DNA of 64,000 nucleotides from Tubiluchus corallicola (GCA_030141605.1 JAQGDQ010000611.1:1-64000); one strand, 5' to 3'. Numbered from the stretch's first letter, positions 1 through 64,000 are shown. The notes: generated by a model not told the origin, from the sequence alone. A program made the numbers and translations.

Positions 1-1798
1 TCAACAACATCGTCAGCAACAACAGCAATAACGGCGTCATCAACGAGCATGGGTCCCTCACCCAACATCGTTTTTGTCAACCGGAAGAAAGCATCCGACC
101 AGGATAAAGATAAATGAATATTTTTTAAATAGTAAAGGTACACCCCATCGGGATAAAGATAAATGAATATTTTAAAAAGTAAATACACTTCAGTCTCTGG
201 CAATTTTAGTCTAATAGTAAAGCGCCTCAGTTTTTTTTCTCTTTGTACATCTAGTCTAGATAAAAGTAAAATTTTAAATACCCTATTGTCAAAAAAGAAA
301 TCTTTCAATAAAAATGTGGCTAATGCAACTTGTGAGTTTTTGGGATTATATATATATATCCTCACCTAAAAAATACTGACTCGTTGAAATTCGTGCAGAC
401 TAGAAGGCTGCGGGCATTCAATTTTATCTAGACGGCAGCTGTCCTACTGTCTGCTTGCTGTACATTCCAACGGGCTTTTTTTAAAAACAGGTACACGCAC
501 TTAAATAGCCGCGGGTGTCACGTCTCGCAAGTCAATTAACGGATTAAGCCCTCATTAGCTAGGTAGTCGAGTCAATTACCGGATTAAGCAATAGACACGT
601 GCCTGCCTTGGCGTCTGATCAGATGAGTGCATTCGTTGCGGGTTTAAACATGCGAGTTAGTACAGATAGAAAGATTTTTACAAAATAGACACGTGCCTGC
701 CTTGGCGTCTGATCAGATGAGTGCATTCGTTGCGGGTTTAAACATGCAAGTTAGTACAGATAGAAAGATTTTTACAAAATGAAAAGATAATTTTAACTAA
801 CATTAGTTATTATTGTTCTGTCGGATAAAAAAGTGGATGACGACCAAAGATCAGACTCTGCTTTAGGTAATACCGCATCATCATCGTCGTCATCATCATC
901 ATCGTTGGATACAGTTGACAAAAAAATAAAGAAACCCAGAAATTAATCATGCTCGGCGACGCGTGAGTAGACTGTATGTTACACGCGGTAACGTTCGTGC
1001 TAATGGTCGGCCCGTGCTAACAATCGTGCTCGGCGGTGTGTGCGCGTGTGAGTAGACTGTATGTTGCACGATGCGACCGCATTGGATGGAGCGAAGAAGG
1101 CTTTTTCGGTGACGGCATCCATCCATCTCGGATAAAGGTAGGATAAAATTTTTAAAAATTGTATTGCAACTTAGACGCGCATAAAAGAACATTCTAACCC
1201 GGATGAGGGTGGGGTAAAATTTTTAAAAATTGCAAGGCAATTTAGACTCGCATAAAAGAACATCCTAACCATTTAGCGACGACGACGAGACTGCTGCACG
1301 TGGGTAGAGAAATCTTTTAGCCCATTATCTAGCTAGCTAGGCGGCGAGAGTCGATTACCGGATTAGCCACAATTAGGGTGGAGCAAGCAAAGTGCGCAGC
1401 GAGCGCGTGTCGAACGGACGACTGCATTTACCGCAGAGGGGGGGGGGGGGTGTTCTCGTCGGGCGCACCCCCCCCCAAAAACGTGCGCGAGTCCCAACCG
1501 TCACTCCTAATCCTTAAATCGAGCACTTAACTAGCGCAACAATAGACCCACTTCACTTTTTTAGGGGGGTGATTTTTGTTCCCACCCCCGGCAGTCGAGG
1601 GGGGCGTGGCCCGTCGACCAACCGTCACTCCTAATCCTTAAATTGGTCACTTAACTAGCACGACAATAGAGCCACTTCACTTTTTTAGGGGTGTTTCCGG
1701 ATTTTCGCACTTTTTTAGGGGTGTTTTTCCCCACCCCCCCCCCGGGGAAATCCCCACCCCCCGGGGAAATCGGCCAGAGGCAAAACATCTATACTACT
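1..1798. mobile_element. Terminal region (probable TIR) of a Polinton/Maverick-like element inserted in an intron of the EGF gene; the rest lies left of the window
   Basis: Ends ...CATCTATACTACT at 1798 (reverse complement AGTAGTATAGATG, a Polinton-type AGTAGT terminus). Sequence from 1799 (GACGCCTTTGTAATAAT) matches the paralogous uninterrupted intron at 3371, while sequence to the left does not. G/C-run-rich end with internal direct repeats (94 bp at 591/685, about 70 bp at 1145/1216 and at 1496/1619). No element protein is visible in the window. Confidence 0.6.
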
Positions 1799-1917
1799 GA
1801 CGCCTTTGTAATAATAATAATGATAGTGATGGTGACGATGACGACGACGACGACGACAAAAACAACAACAATAATAATAATCAGAAAAATAATTAAGATT
1901 CACTTGTCGAACCATAC

Positions 1918-2025
1918 CTTCTTCACATGTGCTGCCAAAGAATCCTGGTGCACACATGCAAGAGAATGAATTTAGAGCAGGAGAACACATCCCGCCATTT
2001 AAGCAAGGATTTGGTGAACATGTGT
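1918..2025 (-). CDS. EGF exon ([35 protein letters not shown])
   Basis: 108 bp, AG/GT flanks, phase 1-1, 6-Cys EGF pattern. Confidence 0.85.
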
Positions 2026-5000
2026 CTATAAACGAAAAATACAGGGTAATAACAATCAGACTGTAACAAAGATTTGCTCCAACGCATCATTAAAAATACA
2101 AAAAACTGTTTGGGTCAACCTGTGATTTCAATGTGGTTTACTTTATGTAAGAAAGGAACATAAAACATAAGAGCTGTACTTCACACATCATACTTTACAA
2201 TCAAGTAGACAATGAAGATTGAAAATAAGTAGTAAAGTGTGTTGGGGGAATCATGCAATGAGGATATTTAACGCAAAATATAATTTAGATTGATGAAACT
2301 GGCATAACAATGACTAAAAATATACAGCCGCATTTCACTTACTTGTTTCACATGTGGAACCAGTAAATGCTTCAGCACAAATGCACGTAAATGAATCTGC
2401 ACCATTACAACAGGTGCCATCATTTAAGCAAGGTGAGGTCGCACAAAAGTCAACTAAGAGAAGATAACAAAATCACTTGCACATTTCAAAGATCTGTCAA
2501 GTTGGTACTATAAAATGGGCCTCGTACTGCAAAATATAACGTTCATGGTTTTTATTTAAAAAAGGAAATTTTCACCACATGTTTAGGACAAATTTCAAAA
2601 CACTGACATCTTAAACATGGCAGTAAAGATGTGTCAATACATTATACCAATTTGACAGCCAGCATAAGAAATATGGAATTACTTAAAAATTTCGAATAAG
2701 CAAACTTATACTAGCATCAAACTTTGCAAAATGAAATTTTTAATAAAATTAGGGCTTAGGATTACTTTGTACAACTTTTTTCCAAAGGCAAGTGGTTTGC
2801 TTTTTGTAAGAAAGGAACATAAAACATAAGAGCTATATTTCACACATCATACTTTACAATCAAGTAGACAATGAAGAATGAAAATAAACAGTAAAGTGTG
2901 TTGGGGAATCATGTAATGAGGATATTTACCACAAAATATAATTTAGATTGATAAAACTGGCATAACAATAACTAAAAATATACAGCCACATTTCACTTAC
3001 TTGTTTCACATGTGGAACCAGTAAATCCATCAGCACAGATGCATATAAATGAACCTTGGTGATTAATGCAGCTGCCATCATTTAAGCAAGGTGAGTTCAC
3101 ACAATTGTCAACTAAAAAAATGTTACAATTGAGTTATACGTAACAGAAAATTATGTGTATTTAGTAAAGTAGCATTTATTATTTAATTGGTACGCTATCA
3201 TTTCAATCCCTAACATGCAGATATAAACCTTTGTATCAGTGATTTGTTTCCTACACTGCCTCTGCAGCACAGCTCTTAACACCTTATAACACAACTCTTT
3301 TCATTATTTCCAAATTAATGACTCATTATTCTAATATGACTTAAAGTTGTAGTTTGGCATGTCAGTAATGGACGCCTTTGTAATAATAATAATGATAATA
3401 GTGGTGGTGATGATGACGACGACGACGACGACAAAGACAACAACAATAATAATAATCAGAAAAATTATTAAGATTCATTTGTCGAACCATACCTTCTTCA
3501 CATGTGCTGCCAAAGAATCCTGATGCACACATGCAAGAGAATGAATTTAGAGCAGGAGAACACATCCCGCTATTCAAGCAAGGATTTGGTGAACATGTGT
3601 CTATAAACGAAAAATATAGGGTAATAACAATCAGACTGTAACAAAGATTTGCTCCAAAGCATCATTAAAAATACAAAAAACTGTTTGGCTCAACCTGTAA
3701 CTTCAATGTGGTTTACTTTTTGTAAGAAAGGAACATAAAACATAACAGCTGTACTTCACACATCATACTTTACAATCAAGTAGACAATGAAGAATGAAAA
3801 TGTACGGTAAAGTGTGTTGGGGGAATCATGTAATAAGGATATTTACCACAATATATAATTTAGATTGACAAAATCACTTGTACAATTCAAAGATCTTTCA
3901 AGTTGGTACTATAAAATGGGCCTCGTACTGCAAAATATAACTTTCATGGTTTTCATTTAAAAAAGGAAATATTAACCACATGTTTGGGACAAATTTCCAA
4001 ACACTGACATCTTAAACATGGCAGTAAAGATGTGTCAATACGTTACATCAATTTGACAGTCAGCATAAGAAATATGGAATTACTTAAAAATTTCGAATAA
4101 GCAAACTTATACTAGCATCAAACTTTGCAAAATGAAATTTTTAATAAAATTAGGGCCAAGGATTACTTTGTACAACTTTTTTCCAAAGGCAAGTGGTTTG
4201 CTTTTTGTAAGAAAGGAACATAAAACATAAGAGCTATATTTCACACATCATACTTTACAATCAAGTAAGCAATGAAGAATGAAAATAAACAGTAAAGTGT
4301 GTTAGAGGAATCATGTAATGAGGATATTTACCACAAAATATAATTTAGATTGATAAAACTGGCATAACAATAACTAAAAATATACAGCCACATTTCACTT
4401 ACTTGTTTCACATGTGGAACCAGTAAATCCTTCAGCACAAATGCACGTAAATGATTCTGCACCATTAATACAGATGCCATCATTTGAGCAAGGCGAGGTC
4501 ACACAAAAGTCAACTAAGAGAAAGTAACAAAATCACTTGTACATTTCAAAGATCTGTCAAGTTGGTACTATAAAAAGGGCCTCGCATTGCAAAATATAAC
4601 TAATATGGTTATCATTTAAAAAAGGAAATATTAACCACATGTCTGAGACAAATTTCAAAACACTGACATCTTAAACATGGCAGAGTAAAGATGTGTCAAT
4701 ACGTTACATCAATTTGACAGTCAGCATAAGAAATATGGAATTACTTAAAAATTTCGAATAAGCAAACTTATACTAGCATCAAACTTTGCAAAATGAAATT
4801 TTTAATAAAATTAGGGCCAAGGATTACTTTGTACAACTTTTTTCCAAAAGTCAAGTGGTTTACTTTTTGTAAGAAAGGAACATGAAACATAAGAACTGTA
4901 TTTCACACATCATACTTTACAATCAAGCAGACAATGAAGAATGAAAATGAACGGTAAAGTGTGTTGGGGGAATCATGTAATGAGGATGTTTACCACAAAA

Positions 5001-8000
5001 TATAATTTAGATTGATGAAACTGGGCATAACAATAACTAAAAATATACAGCCGCATTTCACTTACTTGTTTCACATGTGGAACCAGTAAATCCTTCAGCA
5101 CAAATGCACGTAAATGAATCTGCACCATTACAACAGGTGCCATCATTTAAGCAAGGTGAGTTCACACAAAAGTCAACTAAGAGAAAATAACAAAATCACT
5201 TGTACATTTCAAAGATCTGTCAAGTTGGTACTATAAAATGGGCCCCGTACTGCAAAATATAGCTTTCATGGTTTTCATTTAAAAAAGGAAATATTAACCA
5301 CGTGTTTGGGACAAATTTCAAAACACTGACATCTTAAACATGGCAGTAAAGATGTGTCAATACATTATATCAATTTGACAGCCAGCATAAGAAATATGGA
5401 ATTACTTAAAAATTTCGAATAAGCAAACTTATACTAGCATCAAACTTTGCAAAATGAAATTTTTAATAAAATTAGGGCTTAGGATTACTTTGTACAACTT
5501 TTTTCCAAAGGCAAGTGGTTTGCTTTTTGTAAGAAAGGAACATAAAACATAAGAGCTATATTTCACACATCATACTTTACAATCAAGTAGACAATGAAGA
5601 ATGAAAATAAACAGTAAAGTGTGTTGGGGAATCATGTAATGAGGATATTTACCACAAAATATAATTTAGATTGACAAAATCACTTGTACAATTCAAAGAT
5701 CTTTCAAGTTGGTACTATAAAATGGGCCTCGTACTGCAAAATATAACTTTCATGGTTTTCATTTAAAAAAGGAAATATTAACCACATGTTTGGGACAAAT
5801 TTCAAAACACTGATATCTTAAACATGGCAGTGAAGATGTGTCAATACATTATATCAATTTGACAGCCAGCATAAGAAATTATATGCAAGATACGTGGAAT
5901 TACTTAAAAGTTTTGAATAAATAAATTTATACTAGCATCAAGCTTTGTAAAATACATTCTTTAATAAAATTAGAGCTTAGGATTACTTTGTATAACTTTT
6001 TTCCAAAAGTCAACAAAACTAATTGCCAGTTTCAGCCTGGTTCAGTTTTCACTATCATTACCATTACCTTCTTTATTGAAAATAGATTCAGATGCACTGT
6101 TCATCATCGTAATAAAGTGTTTAAAAATCACACTGATCCATGTTTGATAAATTGTTAATAAACTAGTATAGATGTAACTCTAGAACTGTCTATAGCATAA
6201 AACAGTGTTTTTTTAATTTGACTTGTGTAAGCTCATTTGGGGCAACAAAACCATCAATTTAAGTATACTTCAATTTCAAACTCGCTGTATCAACTTTAGC
6301 GTAGTGAACAATAAGTTTTACCTGTTTCACACAGAATTCCTATAAATCCAAGCGGGCAAGTGCAAGTGAAAGACCCCACCCCGCCAGTCATGCAGTCGCC
6401 ATTATTCTGGCAAGGATTTCCAGTGCAGAGATCTGTAAAATTGTTACCATGGATATTATAAACACAGTTTTTTAGTATTTGTCCTCTGATGTTGATCTTT
6501 GAAACCAAATGAAAAAGCACTACGAGACATCACAATTTAACATACTGGGACACTCCGAGATTAAAAAGCTTGATCTTGTACTTTAAATTTAGTTGTTTAG
6601 TCAATAGTTTAAGACATCTTTACACAAAATTCCTTCAACATCTTTTTCTCAATAATTGGTTTGTCATTGAAAATTTTGATATATTGAATGTGTCACAGAC
6701 AGGTGTCATTTTCATTGTGGATATGTCTAGGTCAATTGCCAATTTTTCAAAAACAAAAGACAATTTTAAAAACTATATAGAATTAGGGAATATAGTTTAA
6801 AAAACAAACCAAATGAGCTCTATAATAAAAGCAAGATAAGCACAACTGTCATTTGCTGCTGAAATGAGCTCTTGTTGCAATAACATACATGACATGCTGT
6901 GGTTTTTAACTCACCTGTTTCACACCTGGCGCCTGCAAATCCTAGTTGGCATGTGCAAATAAACGAGTTAACTGCATCGTGACATGTCCCACCATTTATA
7001 CAAGGAGTCGATTGACATTCATCTATATCTGTTGAAAAGCAAACCACAACCATTAACAATTTGCAACATGTTAGTTCGTTTATGCGTCTGCAATAGTTCT
7101 GCGGTAATGGATGCCAAACTCATTAAGACTAGAGGGACCGGAAAACTTTAACACCTAGAAGGACCAACATGCATCAATGTATGCAATCATATCAATCAGT
7201 CCTATGCAAAATTAACACTAATAGTTATCAGTCAGATTTCACTAAAATTCAACAATAAATCAGAAAATTAACAAATGATTTGAGTTCGTATAAAATTGAA
7301 GCAATTTTTACATTACAATTATAATGACTCATCTAATAGCAGATTTCGCAGTGCTTCGAGAACCTGCATTGAGTCAAGTCGTCTGGTGGAATTCCTGAGA
7401 GCCGACAGTCAAAAAAGTTCAGACCACAAGATTTTAGCTTGTAAAATAAGGCGTCGAAATGAGTTCACGGATTTACATTCACATTTACTAGAGTTATGCT
7501 AGTACATTGTGGTGATTTTCCATGTACAATATGTTCAGCGTCAATAAGCATTTTCACAGATTCGTTATGTGCACGCGCAATTGCTGCATGTTAAAGGTTA
7601 AGTGTACTACAACAACGCGTCTCAGCTACAACCGTCACGTGACATGTGGATAAAACAAACCCCAGTTTAATAACTTCAATTGTTTTATGTGGACTTTACT
7701 TAATAATTATTATTCATTAATCTGTGCGGGATTTTGTTTGGGAACAAGAAAAAATAAATTAGGTAAGGTCTTATAGCTAGCATTTGTCCCCTTTTCATAA
7801 TAACTATTACAATAGCATGGGTTGCGAGGTCTTGTCATTTGTGCACGCATGCGCTGTCTGGTAACCTTTGACCTTCTCGCAATCGTCATCAAACGCTGGA
7901 ACTGTGAAAAGGCTTATTGACGCAGATGATCCTTCTAGACGGTAACCTACTTGAACAAGGCTAAATCGGCATTTCAGTCCTGAAATTCAGTGCAATAGTA

Positions 8001-11000
8001 GTTAGAACTAAACTACATAAATGCATAAACGGAGATCTTAGAGAGAAGAACATAAATGAAGAGATGGTCAACAACAGGAATGCATGGAGAAGACTCATTC
8101 ACAACGGCGACCCCGCATAGGGAAAAGCTGAGAAGAAAAAGAAGTAGTTAGAACTAAACTAGGAAAAGTAAAAAATAAGTATTTGACAGATGTGCACAGA
8201 ATAAAAAACTGCATCAATTGACACAATTCGTTTTGTGTTAAAGGCTTGTCAAATAACAGGTTAACATCATCTGGTCTTAGTGGACTGACCATAACAATTT
8301 GTCACTCACCTGTTTGACAACGGTTGCCCGTGAAACCTGGTTCACAAATACAATTGAAATTGTCACATTGTCCGTGCTCGCAAGGAGGGAAGCAGATATC
8401 AACTGAAAGGATTACGCATATACTTTACCACAAAAAAAGTTCTAGTAAGAGCTGCACTATAGAAAGATTAACAATTTCTTATAACAAATTACTCTAAAAG
8501 TGCAGATTTGTTGCGTACAAATAATATAATTTGTGACAGTGCATTTACAGTCTTCCTAGCTTGTGTATGTCAAGTGTACATCAATACAGCAATGAGGGAT
8601 ATAAAATGTGTGGTGAGACATCATGCTTGTCAGAAAGATAATTTTTATGACACTTTGGAGATTTTATCATTGAATTTGTAGCAATCTTATGCTCAGGTTT
8701 TACTTAAAATAGCTCTCAATAAACTACTGAGAGGTAATCATCTAACATAATGCAAATCTAATTCTGAATGACAAGAAAAGTGGAATTTAATTTTTAAAAA
8801 ATCCCATAATGAAAAAAGAAGTTTGACTCCAAGTATTATTGGGCGAGGGATTCATTGATTAGAGTCTTGAATTTAAGATAGAAAATGAAAACCCGATTTT
8901 CGCCATCGATGCAGGACTCATTCTAGTATATTCCTGTAAAGTTTTATGAAAATCCATTGTGAATTGGTAGAGCTTTGGCTTTCTTTCGAAAATGATGTTA
9001 TTGCTGCCATCTTGAAGACGGATCTAAGTTCTAATTCCGTCATAACCGTATGAAACTTCGTGACAAACCACTGCGAATTCACTGAGCCTTAGGCTTTTTT
9101 CTCGATATGTCATCCCAAAGACAAGAACAACATTCAGAAGAGCAACGACTTGGGTGGAATTTCTCGACCAACAAGGACAAAATACTACATAATAAGCTAC
9201 TGCTGCAATTTAACCACGCGTGAAAAAAGAAAAAAAAAGATCACATGAACTTACTAATGGTAATTTTTGCGAAGTTTTTTATATTATTAACTTAATAAGA
9301 AGATGCCACACAAGAAATGATATAATCACAGAAACAACGGAACAGCAGATAAAAAACACAATGGCGAATACAGAAGTACGAAATCACAGACCAGTCACAG
9401 AGCTTTAGGAAAAGAGACGACAAAATCTTCTAACTTATGGACTTGTTACAACCAATCCCCAAACACCCTTACGGTTTTTCATCCTGGTAGAGGCGTGGAA
9501 GAGACACTCATCATTGTGTAGCCTGGTTTCTCCTCTTTCCAAAGAGTTGTAAAATTCTCACCAAGACCCACCAAGCGCCGCTGAGACGCGTCCAGAGCAA
9601 ACAGCGTCCATAAAAAAGTCGATTTGTGCAACTGTTTGGGCATACCCGAGGAAAGAGGAAGAAATGGTCCACGAGGGACGAATGATTCGCTAGAAGAGAT
9701 GTCCACTAGACGAAACGAGAAGGGTATATCTATGTGTTATAATAATCCGAAATACGTTTATTCCATGCAGGACAATGAAGGCACAATAAAATCATTAGTG
9801 GTCACAAACTGAGAAAGACAACTCCTATTAGACTACACCTAGATTATGCAAATGTTGCTAGGGGACCAAGGTTTATTGGAGATGCTCAACTCATAGAAAA
9901 TGTGAAACGAAGGACTGCCAAGCTGGTTCCGTCATTCAGTGACTTGGATTACACAGAAATACTAAGAAAATTAAGCATTCCATCTTCACAATACAGAAGC
10001 CAACACAAGTGACATGATTCAGGTTTCATGAATGATCATTAAAATGGATATTTTGGAACTCTCTAAACCCAGAACTAGATTGGATGTGAAGAAGTAGGAT
10101 ATGAGGAAGTAGGATGTAAGGAAGTACGCCTTCAGTAACCGAGTAGTAAACAGTTGGAATGGTCTAAGCAACAAAACTGAAGCATCTAAATCAGTGAATT
10201 TAAACAAAATTTAGAATAAGAGTGGAATGAAAAAAAGTTTCTTGTACCATACACACACTAATGTCAGTAGAGAACAGGCATTACAGGTGATCCATGGATC
10301 TACCTCTTGCCTTAACATTGGATATGGATATGGATCTGGAAGGCTCATATACGGTGTTCCGTCAATAGACGTTTTCTCGAACCTGACCTCCCGATGTGTA
10401 GGAAACTAACACGAAAAGAAAACAAAAGAATGTCTCAACGGCGCTTGTTGGGGGGGAGTCTTGGGGTAGAATTTTCTAGCTCTTTGGAACGAGAAGAAAG
10501 CTGATGACACGACAGTGTGTGCCTCTTTTACAAGCGAGTACACCAAGAAGTACATAATGGGAGAAACCTATTGGCACTGTTGCGCTGTTGACGGCAATAT
10601 TCTACAGCTCCTAGAGTTGGAATACTGATAATAGGACTTATATGCCTTGCTCTGCGTGTATGGGGTTAATCAAGGCTTTATTGGGCGTCAGACAGACTAA
10701 ATGTAACGATCTTGCTTTAATTGAATCTGGATACCCAGCTCCTTACTTTTCGCTATGAACCTTTAATGAAAACTGTCGCCATAGCAAGGAAAGCAGGCAG
10801 GAAACTTCTTAGATATCTTGACCAGCGTCAGGCGCATTACCGGCCAGACTATACACCCCAGCAGAGAGTTTTGTTAGAAGAAAGCATAAGGAATCGGGTT
10901 AATTTTACACGTTGTGTAACCTACTTGGAATTGAACCCCGGTCTCGAAACTCCTCGTTTTTAATCGACAATATTTGAGCATCATCGGAGAAGCTTCACAA

Positions 11001-11218
11001 AAATGCGTCTTTAACATAGGCTGCGGATAGAAACGGGTAGATGGGCGAGACAGTCAAGGGAAAACAGACTTGTAGGGACATTCAAACTGAGAAACCCGTT
11101 ATACAGACATGCCCCCTAACCAGGGCCTTTTCAAGGGGGGGGGGGAAGTGGGGATACTTCCCTGGGGCCTCACCCTCCAGAGGGGCGCGAGGTAACATGC
11201 TTTATGCGAACATACTGC

Positions 11219-11306
<88 letters not shown>

Positions 11307-14300
11307 GCTCCCTCTCTCTCTCTCGCCGCACGCGCGCCGTTTGCAGTGTTGACAAGTATTAAGGACTAGTCTTCAGAATAAACCAGTTTTTCTTTCAATT
11401 GTTTTTTCCTTTAACAACTGTATAACTCCACATTTTCTCTTCGAAAATGCTTCTCTGGCATTCTAGCAGTTCAAAAATTTTGTGGGCGCCCCCCCCCCCA
11501 GGGGGCCTCACACGCTCCACTTTCCCGGGCCTCGCTAAGGCTGAAATAGGCCCTGCCCCTAACATCTAATATTGGAAACCGCTAGTACAATGTAAACTTT
11601 GCTGATTTAACTCATTTCTTTGAGCACCCTAATTGTTACGTAATAAGTCATGAAATTTTGCAACTTTCATGCTGATTTACTAATTAATATGAAGTGATTG
11701 TCGTGTAGTGAAGGTTATAAATGGTATGACACAGTTCTGCGTATAGGCATTTTGCTTATAGATTTACCGTTGTGTTTCTTTAACAAATTATAAGTATTAC
11801 CTTGTATGGATAACACTGTTTTTGATGCTTTATCCTTGAGTAGAAAATGTGCGCAAAGTGACATTTAAACTAAAATCACTAATGTATCGATTGTGGCATA
11901 TATATCGTTCTTCATGTATACATGTAATTTGATTTAGTCAATAAACTACATGCATACATAGTGAGTTTCAGAAGAATAAAACACAATTGCAAATAGAAAC
12001 TGCGCCGTAAATGTATTGGATTGATTTCTGCCATTGATAATGACAGTTGCTGTCGAAACGATCGTCTGCGCTTAAGAAACGCCACTTTGATTTCTAGAAG
12101 CTGGGTCTCTCACGTATTTAATGACCCAGTGAACCCCATAACTTTAACATGAAAACGGAAAAGGATGCAGACTGTCTGCTAGGATTTTGTCATTTTTACT
12201 TACAACGACCACCAATAATCTCCGTATGAACTCCTGTCGGTTTGTCCAAGACACCCATAATGATCAAGGCAGCCTTAAATAAAAAATACCAGTCATTTCT
12301 ATTGACAAATACTAAACAAGTAAGCCTGGGTAAGAAATACGTGTCACGTCTCATACATATAAAATTTCGAAATACCACATTTTGAAAGTATAGATGCACC
12401 ACATTCTGGGCTGAGCCATTCTAATTGGACAATGTGCGTGATTATTAAACACAGAACAATATACAGACATTTTCACATGCAGTTCAAAATACCACTGGTG
12501 AAATTTCATATCGTCCTGGATCTAATCTTGTTACATACGCAAAGTTCACAAAAGCAGCTATACGCGCTCGCTTTTCCAGTTGCTCTCGGTTAAGAAATTT
12601 ATGGGAGTTCTGTTAACACATTTGCAAAATTAGTGAACGTAAGTTCCACCACTTCGGGAATTTGCTAAAGACAAATAGATAGACCAATTATTCATTGCCG
12701 TTAAAACATATAAGCAACTGCATATAGCCACTGCTACAAACAAGGTGCCAGCATACCAGACAGACATCTTATAATGACTTGATCGCTAATAGATAGATTA
12801 GCTCCGCCCAACTTGATGACGTAACACACTTGTATGGCTGGAGAAAATAATAATAATAATAATGCCCACTTGACCTTAACTCTCGCAGTATATTTCAATG
12901 CATTTTTTGCACGACTTTGTGAGCCGCTTTCCTTGCGCAACTCAGATGAAGGAGGAGGCTAAACAAAGGGGACCCCCGCTGGTTGATTGACTTTTCTCAA
13001 TCTATGTATTGGTAATAGCGTCATTCCAATCTACCAAGTCGTAATAAAACTAAAAATGGCTACGTTCAAGTACAACTGCATATTGCAACACACAAGTGCC
13101 AATAAATTGGCAAAATTATACACGCACATACACACATGCACACACGCACACATATACAAAAGACATATGCGTACGAGGCGGGGGCTGCGTGTGCAGCCTC
13201 CCACCTCCACGGATTTGGGCAAATACATTTTCTTTCGTGCAATAATTATATTTATATTAAATATGCAATATTTATTACGTGACTGGTTCAACGTTATTAA
13301 TATTACGATACTGAATGCGAGATAACAGATCTGACAGAAATTGCTAACAATTTTAATATCTTTTTTGTGACTGTTGCTCCTAACTTAGCTAAAAAAATTC
13401 CCACCAATAATAGAAGTCCTTATCACTACATTAAATATGGTATATGGGACTCTAACCATATATCTATATATCTAACCGAGTTTGTTGTAACACTTACAAT
13501 GATAGCCTAAATAGGCTATTTAAAATGCAAGAAAGACTCACAAGACTCATTGCACATTCCCATTATGAAGCACAAACTAATGCTCTATTCAAAAATTGCG
13601 TTTACCTAAAATCGATGAGATTAATCAATTTAAAAATATCCGTTTTATGTACAAATTCTTGAACAATCTTACCAAGTTTTTTATTTGTAATAAAATTTTC
13701 CTTTTCCTTAAAATGGAAAGGCGAACAACTTCCATGCTCCAAGTGTAACACAAATGTTTTGAATCATTTTATGAAATATAAGGGCCCCATTCAGGCCCCA
13801 TTCAGTAGAACAATAGAAAACCATATGGCATAAAAAATGTAAGAAATGTGAAACACCTGAAGGCCAAAATGAAAATGTTTTTACTTAGTTTCTATTAAAT
13901 TGCGATTTTACTTTGAGCATAATATTGTATTGTAGTCGTCATATTTTTCTATATATGTCGTTTTTTTGTTTTATATTAGTACTTAGTATTTGATGCCAGC
14001 TTTCAGTGCCAATCAGCTTCCATTTAATATCGAAAAAACGCTAAACCAATCAACACACAGTATACAACAAATAAATTCAAATAATAAATATGGACACAAT
14101 TCAGTCTGCAAAACGGCAACAAATATACTGAATGCTTGCCCACTTAATGTAAAATCTGTAGTGACTCTAAAAAAATTCAAAAATGAACTGAATACTATAG
14201 TAGCCTTCGAAAAATAACTAATATGAAAACATGAAACAACACGTGTTATCAACGTTGACCCAGTAGTCTGTAGTTAGTGACATATCAAAACCTGTCATGC

Positions 14301-15355
14301 ATTAACACCAAGTCAACAAATTAAAACCCGCCACACACAAAGTCACTAACACAAAACATCCATAGAGCACCTAATTTGAATTTCAATTTGTAAATATTGT
14401 AAAGTTTTAAAATCTTAAATGTATCTAAAGTTTTAGTATAATTTGTCACTTGTTTTTAATTGTAAATTCATTTTTTAACACTATTGCTCACAGCAGTGGA
14501 AACACTCATTACACTTCATAGATGAGTAATTTTAACCGCAATAAAGAATTTTATTATTTTTATTATTTATACTATTGTGTATGATGCTTTTTAATTAGGT
14601 CGCATTTACTCTTTTGATTTGTTAACTGACAACTAACTTTTCAATGAGCACACTAACACTCGTTAGAAAATAGCTTTGAAAGAGATTGACCCAGTATAAT
14701 TAGTAATGAAAGTATAGCAAGTGACTGTAACTTTTGTATAATCAACCTCGGACATAAGGGACACCTCGGGACCGGAAGAAATCGTCCTTTTTATCCGATG
14801 TCCCTTATAACCGAAGTTGAGTCAGACCGAGGATGTATCTAGACCTGCACTTTTCTGTACTTTTATCCATATTTTTATGGATTATTGCTACACATTCAGT
14901 GCAAACGGTATGTAGGAAGCTCCAAGATGTATGAGACCACAGAAACCGAGCTGTTCGAAGACCGAGTTTGCGAAAAATTGAGGTTAAAAATCGATCAATT
15001 TCGCTTTGATCATAGGGTCCCTTATATGCGAGGTAATTTACATGGGTTTCTACTACGCGAGACCTGACGATATCGTCCCTTATAACAGAAAGTCCCTTCT
15101 ATCCGAGTACCATATATACGAAGATTTTTACATAGGAAAAACGTTACGAAAAATCGGGACCAATGTTGGTGGTCCCCTACAAGCGAGTGTCCCTTATAAG
15201 CGAGTACCTTATACCCGAGGTTGACTGTATATTTTCAAATATTTACATGTCGTGAAATAAAATAAACTAAAATACTAAACTAAACCGGAAATGAAGAAAA
15301 AACTCAAATATTTACTCACCGCAACTCTAAACCAAAGCCGAGAAGCCATATTCAT
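1918..15355 (-). CDS. Secreted or cell-surface multi-EGF-repeat protein (fibropellin/Notch-like repeats), 5' part; continues beyond the left edge
   Basis: Join 15355-15320, 12273-12204, 8402-8310, 7028-6915, 6432-6322, 5176-5066, 4513-4403, 3600-3493, 3111-3001, 2453-2343, 2025-1918. All junctions GT-AG and phase-compatible: [48 protein letters not shown]... followed by one EGF domain per phase 1-1 exon. The first two exons are less certain than the EGF exons. Confidence 0.8.
2343..2453 (-). CDS. EGF exon ([36 protein letters not shown])
   Basis: 111 bp, CTCTTAG acceptor, GTAAGT donor, phase 1-1. Confidence 0.8.
3001..3111 (-). CDS. EGF exon ([36 protein letters not shown])
   Basis: 111 bp, TTTTTAG acceptor, GTAAGT donor. 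Confidence 0.85.
3493..3600 (-). CDS. EGF exon ([35 protein letters not shown])
   Basis: 108 bp near-identical paralogue of 1918-2025. Confidence 0.85.
4403..4513 (-). CDS. EGF exon ([36 protein letters not shown])
   Basis: 111 bp, canonical splice sites. Confidence 0.85.
5066..5176 (-). CDS. EGF exon ([36 protein letters not shown])
   Basis: 111 bp, canonical splice sites. Confidence 0.8.
6322..6432 (-). CDS. EGF exon ([37 protein letters not shown])
   Basis: 111 bp, TTTTACAG acceptor, GTAAAA donor; inside ORF 6296..6520. Confidence 0.88.
6915..7028 (-). CDS. Calcium-binding EGF exon ([38 protein letters not shown])
   Basis: 114 bp, DIDEC and C-x-D-x4-F-x-C calcium-binding EGF signature, GTGAGT donor. 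Confidence 0.9.
7538..7923. mobile_element. MITE with about 22-bp terminal inverted repeats
   Basis: GCGTCAATAAGCATTTTCACAG at left and CTGTGAAAAGGCTTATTGACGC at right (1 mismatch). Confidence 0.55.
8016..8142 (+). mobile_element. 5'-truncated RTE-type LINE 3' end with 19-bp target-site duplication
   Basis: Encodes [28 protein letters not shown] (RTE-like C-terminus), GAA-rich tail, flanked by AGTAGTTAGAACTAAACTA at 7997-8015 and 8143-8161. Confidence 0.8.
8310..8402 (-). CDS. Short EGF exon ([30 protein letters not shown])
   Basis: 93 bp, CTTTCAG acceptor, GTGAGT donor, 6 Cys. Confidence 0.85.
9780..10340 (+). mobile_element. Degraded CR1-type LINE ORF2 C-terminus and tail
   Basis: Remnant peptides [32 protein letters not shown] and [18 protein letters not shown] match the CR1 ORF2 C-terminal pattern; GGATAT/GGATCT tail. 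Confidence 0.7.
10700..11660 (+). mobile_element. Degraded LINE C-terminal fragment, interrupted by a hAT MITE
   Basis: [17 protein letters not shown]...[10 protein letters not shown] resembles the LINE ORF2 C-terminal 'HxLxIETGR' / Cys-His region; frameshifted. Confidence 0.6.
11121..11555. mobile_element. Non-autonomous hAT element containing a (CT)n tract
   Basis: TIR CAGGGCCTTTTCAAG / CTGAAATAGGCCCTG; perfect 8-bp TSD CCCCTAAC at 11113-11120 and 11556-11563; (CT)n about 11222-11325. Confidence 0.85.
12204..12273 (-). CDS. Probable second coding exon of the EGF gene ([23 protein letters not shown])
   Basis: TTTTTATTTAAG acceptor, GTAAGT donor; phase 0-1 bridges the start exon and the first EGF exon and completes a hydrophobic signal peptide. 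Confidence 0.6.
13310..14220 (+). mobile_element. Degraded L2/CR1-group LINE fragments
   Basis: [28 protein letters not shown] (pre-RT region) and C-terminal-like segments such as [22 protein letters not shown]. Confidence 0.55.
14739..15227. mobile_element. Tc1/mariner-pogo (Tigger-like) MITE
   Basis: TIR TAATCAACCTCGGACATAAGG / CCTTATACCCGAGGTTGACTG, TA on both flanks, internal GTCCCTTATA subrepeats. Confidence 0.75.
15320..15355 (-). CDS. Probable start exon of the EGF gene ([12 protein letters not shown])
   Basis: ATG at 15355, GTGAGT donor at 15319; preceded by acceptor TTTGTAG|G, with a candidate 5'UTR donor GTGAGT at 15520. Confidence 0.6.
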
Positions 15356-16289
15356 CCTACAAAATTGTAACAACTTTTCAGGGAAAAGCTCCTACGTCCG
15401 TACACACCGGTAAACAAACAAACCGATGCAATTGACAGGCGTGCTCAAAATCTTCCGCACAAAAGTGGTCGTTAAACTTGTTTTGCTGAAGCATATGTTA
15501 TGTAACTACTGTAGACTCACAGTGTACCTGTGGAGCGCAGATACAGTACAACAATTTCAGAAACTTACAGAAAGCCATGTAAGTCTTAAAGGTTAACTTG
15601 TTTCAATTGAACCATGTAACCAATGGATTTATTATTGTTTATATATAAACTTGTAAATTTCTAAATTTACAGGTTTATAAATTTGATTAGATTTGATTAC
15701 TTTATTTTTATCACCAAAAATACATAAGAAGTAAGTAATAATTGTAATTAAATATGTTTTATAGTTGTAGCCTATATGTATAATATTATAGATATACGAA
15801 CACTTGCTGCTAAAATATTTTATACTAATGGAGGGCTTTAGGGGTGTTTCGGTGAAAGAACAGACCGAGCCAAAACCTGGCTTCACTACAATACTATTTC
15901 TATAATTTTTACTGTTCGAAGTGATTAGTAAAATATAGCACTATATTTTAAGTAAAATGTGAGGTAAACATACCAAATAAACAATTAAATTCGCATGCGA
16001 AGATACTTTCAACTGTTTATTAATGTAGACACATTTCAAGTTGTCCATTTCATAAGTCTCAATGAATATCATTCAATGTAATTCTTATTAAAGAAACGAT
16101 CAATTAAAATTATTAAATATTCAAACAATCCATAAAATGAATTACATGAACTGATATATCACAACATGTATATAATTATATGAACGTGTAATTGTAATAC
16201 AATAATATTTCACACTATTTTAATGCTGATGATGTAAGCCTGTATATAGCACATTATTTCAGTAATGACACGTTATACAGCCTAATTAC

Positions 16290-16805
16290 TAAGACCGGTT
16301 TTAAGCAAGTTAGTCCGATATGTTCAAACTGAGCTTCGCACCCAGGGAAGGGCCCCTCAAGCGGTGAATGTTATGATAAATTAATGGGTGACCACGACGT
16401 TTCTTGATGCTGTTAAAGCAGTGAAACTATTCAGTCTGTCCTCGTACACTTACGTTTTAATGTTTTTTGGCTGATCGTTTGTGTATTTGTTTTGCAGTTT
16501 CAGTTTATCGTCACCATGTACCTTTTTTAAAAAAAGTAATGCGTGCCCAAACATGCATGATTAGTTAGATCGTCATTGGATTTTAATTTTGCTAATTTAT
16601 GGATGATGTTCAAACCCTCAACATAGATAGAACACTGTTAATGAGATTATATAAGATAAGCCTTGGAATACCCATATAATACAAAGTTGTGATGTTTAAT
16701 AATGTCTCCAAAGTGTTTATATTGTTCTGCAGAATTAATTTTGTGGGGTGGAAGGCACCCCTAACAATTTTCTAATTGAGCCTCGCACCTCCTAGCGCCG
16801 GCATG
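16290..16805. mobile_element. Old hAT-like MITE just downstream of the nAChR stop codon
   Basis: Flanked by CTAATTAC (16282) and CTGATTAC (16806); degenerate CCGG-containing TIRs. Confidence 0.4.
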
Positions 16806-16889
16806 CTGATTACAATAAATTTACAATAATACTATCACACAACACAAATAATGCACCCTCAACATGCAATTCTGCCCAACGTTCATAAC

Positions 16890-17030
16890 TTATTTGATTG
16901 GTCTAGCGAGATCGTATATAGATGGCGCGCACAACATCATTCCCAGTGTGCCAGAGATGCAAGCTAGGCTGAAAAACCACAGGAAGAGCCTGTCTAGAAC
17001 CATGGCAACATACTGCCAGTCTTCTTTTAC
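16890..17030 (-). CDS. nAChRalpha: nAChR alpha exon 6 ([46 protein letters not shown])
   Basis: TTGTTTTTAG acceptor, TM4, TAA at 16892-16890. Confidence 0.93.
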
Positions 17031-20000
17031 CTAAAAACAAAGAAAGAGACTTTCTTAGCGTTTTATACGGCTAGATCCAATTGCTAAACATACATTTTTA
17101 AAAAGTATAAAACTATGCTTTACTTCCTTACCCCTACTTGAACTTAAGCATTTGTAAGGAAACTACTTTGAAACAAAGTAAGTAATATGTCCACATATTT
17201 ACAAAGTTGACACGTGCATGTTTATTCGTTTGGAAATGCAGTTATACAATCTAAGGAAATAATGAAAAACATACATTTAAAGCACAAGAAAACCCTCCAC
17301 TTACATAAAGCTTAAAAAACGTCTCGAAATTTTATACCACTTACGCACTACCTTTTCGTATGCATGGCTTGTATCGGCCGTAACACTGTGTAAAACGTGT
17401 AAATTTAAACTCCCGCGATGACCGTTAGGCGCAGCCATTTTAATGGTAGGTCTTATAAAACAAATTTTGATAACATTAAGTAAAGTTTGAAAAAATAATC
17501 AGAGCATCTGTAGATGTTGCTAATTAAGTAAAATTTTAAATTGCTGTATCTTGTCAATAAGATTAAAAATACGTTTTTGGCTAGAGAGTGGCGCACCCTA
17601 GAAAGTGAGTCAGCGACATTTTACCAACTGGCACAAGCATTTTAAATGAGTAGTCTAGTTGTACAAGTCTTTCCAGTAGGTAAGTGAAATGCTAAGTAAT
17701 ATAGGTTTGCACAGAAAGTTTTTTGGGTCATAATTTAACATTGCCTTTTCTGCCCCTATTTTAGTGACGTCATGTAATGGCGCCGTCGGAACAGTATTGC
17801 GGGAGATTTAAAATGAAAACAAACGAAAATTCCTTTCAACACGAATACGATATGTGAATAAAATTGCTGTAAAGTAGTATAATTTTTTAAGGCGATTTTT
17901 CTGAAACCTACTTCAAGTGCCCCTTTTCTTGTCCTTTAATGTGCATATAAGACAGCATGCTTACATCACTGGTGGAAAGAACCAGAAGTAAGAACTTGTT
18001 AGGTGTTTGTGCCACTGTAAGAATGTCCAAATAATTGAAGAAAAAGAGCAAAGAAACGAGGCATCTAGGCAGTTTGAAAGTAAAAACTTACTAGGTAGTT
18101 ACCACTGTAAAGACGTCCAAGTAATTGAAAAGAAGATAAACAAACGAGGAGTTTAAGCAGTTTAGAAGGAAAAATTTGTGCAAAACAAGGATAGAAGTGA
18201 CGGACAGAAGTGACAGATAGAAATGACGGATAAAAGAACGTTCAAAAGGATAAGACGAGTCCCTTTTGAAGTTTCTGGGTTAAAATCCACTTACGTTAGT
18301 CATAAGTCATTTATTTCACATTACACATTTACAATAGTTTCATGTACAATATCTAGTGAAAGGGCCTATAATGAACATAGTACAAATAAGAAATACTACA
18401 CAGGAAAAGCCTCAAACACTGTTCACCTATATACGAAAATAAATGTGTTGTGGGCAATAATGTGCTAGAGCTTCTGTAACCATCTTCCTATACTTACTCA
18501 GTCTTAATTGAGTACCTGGTCATACGGATGTAACGATATCGATACGTATGGATAACTAACCTGTCAATGATTTTCGATTATCGTATCGATATGAAAAATA
18601 CGTTTTTATCACATCGATATTATTCTAGGAATATCGCTAGCTTATCAAATTTGGTACGTATTGCTATTTGCAAAGTCATTTTACTTTGCTTTTTCATTGA
18701 TGTAATGGAAATACATAAAATATTTAAAAAAAGATTAATTTATAAGGTTATTGGAATCATTTTCTTGTAATTTCTTCCAGCATTAATGGCTGTCTCTAGC
18801 CGGTTTAGTCACAAAGGAATGTTCAGGGTAGTATTTTTAGAGGCGATTTCCTTGTTATATACATAAATAATGATAAATTATTGATAGAATAGCAATAAAT
18901 GAGCTTTTGTAAGGAATGTTTGTGAGCAAGCATGCTAGGGTCGCGCGCATTGTTTCTGGCTGACCAATCAATGAATGACATCCGTCTTTCGAAATTTGAC
19001 CAAACGGCCTCTATAGAAAAAACGTTCTAACTGCGCTTAGTGTGACTCTTGGAAGGAGATATATAGCTCTTTAGAAAGAGGAAGAACAGGACTATACGAT
19101 GGTGTACACTATATTTCAGGACACGTCCACCAAGAGGAGTGACTACGAGTTGCTTAGATATTCCTTTTTTGGCAATGTTCGCTTGGAAAACTGCCGACGC
19201 AAAGCCATTGTTCTGACGTCATCCATTATACTCTGCTTATAACCTTATAACTTTAACTCAGTAAAAGCTGCTACTGGCTCTGAGTTATAAATGAGGACAA
19301 TGTAGGATGTTTGCGTATTATTGATTATAAGTGTATTTATACGCAAAATTTTTTGCGGGGCCTTTGCTAATATATACATTAATTTGGAAGTGGCTTGCAA
19401 AAATACAGAGCTGTCATATGCTGATACACTTTACACAACTACTGCAGGTTCAGCATCTTGAATTAGCTTATCGTATCATATTGCAAAGCAGATAATCAAT
19501 ATCGTATCACTGGAAAAATGTATCACATTCTATCGTTAACGTATTGCCCAATGTGTATCATTAAACATTTCTACCTAGTCATGTACTTTTGGAAGAAAGG
19601 CAGCTGAGCAACAAACTAGCCACCTCTCTTCCATCTATCGACCTAGGTCCATCAGAATGTTGGTTCTTTTTCTTCACTCTATAAAGCAGGAAGTTCTTCT
19701 GACTCAGAATGGCCAAGAGTGAATATGCTTACCGATCGTAATTCATCCTCTTTCTGAATATGAGAAGCTATGTACTGAACATCCTCCATTGCTTTCTGTA
19801 TCTCCGGATGTCGAGGTTTGGCTTTTTGTAGGTTAAGCTGCCTACTGAGGAGAGCGCTGTCGACGGACATCAGTCGACTCAGTCTCTTACTGCTCTCCTT
19901 CACAACGATGTATGTCTTGTCCTTCTCAAACTCCGGACGGCGCATCATCAGAAACCGCGGCAACATCTCCAGGAAAATCTGCTTTAATACAGGTTGCATC

Positions 20001-23000
20001 TCGTGTGTTTCTGGACTCCGATAATGCATGTTTAATACATACACTGTCACGCACACAGAACCAGTCACCAAAAACAGCGTAAACAGCAAGTACTTGCCTA
20101 TCAGCGGCACCACCAACGATGTCGGCGGGATAGTTTCTGACAAGAGCAAAAAGAAGACGGTCAAACTGACGAGAATGGAGATACTCAGTGAGATTTTTTC
20201 GCCACTGACCACTGGTAAGTAAAAAGTACACACAGTTAAGAATGACAATGCAACACACGGTATGATAAAGTTGACCGTGTAAAATAAAGTTTTTCTCCGT
20301 AAAACCACATTGTAAGTGATGTCAACATACTGTTCCGGGCAGCAGGAGTAACGATATGCGGTCCTGTTTCCCGGAACTGCCATCAGATCCCACTCCACGC
20401 TAGTAACGAACTCGCTGAGATCTATGGCCGAGTCCTTGTAATCTCCGGTGTAGTCTTTGTGCTGGAGATCCACTAAACTCTTGTCGTACGTCCATGATCC
20501 GAATTTCATGGAGCAGTTTTGCTCGTCGAATGGAAAAAATCTCACATTGATGTCGCAGGAACTCTTGTAGATGGCTGGAGGTTCCCAGACCACGTGACCA
20601 TTTTTATAGACTTTTGCTTTTGTCATCAAAGTAACCTGATAGTTTCCATCAGCGCTGCAAAGAAAAGAACTGCAACTTTAATCAAGGTTAGCCATGGATT
20701 ACGTAATTTTTAGCCAAACAAATTACAAAGTACCTAGTCATCAAAAAGGAAATATTTAAATGAAAGGAACTTTATGATAATCAAAGCTTAACTAGACTGC
20801 AGCCTAGGGTGCCAAATTGTGAGGAGGACCAAATTTTAGGAGACCAATGTTAAAAAATCCTAATTCTCCTCACAAAATGCGTATCCTTTCAGATACATAT
20901 AAAGTACATATTTTATAGCATACCAAAAGCAGTTAGAGAATCTGCTACTATATAAGTTCTACATAACAAATAAGTACAATTAGGACATAAAAGATCTTAC
21001 AAGTATGTGCACAGTCTGCCTAGATATAAGGTCAATGGAAATACATGTAATTAACAACAGCCACATAGATGTTAAGTAATACACCACAAGTAATTCGAAA
21101 GCAAACATCTGTAAAAGCGATAACAGGGACTGAACTATCTGATTCAGCTTAGGGTGTCGTGATGGTAAGATACATTTTAGTCATGATTTGACTTACTTAT
21201 TATATAACACAATGTCTGGTATCCAAATCCTCTGAGAGGGTACATACAGAACATCAACATCCCCATACTCTGCCGGATCCCACGTTAGTTTGTAATCTCT
21301 CCATTCCTAGAAAAACAAATTATACTATTAAACAGATTTAGACAAATACTGGAGCAAATGAATTTTTATTTCAACTATTACTCAGCTGCATTTAAAATAC
21401 AAATGTCTGGTTTCAATCAAAAGAGCTTAGGAATAATACCATTGAGAATAATGCTAGGGAGCATGGTTTCATCAGCAACAGAGCTTCAACAGTAATGGTT
21501 TAAGAAACATGGCTTCAAAAATATTTGCCCAGGAAATGGCTTATACAATATTGGCTTCAGGAATAATGACCCAAGAAGCGAGGCTTCAACACTAATGACC
21601 CAGGAAGCATGGCTTCAACAATGATGACCCAATAAGCGAGGCTTCAACACTAATGACCCAGGAAGCATGGCTTCAACAATGATGACCCAAGAAGCAAAAG
21701 TTCATCAAGAATGACCCAAGAAGCATGACTTCAACAACGATGACCCAGGAAGCATGGCTTTAACAATAACAACCCAGGGAGCATGGTTTCACTAACAGTA
21801 GCCCAATAGGCTTCAACAATAATGGCCCAGAACGTAGCTTCAAAAAATAAACAGGAAACATGGCTTCACAACAAAAATGAACTAGGAAACATGGCTTCAA
21901 CAAAAATGAACTAGGAAACATGGCTTCAACAAAAATGAACTAGGAAACATGGCTTCAACAAAAATGAACTAGGAAACATGGCTTCAACAAAAATGAACTA
22001 GGAAACATGGCTTCAACAAAAATGAACTAGGAAACATGGCTTCAACAAAAATGAACTAGGAAACATGGCTTCAACAAAAATGAACTAGGAAACATGGCTT
22101 GATCAAAAATGAACTAGGAAGCATGGCTTCAACAAAAATGAACTAGGAAACATGGCTTCAACAAAAATGAACTAGGAAACATGGCTTCAACAAAAATGAA
22201 CTAGGAAACATGGCTTCAACAAAAATGAACTAGGAAACATGGCTTCAACAAAAATGAACTAGGAAACATGGCTTGATCAAAAATGAACTAGGAAGCATGG
22301 CTTCAACAAAAATGAACTAGGAAACATGGCTTCAACAAAAATGAACTAGGAAACATGGCTTCAACAAAAATGAACTAGGAAACATGGCTTCAACAAAAAT
22401 GAACTAGGGAACATGGTTTTAACAAAAATGAACTGGGAAGCATGGCTTCTTGACATACATTTTTAGAAAGCATGACACTTGAAAACCATTTATGATACGC
22501 ATGTGCATGTCACCACTCGCCTATATTACACGACTGGTTATTTACATATTACTTCAACCAAGTGTCTTTCCATTACTACAGAACAATTTAAATAAACATC
22601 ATTATATTCAGAAAAGAACTACAAACTTCTAATAAAAAATTCTGTACCTGCTGTACCCAAACGTTCGTTATCATCACTTGATTCTTTTCATCCTGTAAAA
22701 ACCAATAATAATATCAAAATCCAGCCTTGCCCCATTCTTAGAACTTTTCTAAACTGCCAGCAAATTACCAAAATCATAACATGGTCGTCATCACAAGTTT
22801 CTGTCGTTACTTTGGCTAGCAGAAGTCAGTTAAAATGATGGTTAGTTAGTTAAAATTTTTCTGTCCAGTTTTCGATTCTTTTTTCTTAACAAATCTTATG
22901 CACTAAGCACTCCTACGAAGAGCACTTATTTATCTCTTTTGCAATTTCATAATTGCTGTAAAAATCATCCATTTTTAAATTTTATTATCGTTTTGTACTG

Positions 23001-26000
23001 TGACTGTATCCTTAATTCTTGAATCGAATTTAAATTTATGTAGGTTCTTTGGAGGCAACTGATTATACACTGCTGCAAATACAGTTTGGGGGTGAACGAA
23101 GCATTTAAAATTACTGACGAAAATTTTGTGATACCCTAAGCATTAGTAATGGCTACCAGTGACCCAGACCACAGCACCCTGTCTGAAAATCGCTGACACA
23201 AGGCCTAACACAAAGTTTGCTTAAAGTTTGGCTATCAAACAGCAATTTTAATATGGAATATCAAACAAACATTGACCTATATTATTTTAAAATTGCTATT
23301 GTGTAGTTACATAATGTGCGACAGTAATAGCGAAGCAGTTTGTCCATTTATCCAATAATACGATACTTACATAATAAACAACGTCCGTTACATTTGTGTT
23401 AGAGCATAAGAATCTGCATAGTGTGGAGTTACTCACCACATTTATGAGTTGAGTAAGTTGGAGTCCTAGCTTCATTAATACAGTATACTCACCACATTTA
23501 AGAGTTTAGTAAGTTTGAGTCCTAAGCTTCACTAATACAGTATACTCACCGCATTTATGAGTTGAATAAGTTGGAGTCCTAGCTTCACTAACACGATATA
23601 CTTACAACATCTAAATGAGTTGAGTAAGTTTGAGACCTATCTTCATTAACATAACATACTCAGCACATTTACAAGTTGAGTAAGTTTGAGTCCTAGCTTC
23701 ACTAATACAGTATACTCAGCACATATATGATTTGAATAAGTTTGAGTCCTAGCTTCACTAATACAGTATACTCACTGCATATATGAGTTGAGTAAGTTTG
23801 AGTCCTAGCTTTACTAACACAATATACTCACCACATTTACGAGTTGAGTAAGTTTGAGTCCTAGCTTTAACTAACACAATATACTCACAACATTTATGAG
23901 TTGAGTAAGTTTGAGTCCTAGCTTCACTAACACAGTTTCATTGTGGTGTCTAACTGGTCGAGTCTGTCTGTTATAACTACTCAGCAAATCATCGTAAAGT
24001 CGCTTAGCATCTGGGTTAGCTTCACTACCTACAAAAAATCGATAGGATAAGCAAAATTTGGTCAACAGTTTATTCTAAAACTATTATAAATATAAACATA
24101 AAAATATACTTATAAATATGGAGCACGGAAGATGAATTTCACTTTAGTATGCAATGCAATGTTTATTGTCAAGATCCTTATAAAGAATTGCGTTCTTAAA
24201 TCAAGTATCAGATATTTTTCCAGAATTCTCATCCATGTGTGATATTGATAAGTTTATATTTTTAAACAAAAGTGGAGATGTGGAAGTTAAGAAATTCTTA
24301 ATTAACTATGTGCCTAAAATTTCAACAATACGTGATTCTGAATTAAGAGATACGAATAAATTTTGCTAAGAATTAATGTATTTAATCAGCACTGTGATAT
24401 ATATGTAGATGTGTTTGTTATAATTATGGTACTTCTTAATCAACTATGCTTAGAAAGAGTCCGGTATTTGTAGAGACGTGCGCCTGTATGCCTTGTTTAT
24501 TTAAGTATATGATTTGTTATTTGTACTTGTGTTTATGTTTGTAAAATAAAGCGCTTTTTATTGTTAAATAAAATTTATAATTATTTAATCTAGCTATTCG
24601 ATAAAGCTTCTCTGTCGAGCAAGTGAATCTCCTTCCCCTGCGCGCTTTTGTCACTGAATTTTATAAGCAAGAAATTTGATCAATAAAGCTCCCGAGATCA
24701 CTGGGCACATTTGCAAATCTGTTAAACGGTTCTATCGATTTTAACAGGTTCGCAATTAAAGAATTTTCCACTTTCATCGACCAAAGGCTTTTACCAGATG
24801 CTAAGCAAAAAATCAGGAAAAAGCAGAACAATACCTAGTTTTAGATTAAACATCGTGTATATGCTAAAGCGACTTCTGCTATTTGGTTAGCAAAAAGTTT
24901 GTGAGAGGCAACCGTTTCTCAAACCGAGAAAAGGGGAATCTTATTCAATTACCCAGTGACACTCTGATCAAGTTATGACGTAAGAGAATCGTAGTCCACG
25001 TCAGGATTAAAATCACATGCAACTACAACATTTATACATTGCAAAAATTTACAAAACAAATATCATAGTAATAATTATGCGAGAAATTATATTGTATCTA
25101 AAAATTGTTGTAACGATCTGACGTCTGGGGGTAGATTGTTTGATCGAAGGTAGTCGCTGGGGTAACAATTTGACCGGCCTGACCGAGCTAAAGAAAGGGG
25201 CGACCAATCATCTACCCGTTAGCTCCAGACAGTGGCGAGCTTATAGGCAGTCTACGGGGGGGGGGGGGGCTGTCTATTGAGCAGAGTGGTTCGGGTGTGG
25301 GATGTGCAGTTTACTTTGCTTGGAGTAATCTGTTGTACTCACTGTGATAATGCAAACGACGATGTGTAGGCAACTAATGCACAAACAATCAATTGCATAA
25401 ATATTGTAGAAATAATTATTAAGCGAACAAACAAAAAATGTATGTAAAAAAACACTATCACTAGTCAAACACTAATTTAACTACATTTGGATGTGCTACA
25501 TATTACAGTATCTACTTACAGTAGACTTACACTATCAAGTCGATAAACAAACAAATAAATTGGCAAATAATGCACAACAGCTAAACCTAACTAAAAGGAG
25601 TACCTATTTGCCTAACTACATGCCACCCCAAATGATGTAGTCCTCGCTAGCGCTATGACGATCAACCGGTATTATCTCACTTAGAAAATACACCATGGAG
25701 GTTGCGTAGTACTACTAAGTTTAACGTAGGGCGCCTCTATGATGAGGTTGCAACTCAGCGTTAATTAGTATCACTAGCCCAATTTCTTGAACAGCAGGGA
25801 GGTTAAGCCCAGCTTCCACGCAACTGCTAACTGCTAGCAAATACTAAATTGTGCAACTTACAGTCTCTGGGTTGTTATCGTACTGGGGGTGCCGCGTCAC
25901 CTCAAACATGGATCCGCCTCTCAACGGTTTGTCGGTACACCCATGGCACTTCCCAACGATACGAACACAGCAATGAGACAAAGTCTTAATTGTCACCAAC

Positions 26001-27372
26001 TTTGTGGAAATCGCTACCACCAAAAACATCTGCCCACTCAGTTGTCCAATAGTTTCCGACCTCATGGACAAAGTCACCATACGATATAACTGACTACGTC
26101 GACAATACTACTTGCACGTCATATCAGTCTACGTGCCGTACCTGGAGTAAAGTTGCTGACCTCTTTTCGATACCTGCGAGAGTAGACGTAGGCATAGGTA
26201 TACGCTGGCTTCCTACAGTTATCATTACAAGCGATTAAACTGGCCCTCCCGCAGTACTTACTAACCTTGGCTAATGGCTGTTACCGTTTATAAGCTATAG
26301 AAAAGATCTTTTAATGCTAATGTTATTTTACTTCCACATTGGAACAAAAGGTAGAATACATAATGATATGCACAGCATAGAAGGGCCAAAAATGAGTAGA
26401 GTTTGTGTTTTCTTTCCAAACTTTGCAATTGGGATGACCAACCAACTGACAGACCAACTGAACAAACACCACACTCACATGACGCAAGCCACTGCACAAG
26501 TCTATTTATGTGGGAAGCTGAAATGGACGTTACAATTGTATTGTATACAATCCAATAGATACATTATTGCTTCTTACCTATACGATTTTTCTGTTTTTGA
26601 ACCTTCTTCCTAGTGTTGCTCCGTTTACACTTTTTTTGCCTGATAGCTAATACCGGATATCATCGAATATTTCCTCGAATTCGGATTCGGATTATAACCT
26701 GATAGGTTAGCTAAATTCGGATCGAATATGCGGATCAGTTCGGATAATGAAATTGGTAAAATAAATCTGTCATCTTAAAAGACCTAACCCGAATATGCAC
26801 AGTATTACCACATACAAACAAAGAAAGATGTGTGTAAAATTTTCGTTTTGAAAACACAGACATAGGTTAAAACGATCTCTAAGTTCGTCGGTAACATTTT
26901 ATTTACTTATTTTCTGCTGTTAAATTATTCGAAAACCATTTTCAGTTCAAATTACGAAAACCGGATAGCGAATATCAAATTTTTATAACAACCGGATAAT
27001 ATCGAATACGAATACCTGCAAAATCTCGCGAATATCGCCATTTTCGGATACGCATCGGAGCAACACTACTTCTTACAATACAGCAGGTATGTGGCAGGTA
27101 TGTAGGCACAATGTAAATGGTAAAAGGTTCTACAGACAACTTAAATACCCTAACCCTAACCTTAATTAAATCCTAACCTAATCCTAATTCTTAACCTTAA
27201 TCCGGTTCGCGAACTAATTTCTTGCGTGTGGAGAAACGTAATAATCAGCCTGTAAATATTTAATGCCAAATGTATCACTTGGGATAGTTTTTTCAAATTT
27301 TGTTTACTCACCGTAGACTATTAAAAACAAGACGAAAACGCAGGCTTCTTGTCCTAAACGCCAAACGGCCAT
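16890..27372 (-). CDS. nAChRalpha: Nicotinic acetylcholine receptor alpha subunit, complete, 472 aa, 6 coding exons
   Basis: Join 27372-27312, 24028-23889, 22692-22648, 21306-21197, 20654-19733, 17030-16890 = 1419 nt, all GT-AG and in frame. Signal peptide, [25 protein letters not shown] (loop A), Cys-loop [21 protein letters not shown] (loop B), YSCC..Y (loop C, alpha-defining), GEK before TM2 (cation-type), [18 protein letters not shown]4. Confidence 0.95.
17280..17940. mobile_element. Two adjacent fragments of dispersed non-autonomous DNA elements with ...CCTTTAA ends (Kolobok-like)
   Basis: 17280-17760 has homologues at about 30930-31390, 39140-40090 and 42520-42830; 17760-17940 matches 60450-60626; ends read TTAAAGG on the opposite strand. 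Confidence 0.55.
18523..19573. mobile_element. Old hAT-like element with a nested fragment of the 41.3-kb repeat
   Basis: TSD CCTGGTCA (18515) / CCTAGTCA (19574); degenerate TIR TACGGATGTAACGAT / ATCATTAAACATTTCTA; ATCGAT/GTATC subrepeats; about 18990-19150 is homologous to 41640-41795. Confidence 0.6.
19733..20654 (-). CDS. nAChRalpha: nAChR alpha exon 5 (Cys-loop to intracellular loop, TM1-3)
   Basis: 922 bp, CTTTGCAG acceptor, GTAAGC donor; overlaps ORF 19679..20629. Confidence 0.95.
21197..21306 (-). CDS. nAChRalpha: nAChR alpha exon 4 ([37 protein letters not shown])
   Basis: 110 bp, the conserved nAChR exon size; canonical sites. Confidence 0.95.
21430..22450. repeat. 29-bp minisatellite in nAChR intron 3
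   Basis: Unit CAAAAATGAACTAGGAAACATGGCTTCAA, about 20 homogeneous copies at 21870-22450, preceded by diverged copies. Confidence 0.95.
22648..22692 (-). CDS. nAChRalpha: nAChR alpha exon 3 ([15 protein letters not shown])
   Basis: 45 bp, the conserved nAChR exon size; loop D Trp. Confidence 0.93.
23431..23936 (-). repeat. 56-bp tandem array made of the 3' end and donor site of nAChR exon 2
   Basis: Nine copies, donors at 23883 (true), 23826, 23770, 23714, 23658, 23600, 23544, 23487, 23431. Confidence 0.95.
23889..24028 (-). CDS. nAChRalpha: nAChR alpha exon 2 ([47 protein letters not shown])
   Basis: 140 bp, TTTGTAG acceptor, GTGAGT donor. Confidence 0.93.
26611..27068. mobile_element. hAT MITE in nAChR intron 1
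   Basis: Perfect 13-bp TIR TAGTGTTGCTCCG / CGGAGCAACACTA; 8-bp TSD CTTCTTCC / CTTCTTAC; CGGATA/CGAATA subrepeats. Confidence 0.85.
27312..27372 (-). CDS. nAChRalpha: nAChR alpha exon 1, signal peptide ([20 protein letters not shown])
   Basis: ATG, hydrophobic core, phase-1 GTGAGT donor compatible with exon 2. Confidence 0.8.
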
Positions 27373-27991
27373 TCTACGATTTCCAAGCAAACTGCTCGAT
27401 ATTCCTACACATTCAAGTTTTGTTTACACATAAACTCCATTTCGTGTAAATTCGACAACAACACTGAGCCTAATGGTGAACACATCACGCTAACCGTGCA
27501 CACAGATTCCGGGTAAGGCGCATTTTTCATAATGTATTCCGTTACAGTCGAATTCTACTGGTGGTAAAACCAGCAGTCTGTTGCGTACCGTGCACTCAGC
27601 TCTCGTCTTCATATATCAGTTATTGTAGTTAGCTGCAGCAGGCGATGGCTTCATTGCCATACTGTAGCACTTCGCACGAAAACTCGAGATTCTTTCACAT
27701 ACTCAGCAGGCGTCCCAACAATGGCGATCCTTCTGCGCATGCGCGAGAAGGCAGAGCCATAGTTCGGCTTCCTTAGCAGCAGCTGCTGCTGTCTGTGGGC
27801 CATTCCGTGGTTATAAGTTTGTGGGCTTTTGTTAGCTTTGGGTTCAATGTTAAATAGTCAAGCCATTCCATGCATAGTAACAAGCGCGCGGTGTAGTTAT
27901 TGCACATAAACAATTTGGATTACTCAAACTGCAATAACTTCCACACTATGACGTCCTAAATATAAGGACGATGAAAGATTTATCATTGTTT

Positions 27992-29277
27992 GCGCATTCA
28001 GACTAGAGCGAGTTTTATCGTCGAGTTAACTCGCCAAGTTACTCGTCAAGTAACTCGCAAGCGTGTAGAGACTAAAGAACAAAACTTGCTGCAAGTTACC
28101 ACTCTCCAACAGTAAGCGTGAGCTGACACTCACTTCTCTACTTGAAGTTGGGTACGGCAGGGAGGAAACATGTCCCCTCTTCTGTTTAACTTCTACTTTA
28201 GAGAACTTAGTGAAAATCTAGCCTCTAGTAATCTTGGATGTCAAATTGCAGATATTTATTACAGTCATATGACATACGCTGACGATATTTGCCTATTAAG
28301 TACTACGACAACTGCTCTGGTGAAATTATATGATATATATGTTGATTATACAGCAAAATTTGATATTTTAATTAATGTTGACAAAACTAAGCTTCTGACT
28401 ATAACACCTTCCAATATGAGCAACTTTGAGTTCCCAACAGTTAAGTTAGCTGAATCTGTTATTGGGCCTTGTGATAATGAAAAATATCTTGGTCACATCA
28501 TTTCTAGGGACAACAGAGACGACATACGACAAGTAGGCATTTATTACTCTCGAACAAATAAGCTATGCCGTAAATTTTACTATTGCACCAATGCTGTAAA
28601 CACGTCTATTCAATACTTATTGTAATAGCTTCTACTGTAGTCACCTGGTGGCATTTTCATAATTATAATCTGAACAAACTTAAGGTTGTTCATAATAAAT
28701 CAATGCGAAAATTTTTCAATTATGAGTTCGATCACAGTGCCAGGGGTATTTCTGTGACGCATAAATTAGTGTACTTTGATGTTATTTACAGGAAAAGCAT
28801 TTACAGTCTGAATACTAGAATTTCAAACAGTGAAAACTTGTTATGTAGAACGATATTCGGTAGTGATATTTTATTTACTTCTAGTGTAAGAAAGATTTGG
28901 AGAAGGATATTGTATGCTTAATTTTTTACATTGTTGATATTCATTGATATAATGATTGAAGCCAATGCGAAATGTTATTATTATTTTTTTGTAATGTTGT
29001 TTACTTTGTGTGCTTGTGTGTTTATTTACTTGTAGTTTCGTTGTATATATTGTTAATGTTGTACTAATATGATATGAACGAAAGTTTGAAATAAAGAAGT
29101 CAATCAAATCAAATCAAATCTATTCATAGTAACTCGTTGAGGCGTTCACATTAAAGAGCAACTCGCAGGAAATCAACTCCTAACAACTGTCGGAGAGTTT
29201 GCGATGTTTTGAGGATAGTAACTTGCAAAGCAGTTCAAACTTGCGAGAGAGAAAGCTCGCTATTATGAACTCGCCGG
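27992..29277. mobile_element. PIF/Harbinger-like MITE split by a LINE insertion
   Basis: Ends related to GGCGCGTTCAGACTAGCGAG; family copies at about 34226-34480 and 47030-47178; the flanks of the LINE are nearly contiguous in the 34.3-kb copy. Confidence 0.55.
28141..29120 (+). mobile_element. 5'-truncated LINE with reverse transcriptase remnant
   Basis: GVRQGGNMSPLLFNFY...YADDICLL...KYLG RT motifs (ORF 28170..28625), frameshifted C-terminus (28583..28921), AATAAA then (TCAAA)n tail. Confidence 0.9.
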
Positions 29278-30929
29278 TTATAGTGCAGAGTAGTATCAGA
29301 CATCGTAACTTCGGTCTTCGCTGCACTGATGTAAATCATCATGCGTAACTTTATCGGTGAACTTGATCAAGCATATTTAAGTTTTCATTGAATTAATTTA
29401 AAACATCTAATTGATTAAAAAAATCTGAATGAGTTACTATATGAATGACTTTAAAACACTATATGTTTGATAGGGCATATGAACGTTTCTAATGAGCTGG
29501 TAATACATTTATGCCTTCTTAGATGTCATCTAACTGAGTTATTTTGACTCCAGTGCTGCCATTTTGAATGACCTTGACCTTAAATGACCTTGAAATTTTT
29601 CGGATAGGGCATGTGCATGTTTCTATCAGCTGATAATACTTTTATGCTATCTTAAATGCCACCCAGCTGAATTATTTTAACTTTGAAGCAACTTTGGCGG
29701 CCATTTTGATTTAAAGCTCCATAACTACATTCGCCAAAACGGATTTATGCGGATTTTTAATTTGTTATTCTAGACGACTTTCTGGGTGCCTGTGCAATAA
29801 TACAGCCATTATTTTTGTTCTTGTCATACTTTGTATGTTGACCAAACAAGATTGTAATATGTACATGAATCTTTGCAAATTTATAACCCTGCAGTACTAC
29901 ACAGAAATGTGTACGAAAAATTGATTTATTCTCCATATTTTATTACAGCAGTTTATCAAATCTTCATCTCGCTTTACAATACTATAACGAAGAGCGGATG
30001 GTGCTGGTACACCGACTGTCTCATAGTTGAGAAGAAAACGTAAAAAACAGTAGAAAGAGTAAAATTACTGATTTAAGTAACACGCCAGATGTCTACTCCA
30101 TTGTGCTCCATGCCGGTTGTCATTACGGAGCAGGTGCTGAGATGGAAGACCTGCACCTGCACGTCAGCCCAGCGAATCGACGAGGTCATTCCATACCAGC
30201 TACTTATAGCTGCTATTCAACGCTGATATGCAATGGCTTCGCAATGGATCGAACCATCACAATGTAGAGGAGGGCGAAAATAAATGGCATTTCGCCCCCG
30301 TAACACTACCAATTTACTAGTAGATTGTTAGGCCTAATCAGCAAGTTACCTTGTAAATGTATTCTTATTATTACTGTTGTTGTTGTTTAAATGTTGTCTA
30401 TAAATCTTTATATTATTTATGTAAATTTTTGATTATTTATTATCTCTGGACTGTAATTGAGCGAATTATTTGATCAAATGAAGTGTAACATTAGTTGTGA
30501 TGTTCATTATTCTTTTATTAACACCTGGAAGTCTCCACTTGCACCGTGGAGACACCTGTATCAGAAATTCTGTAGTCTGTATTGTAAATAAACTTTAAAT
30601 GAATGAACTTTCGTTTTGCAAACCTGGCCTATCCTTATTACATCTGCGCAGGAACCTCTTTTAAGGCAACGACTTGACCAGATAGTTGAGGAACTCCCTT
30701 AACTCATGTGAAGTTATTTGGAAACTACTGTCAAAAATCACTGAAGAGTGAAAATAAAATTCGATCACCTTGGTGCCCTAGAAATGAAAACCGGTGCAAG
30801 TCCAAGTACCGTTGAAGAATCCAGAAAGTACCGTCCGGATTGAGAGAATCAGTATCTATGACGTCAGAAACATGTAGGAAAGGGTTAAAGTACAATAAAA
30901 CGTGTTAAAGTTAAGTTAAAGCATAAGTT

Positions 30930-31390
30930 AAATCATTTACATAAAGCTAAAAAATTCGCCTCGAAATTTTTGTGTCACCTACGTACTGCCTTATTCCGCA
31001 CGTGGCTTACATTAGCAGTAACGCTGTGTAAAATTTGTAAATTAAAGCTCCCCCATTGTAACGGTAGGTCGTATCAAAAAGTTTAAATAACATTGTACAA
31101 AAAATAATCAGTGTATTTGTAGCGCAAACGTCACTAACTAAGCAAAGCAAAAGTATAAACTACAGTATCTTGTCAATAAGATTAAAAATACGTTTTTGGT
31201 GAGTCAGTGATGTACACTGGGAAGGTGAACCAGTGGCGTTTTAGCAGTTGGCGCGAACAATTTAAATTACTAAGAATTTTCTTTTCAATTCGCATGTCTC
31301 CTTTAAGCAGTTAAGCGTAATGGCAAGTAACGCAATACGTTGAAAGTTTCTTTGGGGGCATGCTTTAAAATTGCCCTTTCTTCCCCTTTA
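30930..31390. mobile_element. Kolobok-like non-autonomous element copy
   Basis: Homologous to 17280-17760; ends GCCCTTTCTTCCCCTTTAA. Confidence 0.55.
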
Positions 31391-32229
31391 ACGATATTTA
31401 GAAAGTTCCAGAGTTCAAAGAAAAACTGAAATGAAAAATATTTGCCATACATATCTCCAAAATGAATCAGAATAATTTATTGTCTCTTTACAGCTCACAT
31501 ACACAAATAACAACAATGTTCAAGTATAATTTACGAGAACAGAAGGACCATGCGGTCTTTGTTTCTGTCATCCCATGTTATGATGGGTAAATTTGAGGTG
31601 CTGCTAGGATCATTTACAAAATTCCAAATCAAAAAATCATAATGGTTGCATACTCAAGAATATTTTGCAAAAAAAATAGCATAAACTATTTTAAGCAAAC
31701 TAAATCATAACAAATCAAACTAATGTTAACAAAAAAAACAAAAACAAAAAAGTGCAACTGAAATTATCATTTGCATTTATTTACTGTAATGTGCTGCCAT
31801 CTCCCGGCAAAGCGAATAACTTACGTAAAGTCTCGTAAGCGATCCTTTGTTTGAAACATGGAATATTCGCTACGGTGTTCAGGGTGACATTCTCTTTCAG
31901 AAAACAAATCGAATCATTTGTGATTTTCGAACTCGAATCAAACGGAAATTCGAGGTTTCGAATCCAAATTCGATATCTTTAATAATAAGAATTCGTTGAT
32001 TTTATTTCGCAGTAAAAACACTAGTCATTTGTTTTAAAGCAAAACCGGGCCCAGTCTTAAACTGTAGGTCAAAACAATCTACTCTTTAAAATATTGAAAG
32101 GAAACATACTACTTTTTCAAAAATTACTAACGTGAAACAATTATTACCATCAAACACTGGCTCTCCGATATTACATGCATTTCGCCATTCGCTAGTTAGA
32201 CGGGCCCTAGCACCTGCATTTTAGAAACG

Positions 32230-32683
32230 CACTGCACAAAAACAGGTGCTGTACCTCTTAGTTCGAATGTGCTGGTTTCTAACGAACTACACACGTGCGA
32301 CAGCTCATGCGTGAGCACAGCGGTAAATTTGAAATTTCAATTTTTATCTTAAAACTTGTCTAGTTTTATTATTTCTATAATAAATGAATTTTTGTCTTAA
32401 AACAGTGTTTTAGTACAACACACTGAATATCTTACAGTAGCGCTGTACTTCAATTTTCTCTTTCACAAACACGTGCTACACGCTCGTAGAATATTTTTGC
32501 TGTTGAAAATTATGTTAGTTTGTGATGTCATCAATATTTCGGCTCGCCCGTCGTTAATTAAGTTTTTAATTTATTATTTAATTTTCAGAAACACTTTTGC
32601 ACTATTAATTGTGTTAAAATGTATAATTTTTAACAGACTTGAAAATGGGGTAGTGTATGAAAAATCATCCTGTCTTCCTTTAA
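32230..32683. mobile_element. Kolobok-like element end, inverse copy of 48290-48660
   Basis: GGGGTAGTGTATGAAAAATCATCCTGTCTTCCTTTAA is the reverse-complement homologue of TTAAAGGAAAGCAGGATGATTTTTCATATACTACCCC. Confidence 0.55.
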
Positions 32684-33149
32684 CAAATTTTTAAATCTAT
32701 AATCAATAAATCTTCCTTTAAAATTTGTGCACAAAAATCGCAGCTAAATTATGCTGACTACATTCTGTGTCGAACATTTTCATAATTAAGACGGTATGTA
32801 TTTGTAGCGATGAATTGTTCGAATCTATAATCTTTGGTTCGAATCGATTTCAAACTAAAAAAAGCTTGTTGAATCGAATTCGAACGTTTAGTGCTCACCC
32901 CCTAATGTTGATATTATGCTCAAACGTCTCTTCAGCGGCTTAGAAACCGAAAACGCCAAGCTGGATGAGGATTACGGATGAAACAGCTTTCAGCAATTAT
33001 GAATTAAGCTGGAAAACTTATATTTTGATAAAAGTTTACATGTCTGAAGTGCTTGTATATCTCGTCGATAGGTGGCGATGCATACTTCCATTTTATTGAC
33101 CGGCCAAGTTTCTTATGCCTGCCCAGTGCCCACTGACTGGTAATGGGTG

Positions 33150-33548
33150 TATGATGATGACGATATCATAATTAATAACATGACGACGACGATGATGATG
33201 ATCGTGATGATGATAATGATGATGATGATCGTGACGATGGTGATGATGATGGTGGTGATGATAATGATGATGATGATGATGATGATGAATATGGCGATGA
33301 TGATGATGATGTTGTTGTTAATGACGATGATGATGATGATGACTATGACGACGACGATGATGATGATGATGATAATGACTGTGACGATGATAATGATGAT
33401 GATTATGATGACGATGGTGATGATGATGATGACGATGATGATGACTATGACGACGATGATGATGGTGATGATGATGATGATGATGATGATGATGACCGCG
33501 ATGATGATGATGATGATTATGATTATGATGCCACTGCTAATGATGTCA
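33150..33548. repeat. (GAT)n imperfect microsatellite
   Basis: Direct reading. Confidence 0.95.
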
Positions 33549-33974
33549 TCATATAACGTGCTGCGGCATGATTATTACTTATTCAAATTACTAGTAAAGT
33601 ATTAGTGACCAATACAAGACGTGTTAAAAGGAAATGCAATTATTCTAACTAGTTGAATTTTTTTGATTAATGTTTTAGGCTATGGTGCTTAACAAAAATA
33701 AATCAGTCAATCAAAGAGTTATAATTATTTGCACTTTTCCCTGGGGTTTTTGAATTTACTCAAAAGGTTCGCTTCCGTTCAACCGCCTTCTCTTTTTCTT
33801 TCTCTGCTTATTCCATTTCCTTCCTTATTTTTTCTGATTTGTTCAACTTTTTATTGTTTTCTTTTTCTTTTTTCTTCTCCTTTTTTTCGTTTCTCTTTTC
33901 TTTCATTTATAGATTCCAGCTTTCTTCTTTCTCTTCCTCTGTTTCATCACTCTTTCCACTATTCTTTTGTTTAC

Positions 33975-34090
33975 TCGTTCATTCATCCATTCATTCATTC
34001 ACTCACTCATTCATTCATTCTTTCATTCATTCATTCACTCACTCATTCATTCACTCACTCACTCATTCATTCATTCATTCACTCACTCGT
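33975..34090. repeat. (TTCA/CTCA)n microsatellite
   Basis: Direct reading. Confidence 0.95.
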
Positions 34091-34346
34091 TTAGCCTTCC
34101 TTTTTTGTTTCTTTTTCCATGTCCCGTACCTGATGTGCAACCATGCCCATGCAGATGCACCTATCATGTACGGCATTATTAAGGTTTATCTAATCATAAT
34201 TTACCTTGCAGCTACTCTTTGTTACGGCCCGTTCAGACTAGCGAGCTTTCTCGCAATCATGTTCAGACTAGAGAGCAAGACTTGTTCGAGTTACTCTGAC
34301 AATAAGCACGAGCTGACGCTTACTTCTTTATTCAGAAATATATATA

Positions 34347-34440
34347 TGTGTAGTGTGAACGCCGCGACGAGTTACTCTCGCGATTTCTGAATATATTCAG
34401 AAATCGCGAGAGTAACTCGTCGCGGCGTTCACATTACACA
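34347..34440. repeat. 94-bp spacerless palindrome
   Basis: 47-bp arms centred at 34393/34394, one mismatch. Confidence 0.95.
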
Positions 34441-35551
34441 GTAAATCAACTGCCAGTAACTGTCGGAACGTTTGCAATAACTTGCCGACAGTCAGTCACA
34501 TAGCAGTTCACACATGCGCGTTTGCTGTCAGAGAGAAAACTCGCGAGTTAAACAAGAAATCAACAAAAACAGCTCGTGTTTGTGGCATAAAACGCACACG
34601 CTGCAAGTACCACGTCCACACGATTCGCACAATCCGCATATTCCGTATGCACGTGAAAACACCTTAAGAACTTCAAAGCATTTACAAAACAGTTCAATAA
34701 CGCAAAACAAGACTATTTTTGAAAAATCAATCATCTGATTTCTTTTGCTTCATATTCGTACTTTCTGATTTGCAACTCCAAAATACATCAGACTGATTCA
34801 TCTACAATTCTTTCATAAGTTATTTTTTGAAGTTTTGCTCGCGTAAAAATCAATACCAACGAGTGATGACTAAGTTCATACCAAGAACGAAAAGATAAAC
34901 AAGAAAGAAATAAGAATAAGAAAGTAGCAGCATAAGAAAGATAACGGCAAGAAGGAGAATAAAAACAGATAAATTGATGCATGAAGAGCTGGGGAGGAAA
35001 AGAGATAGGAAAAGAGAGAATTAAAAAGAAAACGAAAGGGAGGGAGTGGGAGCACAGAGAAAGAAAGAAAAGGGGAGAGACAAAGAGGAAATGCATTAGT
35101 AGAAACCACATAAGGAGTAAAGACAGGTGTATAATATAAAGAAAGTTATACATTGGAATTTTCAATTAATTTACACATTCATCGTCTTATGTACATTTTT
35201 ATATTTTTGAAAAATAGTTAATATTCTTTACTAGGGATTCAACACTGAAGAATTCAATTAGCGACTTTACAAAGAAACTAATCTCTTCTGTTAAGAATAA
35301 AAATCATCAAAGAATATGGCTTCTTTTACCTGCGCGAGCATTTTGGCATCATGCCAGAAAATGTGAAACGCGAAAATTTATTTTTGTAATTGCGTGAATC
35401 GACGTCATTTTCGATATTTTTGTAAACGAAACACATCGAGTTTTAATTAAGTTGTTAATCAACTGCTATAATAGTCTTCGTCCTGAAAAAGTGATTTCGA
35501 ATCAGAGGCACGCAGGTTCTTTGCTCGGAAATTGGAATCAGTGGCTGAAAA

Positions 35552-35698
35552 TTAGTCTGTGCTGCGTCCGTATCGCATCCCTAAGAAGTCGTAGTCGTTG
35601 TAGAGCTCGCCTCGCCCGAATCTTGAATACCCATAATCCAGACTTCCAAACCGCTTGTCGGGATGGCTGGAGTGAAGGTCAGTCATGTCATCTGTAAG
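35552..35698 (-). CDS. Peptide-encoding terminal exon of the SK/CCK-type precursor
   Basis: 147 bp; KR-FGSLDYGYSRF-GR-GELYNDYDFLGMRY-GR-STD*. Confidence 0.88.
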   Translation of the reverse strand, partial: LTDDMTDLHSSHPDKRFGSLDYGYSRFGRGELYNDYDFLGMRYGRSTD

Positions 35699-38456
35699 CT
35701 GAAAAAAATTGAAAAAAGCTGTAATGATTTTTGTAGACTATAAGCCAGAAAGTATGGTATAATTATAGCAAAATTAAACTGATGTGCAGCTAAATAAAAG
35801 AGAACGCTGTAGCCAGCAGCTGTAGCAAAAACACATTATAGCAGAAAGCACAGTAACAGCAGCTGTAGTGTAGAACACTGTAACAACAGCTGTAGCAGAG
35901 AACACTGTAGGAAGAGCTGTAGCTGAAAGCGCTGTAACAGCAGCTGTAGCAGAGAACATTGTAAAATAGCTGTAGCAGAGAACACTGTAGGAAGAGCTGT
36001 AGCTGAAAGCGCTGTAACAGCAGCTGTAGCAGAGAACATTGTAAAACAGCTGTAGCAGAGAACACTGTAGGAAGAGCTGTAGCTGAAAGCGCTGTAACAG
36101 CAGCTGTAGCTGAGAACATTGCAACAGCAGCTGTAGTATAGAACACTGTAGCAACAGCTGTAGCAGAGAACACTGTCCCAACAGCTGTAGCAGAGAACAC
36201 TGTAGCAGCAGCTGTAGCAGAGAACACTGTAGCAGCAGCTGTAGCAGAGAACACTGTAACAGCAGCTCTAGCAGGGAATGTTGTAGCAACGGCAGTAGCA
36301 TAGAACACTGTCCCAACAGCTGTAGCAGAGAACACTGTCGGGAGAGCTGTAGCTGAAACCACTGTAGCAGAGAACACTGTAGGGAGAGCTGTCGCTGAAA
36401 CCACTGCAGCAGAGAACACTGTAGCAACAGCTGTAGTATAGAACACTATGTGTTGGTGGTGGTGGCGTTGGCAGTGGAGAGAGTGCAACGGTGGTGGTGG
36501 CAGTGGTGGCAGTAGTAATGATCGTCGTGGTAATGGTGGCAGCGGCAATATGGCACCGGCGGTGGTGCAACGATGATGGTTAAAATATGCTAATCCTACT
36601 GGTGTTGTCGTTGCAGTTGCTATGAAAATGCAGTTTAGTATTGTTTTTATTCCTACTATAGGCCTTAGGCCTATCATAATCTTTTCAGGACTTAGGGCCT
36701 CTTGAAGTGTTAATCCGGCCCCGAATATCGCTTTGTGTGCAATTTGCCCTTTCCTGCTGCTATTGTGCAATGACTGCACCTCTCTTAAAGAACACACGCC
36801 CTAGTCTGTTTCAAAACTTGGCTAGGATCTGCAACACAGTAAACTGACAACTGCAGTTGGACTGTTACATAATTACTGTCAAGCTCTACAGAAAAGCACG
36901 GCCATTGTCAATCTTGATTACCTTTGCCGTTCTGTAATTTCAGATTAAACGAATTTATTTACAATGTTGGTCCAACGAGTGGAAGTTTGGTTTTAGCTCA
37001 AGTACTCTGTACTTTTCACATGAAATTTCTCCAATCAGGGATTACATTATCTTGGCTGAATTCAATTGTCTTGTAGTGGTGGTCGTGCGTTTCATCTGGC
37101 CGTATGACAAAGGAAACTTCCAAACAAGAATCAAATAAAGATTACCGGACTGCATCAGTAGGTGACACCGTGAAAGTTCATGTGAAGTTTTAGTTAAAAA
37201 ACATGATATTTGTATTTTAAAGGACGACTTTTTATTAGAAGCTTCAAAAACTTTGAAAACAGTCCAAAATCTTCCACTACATAACAGCAGTTATCTACAG
37301 TGAGTGAAGCATTTAAACATCCATCAGTGTTTAACACACACGCGCCGATGATCACTGATATAATGTAGTCGAAAAATTTGAACTGTTTCATAATTTTCAA
37401 AGTTTATAAAGCTTTTAATAATACAGATAGTCCTTGACTTGTGACCTAATTAAGCAACTAGCAACTTTTCGACCATAATTAATTAATTAATTATCCAAAA
37501 CTAATAATAACTAATCTTTCCTTCTTTTTATTTTAAATCTAAATCTGTTTGTCCCTAGACGACGCCATACTTGATGCGCCTAGACACGTCACATCTCACG
37601 CGTAGGGACGCACAACTTGAACATACGGGTTCGGGTTGCACACAAGTCACCATACGACCAATCCGCCGAAGCCAAAATTATTACTTCCTACTAAACGAAC
37701 AGAGCTAGTGTAGAATTCCTGCTCGCAAGCCTACTAAACTAATAAACCTAGTGTAGAATTCCTGCTCACAAGCCTACTAAACTAACAGAGATAGCGTAGT
37801 ATTCCTGCTCACAAGCCTACTAAACTAACAGAGCTAGTGTAGTATTCCTATTCACAAGCCTACTAAACTAACAAACCTAGAGTAATATTCCTGCTCACAA
37901 GCCTACTAAACTAACAGACCTAGTGTAGTATTCCTGTTCACAAGCCTACTAAACTAACAGAGCTAGTGTAGAATTCCTGCTCACAAGCCTACTTAACTAA
38001 CAGAGCTAGTGTAGAATTCCTGCTCACAATCCTACTAAACTAACAGAGCTAGTGTAGAATTCCTGCTCACAAGCCTACTAAACTAACAGAGCTAGTGTAG
38101 AATTCCTGCTCACAAGCCTACTAAACTAACAGAGATATCGTAGTATTCCTGCTCACAAGCCTATTATATAATGTATTTTATATAGTGCATCCAGAGATAG
38201 TACTACACAATATACCACATATAGTCTGGTCGTAAGTCGACGATTGTCTACAAAGTTGTATTTTAGAATACAAGAATTTTTCTTTTGTAAAGTAACAACA
38301 AATTTGTGCATGCTTGGCGGTACTTACCTGAGTTTTTGGTTCGGCAACTCTGTGTTTGGCTAAAACTTGTTGTAGTCTCTTTATGCTTAAACTGTGTGAT
38401 GCTGGTATGGCTGTCAGAACTATCACTGTCAATAATGTTGTCAACGTGGTCTTCAT
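35552..38456 (-). CDS. Sulfakinin/cholecystokinin-type neuropeptide precursor, 91 aa
   Basis: Join 38456-38328 (CAG|GTAAGT, phase 0) + 35698-35552 (TTTTTTTCAG|, TAA): MKTTLTTLLTVIVLTAIPASHSLSIKRLQQVLAKHRVAEPKTQLTDDMTDLHSSHPDKRFGSLDYGYSRFGRGELYNDYDFLGMRYGRSTD*. Signal peptide, acidic spacer, KR site, two DY-containing peptides each ending R(F/Y)-G-R. Confidence 0.85.
35800..36450. repeat. About 27-bp minisatellite (CAGCTGTAGCAGAGAACACTGTAGCAA) in the neuropeptide intron
   Basis: Direct reading, with larger composite repeats. Confidence 0.95.
37688..38160. repeat. 43-bp minisatellite, 11 copies, in the neuropeptide intron
   Basis: Unit CTACTAAACTAACAGAGCTAGTGTAGAATTCCTGCTCACAAGC; 473 bp = 11 x 43. 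Confidence 0.95.
38328..38456 (-). CDS. Signal-peptide exon of the SK/CCK-type precursor
   Basis: Acceptor TTTTTTTAG|GATG, hydrophobic N-terminus, GTAAGT donor. Confidence 0.85.
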
Positions 38457-40286
38457 CCTAAAAAAATACGAAATTTAAGACATGAAATCTATTCATTGGG
38501 GTACCTCAGTAATATCAGAAATTGCAAAGCCAAAACGGTCATATATAGCAGATTAGATTTTAAATTAGTTTATCTCATTCCATATCCATATGCGAGACTG
38601 CTATTTAATTCCACACAATTCATTATAATTGTCGTGAGAGGGGGTGATTGTAGTCCGTTTATGTTTAAACTGTACGTTGCATGTCTAATAAAACTAATTG
38701 AGTAGTATGTTGAATTCAGTGTTGTTGTCAAAAGTTGTGCATATATAATATTCACAAGTACACATGTTTGGCAGTGAAGATTAATACTAATGTTTCTCGT
38801 ATATACTATACAGAATACACGTTCTGAGCGGTGAAGAGTACCAACAATATAAATTGAAATCGTTAAGTTGTCAGTTGTCAACTTAGATCATTAGATGGTA
38901 CATTGTAAACAATTAACAATTAGCAATTTAAATTGTAGGTACAGCTGAGGGTGTGTTTACTGTATAGTGTATACACGAAACGTAATTATAAATTTTCACC
39001 ATCGAGAACGTGTAATTAGTATAGTATACATTCAAAACAATCAGCAACTACAATATACTCAGTGTGCAATTAATTATACTTGGCTGTTTTGACAATGTAA
39101 TTTCTGAAATTTAATGTACAAGAAGACACTCTTCATAAATTACGCCTATAGTCTCGTCTTGAAATTTTATATCACTTACAAGCAATCTCATTGTGCGCAG
39201 AGCTTGCTTTGGCAGTACACTGTATAAAACTTGAAAATTTAAACTCCCATAATGATCGTTAAGCGCAGCCATTTTAACGGTAAGTCGTTTGGAAACCGTT
39301 TAAATAATATAGCCTGAAGTTTGAAGAAATAGTCACAGCGTTCGTAGCGCTAACTAACTATGCGTTTAACTTTATACTGTCAATAACGTCAATAATGTGT
39401 TGTTGTTGTTGTTTTTTCGGTGAGTCAGTGGTGCTCACTGGGATGGCGATGGAGTGCCGTTTTACCATGCGCGAACATTTGAAAACCAGATGATTATTTA
39501 GACTCAATTGCATTTTAATTTACTGTCCAAAATATTTTTTCATTATTCATAATTTTTCATTATTTTTAAATAATTAGCTTAGAAAGTTAATTAATGGCAA
39601 CCGAACACAGCTACTGCTTACGTCAGAAACTAACATCAGTTTCTGAAATAACACGCATCTTCCCTTGCGCGTCAAGCACGTTTGCGTAAGTGTTACTGCT
39701 AAAACACGTGATGTCACGAAAATTGGCTCTACATCATATGACGTCAGAAACTAACACTGCAGTTCATGATCGTGATTATCACGGCGTTGCCAATCTTAGT
39801 AGAGCCGCGCGTAGCTTTGAAAGTTAAACGAAATTTGAGTGACCGAGGTAATTATTATTTAACGTAAGCATTGATTCAAAAAAAGCTATTGTAGTTTTTA
39901 ATATTTTAGAGCATTCTTTGTTCTGAACTAATGTTTACACAATCGTCCAGTTTTCTTTTAGGAATTTTCTTTTCTAATTATATAATTATATCTTTCACTC
40001 TCAAATAGGTAAGCGTAACGCAAAGTAACATAACTTTGTGTGGGAAGTTTTTTGGTACATATCTCAAAATAGCCTTTTCTTCCCCTTTAAGGTATTTCAC
40101 TAACAATAGATTAAGATATGACACTGCAGCTTAAAATGAACGCCTTGAGCTGGTGGGCAGGGGGAGGGCGGTGGAGGGAGGGCTTGCTGATCTGAGCGAT
40201 AGTTCCGCATTGCACAGCAATTCAAAACCTTTTCAAATATTACAGGTAAACTAATTAACAAGTCCACAACACAAGAATGACGCTAC

Positions 40287-40331
40287 CTGATGCTCAGTAT
40301 AGTTCCCAAGAACAGTGTAAATGTAAACTGT
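40287..40331 (-). other. Candidate non-coding 5'UTR exon of the neuropeptide gene
   Basis: CATTGTTTCAG| 45 nt without ATG |GTAGCG; the acceptor before the ATG at 38456 implies at least one upstream exon. Confidence 0.35.
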
Positions 40332-40932
40332 CTGAAACAATGACACATTTAGACAATATGCACGCTGTCTGAAACAATGACACATTTAGACAATATGAAC
40401 ACTGTCTGAAACAATGACACATTTAGACAATATGCACGCTGTCTGAAACAATGACACATTTAGACAATATGAACACTGTCTGAAACAATGATACATTTAC
40501 ACAATATGCACACTGTCTGAAACAATGATACATTTACACAATATGAACACCAAACAAAACAAACAAACACCCAAACAAAACAAACAAATCTGAAACAATG
40601 ACACATTTAGACAATATGACCTGTCTGAAACAATGAACATTTAACAATATGACACTTCTGAAACAATGAACATTTAACAATAGCACCTGTCTGAAACAAT
40701 GAACATTTAAAATATGAACACTTCTGAAACAATGAACATTTAACAATATGACCTGTCTGAAACAATGAAATTTAACAATAACACTGTCTGAAACAATGAT
40801 ACATTTACACAATATGAACACTGTCTGAAACAATGATACATTTACACAATATGAACACTGTCTGAAACAATGATACATTTACACAATATGCACACTGTCT
40901 GAAACAATGACACATTTACACAATATGCACGG
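40325..40932. repeat. 37-bp minisatellite
   Basis: Unit CTGTCTGAAACAATGACACATTTAGACAATATGAACA, with shortened central copies. Confidence 0.95.
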
Positions 40933-41251
40933 AATGCGCAACAAGTCCTTGGAAGTTTCTGCATTTGAAAAATTGCATCCAACTGTCATGTCATCCTAAA
41001 TTGTGCCTCAAGACCAGTAAGCAAGTTTCTGGCACTAATATTTAAATGCAAAATAACATTTTGCCATTTGCTGTAGATAATAAAGATGTATTTAGTTCTG
41101 CATCTTAGTTCTGCTAGCTTCTACTATTTTGTATTATCTAAGTAACTACGAAAATACTTTTTGCGTTTTACAAGCGACTAATTTCCTGTTTTACGTAGAC
41201 AAGGCCAAAGACCCCTGAAAGCAGCTTTAGATACTCTTTCTCTTGACAATA

Positions 41252-41825
41252 TCTATACTCTTATATTAATATTCTTGGTGTATATATATATATATATATA
41301 TATAAGATTCGAGGCTACAGCCCGGACGAGGGCACCATTTGCGGTGATCTACATATCAAACGAAAGGTCTCGATCTAGTGTCTTCTCATTGATACTTTAT
41401 TTTTCGAATCGGGCTTACCGGGAGGAACGGGGTGCGAAAAACCTCCCAAAATAGCCCTTTTTCGGCCGTTTTTTGCAAAAGTTATACGGCTGAGATGTAG
41501 AGAACGGGAACGGGTCGAGGGTAGTACTGGGTATGGATAGATAGCCCGTTAAGCGGTGGGTGTAGTAGGCATATTTAGAATTCGCGAGAGGGCCACAGGG
41601 TCCCGCAACCGGCGTTTTCCCGGACCCAACTCGCGATTTTTTCGAAATTTTGACCAAACAGCATGCGGAAAAAACGTTCTAGCGGCGATCGGCGGAACTT
41701 TTGGAAGGAGATATATAGCTCATCAGAAAGAGGAAGGACAGGGCTACACGATGATGTGGGCTATATGTTAGGGCAGGTCCACCGAGAGGAGTACTATTCG
41801 TGATTAACTATTTGCACCAACCTAG
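41252..41825 (+). mobile_element. Possible non-autonomous Helitron-like element
   Basis: A|TCTATACT start, internal (TA)n, GC-rich body, CTAG|T end; second partial copy at about 19.0 kb; no clear 3' hairpin. Confidence 0.4.
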
Positions 41826-42232
41826 TATTCTTCATACAAAAAATATTTTTCGTAAATATTATGAAATTGTAGAATTTAGACGTTTCATTTCTGAGTGCTA
41901 TTGAACTAGGTTAGTCTTAGGGTTAGTCTTAGGTCTGAGTAGGGTTATTCTTAGGTTGAACTTCTCATTTAATTCACCTGTAATTAACAGGTATTAAAAG
42001 CACCTGTGTGTACGTTTTTAGCTTTTGTGTGGTCAAGTTAATTAATTGGTCAACACTCTCTACCTGCTGCGAGCTGCTCAAGTCAAAACGTGGCATGAGG
42101 TACAAGATGCAATCAGGAAAGTAAATCGATTGCGGCGGCTGTTTAGTACTATGACCTGATCAAGAAGGTCATAGTTAATTTTGTTGAAACGTTAAACATA
42201 AAACAATTGTGCTTTTGCAAGACTATCATCAC

Positions 42233-42515
<283 letters not shown>

Positions 42516-42835
42516 TTAACTTGTAAACTTACATTCCCGCTACGACCATCAGATGCGGCCATTTTAACGGTAAGTCGTTTGATAACATTGTGTAAAGTTT
42601 GAAAAAATAATCAGAGCCTTCATAGCGCATACTTCATTAACTAAGCAAAACTTGTTTACCTTGTTAGTAAAATTAATAGTATGGTAATGTCTTAATAGAT
42701 GTGAGATAGTGAAACAATGACGTTTTACCAGCTGGCGCGAACATTTAAATTAATAAACATCTTCTTTGTCAGTTACATAAGTCTTACAGGTAAGCATGAC
42801 ACTATATGTATTATAACTTTGTATGGAAAGATAGG

Positions 42836-43638
42836 AACTTTAAATTCTTCAAAAAGTGATTTTCAGACGTACTTTAAATTCTTCAAAAAGTACTTTCTCA
42901 GACATACATTAAATTCTTCAAAAAGTGATTTTCAGACGTACTTTAAATTCTTCAAAAAGTGATTTTCAGACGTACTTTAAATTCTTCAAAAAGTGATTTT
43001 TCAGACGTACATTAAATTCTTCAAATAGTGATTTTTCAGACGTACTTTAAATTCTTCAAAAAGTGGTTTTTGAGACGTTCTTTAAATTCTTCAAAAAGTA
43101 ATTTTTCAGACGTACTTTAAATTCTTCAAAAAGTGATTTTCAGACGTAATTTAAATTCTTCAAAAAGTGATTTTCAGACGTACTTTAAATTCTCCAAAAA
43201 GTACTTTTTCAGACATACATTAAATTCTTCAAAAAGTGATTTTTCAGGCGTACTTTAAATTCTTCAAAAAGTGGTTTTTAGACGTTCTTTAAATTCTTCA
43301 AAAAGTGATTTTTCAGACGTACTTTAAATCCTTCAAAAAGTGATTTTCAGACGCACTTTAAATTCTTCAAAAAGTGATTTTTCAGGCATACATTAAATTC
43401 TTCAAAAAGTGATTTTTCAGACGTACTTTAAATTCTTCAAAAAGTGATTTTCAAACGTACTTTAAATTCTTCAAAAAGTGATTTTTCAGACGTACATTAA
43501 ATTCTTCAAAAAGTGATTTTTCAGACGTACTTTAAATTCTTCAAAAAGTGGTTTTTGAGACATTCTTTGTTCTTTAAAAGTGCTTTTTCAGGCATACATT
43601 AAATTCTTCAAAAGTGCTTTTTGAGACGTTCTTTAAAA
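42836..43638. repeat. 34/35-bp minisatellite
   Basis: Unit TACTTTAAATTCTTCAAAAAGTGATTTT(T)CAGACG, about 23 copies. Confidence 0.95.
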
Positions 43639-46600
43639 TTTCCCGTTTCTCCTCTTGCTGGGTTTGACACCGTTTCTCTAATGATGTCAATTAACAGCAA
43701 AGATAACTACGACCTGTCAAAACTGTTTTTAATCAAAGCACTCTTCGTGTTGAAGTGATAGTCTTCGTTTTCTGATGATATGTGAAGACGTATCTATTAT
43801 ACTAGGCGATAATAAAAGCATACAAGAGTTGAAAGCTCGATCCCTAAGGAGCATAATCTCATCTTAGTAGACATTGTATGATGTTGCTTGATGCTGCTTT
43901 GTACATGTCTAGTCGACGTGTAAAATCTTTTGATAAGCAGGCTAACCACTAGAGGCTGCAGTCTTATTTATTCACACCCCATTTGCAAAGATAAAAAAGA
44001 GGCGGTGGGATTGAGTGAAAAGGGGTTCCATTTACCGCAGGCGCGATTTACCGCTGCAAAATTGCAAAGTTGTTCAAAATTGAAATATCTTAATAAAATG
44101 TTTTAGCGAAAAGTTCATAAACATTACCACAGGGCTCGCAGAAATGTTAAGCAGTTTATATTCTCCGAGAACCTCAATAATGTTATTGGAGGGTGGTTCT
44201 CGAGGAGCTCAAACAGAGTACAAAACATTTTCCGCCCGTTACTCGTTTCTCCGCTGTTTCTCATGGGTTTATCTGAACATTTTTACATGTACAACAGCTG
44301 GTCATTCATCTAGTTTTCCTCGGGTTTCTTATCTTTGGAATTCTCTACCAAAAAGTTGCTTTCCTAAAAAACTGCAACTTCACCTGATTCAAGGAAAAGA
44401 TAAAAACATCAGCAAGCACCTTCTGTCACTAGCAAGCTAGTTATATGAATTTTATTGCTCTGAAAATGAATTCATATCCTCAATTCTTAACTACTGTATC
44501 GAACTTTGAGTGGCTATTAAACGTATTTGAGCAGATCTGTATAGAAATTACTATTTTCACTCAAAGGAGCCGCTCAGCAACACCAGGTTATAATGTTCTT
44601 CTTGTTGCGAATAGAGGGCGCAACACGCTTTGCACAACATACATTTCTGATCACTCAATAAGGATTTGCTCAAACTGACGTACTAAAATATTTACCTAGA
44701 AGTTGCAATCACTTTGCTAATTTGCTAAAAAATGATTACAGTAAGCTATCCGGCAGCATTGAAAGGATCTTACGAGTTCACAAATGGAATTAAATACTTA
44801 TCATTTTCCTACACCTGGAGATCTAAAAAATTTTCGAATTCAACAATCCAGCGTCTGCGTCTGTGGCCAGAAATGTGGCGTTTGGAAGCGAGGAAGAACG
44901 TATGATTTGTTAACGGATGATGAAACCCAAGGTTATGGCAGGAGACCTTGGAAACCAGACGCCAGGCGCTTTCGTGTGTCATATCATGGGCTTAACTTAA
45001 AATAATTTTTAAAAATAATTGGAAATAAACTAGGTTTGTGGAGTTTTTTGCATCAGATAGTATAAAATGGCAAAGAATTCTCTCTCTCCTCGCCATCATT
45101 CCTTCATAATTTTGAGCTTTTTATCCGAAACATTCCCAAAAATTCCTGATAAAATGGATGAAAAAACAGGAAACCCAACTTTGTTACATTGAAAACTTCT
45201 AATTCGTGTCTCGAGGATACTGTCTATTTTTGCCTGTCAGTCGATCAAGACAGTTTATTCATATTTGAGCTCAGCTATTCTAGTCACCAGAGAGTGAGCA
45301 GCAAATATACTAATTCTGTTATACGATCACAATCGAAGATATTAGCAATTCGAAAAATTTGATATTCGTTTGTCTCGTTACATTCATTTTCAAAAGGCTG
45401 GTTAACTTGCAAGCAGTCAAGTCTATGTACACTATGGTTCCAACCGCCGTCATTCGGTTGAGGCAACTCTTAGATATTGACTGACTAAATCGTCGACAGT
45501 TAGCAATGTGTCAGCAGCGGATGGGATTGTGCCCCTTGTGCTATCACGTAGCCTCTGTGCAACCAAGACTCTTGTAGTGCCTCCTGGTAGCTCGTCTTGG
45601 TAACTGGGCACCTTAGGTAACAAGGATATCACAGCAGCATGAGCCCCAGAAGTGCAGTGTGTCAGCATGTGGAGCCGCTCGACCACTCGTCAATCATGCC
45701 CCAGTTATCAGCTGAATAGCGTCGGGCAGGAACAACTTGTTAATTTTCGTAGACCATCTTCCTAAGGGACCACTCCCCTACAGAGACAGAAGGATTCGGC
45801 AGCCACGCAGCATCTCACCAAGGATCGTTTTGCTACCAGCCATCGGTTTTGAAAAATCGATCCTTCACCAGTGACCGTGGCCATTGACTCTCGGATGCAT
45901 CCTGCACATGGATTAAAGATTGGAAGAGATTTAGCATAGTTACCATGCTACTGCAGGGCAGCCGATGTTTCTCTCCATTTAGACACCACTCCTTTTCACT
46001 CCACTTTTCCACAGAATCAGAAGAACGTCGGTAAAGAGGATGCTGCAGACGATGCTCACTGGTATCTAAATATTTTGCACAGACTCGCAAGTCTTCTTCA
46101 GATCACAAAGGACTGTCTACTAATGCAGTTTGTAAACCTACTTATTGCTATAGAAATTACGGTGCAACTTAAGCTTGACAGTTCGAGACTTAACTGACTG
46201 TCTGAGAACAAACTTGCTGAGACGATCAAGAGTCAAACACGCGATATAATCACCAGAGCAACTCATATTACTCTCTTCTGTGATGTCTGTCTTTGTCTAT
46301 TAGTTTTGTGCAATAAAGCAGACAAAAGCCAACTGTCACTTTGCAATCTCTTTAAAAAAGAGACATCTATATTTCTTTATTTTGCCGTGATATTCAATTT
46401 AACATAATTGCTTATCTTCTGAACGAATATTACAATCTTACAATCGCATAATAGATCTCAACAAAGCTAAAATTAGCTATGATAATTCGTGTTATTATTA
46501 TGATTATGGGAAAAGGACAAAGCTTTGCTGACAGATGCAATCTTTCTTTCCTTACCTGCCATGCTGTGTGTGGTTGTATCCATAAAAAGGGTAATTATAT

Positions 46601-47184
46601 TGTCATAGTTCACGTCAGTTTGTTCAGCTGAAAATCCAGTAACCAACGTAACTTATGTGACATTATCGTATTGAACTGATTAGCAGGTGGAAACTGATTT
46701 GGACTGAAAAAGAGGGGGATCTCGTTCTAGATGTACCACCCTGTTCCAGCATTAACAGAATTGAAGAAGATTCAAAACTGGAAAACACCAGGATTAACGT
46801 TTGCACAAAACCATCAGCTTTGCTACTGAGCCACGTGACTAATGCATGGTGGTGATTGGCGACATCTATCGTCAACTGACACACTTATCTACTCAGAATC
46901 AGTCACGTGACGCTGTTATGAAATTTCAGCACACAGACGTTAAAAGAAGATTGCAAGAGTCGTCAGAAATTGTCAGAAATTAAAATCACCACAGTACATT
47001 CATGTAGCCAGACTCAAGTTACTCTCTACACTTCTCGTAGAGAATATAGATGAGTATTAACACGCGCTTACTAATGGAGAGTAACTCGTACAGGAAATTT
47101 TGCTCTTTAGTCTAAACGCACTTGATAGTTACTCGGCAAGCTTACTGGGCGAGAAAACTCGCTAGTCTGAACGCGCCTTAGTAT

Positions 47185-47640
47185 TTTCAGTATTTTGTTT
47201 ATTGAACCATAATTCAACCATTAAAGAAAGAAATTACAAAAGGCAAAGCAAAACACTTAAAAACATTATACATGTAAACAGAAAAACCACATATATGTGG
47301 TATAATGGTTCAAGCACAAAAAACGCATACAACAGAACAACATACATAATATTATTAATTTAATATTACATATGTATCAAAGTTAGTCATTTAATCAAGC
47401 TTGCACTGGGTTATCCAGTCGGACCTATCTTCAAATATTTTGTGGACCAATCTGGCATTAATTTTAATAACTTCTACATTTAAAAACACGGACTGTTCAT
47501 TGGGAGACGTTAAATGAACGTTAGGACAGAAATCAGAAAGAATACCAAAACATTGCTCTCTTACATGAGCGTACAGTGGGCTATAAGCAATAGCGAACGT
47601 TGCGCCACATACGTGTAACATTGTATAGCAACATAGTCAA
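47185..47640 (-). mobile_element. LINE 3' fragment
   Basis: YSPLYAHVREQCF... resembles the LINE C-terminal CPxY motif; AATAAA and short AAAATACT repeats at the end. Confidence 0.5.
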
Positions 47641-50600
47641 AGAGTTGGACGAACAGGCGAACAAACAACAAGTAACCAACCATACAAAATTATCGACTCC
47701 CACGATGTTTTGACAGATTTGTGTACATTGGAATAAGCAATCTCTCAGCTGTGCTTTGTAAAGAAAAAGAGGGCTCGCTATTATAGCTTGTTTACATAAA
47801 TCGTTTGACATTTGTAACATAAAACTCCCGCTATTGTTGCTAGCTTTGTATCAATGTAATCTAATGAAGCATTTGATCATGGTTTTGGTCATCTGAGTTA
47901 TTCTTGTACTCGATACACGAGCCACAGAAAGCAGAGTTTCATTTCATCACACTTTAATATGTAAAATTTATACTTTAATATCAGAATACTTTTTATATAA
48001 CCAAATTGTAATTTGTAATTAGCAATCAGTAATTAAAAACAATTAATTTCCACTTTTGCGAAACTTTTTGCTTTGAATTTACGTGCAACCCACAAGGGCC
48101 CAAATAAAATATGTTATAGCAGCTACAGTGGATTTTTCGTTCGTCAGTTTGATACTGTAATGTATTTGAACATTACATTTGCAACAAAACGGTTAGAGCC
48201 CGCGCAACATAAACTCAATTCTCGTATTGTGCCTCGCGTTAAAGGAAACTGTAACCCTCAAACAACATTTCGTTGTATTTTAATATGAATTTAAAGGAAA
48301 GCAGGATGATTTTTCATATACTACCCCACTTTCAAGTCCAATAAAAAGTATACATTTTAAACTGCAAAAGCGTTTCTGATAATTAAATAATAGATTAAAA
48401 CTTAACTGACGGCAAGCGAGCTCAACTATAAATGACATCACAAACTAACGAGCTTTTTACAGGTGTTTGCGAAAGCGAAAGTTGAAGTGCAGTGCTGCTG
48501 CAAGATACTCAGTGTGTTGTACTAAAACTAGGCAAGTTTTAACATAAGAATTTAAATTTAAAATTTACCGCTGTGCTTGCATGATTGTCAAACGTGTGTA
48601 GTTCGTCACAAATCAACACATCTGAACTGAGAGGTACAGCATTTGTTTTTTGTGCAATTTATTTCATGGCTGTAGCTTTCCAACATTTTTCTCACGTATT
48701 AAAATAAGCTAAACTTAAAGAAGGATTTGGTTTTTGCTTTAACAACAGTAAGCATAAGCTTTGAAGTAAATCAAACGCCTCTTCAATATATAGAAATGCT
48801 AAACAATTTTAAGAATGTATAGCTATTATTCAATTTATATGAGGTTGTCAAAGGAGAGTCCACGTCTTCTGGGAGGTTAGGCTTATTACACTGTCGCGAA
48901 AAATGCTAGAAAGATGTAGTAATAAAAATACGATAAGCGTCTCGTGAAATTAGTAAAATCATTTTAATGTCGCGATGCGATCATTTTCACGTTTGCGCGC
49001 TCTCATTTTGAAAGCCAATTCCACCAATGACGTCGTTCACAAGCTGAAAAAAGCAGTGAAATGTGAATATGCGTTAAAAGTATAATAAGTTTTAACAAAA
49101 GATTACATGGCTATTTTTGTGCTATTTTTGACCGAACAATAGGTAAGCTGCAGAAGTTTGAATTAGTTTAATGCGCGCTTACGGGCAGCTACGGTGCGCT
49201 TTCGAAAAGTCAGGTAGTCCAATAGTTAAGTGTGAACATTTCTGTACAGCGGTAGTATGAATTAACCTTATACTTCATAGACAGTTTTTTGCAAATTTCT
49301 CTGTTATATTTTTCTAAGTTTAAGTGATAGCAGTAAAATAAACACAACATGCTAACTGACTTGTCCTTCCGTTTAAGGCAAATACTGTTTGCTGGGGTTG
49401 TTATTAAGATGGTGTAGCGTATTGCACTTTGCCAATTCATAGATATAATATTGAGCTAAACAGGTGAAAGTGCATTGTACAGTTCTATTCATAGGCACCA
49501 GGCCAACCAACCTACAGGTAATGTTATGTCCTCCACTTTAAACTAGGAAGCCCATAACATTACCTGCGATTGGTTGAGCAGTGGTTTCCTGTGGAAAGAA
49601 CGAACACGTGACATCGTCAGTTGTCTTCTGGTTGTCGTGGAATGCACTTCTCCTGTCTGCCTGCCGAGTGTCGTGGATTCCGTAAGGTTTGAAGCATTGT
49701 CATCAGGTTTTGTTTTTTTTTCTATTGTGTTGTTCTTCTCAGCCGTCCCTTTTGAATTCTAAGTTTTGGTTTTGTTGTTTCTTTTTTTTAAATTTCTGGA
49801 GTGTCCGTTATGCAGCGCTTACCCGCATCACCGATGGCGGGCCGTAAGGCTATCTACCGGATCGAACCCCGGAACAATATATCAGGTTGTATATTGTATC
49901 TATGATATTATAAAAGGAAAATAATGGAACAGTTTTAAAATTACCACATTGGTGTTACACACGTCCGTGTATAAACACAAAACATTTTATGTCATTCTGT
50001 TTGATTTTTCCAAAGATACAGAAGTTTTAAAACAAAAAGTCAAATAAATAAATGTTGGGAAAAATTTTGTTCAACTTTCAGGATACCGTAATCAAGAAGA
50101 TTAAATCCCATTTTTTTCTTGATTACAAATCCTTGTCAGAGCTTTATTTTCTGTGGTGATGACCATGGTGTAAACTGGTTGATTTGTTTGTTTTGCTGTC
50201 AAATATTGACTGTTTTATAGGTCAACGTGGCCGTTTTTCAGTTGATGACCGTGCAACACGACATGACGTGACACGACCTAACGTGCAACTGACATTGTTC
50301 CGGCACTTAAATTTTCAACATGCAAAAGTTTTTTAGGCGTAATTTTAAAAACGCTGAAATAAATAAACTTGTACATTTCGCAACTAATAGTTAATATCGT
50401 GCAATAACGTACCATGCAAATTTCAAATATGTATAAAACACTTGTACTTGGGCGTATTATACATGTACACAGAAATAACATGGTAATGACGTGTAATGAC
50501 GTGTTAATGACGTGTGCACAGAAAAAATTAAAAAAACAACTACAACTAATACGCTGAACGTTTTATACGCATGCGTGAAAACATGGCTGACTCGCGGGCG

Positions 50601-50985
50601 TATTCACCGATTGCTTAATAGGCCTACACATTTCCGTGCGAGAGCTGAATTTTCTACCGAAAGTTTCTTTTAGTTTCGCTAATTATTTAATGGCACGTCG
50701 CTGTGCGATGAAATGACTTCAGTTTGTCGCGTTTTGTGTGAGATTTTGCGTTTCATTTATCGTAACACTTTCACAAATGTGATGCGATTCGTGGAGTATT
50801 TGACACGCGCTTCTTTTTAATAGGACCATTTTAGTCATAATCTAAGCAAAAGATTATTTAGCCTACCTTAATCTTGTGTCGAAAATTGCTAAACCAAAGC
50901 CTGAATCAGACATTCAAATTTATAGTAGCAGTAGCATTTTTCTTGTTATTAAGACCAACAAGGTTACATGTATAGTTGGTATATG

Positions 50986-51031
<46 letters not shown>

Positions 51032-51045
51032 GTGGTACTTTACGC

Positions 51046-51171
51046 TTTGGCAACTCTCGTTGCGTCTATCGTTGTTGTAATATATACATGTAATATACAT
51101 ATACATATATATATACATGTATATTACATGTATATATTACAACAACGATAGACGCAACGAGAGTTGCCAAA
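51046..51171. repeat. Inverted repeat, 55-bp perfect arms with 16-nt TA-rich loop
   Basis: TTTGGCAACTCTCGTTGCGTCTATCGTTGTTGTAAT... / ...ATTACAACAACGATAGACGCAACGAGAGTTGCCAAA; preceded by (TA)n 50985-51029. Confidence 0.95.
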
Positions 51172-51835
51172 CAATAAAGTATCACTTTGCCAAATTGCCA
51201 AGTTGCACCAATCTGCACGCTGCCAAAGAGTAAAGTGAGAGTTTACCAAAGAGTAAAGTACCACATTGTCAAACATTAAAGTACCACGCTACAAATCTGC
51301 CACGCTGCCAAACAGCAAAGTACCACTTTACCAAATTGCCAAGATACCAAAAAATAAAGTACCACGCTACCAATCTTCAACGCTGCCAAACAGTAAAGTG
51401 TCAATTTACCAAAGAGTAAAGTACCACGTTGTCAAACAATAAAGTGCCACTCTACCAAAGGGTAAAGTACCACGTTGTCAAACAGCAAAGTACCACTTTA
51501 CCAAATTGCCAAGATGCCAAAAAATAAAGTACCACGCTACCAATCTTCAACGCTGCCAAACAGTAAAGTGCCAATTTACCAAAGAGTCAAGTACCACGTT
51601 GTCAAACAGTAAAGTACCACTTTACCAACCTGCCAAGATGGCAGAGAGTAAAGAACTACGTTGTCAAACAGTAAAGTACCGCTTTACCAATCTGCCAAGA
51701 TGCCAAAGAGTAAAGTACCACGTTACCATTCTGCCAAACTGTAAAGTACTACGCTACCAATCTGCCACGCCCGCAAGAAACTAAAACGCCAAATTATATA
51801 TCCGCTACGATGCTAAAAAACTAAAGTGCCAAACT
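51165..51835. repeat. Complex satellite built on CCAAAxAGTAAAGTACCAC motifs
   Basis: Direct reading; higher-order repeat 51310-51450 / 51480-51620. Confidence 0.9.
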
Positions 51836-52849
51836 ACTGAAAATGAACTTCTTGTGTTAAAGCCCCCGTAAATACTATAAGCAATCGCCTTTCATTTTTG
51901 TCACTAATTCAGTAATTCTTCGAAATAAAAACAGGTGGGCGTTATTGTGCAATAGGCGCAATAGGATAAAAACAAAGCTAAACATAACTCTCGAACTTAA
52001 CCCTCGCTGCCGCTTTGCACAAGCGCTATCATAAATCATTATCATATTTTTGCCTGTCAAATCATGCTTTGGCCATGCTATTTCGCCATACTGATCATGA
52101 GCCTCACAACGTAATCGATAAACAATCAATTTAATCAATTCTTATAATGCGTAGTTTTGTACCATTGGCTGCAAAGTCCCCTTTAGGGTTCAGAAAAAGC
52201 CGCTTTCCCTTTTATAAGCTGATTATTGTGGTTTATTTTACCTTTTTCTCTTACCTTATTAGGAAACGCACACCAATTAATACCTTTCAATACCTGGATA
52301 TGAATTTCTCCGTTTACTTATATGTTCCTAGACCTCCTGCTCTACCTGCCCACCTACATTATCGGATTAGCCATAACTAACGTAAATATTTTCAGCTTTA
52401 CCTGCTTATATACCTGCTTTTTGCAACGATTGCTAATTAGTAATCGGGTATTTCTGGCTTCCTTCCGGTTGAATGCTGTTGACATGAGGCTTAAATGTGT
52501 TTCCTGGCAGCTCAGAGCATTCTATTCAGCTGACTGCATGGCATAGTTACAGTCATGTCAGATTTTTTAATAGTAATACGACTTACGTATTTGGGAGTTC
52601 ATACTAAATCAGTAGGCCGCAATAATCATGATGATCGACATTTCAACAAATAGATTTATTGCCAATTTTTCACGACTAAAATTGATTCGTTTTCCAGGAG
52701 TATCGTCGATAACCCTTCGCTTAGTTGCAACAGTCCTACTGAGAGTCCCGGCCAACATTCTTTTTGAGTATTCAAACTATTTATAGTTAAAAACAACACA
52801 ACTTCATTAGAAGTTCTACTTTAAAAATTAAAACCATGCTTAAAATCAT

Positions 52850-52890
52850 GCCAAACGTTTCGACGTGTTGCTGCTGTCATCATCAGTGGC
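52850..52890 (-). ncRNA. Minimal type I hammerhead ribozyme motif
   Basis: GCCA-CUGAUGA-UGAC(agcagcaacac)GUC-GAAA-CGUU-UGGC: intact core boxes, stems I and II, palindromic stem III. Confidence 0.7.
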
Positions 52891-53354
52891 AAATTTACAA
52901 ACATGTAACCAATTTATATAGGCAGAACTTATTATGCACTAATTAAGTAGTTAACAGAAGCCAAATGGGTAACGAACAAGCAGACCTTAATTTCAGTATT
53001 CATGATTTTAATAATTTCAGCATTGTGACCACAGCTACGAAAAACTGCGACTTATTAATAAAAGAAAGTTTATCTGTGTACCCTGTTAAGCCTTCTCTTA
53101 ATGTACAAAGCAGTTCAATTCCTTTAACTTTATTTTCAAACATTTAGCTATTTGTTATTGTATCAATTTCTTTTCTTTCAGGTCTGCTTTAAACATCACC
53201 TATTTGGCTTTTGTAAATACATAATTAATGCATAAGTTACTGTATCAATTTCTTTACTGGTCTGCTTATTCATTACCTATTTGGCTTCTGTTAACTATTT
53301 TATTAGTGCATGATAGGCTCTGCCTATATAAACTGGTTGTATGTTTGTAAATTT

Positions 53355-53395
53355 ACCACTGATGATGAGAGCAGCAGCCTGTCGAAACGTTTGGA
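53355..53395 (+). ncRNA. Minimal type I hammerhead ribozyme motif (more degenerate)
   Basis: CCA-CUGAUGA-UGAGAGCAGCAGCCUGUC-GAAA-CGUU-UGG. Confidence 0.6.
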
Positions 53396-54284
53396 ATGTT
53401 TTAACATTTTAATGTAATTTTTAATAAAGTTGTGTTGTTTTTAACTATAAATGTTTTAAGTGATTGTAATAAAAATTATTTAAACTGTGATATGCACAGA
53501 ATACTACTTCTTGCAAACTATATTAAGAATTTACTTTCCTACTAACTTGAGTTTCTCAGTAGCAGTATGGATGTTCCTAACAACAAATTTTAAATGGTGA
53601 ATCTTTTCATATTTTCCCTTGTCGTCACCATTTGTGTGCTTGCTTGCTTGCCTGTTTGTTTGTGTCCGTGTCTGTTTATTAGTTTGTTTGCTTACATGCT
53701 TGTTTGTTTGTCTGTTAAATAGAGTTGATACTTAATAAAGAATTGATCAAATTTAAAACTATTTAAACTAATAATTAGCAAATTGATTTCAAAACAGCAA
53801 AATCTGCTTATTCCATGCTAACCTAAAAGCAGCTTTTCTCTAAATTTCATAAACCGTCTATACGCGCATGCGCAAATACAATCCTGTGCTTTTACGCTTA
53901 GCAGAAGAGATGTCATTACAGACATACGTGCTGATTCAGATTTATGAGTTTTATGTACAAGCAGGAAGTCGGAAACAATACTTCTCGAGTTTAATAATGC
54001 ATAGATCTGCAATTGCATTCCAGTGGGTAACAATATCAGTCGTGAAAACTGCAGCGTGCTCAGTGCTCACATAGGAACATGAGAAAATATAAATAAATAA
54101 ATAACAATATAAATATAATATAAATAACATGATAAATAAACAATATAAATATAAATAATTTATTACTTATATGTTGCTAAAAAAACTAAAAGCTCGCAGT
54201 AATATCTACAATATTTTTATTGCTAGTAATAGTATATGTAAATATATTATGTGTTAAGTTGTAATTAGTAAATTATAAATAGTA

Positions 54285-54947
54285 GATAGATAGTTTTATT
54301 GTTTATTGACGAACAGCACAATACAACATACAATACGATGTACATAAAAATAACACATCGCACAAAGCATCACAACACTTCATGTATTATCGTCATGTTG
54401 AAACAGTAAAAGAAACAGTAGAGGTTAAACAGTAAATTTACAAGCTTACAAAAATACTGTAGTTACAATATTGTGCTTTTGCTGTCAGTTGAATATGATC
54501 AATCAGTTTAATTAATATTAAAATATTATTTTTCTTCTTTCAAAACAGTCTGTAAAATAATTTGAAATTAAATGTGCAAGTTCACTTTCTTTTCCATTCA
54601 CCAGAAATATAAATTTTTCCTGTACTGTAAGATTAAAATTGTTTGGGAAAATTTCATTGACATGAGAAAACAGGCTTTGTCTTAAACCATTATAATAGTT
54701 ACATTCAAGAATTAGATGTTTTCCAAGTATTTTATCTTTACAAAAATGGCAGGTTTAGGTTTGGTGTGTCCGCCTTTTTCAATAAGGAGGTTGTGTGAGG
54801 TAATACGCAACTTTGTAAACTTTGCTCTTTTAACGGGATTTCTTATTAGCAACAAGTATCTTTCTTCCACGAACTCGTTTTTAAACTTGGAATAAGTTCG
54901 TAACTTGTTCTTTTCGTTAATTTTTTGCCAGATACTTTGGTGGCATT
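54285..54947 (-). mobile_element. LINE 3' fragment
   Basis: [10 protein letters not shown]...YL...KFTKLRITSHNLLIEKG, then LECNYYNGLR; AATAAA-containing tail. Confidence 0.75.
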
Positions 54948-55345
54948 TAGGTAGGTAGGTAGGTAGATAGGCAAGCAGGTAGGCAGATAGGTAGGTACGT
55001 AGGTAGGTAGGTAGATAGGGTGGCAGACAGGCGGGCAAGTAGGCAGGTAGGTAGGTAGGTAGGTACGTAGGTAGATAGGGTGGCAGACAGGCGGGCAGGT
55101 AGGCAGGTAGGTAGGTAGGTAGGTAGGTACGTAGGTAGGTACGTAGGTAGATAAGTACGTAGGCAGGTAGGTTTGCAGGTAGGTAGGTAGGTAGGTTGGT
55201 AGGTAGGTAGGTGGGTGGGTAGGTAGGTAGGTAGGTAGGTAGGTAGGTAGGTAGGTAGGTAGGTAGGTAGGTAGGTAGGTAGGTAGGTAGGTGGGTAGGT
55301 AGGCAAGCAGGTAGGTAGGTATATAGGTAGGTAGGCAGCTATGTA
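54948..55345. repeat. (AGGT)n microsatellite
   Basis: Direct reading. Confidence 0.95.
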
Positions 55346-55739
55346 GGTGGGTGCAGGGAAAGTAGGCTAATTATGCACCATCTACAGTGTAACGTCATCT
55401 AGTAGCATAATCAGTTACAGCTTCTTTTCACTGTTTCTTTATCATCATAACACAACTGATTCGGCGGTTGCATCTTCTTTATCAATTATTCAGCTTCTGT
55501 ACGGTCTTAGTCTACGGAGTAAGATAATGAGCTAATCTCTGCCTCTTAATTTGACGAGCATTCAATATGTCAGGTCGCGTCAGAATTGTCAGGCGTGTGC
55601 TAATCCTCAACACACGGGAAAAGGTGAGGAGTGTAGCAGCCGTGTAGAGATGAGTAAAAAGGGGGGCGGTAGGTGGGAAGAGAATGTTGTGGCTTGAAGA
55701 GAAAGTCTATAGAACGGAAAGCAAGTAAGGGGAACAGAC

Positions 55740-55971
55740 AATAAAAGAACACGGAAGAGAGCAAAAATAGTTATGAAAAAAGCCAAGGAGGTGGGGAGAG
55801 GAGGGAAAAAAGAAGAAAGAGTGGAAATGAGAGAGAGAGAGAGAGAGGGGGGAGAGAGGAGAGAAATAAAGAGACAGACACAGATAGAGAGAAAGAGAGA
55901 GAGAGGTGAAAAAGAGCAGAGAAATGAAGAGACAGACACAGATAGAGAGAAAGAGAGAGGGATATTGAGAT

Positions 55972-56003
<32 letters not shown>

Positions 56004-56782
56004 CAGGGAAAATGAAAGCAAAGAAGAACGAAAGTGGAGAGATAGAATGGAGGACAGAGAGAGTGTGAGAGAGAAAAGCAGAAAGACAGGCAGGGAAAGT
56101 CGGACAGAGGGAAAGAGAAAGAGAGCAAAAGAAGTTGAAAACGAGAGAGAGAGAGAGGGGGGGAAGAATCTTACAGAGACAGAGGACAGACAATGGCTGG
56201 AAAGCTGCGCGCGGCTGACTGAAAGTGATCTCTATTTATAGGACTTTCCAAGGAGAAATACTTTTTTGCCCGTAGAAACTTTTTCGTGGGCACATTTTTG
56301 CGATAAATTTTGCTATTATCCTCAAATTACACTGTAAATTATGGAAAAGGAATACCTATCCGTGAGCAGCCTACGGTCATACGTCTTTCTGATTTCAGAT
56401 AAATAATCTGCGAGGGAACCTGATACTCCTCATAAGAAAAATTAATGTAAGCAGAACATATGGATGTCTTGGAGCTATAGTGCTGGTCGAATTTCTTCTG
56501 AAAGCTTGAACTAATCATGGTGAATTAATATGGGACTGTAATGACGCGTGTATTTCGTATGAAGTGTTGTCCGTTTCTTTGTCTGTGTATTATACGGCTA
56601 TCTCTCTCTCTCTTTCTCCTTCCCTTTTCCCCATTTTCTCTGTTTGTATGTCTTTTTGTTTATCCATCACTTGCTCTCCTTCATTCTCCCTCGCTGTTTT
56701 CCTTACCCTTTCTCTCTTTACCCCTTTCTTTCTCAAAATTCTTCTCTTTTTCTCTCTCACTCTCTCACTGACTCTTCTCATT

Positions 56783-56853
<71 letters not shown>

Positions 56854-57099
56854 CTTTCTTCACTTTCTCTGTTTATTTATCTGTCTGTCTAATTTGTTTT
56901 GATTTAACTCTTTATTTCGAACTAAGTTCATAGAATGCATAACATACAATACTTACAAGACATACAATCATTATAACCTCTCACTCCCAACATATACAAA
57001 TTAATACATATATAAATAAAATGACAGTACATCTCTCACCCTCTTTCATTCATCCTATTGTCCTTCCCCTTTTTAATGATGGCTCTGTGTCTCTTCATC

Positions 57100-57154
<55 letters not shown>

Positions 57155-57197
57155 TCTCCCTCTCTCCCTCTCTCCCTCTCTCTCTCTCTCTCTCTCT
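55740..57197. repeat. AG-rich block (55740-56165) and CT-rich blocks (56575-56900, 57085-57197)
   Basis: Direct reading. Confidence 0.9.
56175..56241 (-). promoter_or_regulatory. Candidate TATA promoter and short first exon
   Basis: CTATAAATAG, TCAGTCAG initiator-like motif 20-24 nt downstream, then GTAAGA donor at 56174. Confidence 0.3.
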
Positions 57198-58172
57198 GAT
57201 TAATTTTATACATAAAGAATTAGTACCTAAGATCAAAACAAAGAAAAGTAATACAATACAGATATTACAATTACACATATCCTAAATAACCGCACATCTA
57301 TTACACAATATTTATACACATTACTTTACACTAAGATTAACGCAGAGCCGATTTTCAATTGCGTTTAAGTTACATATTACTAAAAAATCATTATTTCATT
57401 CTATAGCATTTATGATATCTTCGTTCACTGAACAAACGATTTTTTCCTCAGATGTCTGATGAAAACCGCTACTTACAATACTATCTTTAATTTTTCTTAA
57501 TTTTTGTTAGTGAAATTAATGCAACATTTAAGTTATGCAATTGAAGATTATAACCGAAGCCAGATTTTGTTGAAAATTCAGCTTACCTAGCGAAATAACT
57601 AACTAATGTATTGTGGCTGTTCACAGAAGTCACATAATATTGCACGAAACGTTTCTCAAATAAGAGACTGATACATTTGAAACAAAGCGATATAAAACAT
57701 GAACTATAAGGGAAATTTAATGTCATAAACATCAAGTTTTTTCGTTTTCAATACAAATATGTTCTTAATGTAACATTATATATATAACAGAAAAGACCCT
57801 ATTGACTGTCATCTGTAAAAATATTGCTATTTTCATTTTTTTATTTTTTATTTTTGTGGAAGGTATTCAGCGTGAACACTATAACATCATTAGGCAATAT
57901 ACTTATTCTGCATACACAGATCGTGAGATGCACATATTTAAAACGTCTACTGAATTTTATTGCTTTTTATGGTAAAACTAAGAATTCAAGCTTTGCAAAC
58001 CCCTAGAGAATTTGCTAATTGCCATTATCTGGCTCTGCGACATTATGTTAATTTATGCACGTGATTCAGCAAAACAGACAACTATAGAGAAAGCAAATTC
58101 ATTCTGCGTTTTATGCTAAAACAAAATACAATTTCCAGATCGCTTTGTTGAAGTTGTAATTATTGATGTATG

Positions 58173-58609
58173 TAGGGCTGGATTATCCCATAGGCTAGTA
58201 TAGGCTTCAGCCTGGGGCACCTCAAGCTAGGGGGCCCATACTTTCATGTAACTTAAAATAAAATTTCAACACAAAAAAGAGGACAGGAAGTCTGAAAATC
58301 CAGTTTTAAAGTGGCTCCTCATTTGAGATAAAGGATCCCTGTTTGAGGCCTTTTATTTCAGACAAAGGGCTCTTTTTGGGGCTCTCTATTTCAGATAAAG
58401 GTCCTTTTTGATGTCTGAAATGTGAAATTTTCGAAAATACGAAATAGTTCTACTTAAAGTATGGGACCTCCAGCTATGTAAGTGCCGCTAAAATATATTA
58501 CAAGTACAAAATATTCGAGACGAGTGTGAAGATGGAGGGGTGGGGATGGATTAGAGGCCCAATGATTTCGTTAGCTTAGGGACCCCAAAAAGGTCATGAT
58601 CCGGCCCTG
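58173..58609. mobile_element. hAT MITE
   Basis: TIR TAGGGCTGGATTAT / ATGATCCGGCCCTG; perfect 8-bp TSD GATGTATG at 58165 and 58610. Confidence 0.85.
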
Positions 58610-58814
58610 GATGTATGATAAATTTCCAAACTCTCATTTCGACAAGTTGTTGCGGCTCATGAAATTTTAGAGAGAGTTGTGCGAAAACATGATGAAAACA
58701 ATGAACAAGATCAAGACAAAATTCACAGACAAAAGGTGAGAAATTGTAGCGAAATTCGATAAAATAAGACAAAGTCATATTGGAAAGAGAAAAAATACAG
58801 TTGTCATGCTGTTT

Positions 58815-59320
58815 AGTTTTGTTTGTTCTGTTCTGTACTGTTCTCTTCTGACTTGCTCTGTTCAATTCTGTTCTGCTGTTCTGTTCTGTTCTGTTCTGTT
58901 CTGTTCTGTTCTGTTCTGTTCTGTTCTGTTCTGTTCTGTTCTGTTCTGTTCTGTTCTGTTCTGTTCTGTTCTGTTCTGTTCTGTTCTGTTCTGTTCTGTT
59001 CTGTTCTGTTCTGTCCTGTCCTGATCTGTTCTGTTGTGTTCTGTTCTGTTCTGTTCCGTCCGGTTCGGTTCGGTTCGGGTCTTTTCGGTTATGTTACGTT
59101 ACGTTACGTTACGTTACGTTACGCTACGTTATGTTATGTTACTTATGTCATGTCACGTTACGTTACGTTATGTTATGTTCCATTCCATTTTGTTCCGCTC
59201 AGTTCCGATCTGCTCTGGTTTGCTCTGTTCTGCTCCATTCTTTTCTATTCTGTTCCTTTCCGTCCCGTTTCGTTCCGTTTCACTCCCTTCTGTTCTGTTC
59301 CTCTCTGTTCGTTTAAGCTC
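58815..59320. repeat. Pentanucleotide microsatellite (GTTCT)n grading to (GTTCG), (GTTAC), (GTTAT)
   Basis: Direct reading. Confidence 0.95.
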
Positions 59321-61371
59321 TGTTTTACTTTATTATGCTTTATTTTGTATTTAAAAAAACTGAACGGCTATAAAATATCTATTTTCTTACGTTTTTAAGA
59401 TTGCACTTCACTTGATTAAATACACACCTAGCTAAGCAGCGAGAACTTAGACTATTTGAACAATCACATACCTGTAGTAAATCTTTTCAACGTGAGTTGG
59501 CTGAATTTTTCAGAATTTTAGGTGTGTTGCTAAACTTTATATCAGTCTACAGCATGTAATTAAACCAGAAGTAGTTTGGAAGCTGTAATGTCATCAGAGC
59601 TGCTCTGTTTTCCGCCGCGTCATAATTAACTTCAGTTTTCACAATCAAGCTGTTGAAATCTTTGATAGAGCTCTCCCCCGCAGCTTTTTAATTACAAACG
59701 CAGGAAACCGCGCCACTTGACAAAGAACCGCCATCATTTTTATGGCCTTCTGTGTTAAACTTTTGAAAATTCGGCTTCAGTTACTTTGGTTTAGTAGCTA
59801 AAGTTCTTGATTATTGATATTTTAATTGCTTTTGGTTTTGCCGACAATCTGTCATGCCGAGGGCGTGCGAGCGCGAACAGTATCTGGCGAATAACTTATT
59901 CTAGCTCGCTGTCAAAGATCTTCCATGTTGCTGTTAACTGTGTATATAAATACACGTTTCGGACATTCGATAAGTTAATGTTCCCATTGTTGTGTCGTAT
60001 ATCTATATCTTTATGGCTGTTTTATAGCCCCTCTTGCTCTTTTATGGCCTACTTAATCGCTCCTTTAAGTAGCTAGTAACTGTAAAAAACCTTTCTGAAT
60101 CTCTCTAGGAAATGCGTGTAGCAAATGCATAGTTACAATGAGCGAGATATATGCTATTCATGCGTCAAAGTTTGAGTTTTGACTGCTCATGTCTGAGTTC
60201 GTCTTAACTGCTCAAATCTCAGTTCGAGTCTTAATTTCTCAAGTCTGAGTTCAAATCTTCACTGCTCAAGTCTGAATTCGAGTCCTAACTGCTCAAGTTT
60301 CAGCTCGAGTCTTAAATGCTCAAGTCTCGTCTTATCTTCACCTTATAAGATCATCCTATCTGACAGCCTACGTTTTTTTGTAAAAAAGGAAATCCAGCTT
60401 TATTCTCGGGCTTGACATATAATTTAACATCCCTTGATTTACGTTTGGTACATGACGTCATGTAATGGCGACTTCGGAACAGTATCGCAGGAGATTTAAA
60501 ATGAAAACAAACTAAAATTCCTTTCAGTGCGAGTACGACACACGCATAAAATTGCTGTAAAGTAGTACAATTTTTTAAGGTGATTTTTGTGAAACCTACT
60601 TCGGGCACCCCTTTTCTTGTCCTTTAAGTTCCTAAAAGTGGAACTGTGGACGAGAATCCTACAGCACCGCACTTTCCTCCAGTTATGTGTCTAAAACTCT
60701 GCCACCGTCTCATCGAGAAACACCTGTGATCACATTCCACTTTCGAGTCGTCACAGCTAAGAATGAGAGACTATACTAAATTCTAAAGAAAGCATTCTTT
60801 AAAATGAAATAACTGCCAGCACCCACTCACTTAAACAAAGACATGGCTATTTATTTCAACACAATCATCTGCAACGTTTCAACTATGACATGGCCATGAT
60901 CATGCAATTCTACCTAACAAAAATATGATGCATAAAAAATCATATTGAAGTCCAAAATTCCACATTGTGGAAGCAGGTAAAAAGTGCAAACAATTTCTAA
61001 ATAGTAATCTTATAGGTCGTGCAGTGCATTGCTAGCAATAACAAAAATATAATGTTATGTTCATCATACGCCCATTACGTCTATTGTAGACATTGGGCAG
61101 GCAGACTTCGAAAATAAAGAAAGCTGCACTCAGGACAGGTAAACACAGCAGTAATCCAGTAAAAAACATGACACTACCATGCCAGTGGCTTGTCAGCACC
61201 ACTTCCGAGCTAAGTGGTTGTGCTATATTATGTTATGTTACTCCAGCACAGTTCATTCTATGACTAAAGCCTGCACGTGGCAATAAGAGAAACCTTCGCA
61301 CCAAATATGAACAACACTGTAAACGAGCAGCTACAAGGACCAGTTTAAAATAAACCAGGGGCTGAACAGAA

Positions 61372-61638
61372 AGTAGATCATTAAGCTCTGGTTAAAGTTT
61401 TTTTTATTAGACGTATACCACCTTAACAACAATTCTATTTCCACATCACCAATAAGTATTCGTTATTTATCCCAGTTTTAGCATTATATCGGATTTAAGA
61501 TCATTAAGATCATTGTAGATCATTAAGCTCTGGTTGAAGTTTTTTTATTAGACGTATACCACCTTAACAACAATTCTATTTCTACATCACCAATAAGTAT
61601 ACGTTATTTATCCCCATTTTAGCATTATATCGAATTTA
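61372..61638. repeat. Tandem duplication of about 125 bp
   Basis: 61372-61497 repeated at 61516-61638 with AGATCATT fragments at the junction. Confidence 0.9.
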
Positions 61639-62159
61639 TCTATTCATTGGGAGGGAAAGGCTGTTTCTACGTTAAACAATTGACTAATTTTGGCATTTTG
61701 CGTAAATTACGGACTTAATTTTAACTCACCAAAAGCTGCTTCGCCATGTCCAAACATTACGCCATTAAGCAACTGAAGCCAGTGACGTCATGCCTAATGA
61801 TATGTGAAAACGCTTGTCAATGACGTCTTGGCGATCGGTAGGTGACGCCAATGTAAAGGAGACTCTAACGAACTAGGAAAACAAAACTCAAAAGCAAACT
61901 GTAATAAAGTCCATTGCTACCGTAAGTCTTAGTGTCCATTTTCAATTACGGATGGTGATGACGTCATAAGCCACGGAAGCAAGTAAAAGTCACGGAATGG
62001 TTTTTATTTGCAAGATCACTTAAAAACAGAAGCTGTTAACTGTAGTTTCAATAAGCAGAGTGTAAGAAGATAATGGGAAAGCAGGAAAAGTACTTAGTGA
62101 GTAAATTATCAATGCAGTTGAGAACTGCTGGGTCATATTATGTCACAGCTGCGTGGCAC

Positions 62160-62199
62160 TAGTTAGTTAGTTAGTTGTTTGGTTGGTTGGTTGACTAGC

Positions 62200-62239
<40 letters not shown>

Positions 62240-62380
62240 CAGTCAGTCAGTCAGTCAGTCAGTCAGTCAGTCAGTCAGTCAGTCAGTCAGTCAGTCAGTC
62301 AGTCAGTCAGTCAGTCAGTCAGTTAGTTAGTTAGTTAGTTACTTATTTACTTACTTACTTACTTACTTGCTTGCTTGCTT
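62160..62380. repeat. Compound tetranucleotide microsatellite (TTAG)(TCAG)(TTAC)(TTGC)
   Basis: Direct reading. Confidence 0.95.
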
Positions 62381-63528
62381 GAAAAAACATAAAGTGCAAA
62401 AAGACGTTATCAAAATGACACATCAAGAATAACAAAGATAAAATAAAAGCAAAGCTTGGCGAGAAGAACAAATGCACAGCCATTTTGTTATACATGCAAG
62501 GTCAGTTTTTCCAGGCAACGACTTGGCCATAGTTCAGACCTCAATAAATTTGGTCTTTTTAACTTGTTCCTGGGGAATTTCCCTTCTCGTGAGAAACAAA
62601 TTTTTGCAAAAAATGAGCTTAGAATTAAACTTTTGGCTTATGTACAACCAGCAGAGGTATGACCTCCTTGGTGAACACATTCGTAGCAAGCCTTGTTTAA
62701 ACAAGTGAGCATTGTTTAGAAAACAAAGAGCCGTCTCTTATCTCTGTGTGTGTTAGCGTTATTCTTCAAAAAACGAAGCTGCTCTTACCAGTAAATACCA
62801 GGAAACGAATCTTCTGGTTAAAAATATTCCACACGTATGGTTTATAAACAATCGTTGTAGTACAAGGTTGAAACTGGTGAGGCTGGAGTTAAATGTTGTC
62901 TGAAGAGTTCAAAGTTCTAACTTAATTTTCAATTGAAAGCATCCTTTCAGAAGATATTTGGATCAGTAAAAATATCTAAAAATAGATAAACGTGTCGCAG
63001 CTACAATGGCAGACGTGTACACGAAAAGAACAAAAATCAGCTCTTTTCTCTAATCAGCTGGCTATTAATGATATTATTAATTAATTAGATTAAGACTGGA
63101 TTTGAACCCGAGACCTGGGATTAGTACTCCCAGGCTCTGTCAGCGAACGTGGCAGGCCACTTTTCAGCGTCTCCTGTCTTTCTCCAACTCAATGGGTAAT
63201 GATTGTTAAAAATAAACGGCAATATAATATATATTCATCCACAAATTTTATTTACCCACGTCCATTTTAGATTATATGTATATATTGTATATAGTCTATT
63301 ATGATTTCTCGTTTAACATTATAATGTATATTTTGTTTTAAATTTTTGGCACAGTAGTTTTTAGTTTCCACTGGACGCATTTGCCTTTAACAGTTGTGTG
63401 AATTTTATTCTCATGCTGCGATGTTCTTTTATGCTTTTATAGTTATGAATATCGATTTTTTATGGCAAATAAAGATTATATATATATATATATATATATA
63501 TATAATGGTTTATAAAAATTCTGCCAAC

Positions 63529-63862
63529 CACAGTCATAGTGTAACTAATTAATGATATCATTAGTTGCCAGCTAATTAGAGAAAAGAGTGTTACCATAAG
63601 TATACCCCTACTGTCATGGGTACAGGTGGCGCTGTTGGATTGTGTGCTGCAACGAAAAAATCTCAGGCCTCGTCTGTCATGTTGACTGGTAGCGCACTAC
63701 TAATCCCAGGTCTCTGGTTCAAATCCCGACTAATCCATAATTTTTCAGCGTCTCATGCTTTCTCTTTCTAACTCATTACCCCCAAGGGGTAATAATTATT
63801 AAAAATAAACCGCAAAGGTCTAGAAACATTGGGGCAATCACAGTCATAATTTAATTAATTAA
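63529..63862 (+). mobile_element. tRNA-derived SINE-like repeat; rearranged second copy at about 63040-63222
   Basis: B-box GGTTCAAATCC at 63716 (inverse at 63098), shared tail TTTTCAGCGTCTC...AAAAATAAAC, flanking direct repeat CACAGTCATAxTxTAAxTAATTAA. Confidence 0.5.
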
Positions 63863-64000
63863 GGAACCAAAATCATTTCGCAACTACCAGGTATTTGTAA
63901 CAACATTTGCTTTCCAAATTTCTCGTAATCAGACGAAAATCGAAGAATGATTTCACTTTCAAAATCTTCAAGGACAAAAATAAGAAAAAAACGGTTTTCT

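What the first reader, a model, noticed from the sequence alone, without database searches (positions are those of the whole stretch)
35552..38456. Hidden sulfakinin/CCK-type precursor with two atypical peptides of different Tyr spacing
Seen: a signal-peptide exon and a 147-bp terminal exon join in phase 0 to give a 91-aa precursor with KR-FGSLDYGYSRF-GR-GELYNDYDFLGMRY-GR; the peptide exon is absent from the ORF track. Established: arthropod sulfakinins end DY(SO3)GHMRFamide, molluscan/annelid SK/CCK peptides end about DYGxGGGRFamide, and G followed by a basic residue signals amidation. Inference: peptide 1 (DYGYSRFa) has the short arthropod spacing without the HM core. Peptide 2 (DYDFLGMRYa) has the longer lophotrochozoan-like spacing, lacks the Gly after DY and ends RYamide. 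One precursor carrying both spacings could be an undescribed ligand pair and informative for SK/CCK evolution. Each peptide has a second Tyr that could also be sulfated.
Basis: partly seen in the sequence, partly recalled or inferred. Interest (0 to 1): 0.85.

Follow-up and report, generated by a model that had tools for sequence, protein, structure and literature searches.

The report
Penis-worm sulfakinin with two ancestral spacings
This is a real, spliced gene for a small hormone precursor, likely from a priapulid (penis worm) and likely its cholecystokinin/sulfakinin satiety hormone, and it is predicted to release one peptide built like the insect form and a second built like the mollusc form, a pairing that would help explain how this hormone family changed early in animal evolution.

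Summary
Two coding exons (38456-38328 and 35698-35552, minus strand, GT-AG, phase 0) give a 91-aa secreted precursor, and a contig of a probable RNA run joins them at exactly that junction. A neighbouring nAChR groups with Priapulus caudatus, so the animal is likely another priapulid. An unnamed relative keeps both peptides (30 of 34 residues). Best reading (about 0.8): the lineage's sulfakinin/CCK precursor. Peptide 1 matches the Rhodnius SK-2 core at 6 of 7 residues. Peptide 2 aligns without gaps to oyster/limpet CCK2 and nemertean SK. The single 'atypical' traits (RYamide end, no Gly after DY, second Tyr) all have precedents. The part I could not find in print is a priapulid SK/CCK ligand, and an ecdysozoan peptide with the long spiralian Tyr spacing (0 of 16 in a published table) paired with a short one. 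Receptor, sulfation and neural expression are untested. Peptide 2 also fits the RYamide motif, but the precursor lacks RYamide architecture. The scan had no look-alike on other DNA.

The parts
38328..38456 (-). First coding exon: signal peptide and start of the spacer (43 codons)
   Evidence: covered with 0 differences by the spliced X2 contig
38391..38456 (-). Predicted signal peptide, codons 1-22; cleavage most likely after Ser22 (alternatives after 16 or 24)
   Evidence: hydropathy peak 2.59 over 11 residues; (-3,-1) rule scan; SignalP not available
38457..38470 (-). T-rich tract plus AG one base before the ATG: likely splice acceptor of an unlocated 5' non-coding exon
   Evidence: sequence; inferred, no joint seen up to 45000
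35699..38327 (-). Phase-0 GT-AG intron, 2629 bp, holding a 27-bp and a 43-bp tandem array
35552..35698 (-). Last coding exon: acidic spacer, both peptides, 3-residue tail, stop
   Evidence: relative P0123 at 73% identity, E 1.3e-13
35651..35656 (-). KR dibasic site before peptide 1 (precursor 58-59)
   Evidence: kept in P0123
35618..35650 (-). Peptide 1, 11 aa, FGSLDYGYSRF, predicted amide; Tyr at -6 and -4; arthropod-type spacing
   Evidence: identical in P0123
35612..35617 (-). Gly (amide donor) plus monobasic Arg in an RxxR context
35570..35611 (-). Peptide 2, 14 aa, GELYNDYDFLGMRY, predicted amide; Tyr at -11, -8, -1; spiralian-type spacing
   Evidence: last 9 residues and the -11 Tyr identical in P0123
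35552..35569 (-). Gly plus monobasic Arg (RxxR), 3-residue tail and stop codon
35377..35551 (-). Start of the 3' UTR with poly(A)-signal-like hexamers beginning at 35447 and 35382; true end not determined
   Evidence: X2 contigs continue here with about 7% differences

Best explanation
The gene is spliced and encodes a 91-residue precursor that is likely the sulfakinin/cholecystokinin (SK/CCK) prohormone of what is likely a priapulid worm, predicted to release two amidated, tyrosine-sulfated peptides that would act on a CCK-type receptor. Shown: exons, junction, reading frame, peptide sequences, their conservation in a relative. Inferred: the signal peptide is cut after about Ser22; convertases cut at KR58-59, R72 and R88; Gly71 and Gly87 give the amides; tyrosylprotein sulfotransferase modifies Y65 and Y79 (each after Asp) and possibly Y76. 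Inferred from the family: both peptides bind C-terminus first to a Gq-coupled CCK/SK receptor and damp feeding or alter gut muscle and enzyme release. Peptide 1 has the five-residue Tyr-to-amide spacing of arthropods and nematodes; peptide 2 has the seven-residue spacing of spiralians. The simplest history is that seven was the early protostome state and the first copy had already shortened in ecdysozoans.
For: Architecture: signal peptide, long unconserved spacer, KR, two tandem Tyr-bearing amidated peptides at the C-terminal end, GR and a 3-residue tail, as in the Tribolium, Rhodnius, Apis, Drosophila and mollusc SK precursors seen in the PMC8557429 supplement. Published family feature, Tyr 5-7 residues from an amidated aromatic end (PMC8428848): met by both. 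Peptide 1 core equals Rhodnius SK-2 core at 6 of 7. Last 9 residues of peptide 2 align without gaps to oyster/limpet FDYNFGGGRWamide at 5 of 9, with D/N and Y/W similar; in the oyster this is also the second copy. Last 12 align to Tubulanus SK at 6 of 12 (7 of 12 for P0123) and carry the -11/-8 Tyr pair of Aplysia CCK2, both sites found sulfated by MS there. The MRY end is that of Daphnia SK1. Selection: 30 of 34 identical from KR to stop against 3 of 14 upstream, P0001 vs P0123. Lineage: nAChR at 16869-24038 has P. caudatus as best named hit (70%) and groups with it at SH-aLRT 98 (quick tree). P. caudatus has a CCK-type receptor on record and a separate luqin/RYamide precursor.
Against: No receptor assay, MS or tissue data. 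Pfam gave no gastrin- or sulfakinin-family match; the only hit was FARP, E 0.16, below cut-off. Peptide 2 has Leu at -5, where all 10 arthropod and 3 chordate peptides in the table have Gly, and it fits the arthropod RYamide motif FxxxRYamide. Y65 has only one acidic residue within five positions. The genome is not held, so a more canonical SK gene elsewhere is not excluded. The match rests on short peptides compared by eye. Lineage rests on one neighbouring gene; the origin of P0123 is not given. The spliced contig comes from one run whose RNA status is a guess and whose 3' UTR differs from the window by about 7% (31 of about 420 bases).
Confidence: 0.8

Rival explanations
1. A luqin/RYamide-related gene (a paralogue that lost the usual layout), or an SK/CCK gene whose second peptide works mainly through a luqin/RYamide receptor.
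For: Peptide 2 ends F-L-G-M-R-Y-amide and fits FxxxRYamide; it matches a Daphnia RYamide end at 4 of 6 (PMC7041311). P. caudatus has two candidate luqin-type receptors. Some flatworm luqin precursors have C-terminal peptides and no Cys pair.
Against: No Cys in the precursor and the first peptide starts at residue 60 of 91, whereas luqin/RYamide precursors typically have peptides next to the signal peptide and a C-terminal Cys pair. P. caudatus already has a typical luqin precursor with a QWRP start. DY motifs in both peptides are conserved in P0123. RY-ended SKs exist.
Confidence: 0.09
2. A lineage-specific FMRFamide-like (FLP) or other RFamide precursor with its own receptor; the likeness to SK is convergent.
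For: Only Pfam hit is FARP (E 0.16, both sequences). No relative outside one unnamed contig was found in three protein searches. FMRFamide-like peptides are reported for priapulids (cited in the NP-HMMer preprint; source paper not seen).
Against: The FARP score (13 bits) is under the 15.5 cut-off. Both copies carry Asp-Tyr at SK positions, and the second aligns gap-free to three spiralian SK types. Two C-terminal copies with a short tail is the SK layout.
Confidence: 0.09
3. Chance reading frame or dead gene.
For: Short ORF in repeat-rich DNA; no named database relative.
Against: Exact GT-AG junction in a contig, 0 of 200 shuffles with the tandem motif, strong conservation of the peptides in P0123.
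Confidence: 0.02

Closest known systems
Arthropod sulfakinins (Rhodnius SK-2, Daphnia SK1, Tribolium and Drosophila precursors; PMC12535377 suppl. 4, PMC8557429 suppl.)
   Same: Precursor layout with two C-terminal copies and a short tail after GR. Peptide 1 core 6 of 7 with Rhodnius SK-2. MRY end of peptide 2 as in Daphnia SK1.
   Different: Ser in place of Met/Leu at -3 in peptide 1. Peptide 2 has Tyr at -8, seen in 0 of 16 ecdysozoan peptides in the table. Monobasic GR, not GKR, between the copies.
Mollusc CCK/SK second copy FDYNFGGGRWamide (Crassostrea, Lottia) and Aplysia CCK2 (PMC4200219, PMC12535377)
   Same: Tyr at -8, no Gly after DY, Phe at -6, Gly at -4, Arg at -2, non-Phe aromatic end, second position in the precursor; -11/-8 Tyr pair as in Aplysia CCK2.
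   Different: Leu at -5 and Met at -3 instead of the Gly run; the first copy is short here but long in molluscs; no DVDH-type tail after the last copy.
Brachiopod, nemertean and phoronid sulfakinins (PMC8557429 suppl.)
   Same: RYamide ends (Lingula, Glottidia, Tubulanus), YxDY double Tyr (Tubulanus, Terebratalia), DYGY start (Novocrania, Terebratalia). Phoronid second copies have Tyr at both -8 and -6.
   Different: All first copies seen there have the long spacing and GG before the R/K.
Priapulus caudatus luqin/RYamide precursor (PMC5940834, PMC7041311)
   Same: Same lineage, RYamide end, and the same theme of mixed ecdysozoan and spiralian traits.
   Different: That precursor has N-terminal peptides, QWRP and a Cys pair; this one has none of these.
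Nematode NLP-12 (table)
   Same: Cycloneuralian CCK-type ligand with Tyr at -6.
   Different: RPLQF core; no long-spaced copy.

Membership tests
SK/CCK precursors | Signal peptide and usually two copies near the C-terminus, bounded by basic sites | tested here: met
   compared with precursors. Signal peptide by hydropathy and (-3,-1) rule only.
SK/CCK precursors | Tyr separated from the C-terminal amide by 5-7 residues (PMC8428848) | tested here: met
   Tyr at -6 in peptide 1 and -8 in peptide 2 (definition)
SK/CCK precursors | (D/E)Y(G) motif and aromatic amide end, mostly Phe (PMC6219549) | tested here: met
   DYG...F in peptide 1; DY without G and Tyr end in peptide 2, both with precedent
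SK/CCK precursors | Match to Pfam family models | tested here: inconclusive
   No gastrin- or sulfakinin-family hit; the gastrin model is chordate-based (taxa) and no positive control with a spiralian SK was run
SK/CCK precursors | Tyr sulfation and amidation in vivo | not testable with these tools
   Acidic context strong for Y79 and Y76, weak for Y65, poor for Y67
SK/CCK precursors | Activation of a CCK/SK-clade GPCR | not testable with these tools
   P. caudatus CCKR is listed in PMC8428848 source data; this species' receptor not seen
Arthropod sulfakinin in the narrow sense | Core YGH(M/L)RFamide | tested here: not met
   Neither peptide has His-Met; so SK/CCK-type, not a canonical arthropod sulfakinin
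Luqin/RYamide | C-terminal FxxxRYamide | tested here: met
   Peptide 2 only
Luqin/RYamide | Cys pair about 10 residues apart in the C-terminal region | tested here: not met
   0 Cys in 91 aa; feature
Luqin/RYamide | Peptides next to the signal peptide | tested here: not met
   First peptide at residue 60 of 91
FMRFamide-like peptides | Pfam FARP above cut-off | tested here: not met
   13 bits against 15.5

The most novel reading that the evidence does not exclude
One priapulid gene keeps both ancestral forms of the CCK hormone side by side and splits the work between two receptors: the short, insect-type peptide drives the CCK/SK receptor, while the long, mollusc-type peptide, which also carries the RYamide motif, drives a second receptor (a second CCK receptor or a luqin/RYamide receptor). 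It would be a living intermediate in the switch from spiralian to arthropod sulfakinins and a natural link between two feeding-control systems.
Probability: 0.15. Interest if true: 0.8.

Novelty: new variant of a known kind. Interest (0 to 1): 0.5.

Why it matters
A CCK-type receptor is on record for Priapulus but I found no ligand for it in the papers searched. Priapulids branch near the base of Ecdysozoa, so their peptides help polarise the two-residue difference between mollusc and arthropod SKs that PMC5996578 describes. A long-spaced copy in an ecdysozoan points to the long form as the early protostome state. The pair is also a ready test of how a CCK receptor reads the distance between sulfate and amide: two natural ligands from one precursor, two residues apart in register. 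It is a gap filled in a known family, not a new system.

Tried and rejected
No whole genome is held, so no search for a second SK gene, the receptor or the luqin gene. Protein searches: P0001 against 85-2000 aa proteins, 0 of 2 candidates scored (weak evidence that no annotated full-length relative exists); alignment A1 against 26-86 aa proteins, 1 of 6 candidates, P0123; representative library, 2 hits, of which P0124 was dropped as a repetitive 209-aa protein with a short local match and no amidation layout. Metagenome scan: 1 of 122 pattern matches passed, L001, a 20-residue match in an unrelated frame; dropped. PDB sequence search: none. ESM Atlas: low recognition, CCK cluster at 0.81 and 0.80 among many small-peptide families; uninformative. 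No run on record as RNA was listed as a holder; X2 came in by species label. I first took the oyster precursor as a precedent for mixed spacing, because PMC6219549 gives CCK2 with five residues. I dropped this: the EST precursor and the MS survey give the seven-residue form and the discrepancy is flagged in PMC12535377 suppl. 4. Nesting in the nAChR gene: its matched exons end at 24038, so not nested in the matched part. The nAChR tree is the quick fallback, 35 rows chosen from 120 listed hits plus the query. Earlier scan notes: none by sequence or in this genome; one sea-urchin CCK note by words did not bear on this.

Full report
Observation. The minus strand carries an ATG at 38456, a 129-bp exon ending in CAG|GTAAGT at 38328, a 2629-bp intron ending in a pyrimidine tract and CAG, and a 147-bp exon from 35698 to the stop at 35552. 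Both exon lengths are multiples of three, so the intron is phase 0, and the product is 91 aa without Cys. A contig of run X2 (RNA by the tool's guess, same species label as the DNA holder X1) covers exon 1 with no difference, skips exactly 2629 bases with canonical ends and continues through exon 2. That contig has 12 differences over 35520-35698; the one listed inside the exon is synonymous, and I infer, but did not see, that the rest lie at the contig's UTR end. The X2 3' UTR differs from the window at 31 of about 420 bases, so X2 is a divergent population or close relative. It is one run, tissue unknown. The tandem amidated Asp-Tyr motif occurs once in the window and in 0 of 200 shuffles.

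Lineage. An nAChR gene lies at about 16869-24038. Its best named hit is Priapulus caudatus at 70% identity; arthropod and spiralian hits mostly reach 50-66%. In a quick ML tree of 35 rows it groups with the P. caudatus protein and one unnamed protein at SH-aLRT 98, inside a larger set of seven rows at 99 that holds a second Priapulus paralogue. The animal is therefore likely a priapulid, or at least a scalidophoran, other than P. caudatus. This rests on one gene.

Conservation. A search of 1.84 billion representatives gave P0123, an unnamed 49-aa protein from a 2.4-kb Logan contig (E 1.3e-13). From KR to the stop it is identical at 30 of 34 positions, upstream at 3 of 14. Peptide 1 is unchanged; peptide 2 keeps its last nine residues and both upstream Tyr. 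No named full-length relative was found.

Anatomy and mechanism. Residues 1-22 look like a signal peptide (hydropathy; (-3,-1) scan). KR at 58-59 precedes peptide 1 (60-70); Gly71-Arg72 and Gly87-Arg88 are amide donors with monobasic sites in RxxR contexts; three residues follow. A further KR at 26-27 could trim the spacer. Y79 has three acidic and no basic residue within five positions, Y76 three acidic, Y65 one (the Asp just before it), Y67 one with two basic. So sulfation is likely at Y79, plausible at Y65 and Y76, doubtful at Y67. Processing, sulfation and receptor are inferred from the family: in Aplysia the peptides bind C-terminus first, need the C-proximal sulfate and cut food intake (PMC13485628 abstract and section 5; PMC12535377 passages); reduced feeding is the common effect across invertebrates (PMC8921109 section 6).

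Which family. PMC8428848 (section 6) defines SK/CCK peptides by a Tyr five to seven residues from the amide. Peptide 1 has five, peptide 2 seven. In the 32-peptide table of PMC12535377 (supplement 4, read whole), by my count 15 of 16 ecdysozoan peptides have Tyr at -6 and 0 of 16 at -8; of 11 lophotrochozoan peptides 8 have it at -8, 2 at -10 and 1 at -6. Peptide 1's core matches Rhodnius SK-2 at 6 of 7. Peptide 2's last nine match oyster and limpet FDYNFGGGRWamide at 5 of 9 without gaps, including the missing Gly after DY and the Phe at -6. Its YxDY pair and RY end match Tubulanus SK at 6 of 12 and the Tyr pair of Aplysia CCK2; its MRY end is that of Daphnia SK1. The precursor layout is that of the insect and mollusc SK precursors seen in the PMC8557429 supplement. 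P. caudatus has a CCK-type receptor in the PMC8428848 source data. These comparisons were made by eye on sequences shown by the calls.

Against. Pfam finds only FARP below cut-off. Peptide 2 has Leu at -5 where the 10 arthropod and 3 chordate peptides have Gly, though Ala or Ser occur there in brachiopod and nemertean SKs and Arg in nematodes. It also fits the arthropod FxxxRYamide motif (PMC7041311 section 7). But luqin/RYamide precursors typically put the peptides beside the signal peptide and carry a Cys pair, and P. caudatus has such a precursor already (PMC5940834 and PMC7041311 passages); this gene has neither trait. Without the genome I cannot rule out a second, more canonical SK gene.

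Is mixed spacing known? PMC6219549 (passages) gives oyster CCK2 with five residues beside CCK1 with seven, which would be a direct precedent. PMC4200219 (passages) and the EST precursor give a seven-residue CCK2, and the conflict is noted. I therefore treat the oyster as a doubtful precedent. The five-residue form barely activated the oyster receptors, a hint that spacing matters to a given receptor, though the Trp end confounds it. Phoronid second copies carry Tyr at both -8 and -6, and human CCK-8 and gastrin differ by one residue on separate genes, so tolerance of spacing is not unheard of.

Is it in print? A full-text search for the peptide strings listed 40 of 117 papers holding any term; none of the 40 held either core string, and papers with more terms rank first. 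Searches for Priapulus with sulfakinin (8 papers), with cholecystokinin since 2019 (5), and wider ones (listings only) showed no paper on a priapulid SK ligand. The strings are absent from the supplements of PMC8557429, PMC6188537, PMC6425005 and PMC12535377. The NP-HMMer preprint (10.1101/2024.07.20.604414; parts 1-2 of 3 read) reports 25 families in P. caudatus; its text never names sulfakinin and its figure legends list none, but Table 1 is an image and the supplement with the P. caudatus precursors could not be seen. That, Christie 2011 and Koziol 2018 on tardigrades (neither seen) could remove the novelty. PMC5996578 (passages) states the two-residue gap between mollusc and arthropod SKs. 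PMC13548532 (passages) does not mention priapulids. PMC8921109 notes introns only in mammalian and C. elegans precursors among those drawn; intron position was not compared here.

Verdict. A real gene, most likely the priapulid SK/CCK precursor (0.8), and a new variant of a known kind: an arthropod-type and a mollusc-type peptide on one precursor in an early-branching ecdysozoan. Interest 0.5.

Noticed in passing
window 16869-24038 (-): Nicotinic acetylcholine receptor subunit gene with at least five matched exons; one exon of about 930 bp spans most of the ligand-binding and membrane regions. It lacks the Cys-rich insertion near loop C seen in the P. caudatus protein P0004 and in P0003. Short repeated matches to residues 46-71 lie at 23437-23820.
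   Followed up: partly
window 35839-36447 and 37687-38163: 27-bp (22.5 copies) and 43-bp (11 copies) tandem arrays in the intron; the first explains the long Thr/Ala/Val-rich and Cys-rich ORFs at 35774-36800.
   Followed up: yes
window 34499-35427: X1 depth is 55-67 here against 7-12 in exon 2 and the intron, which suggests a multi-copy element overlapping the distal 3' UTR; X2 contigs also cover it.
   Followed up: no
window 1718-2086 (-): Single EGF-domain exon (Pfam EGF, E 3.2e-09) of a gene that was not traced.
   Followed up: no
window 28146-28921 (+): Fragment of a reverse transcriptase, likely a LINE-type retrotransposon remnant (Pfam RVT_1, E 1.3e-12).
   Followed up: no
literature: The oyster CCK2 tested on receptors in PMC6219549 is two residues shorter than the peptide in the EST precursor and MS survey, so its reported inactivity may not hold for the natural peptide.
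   Followed up: partly
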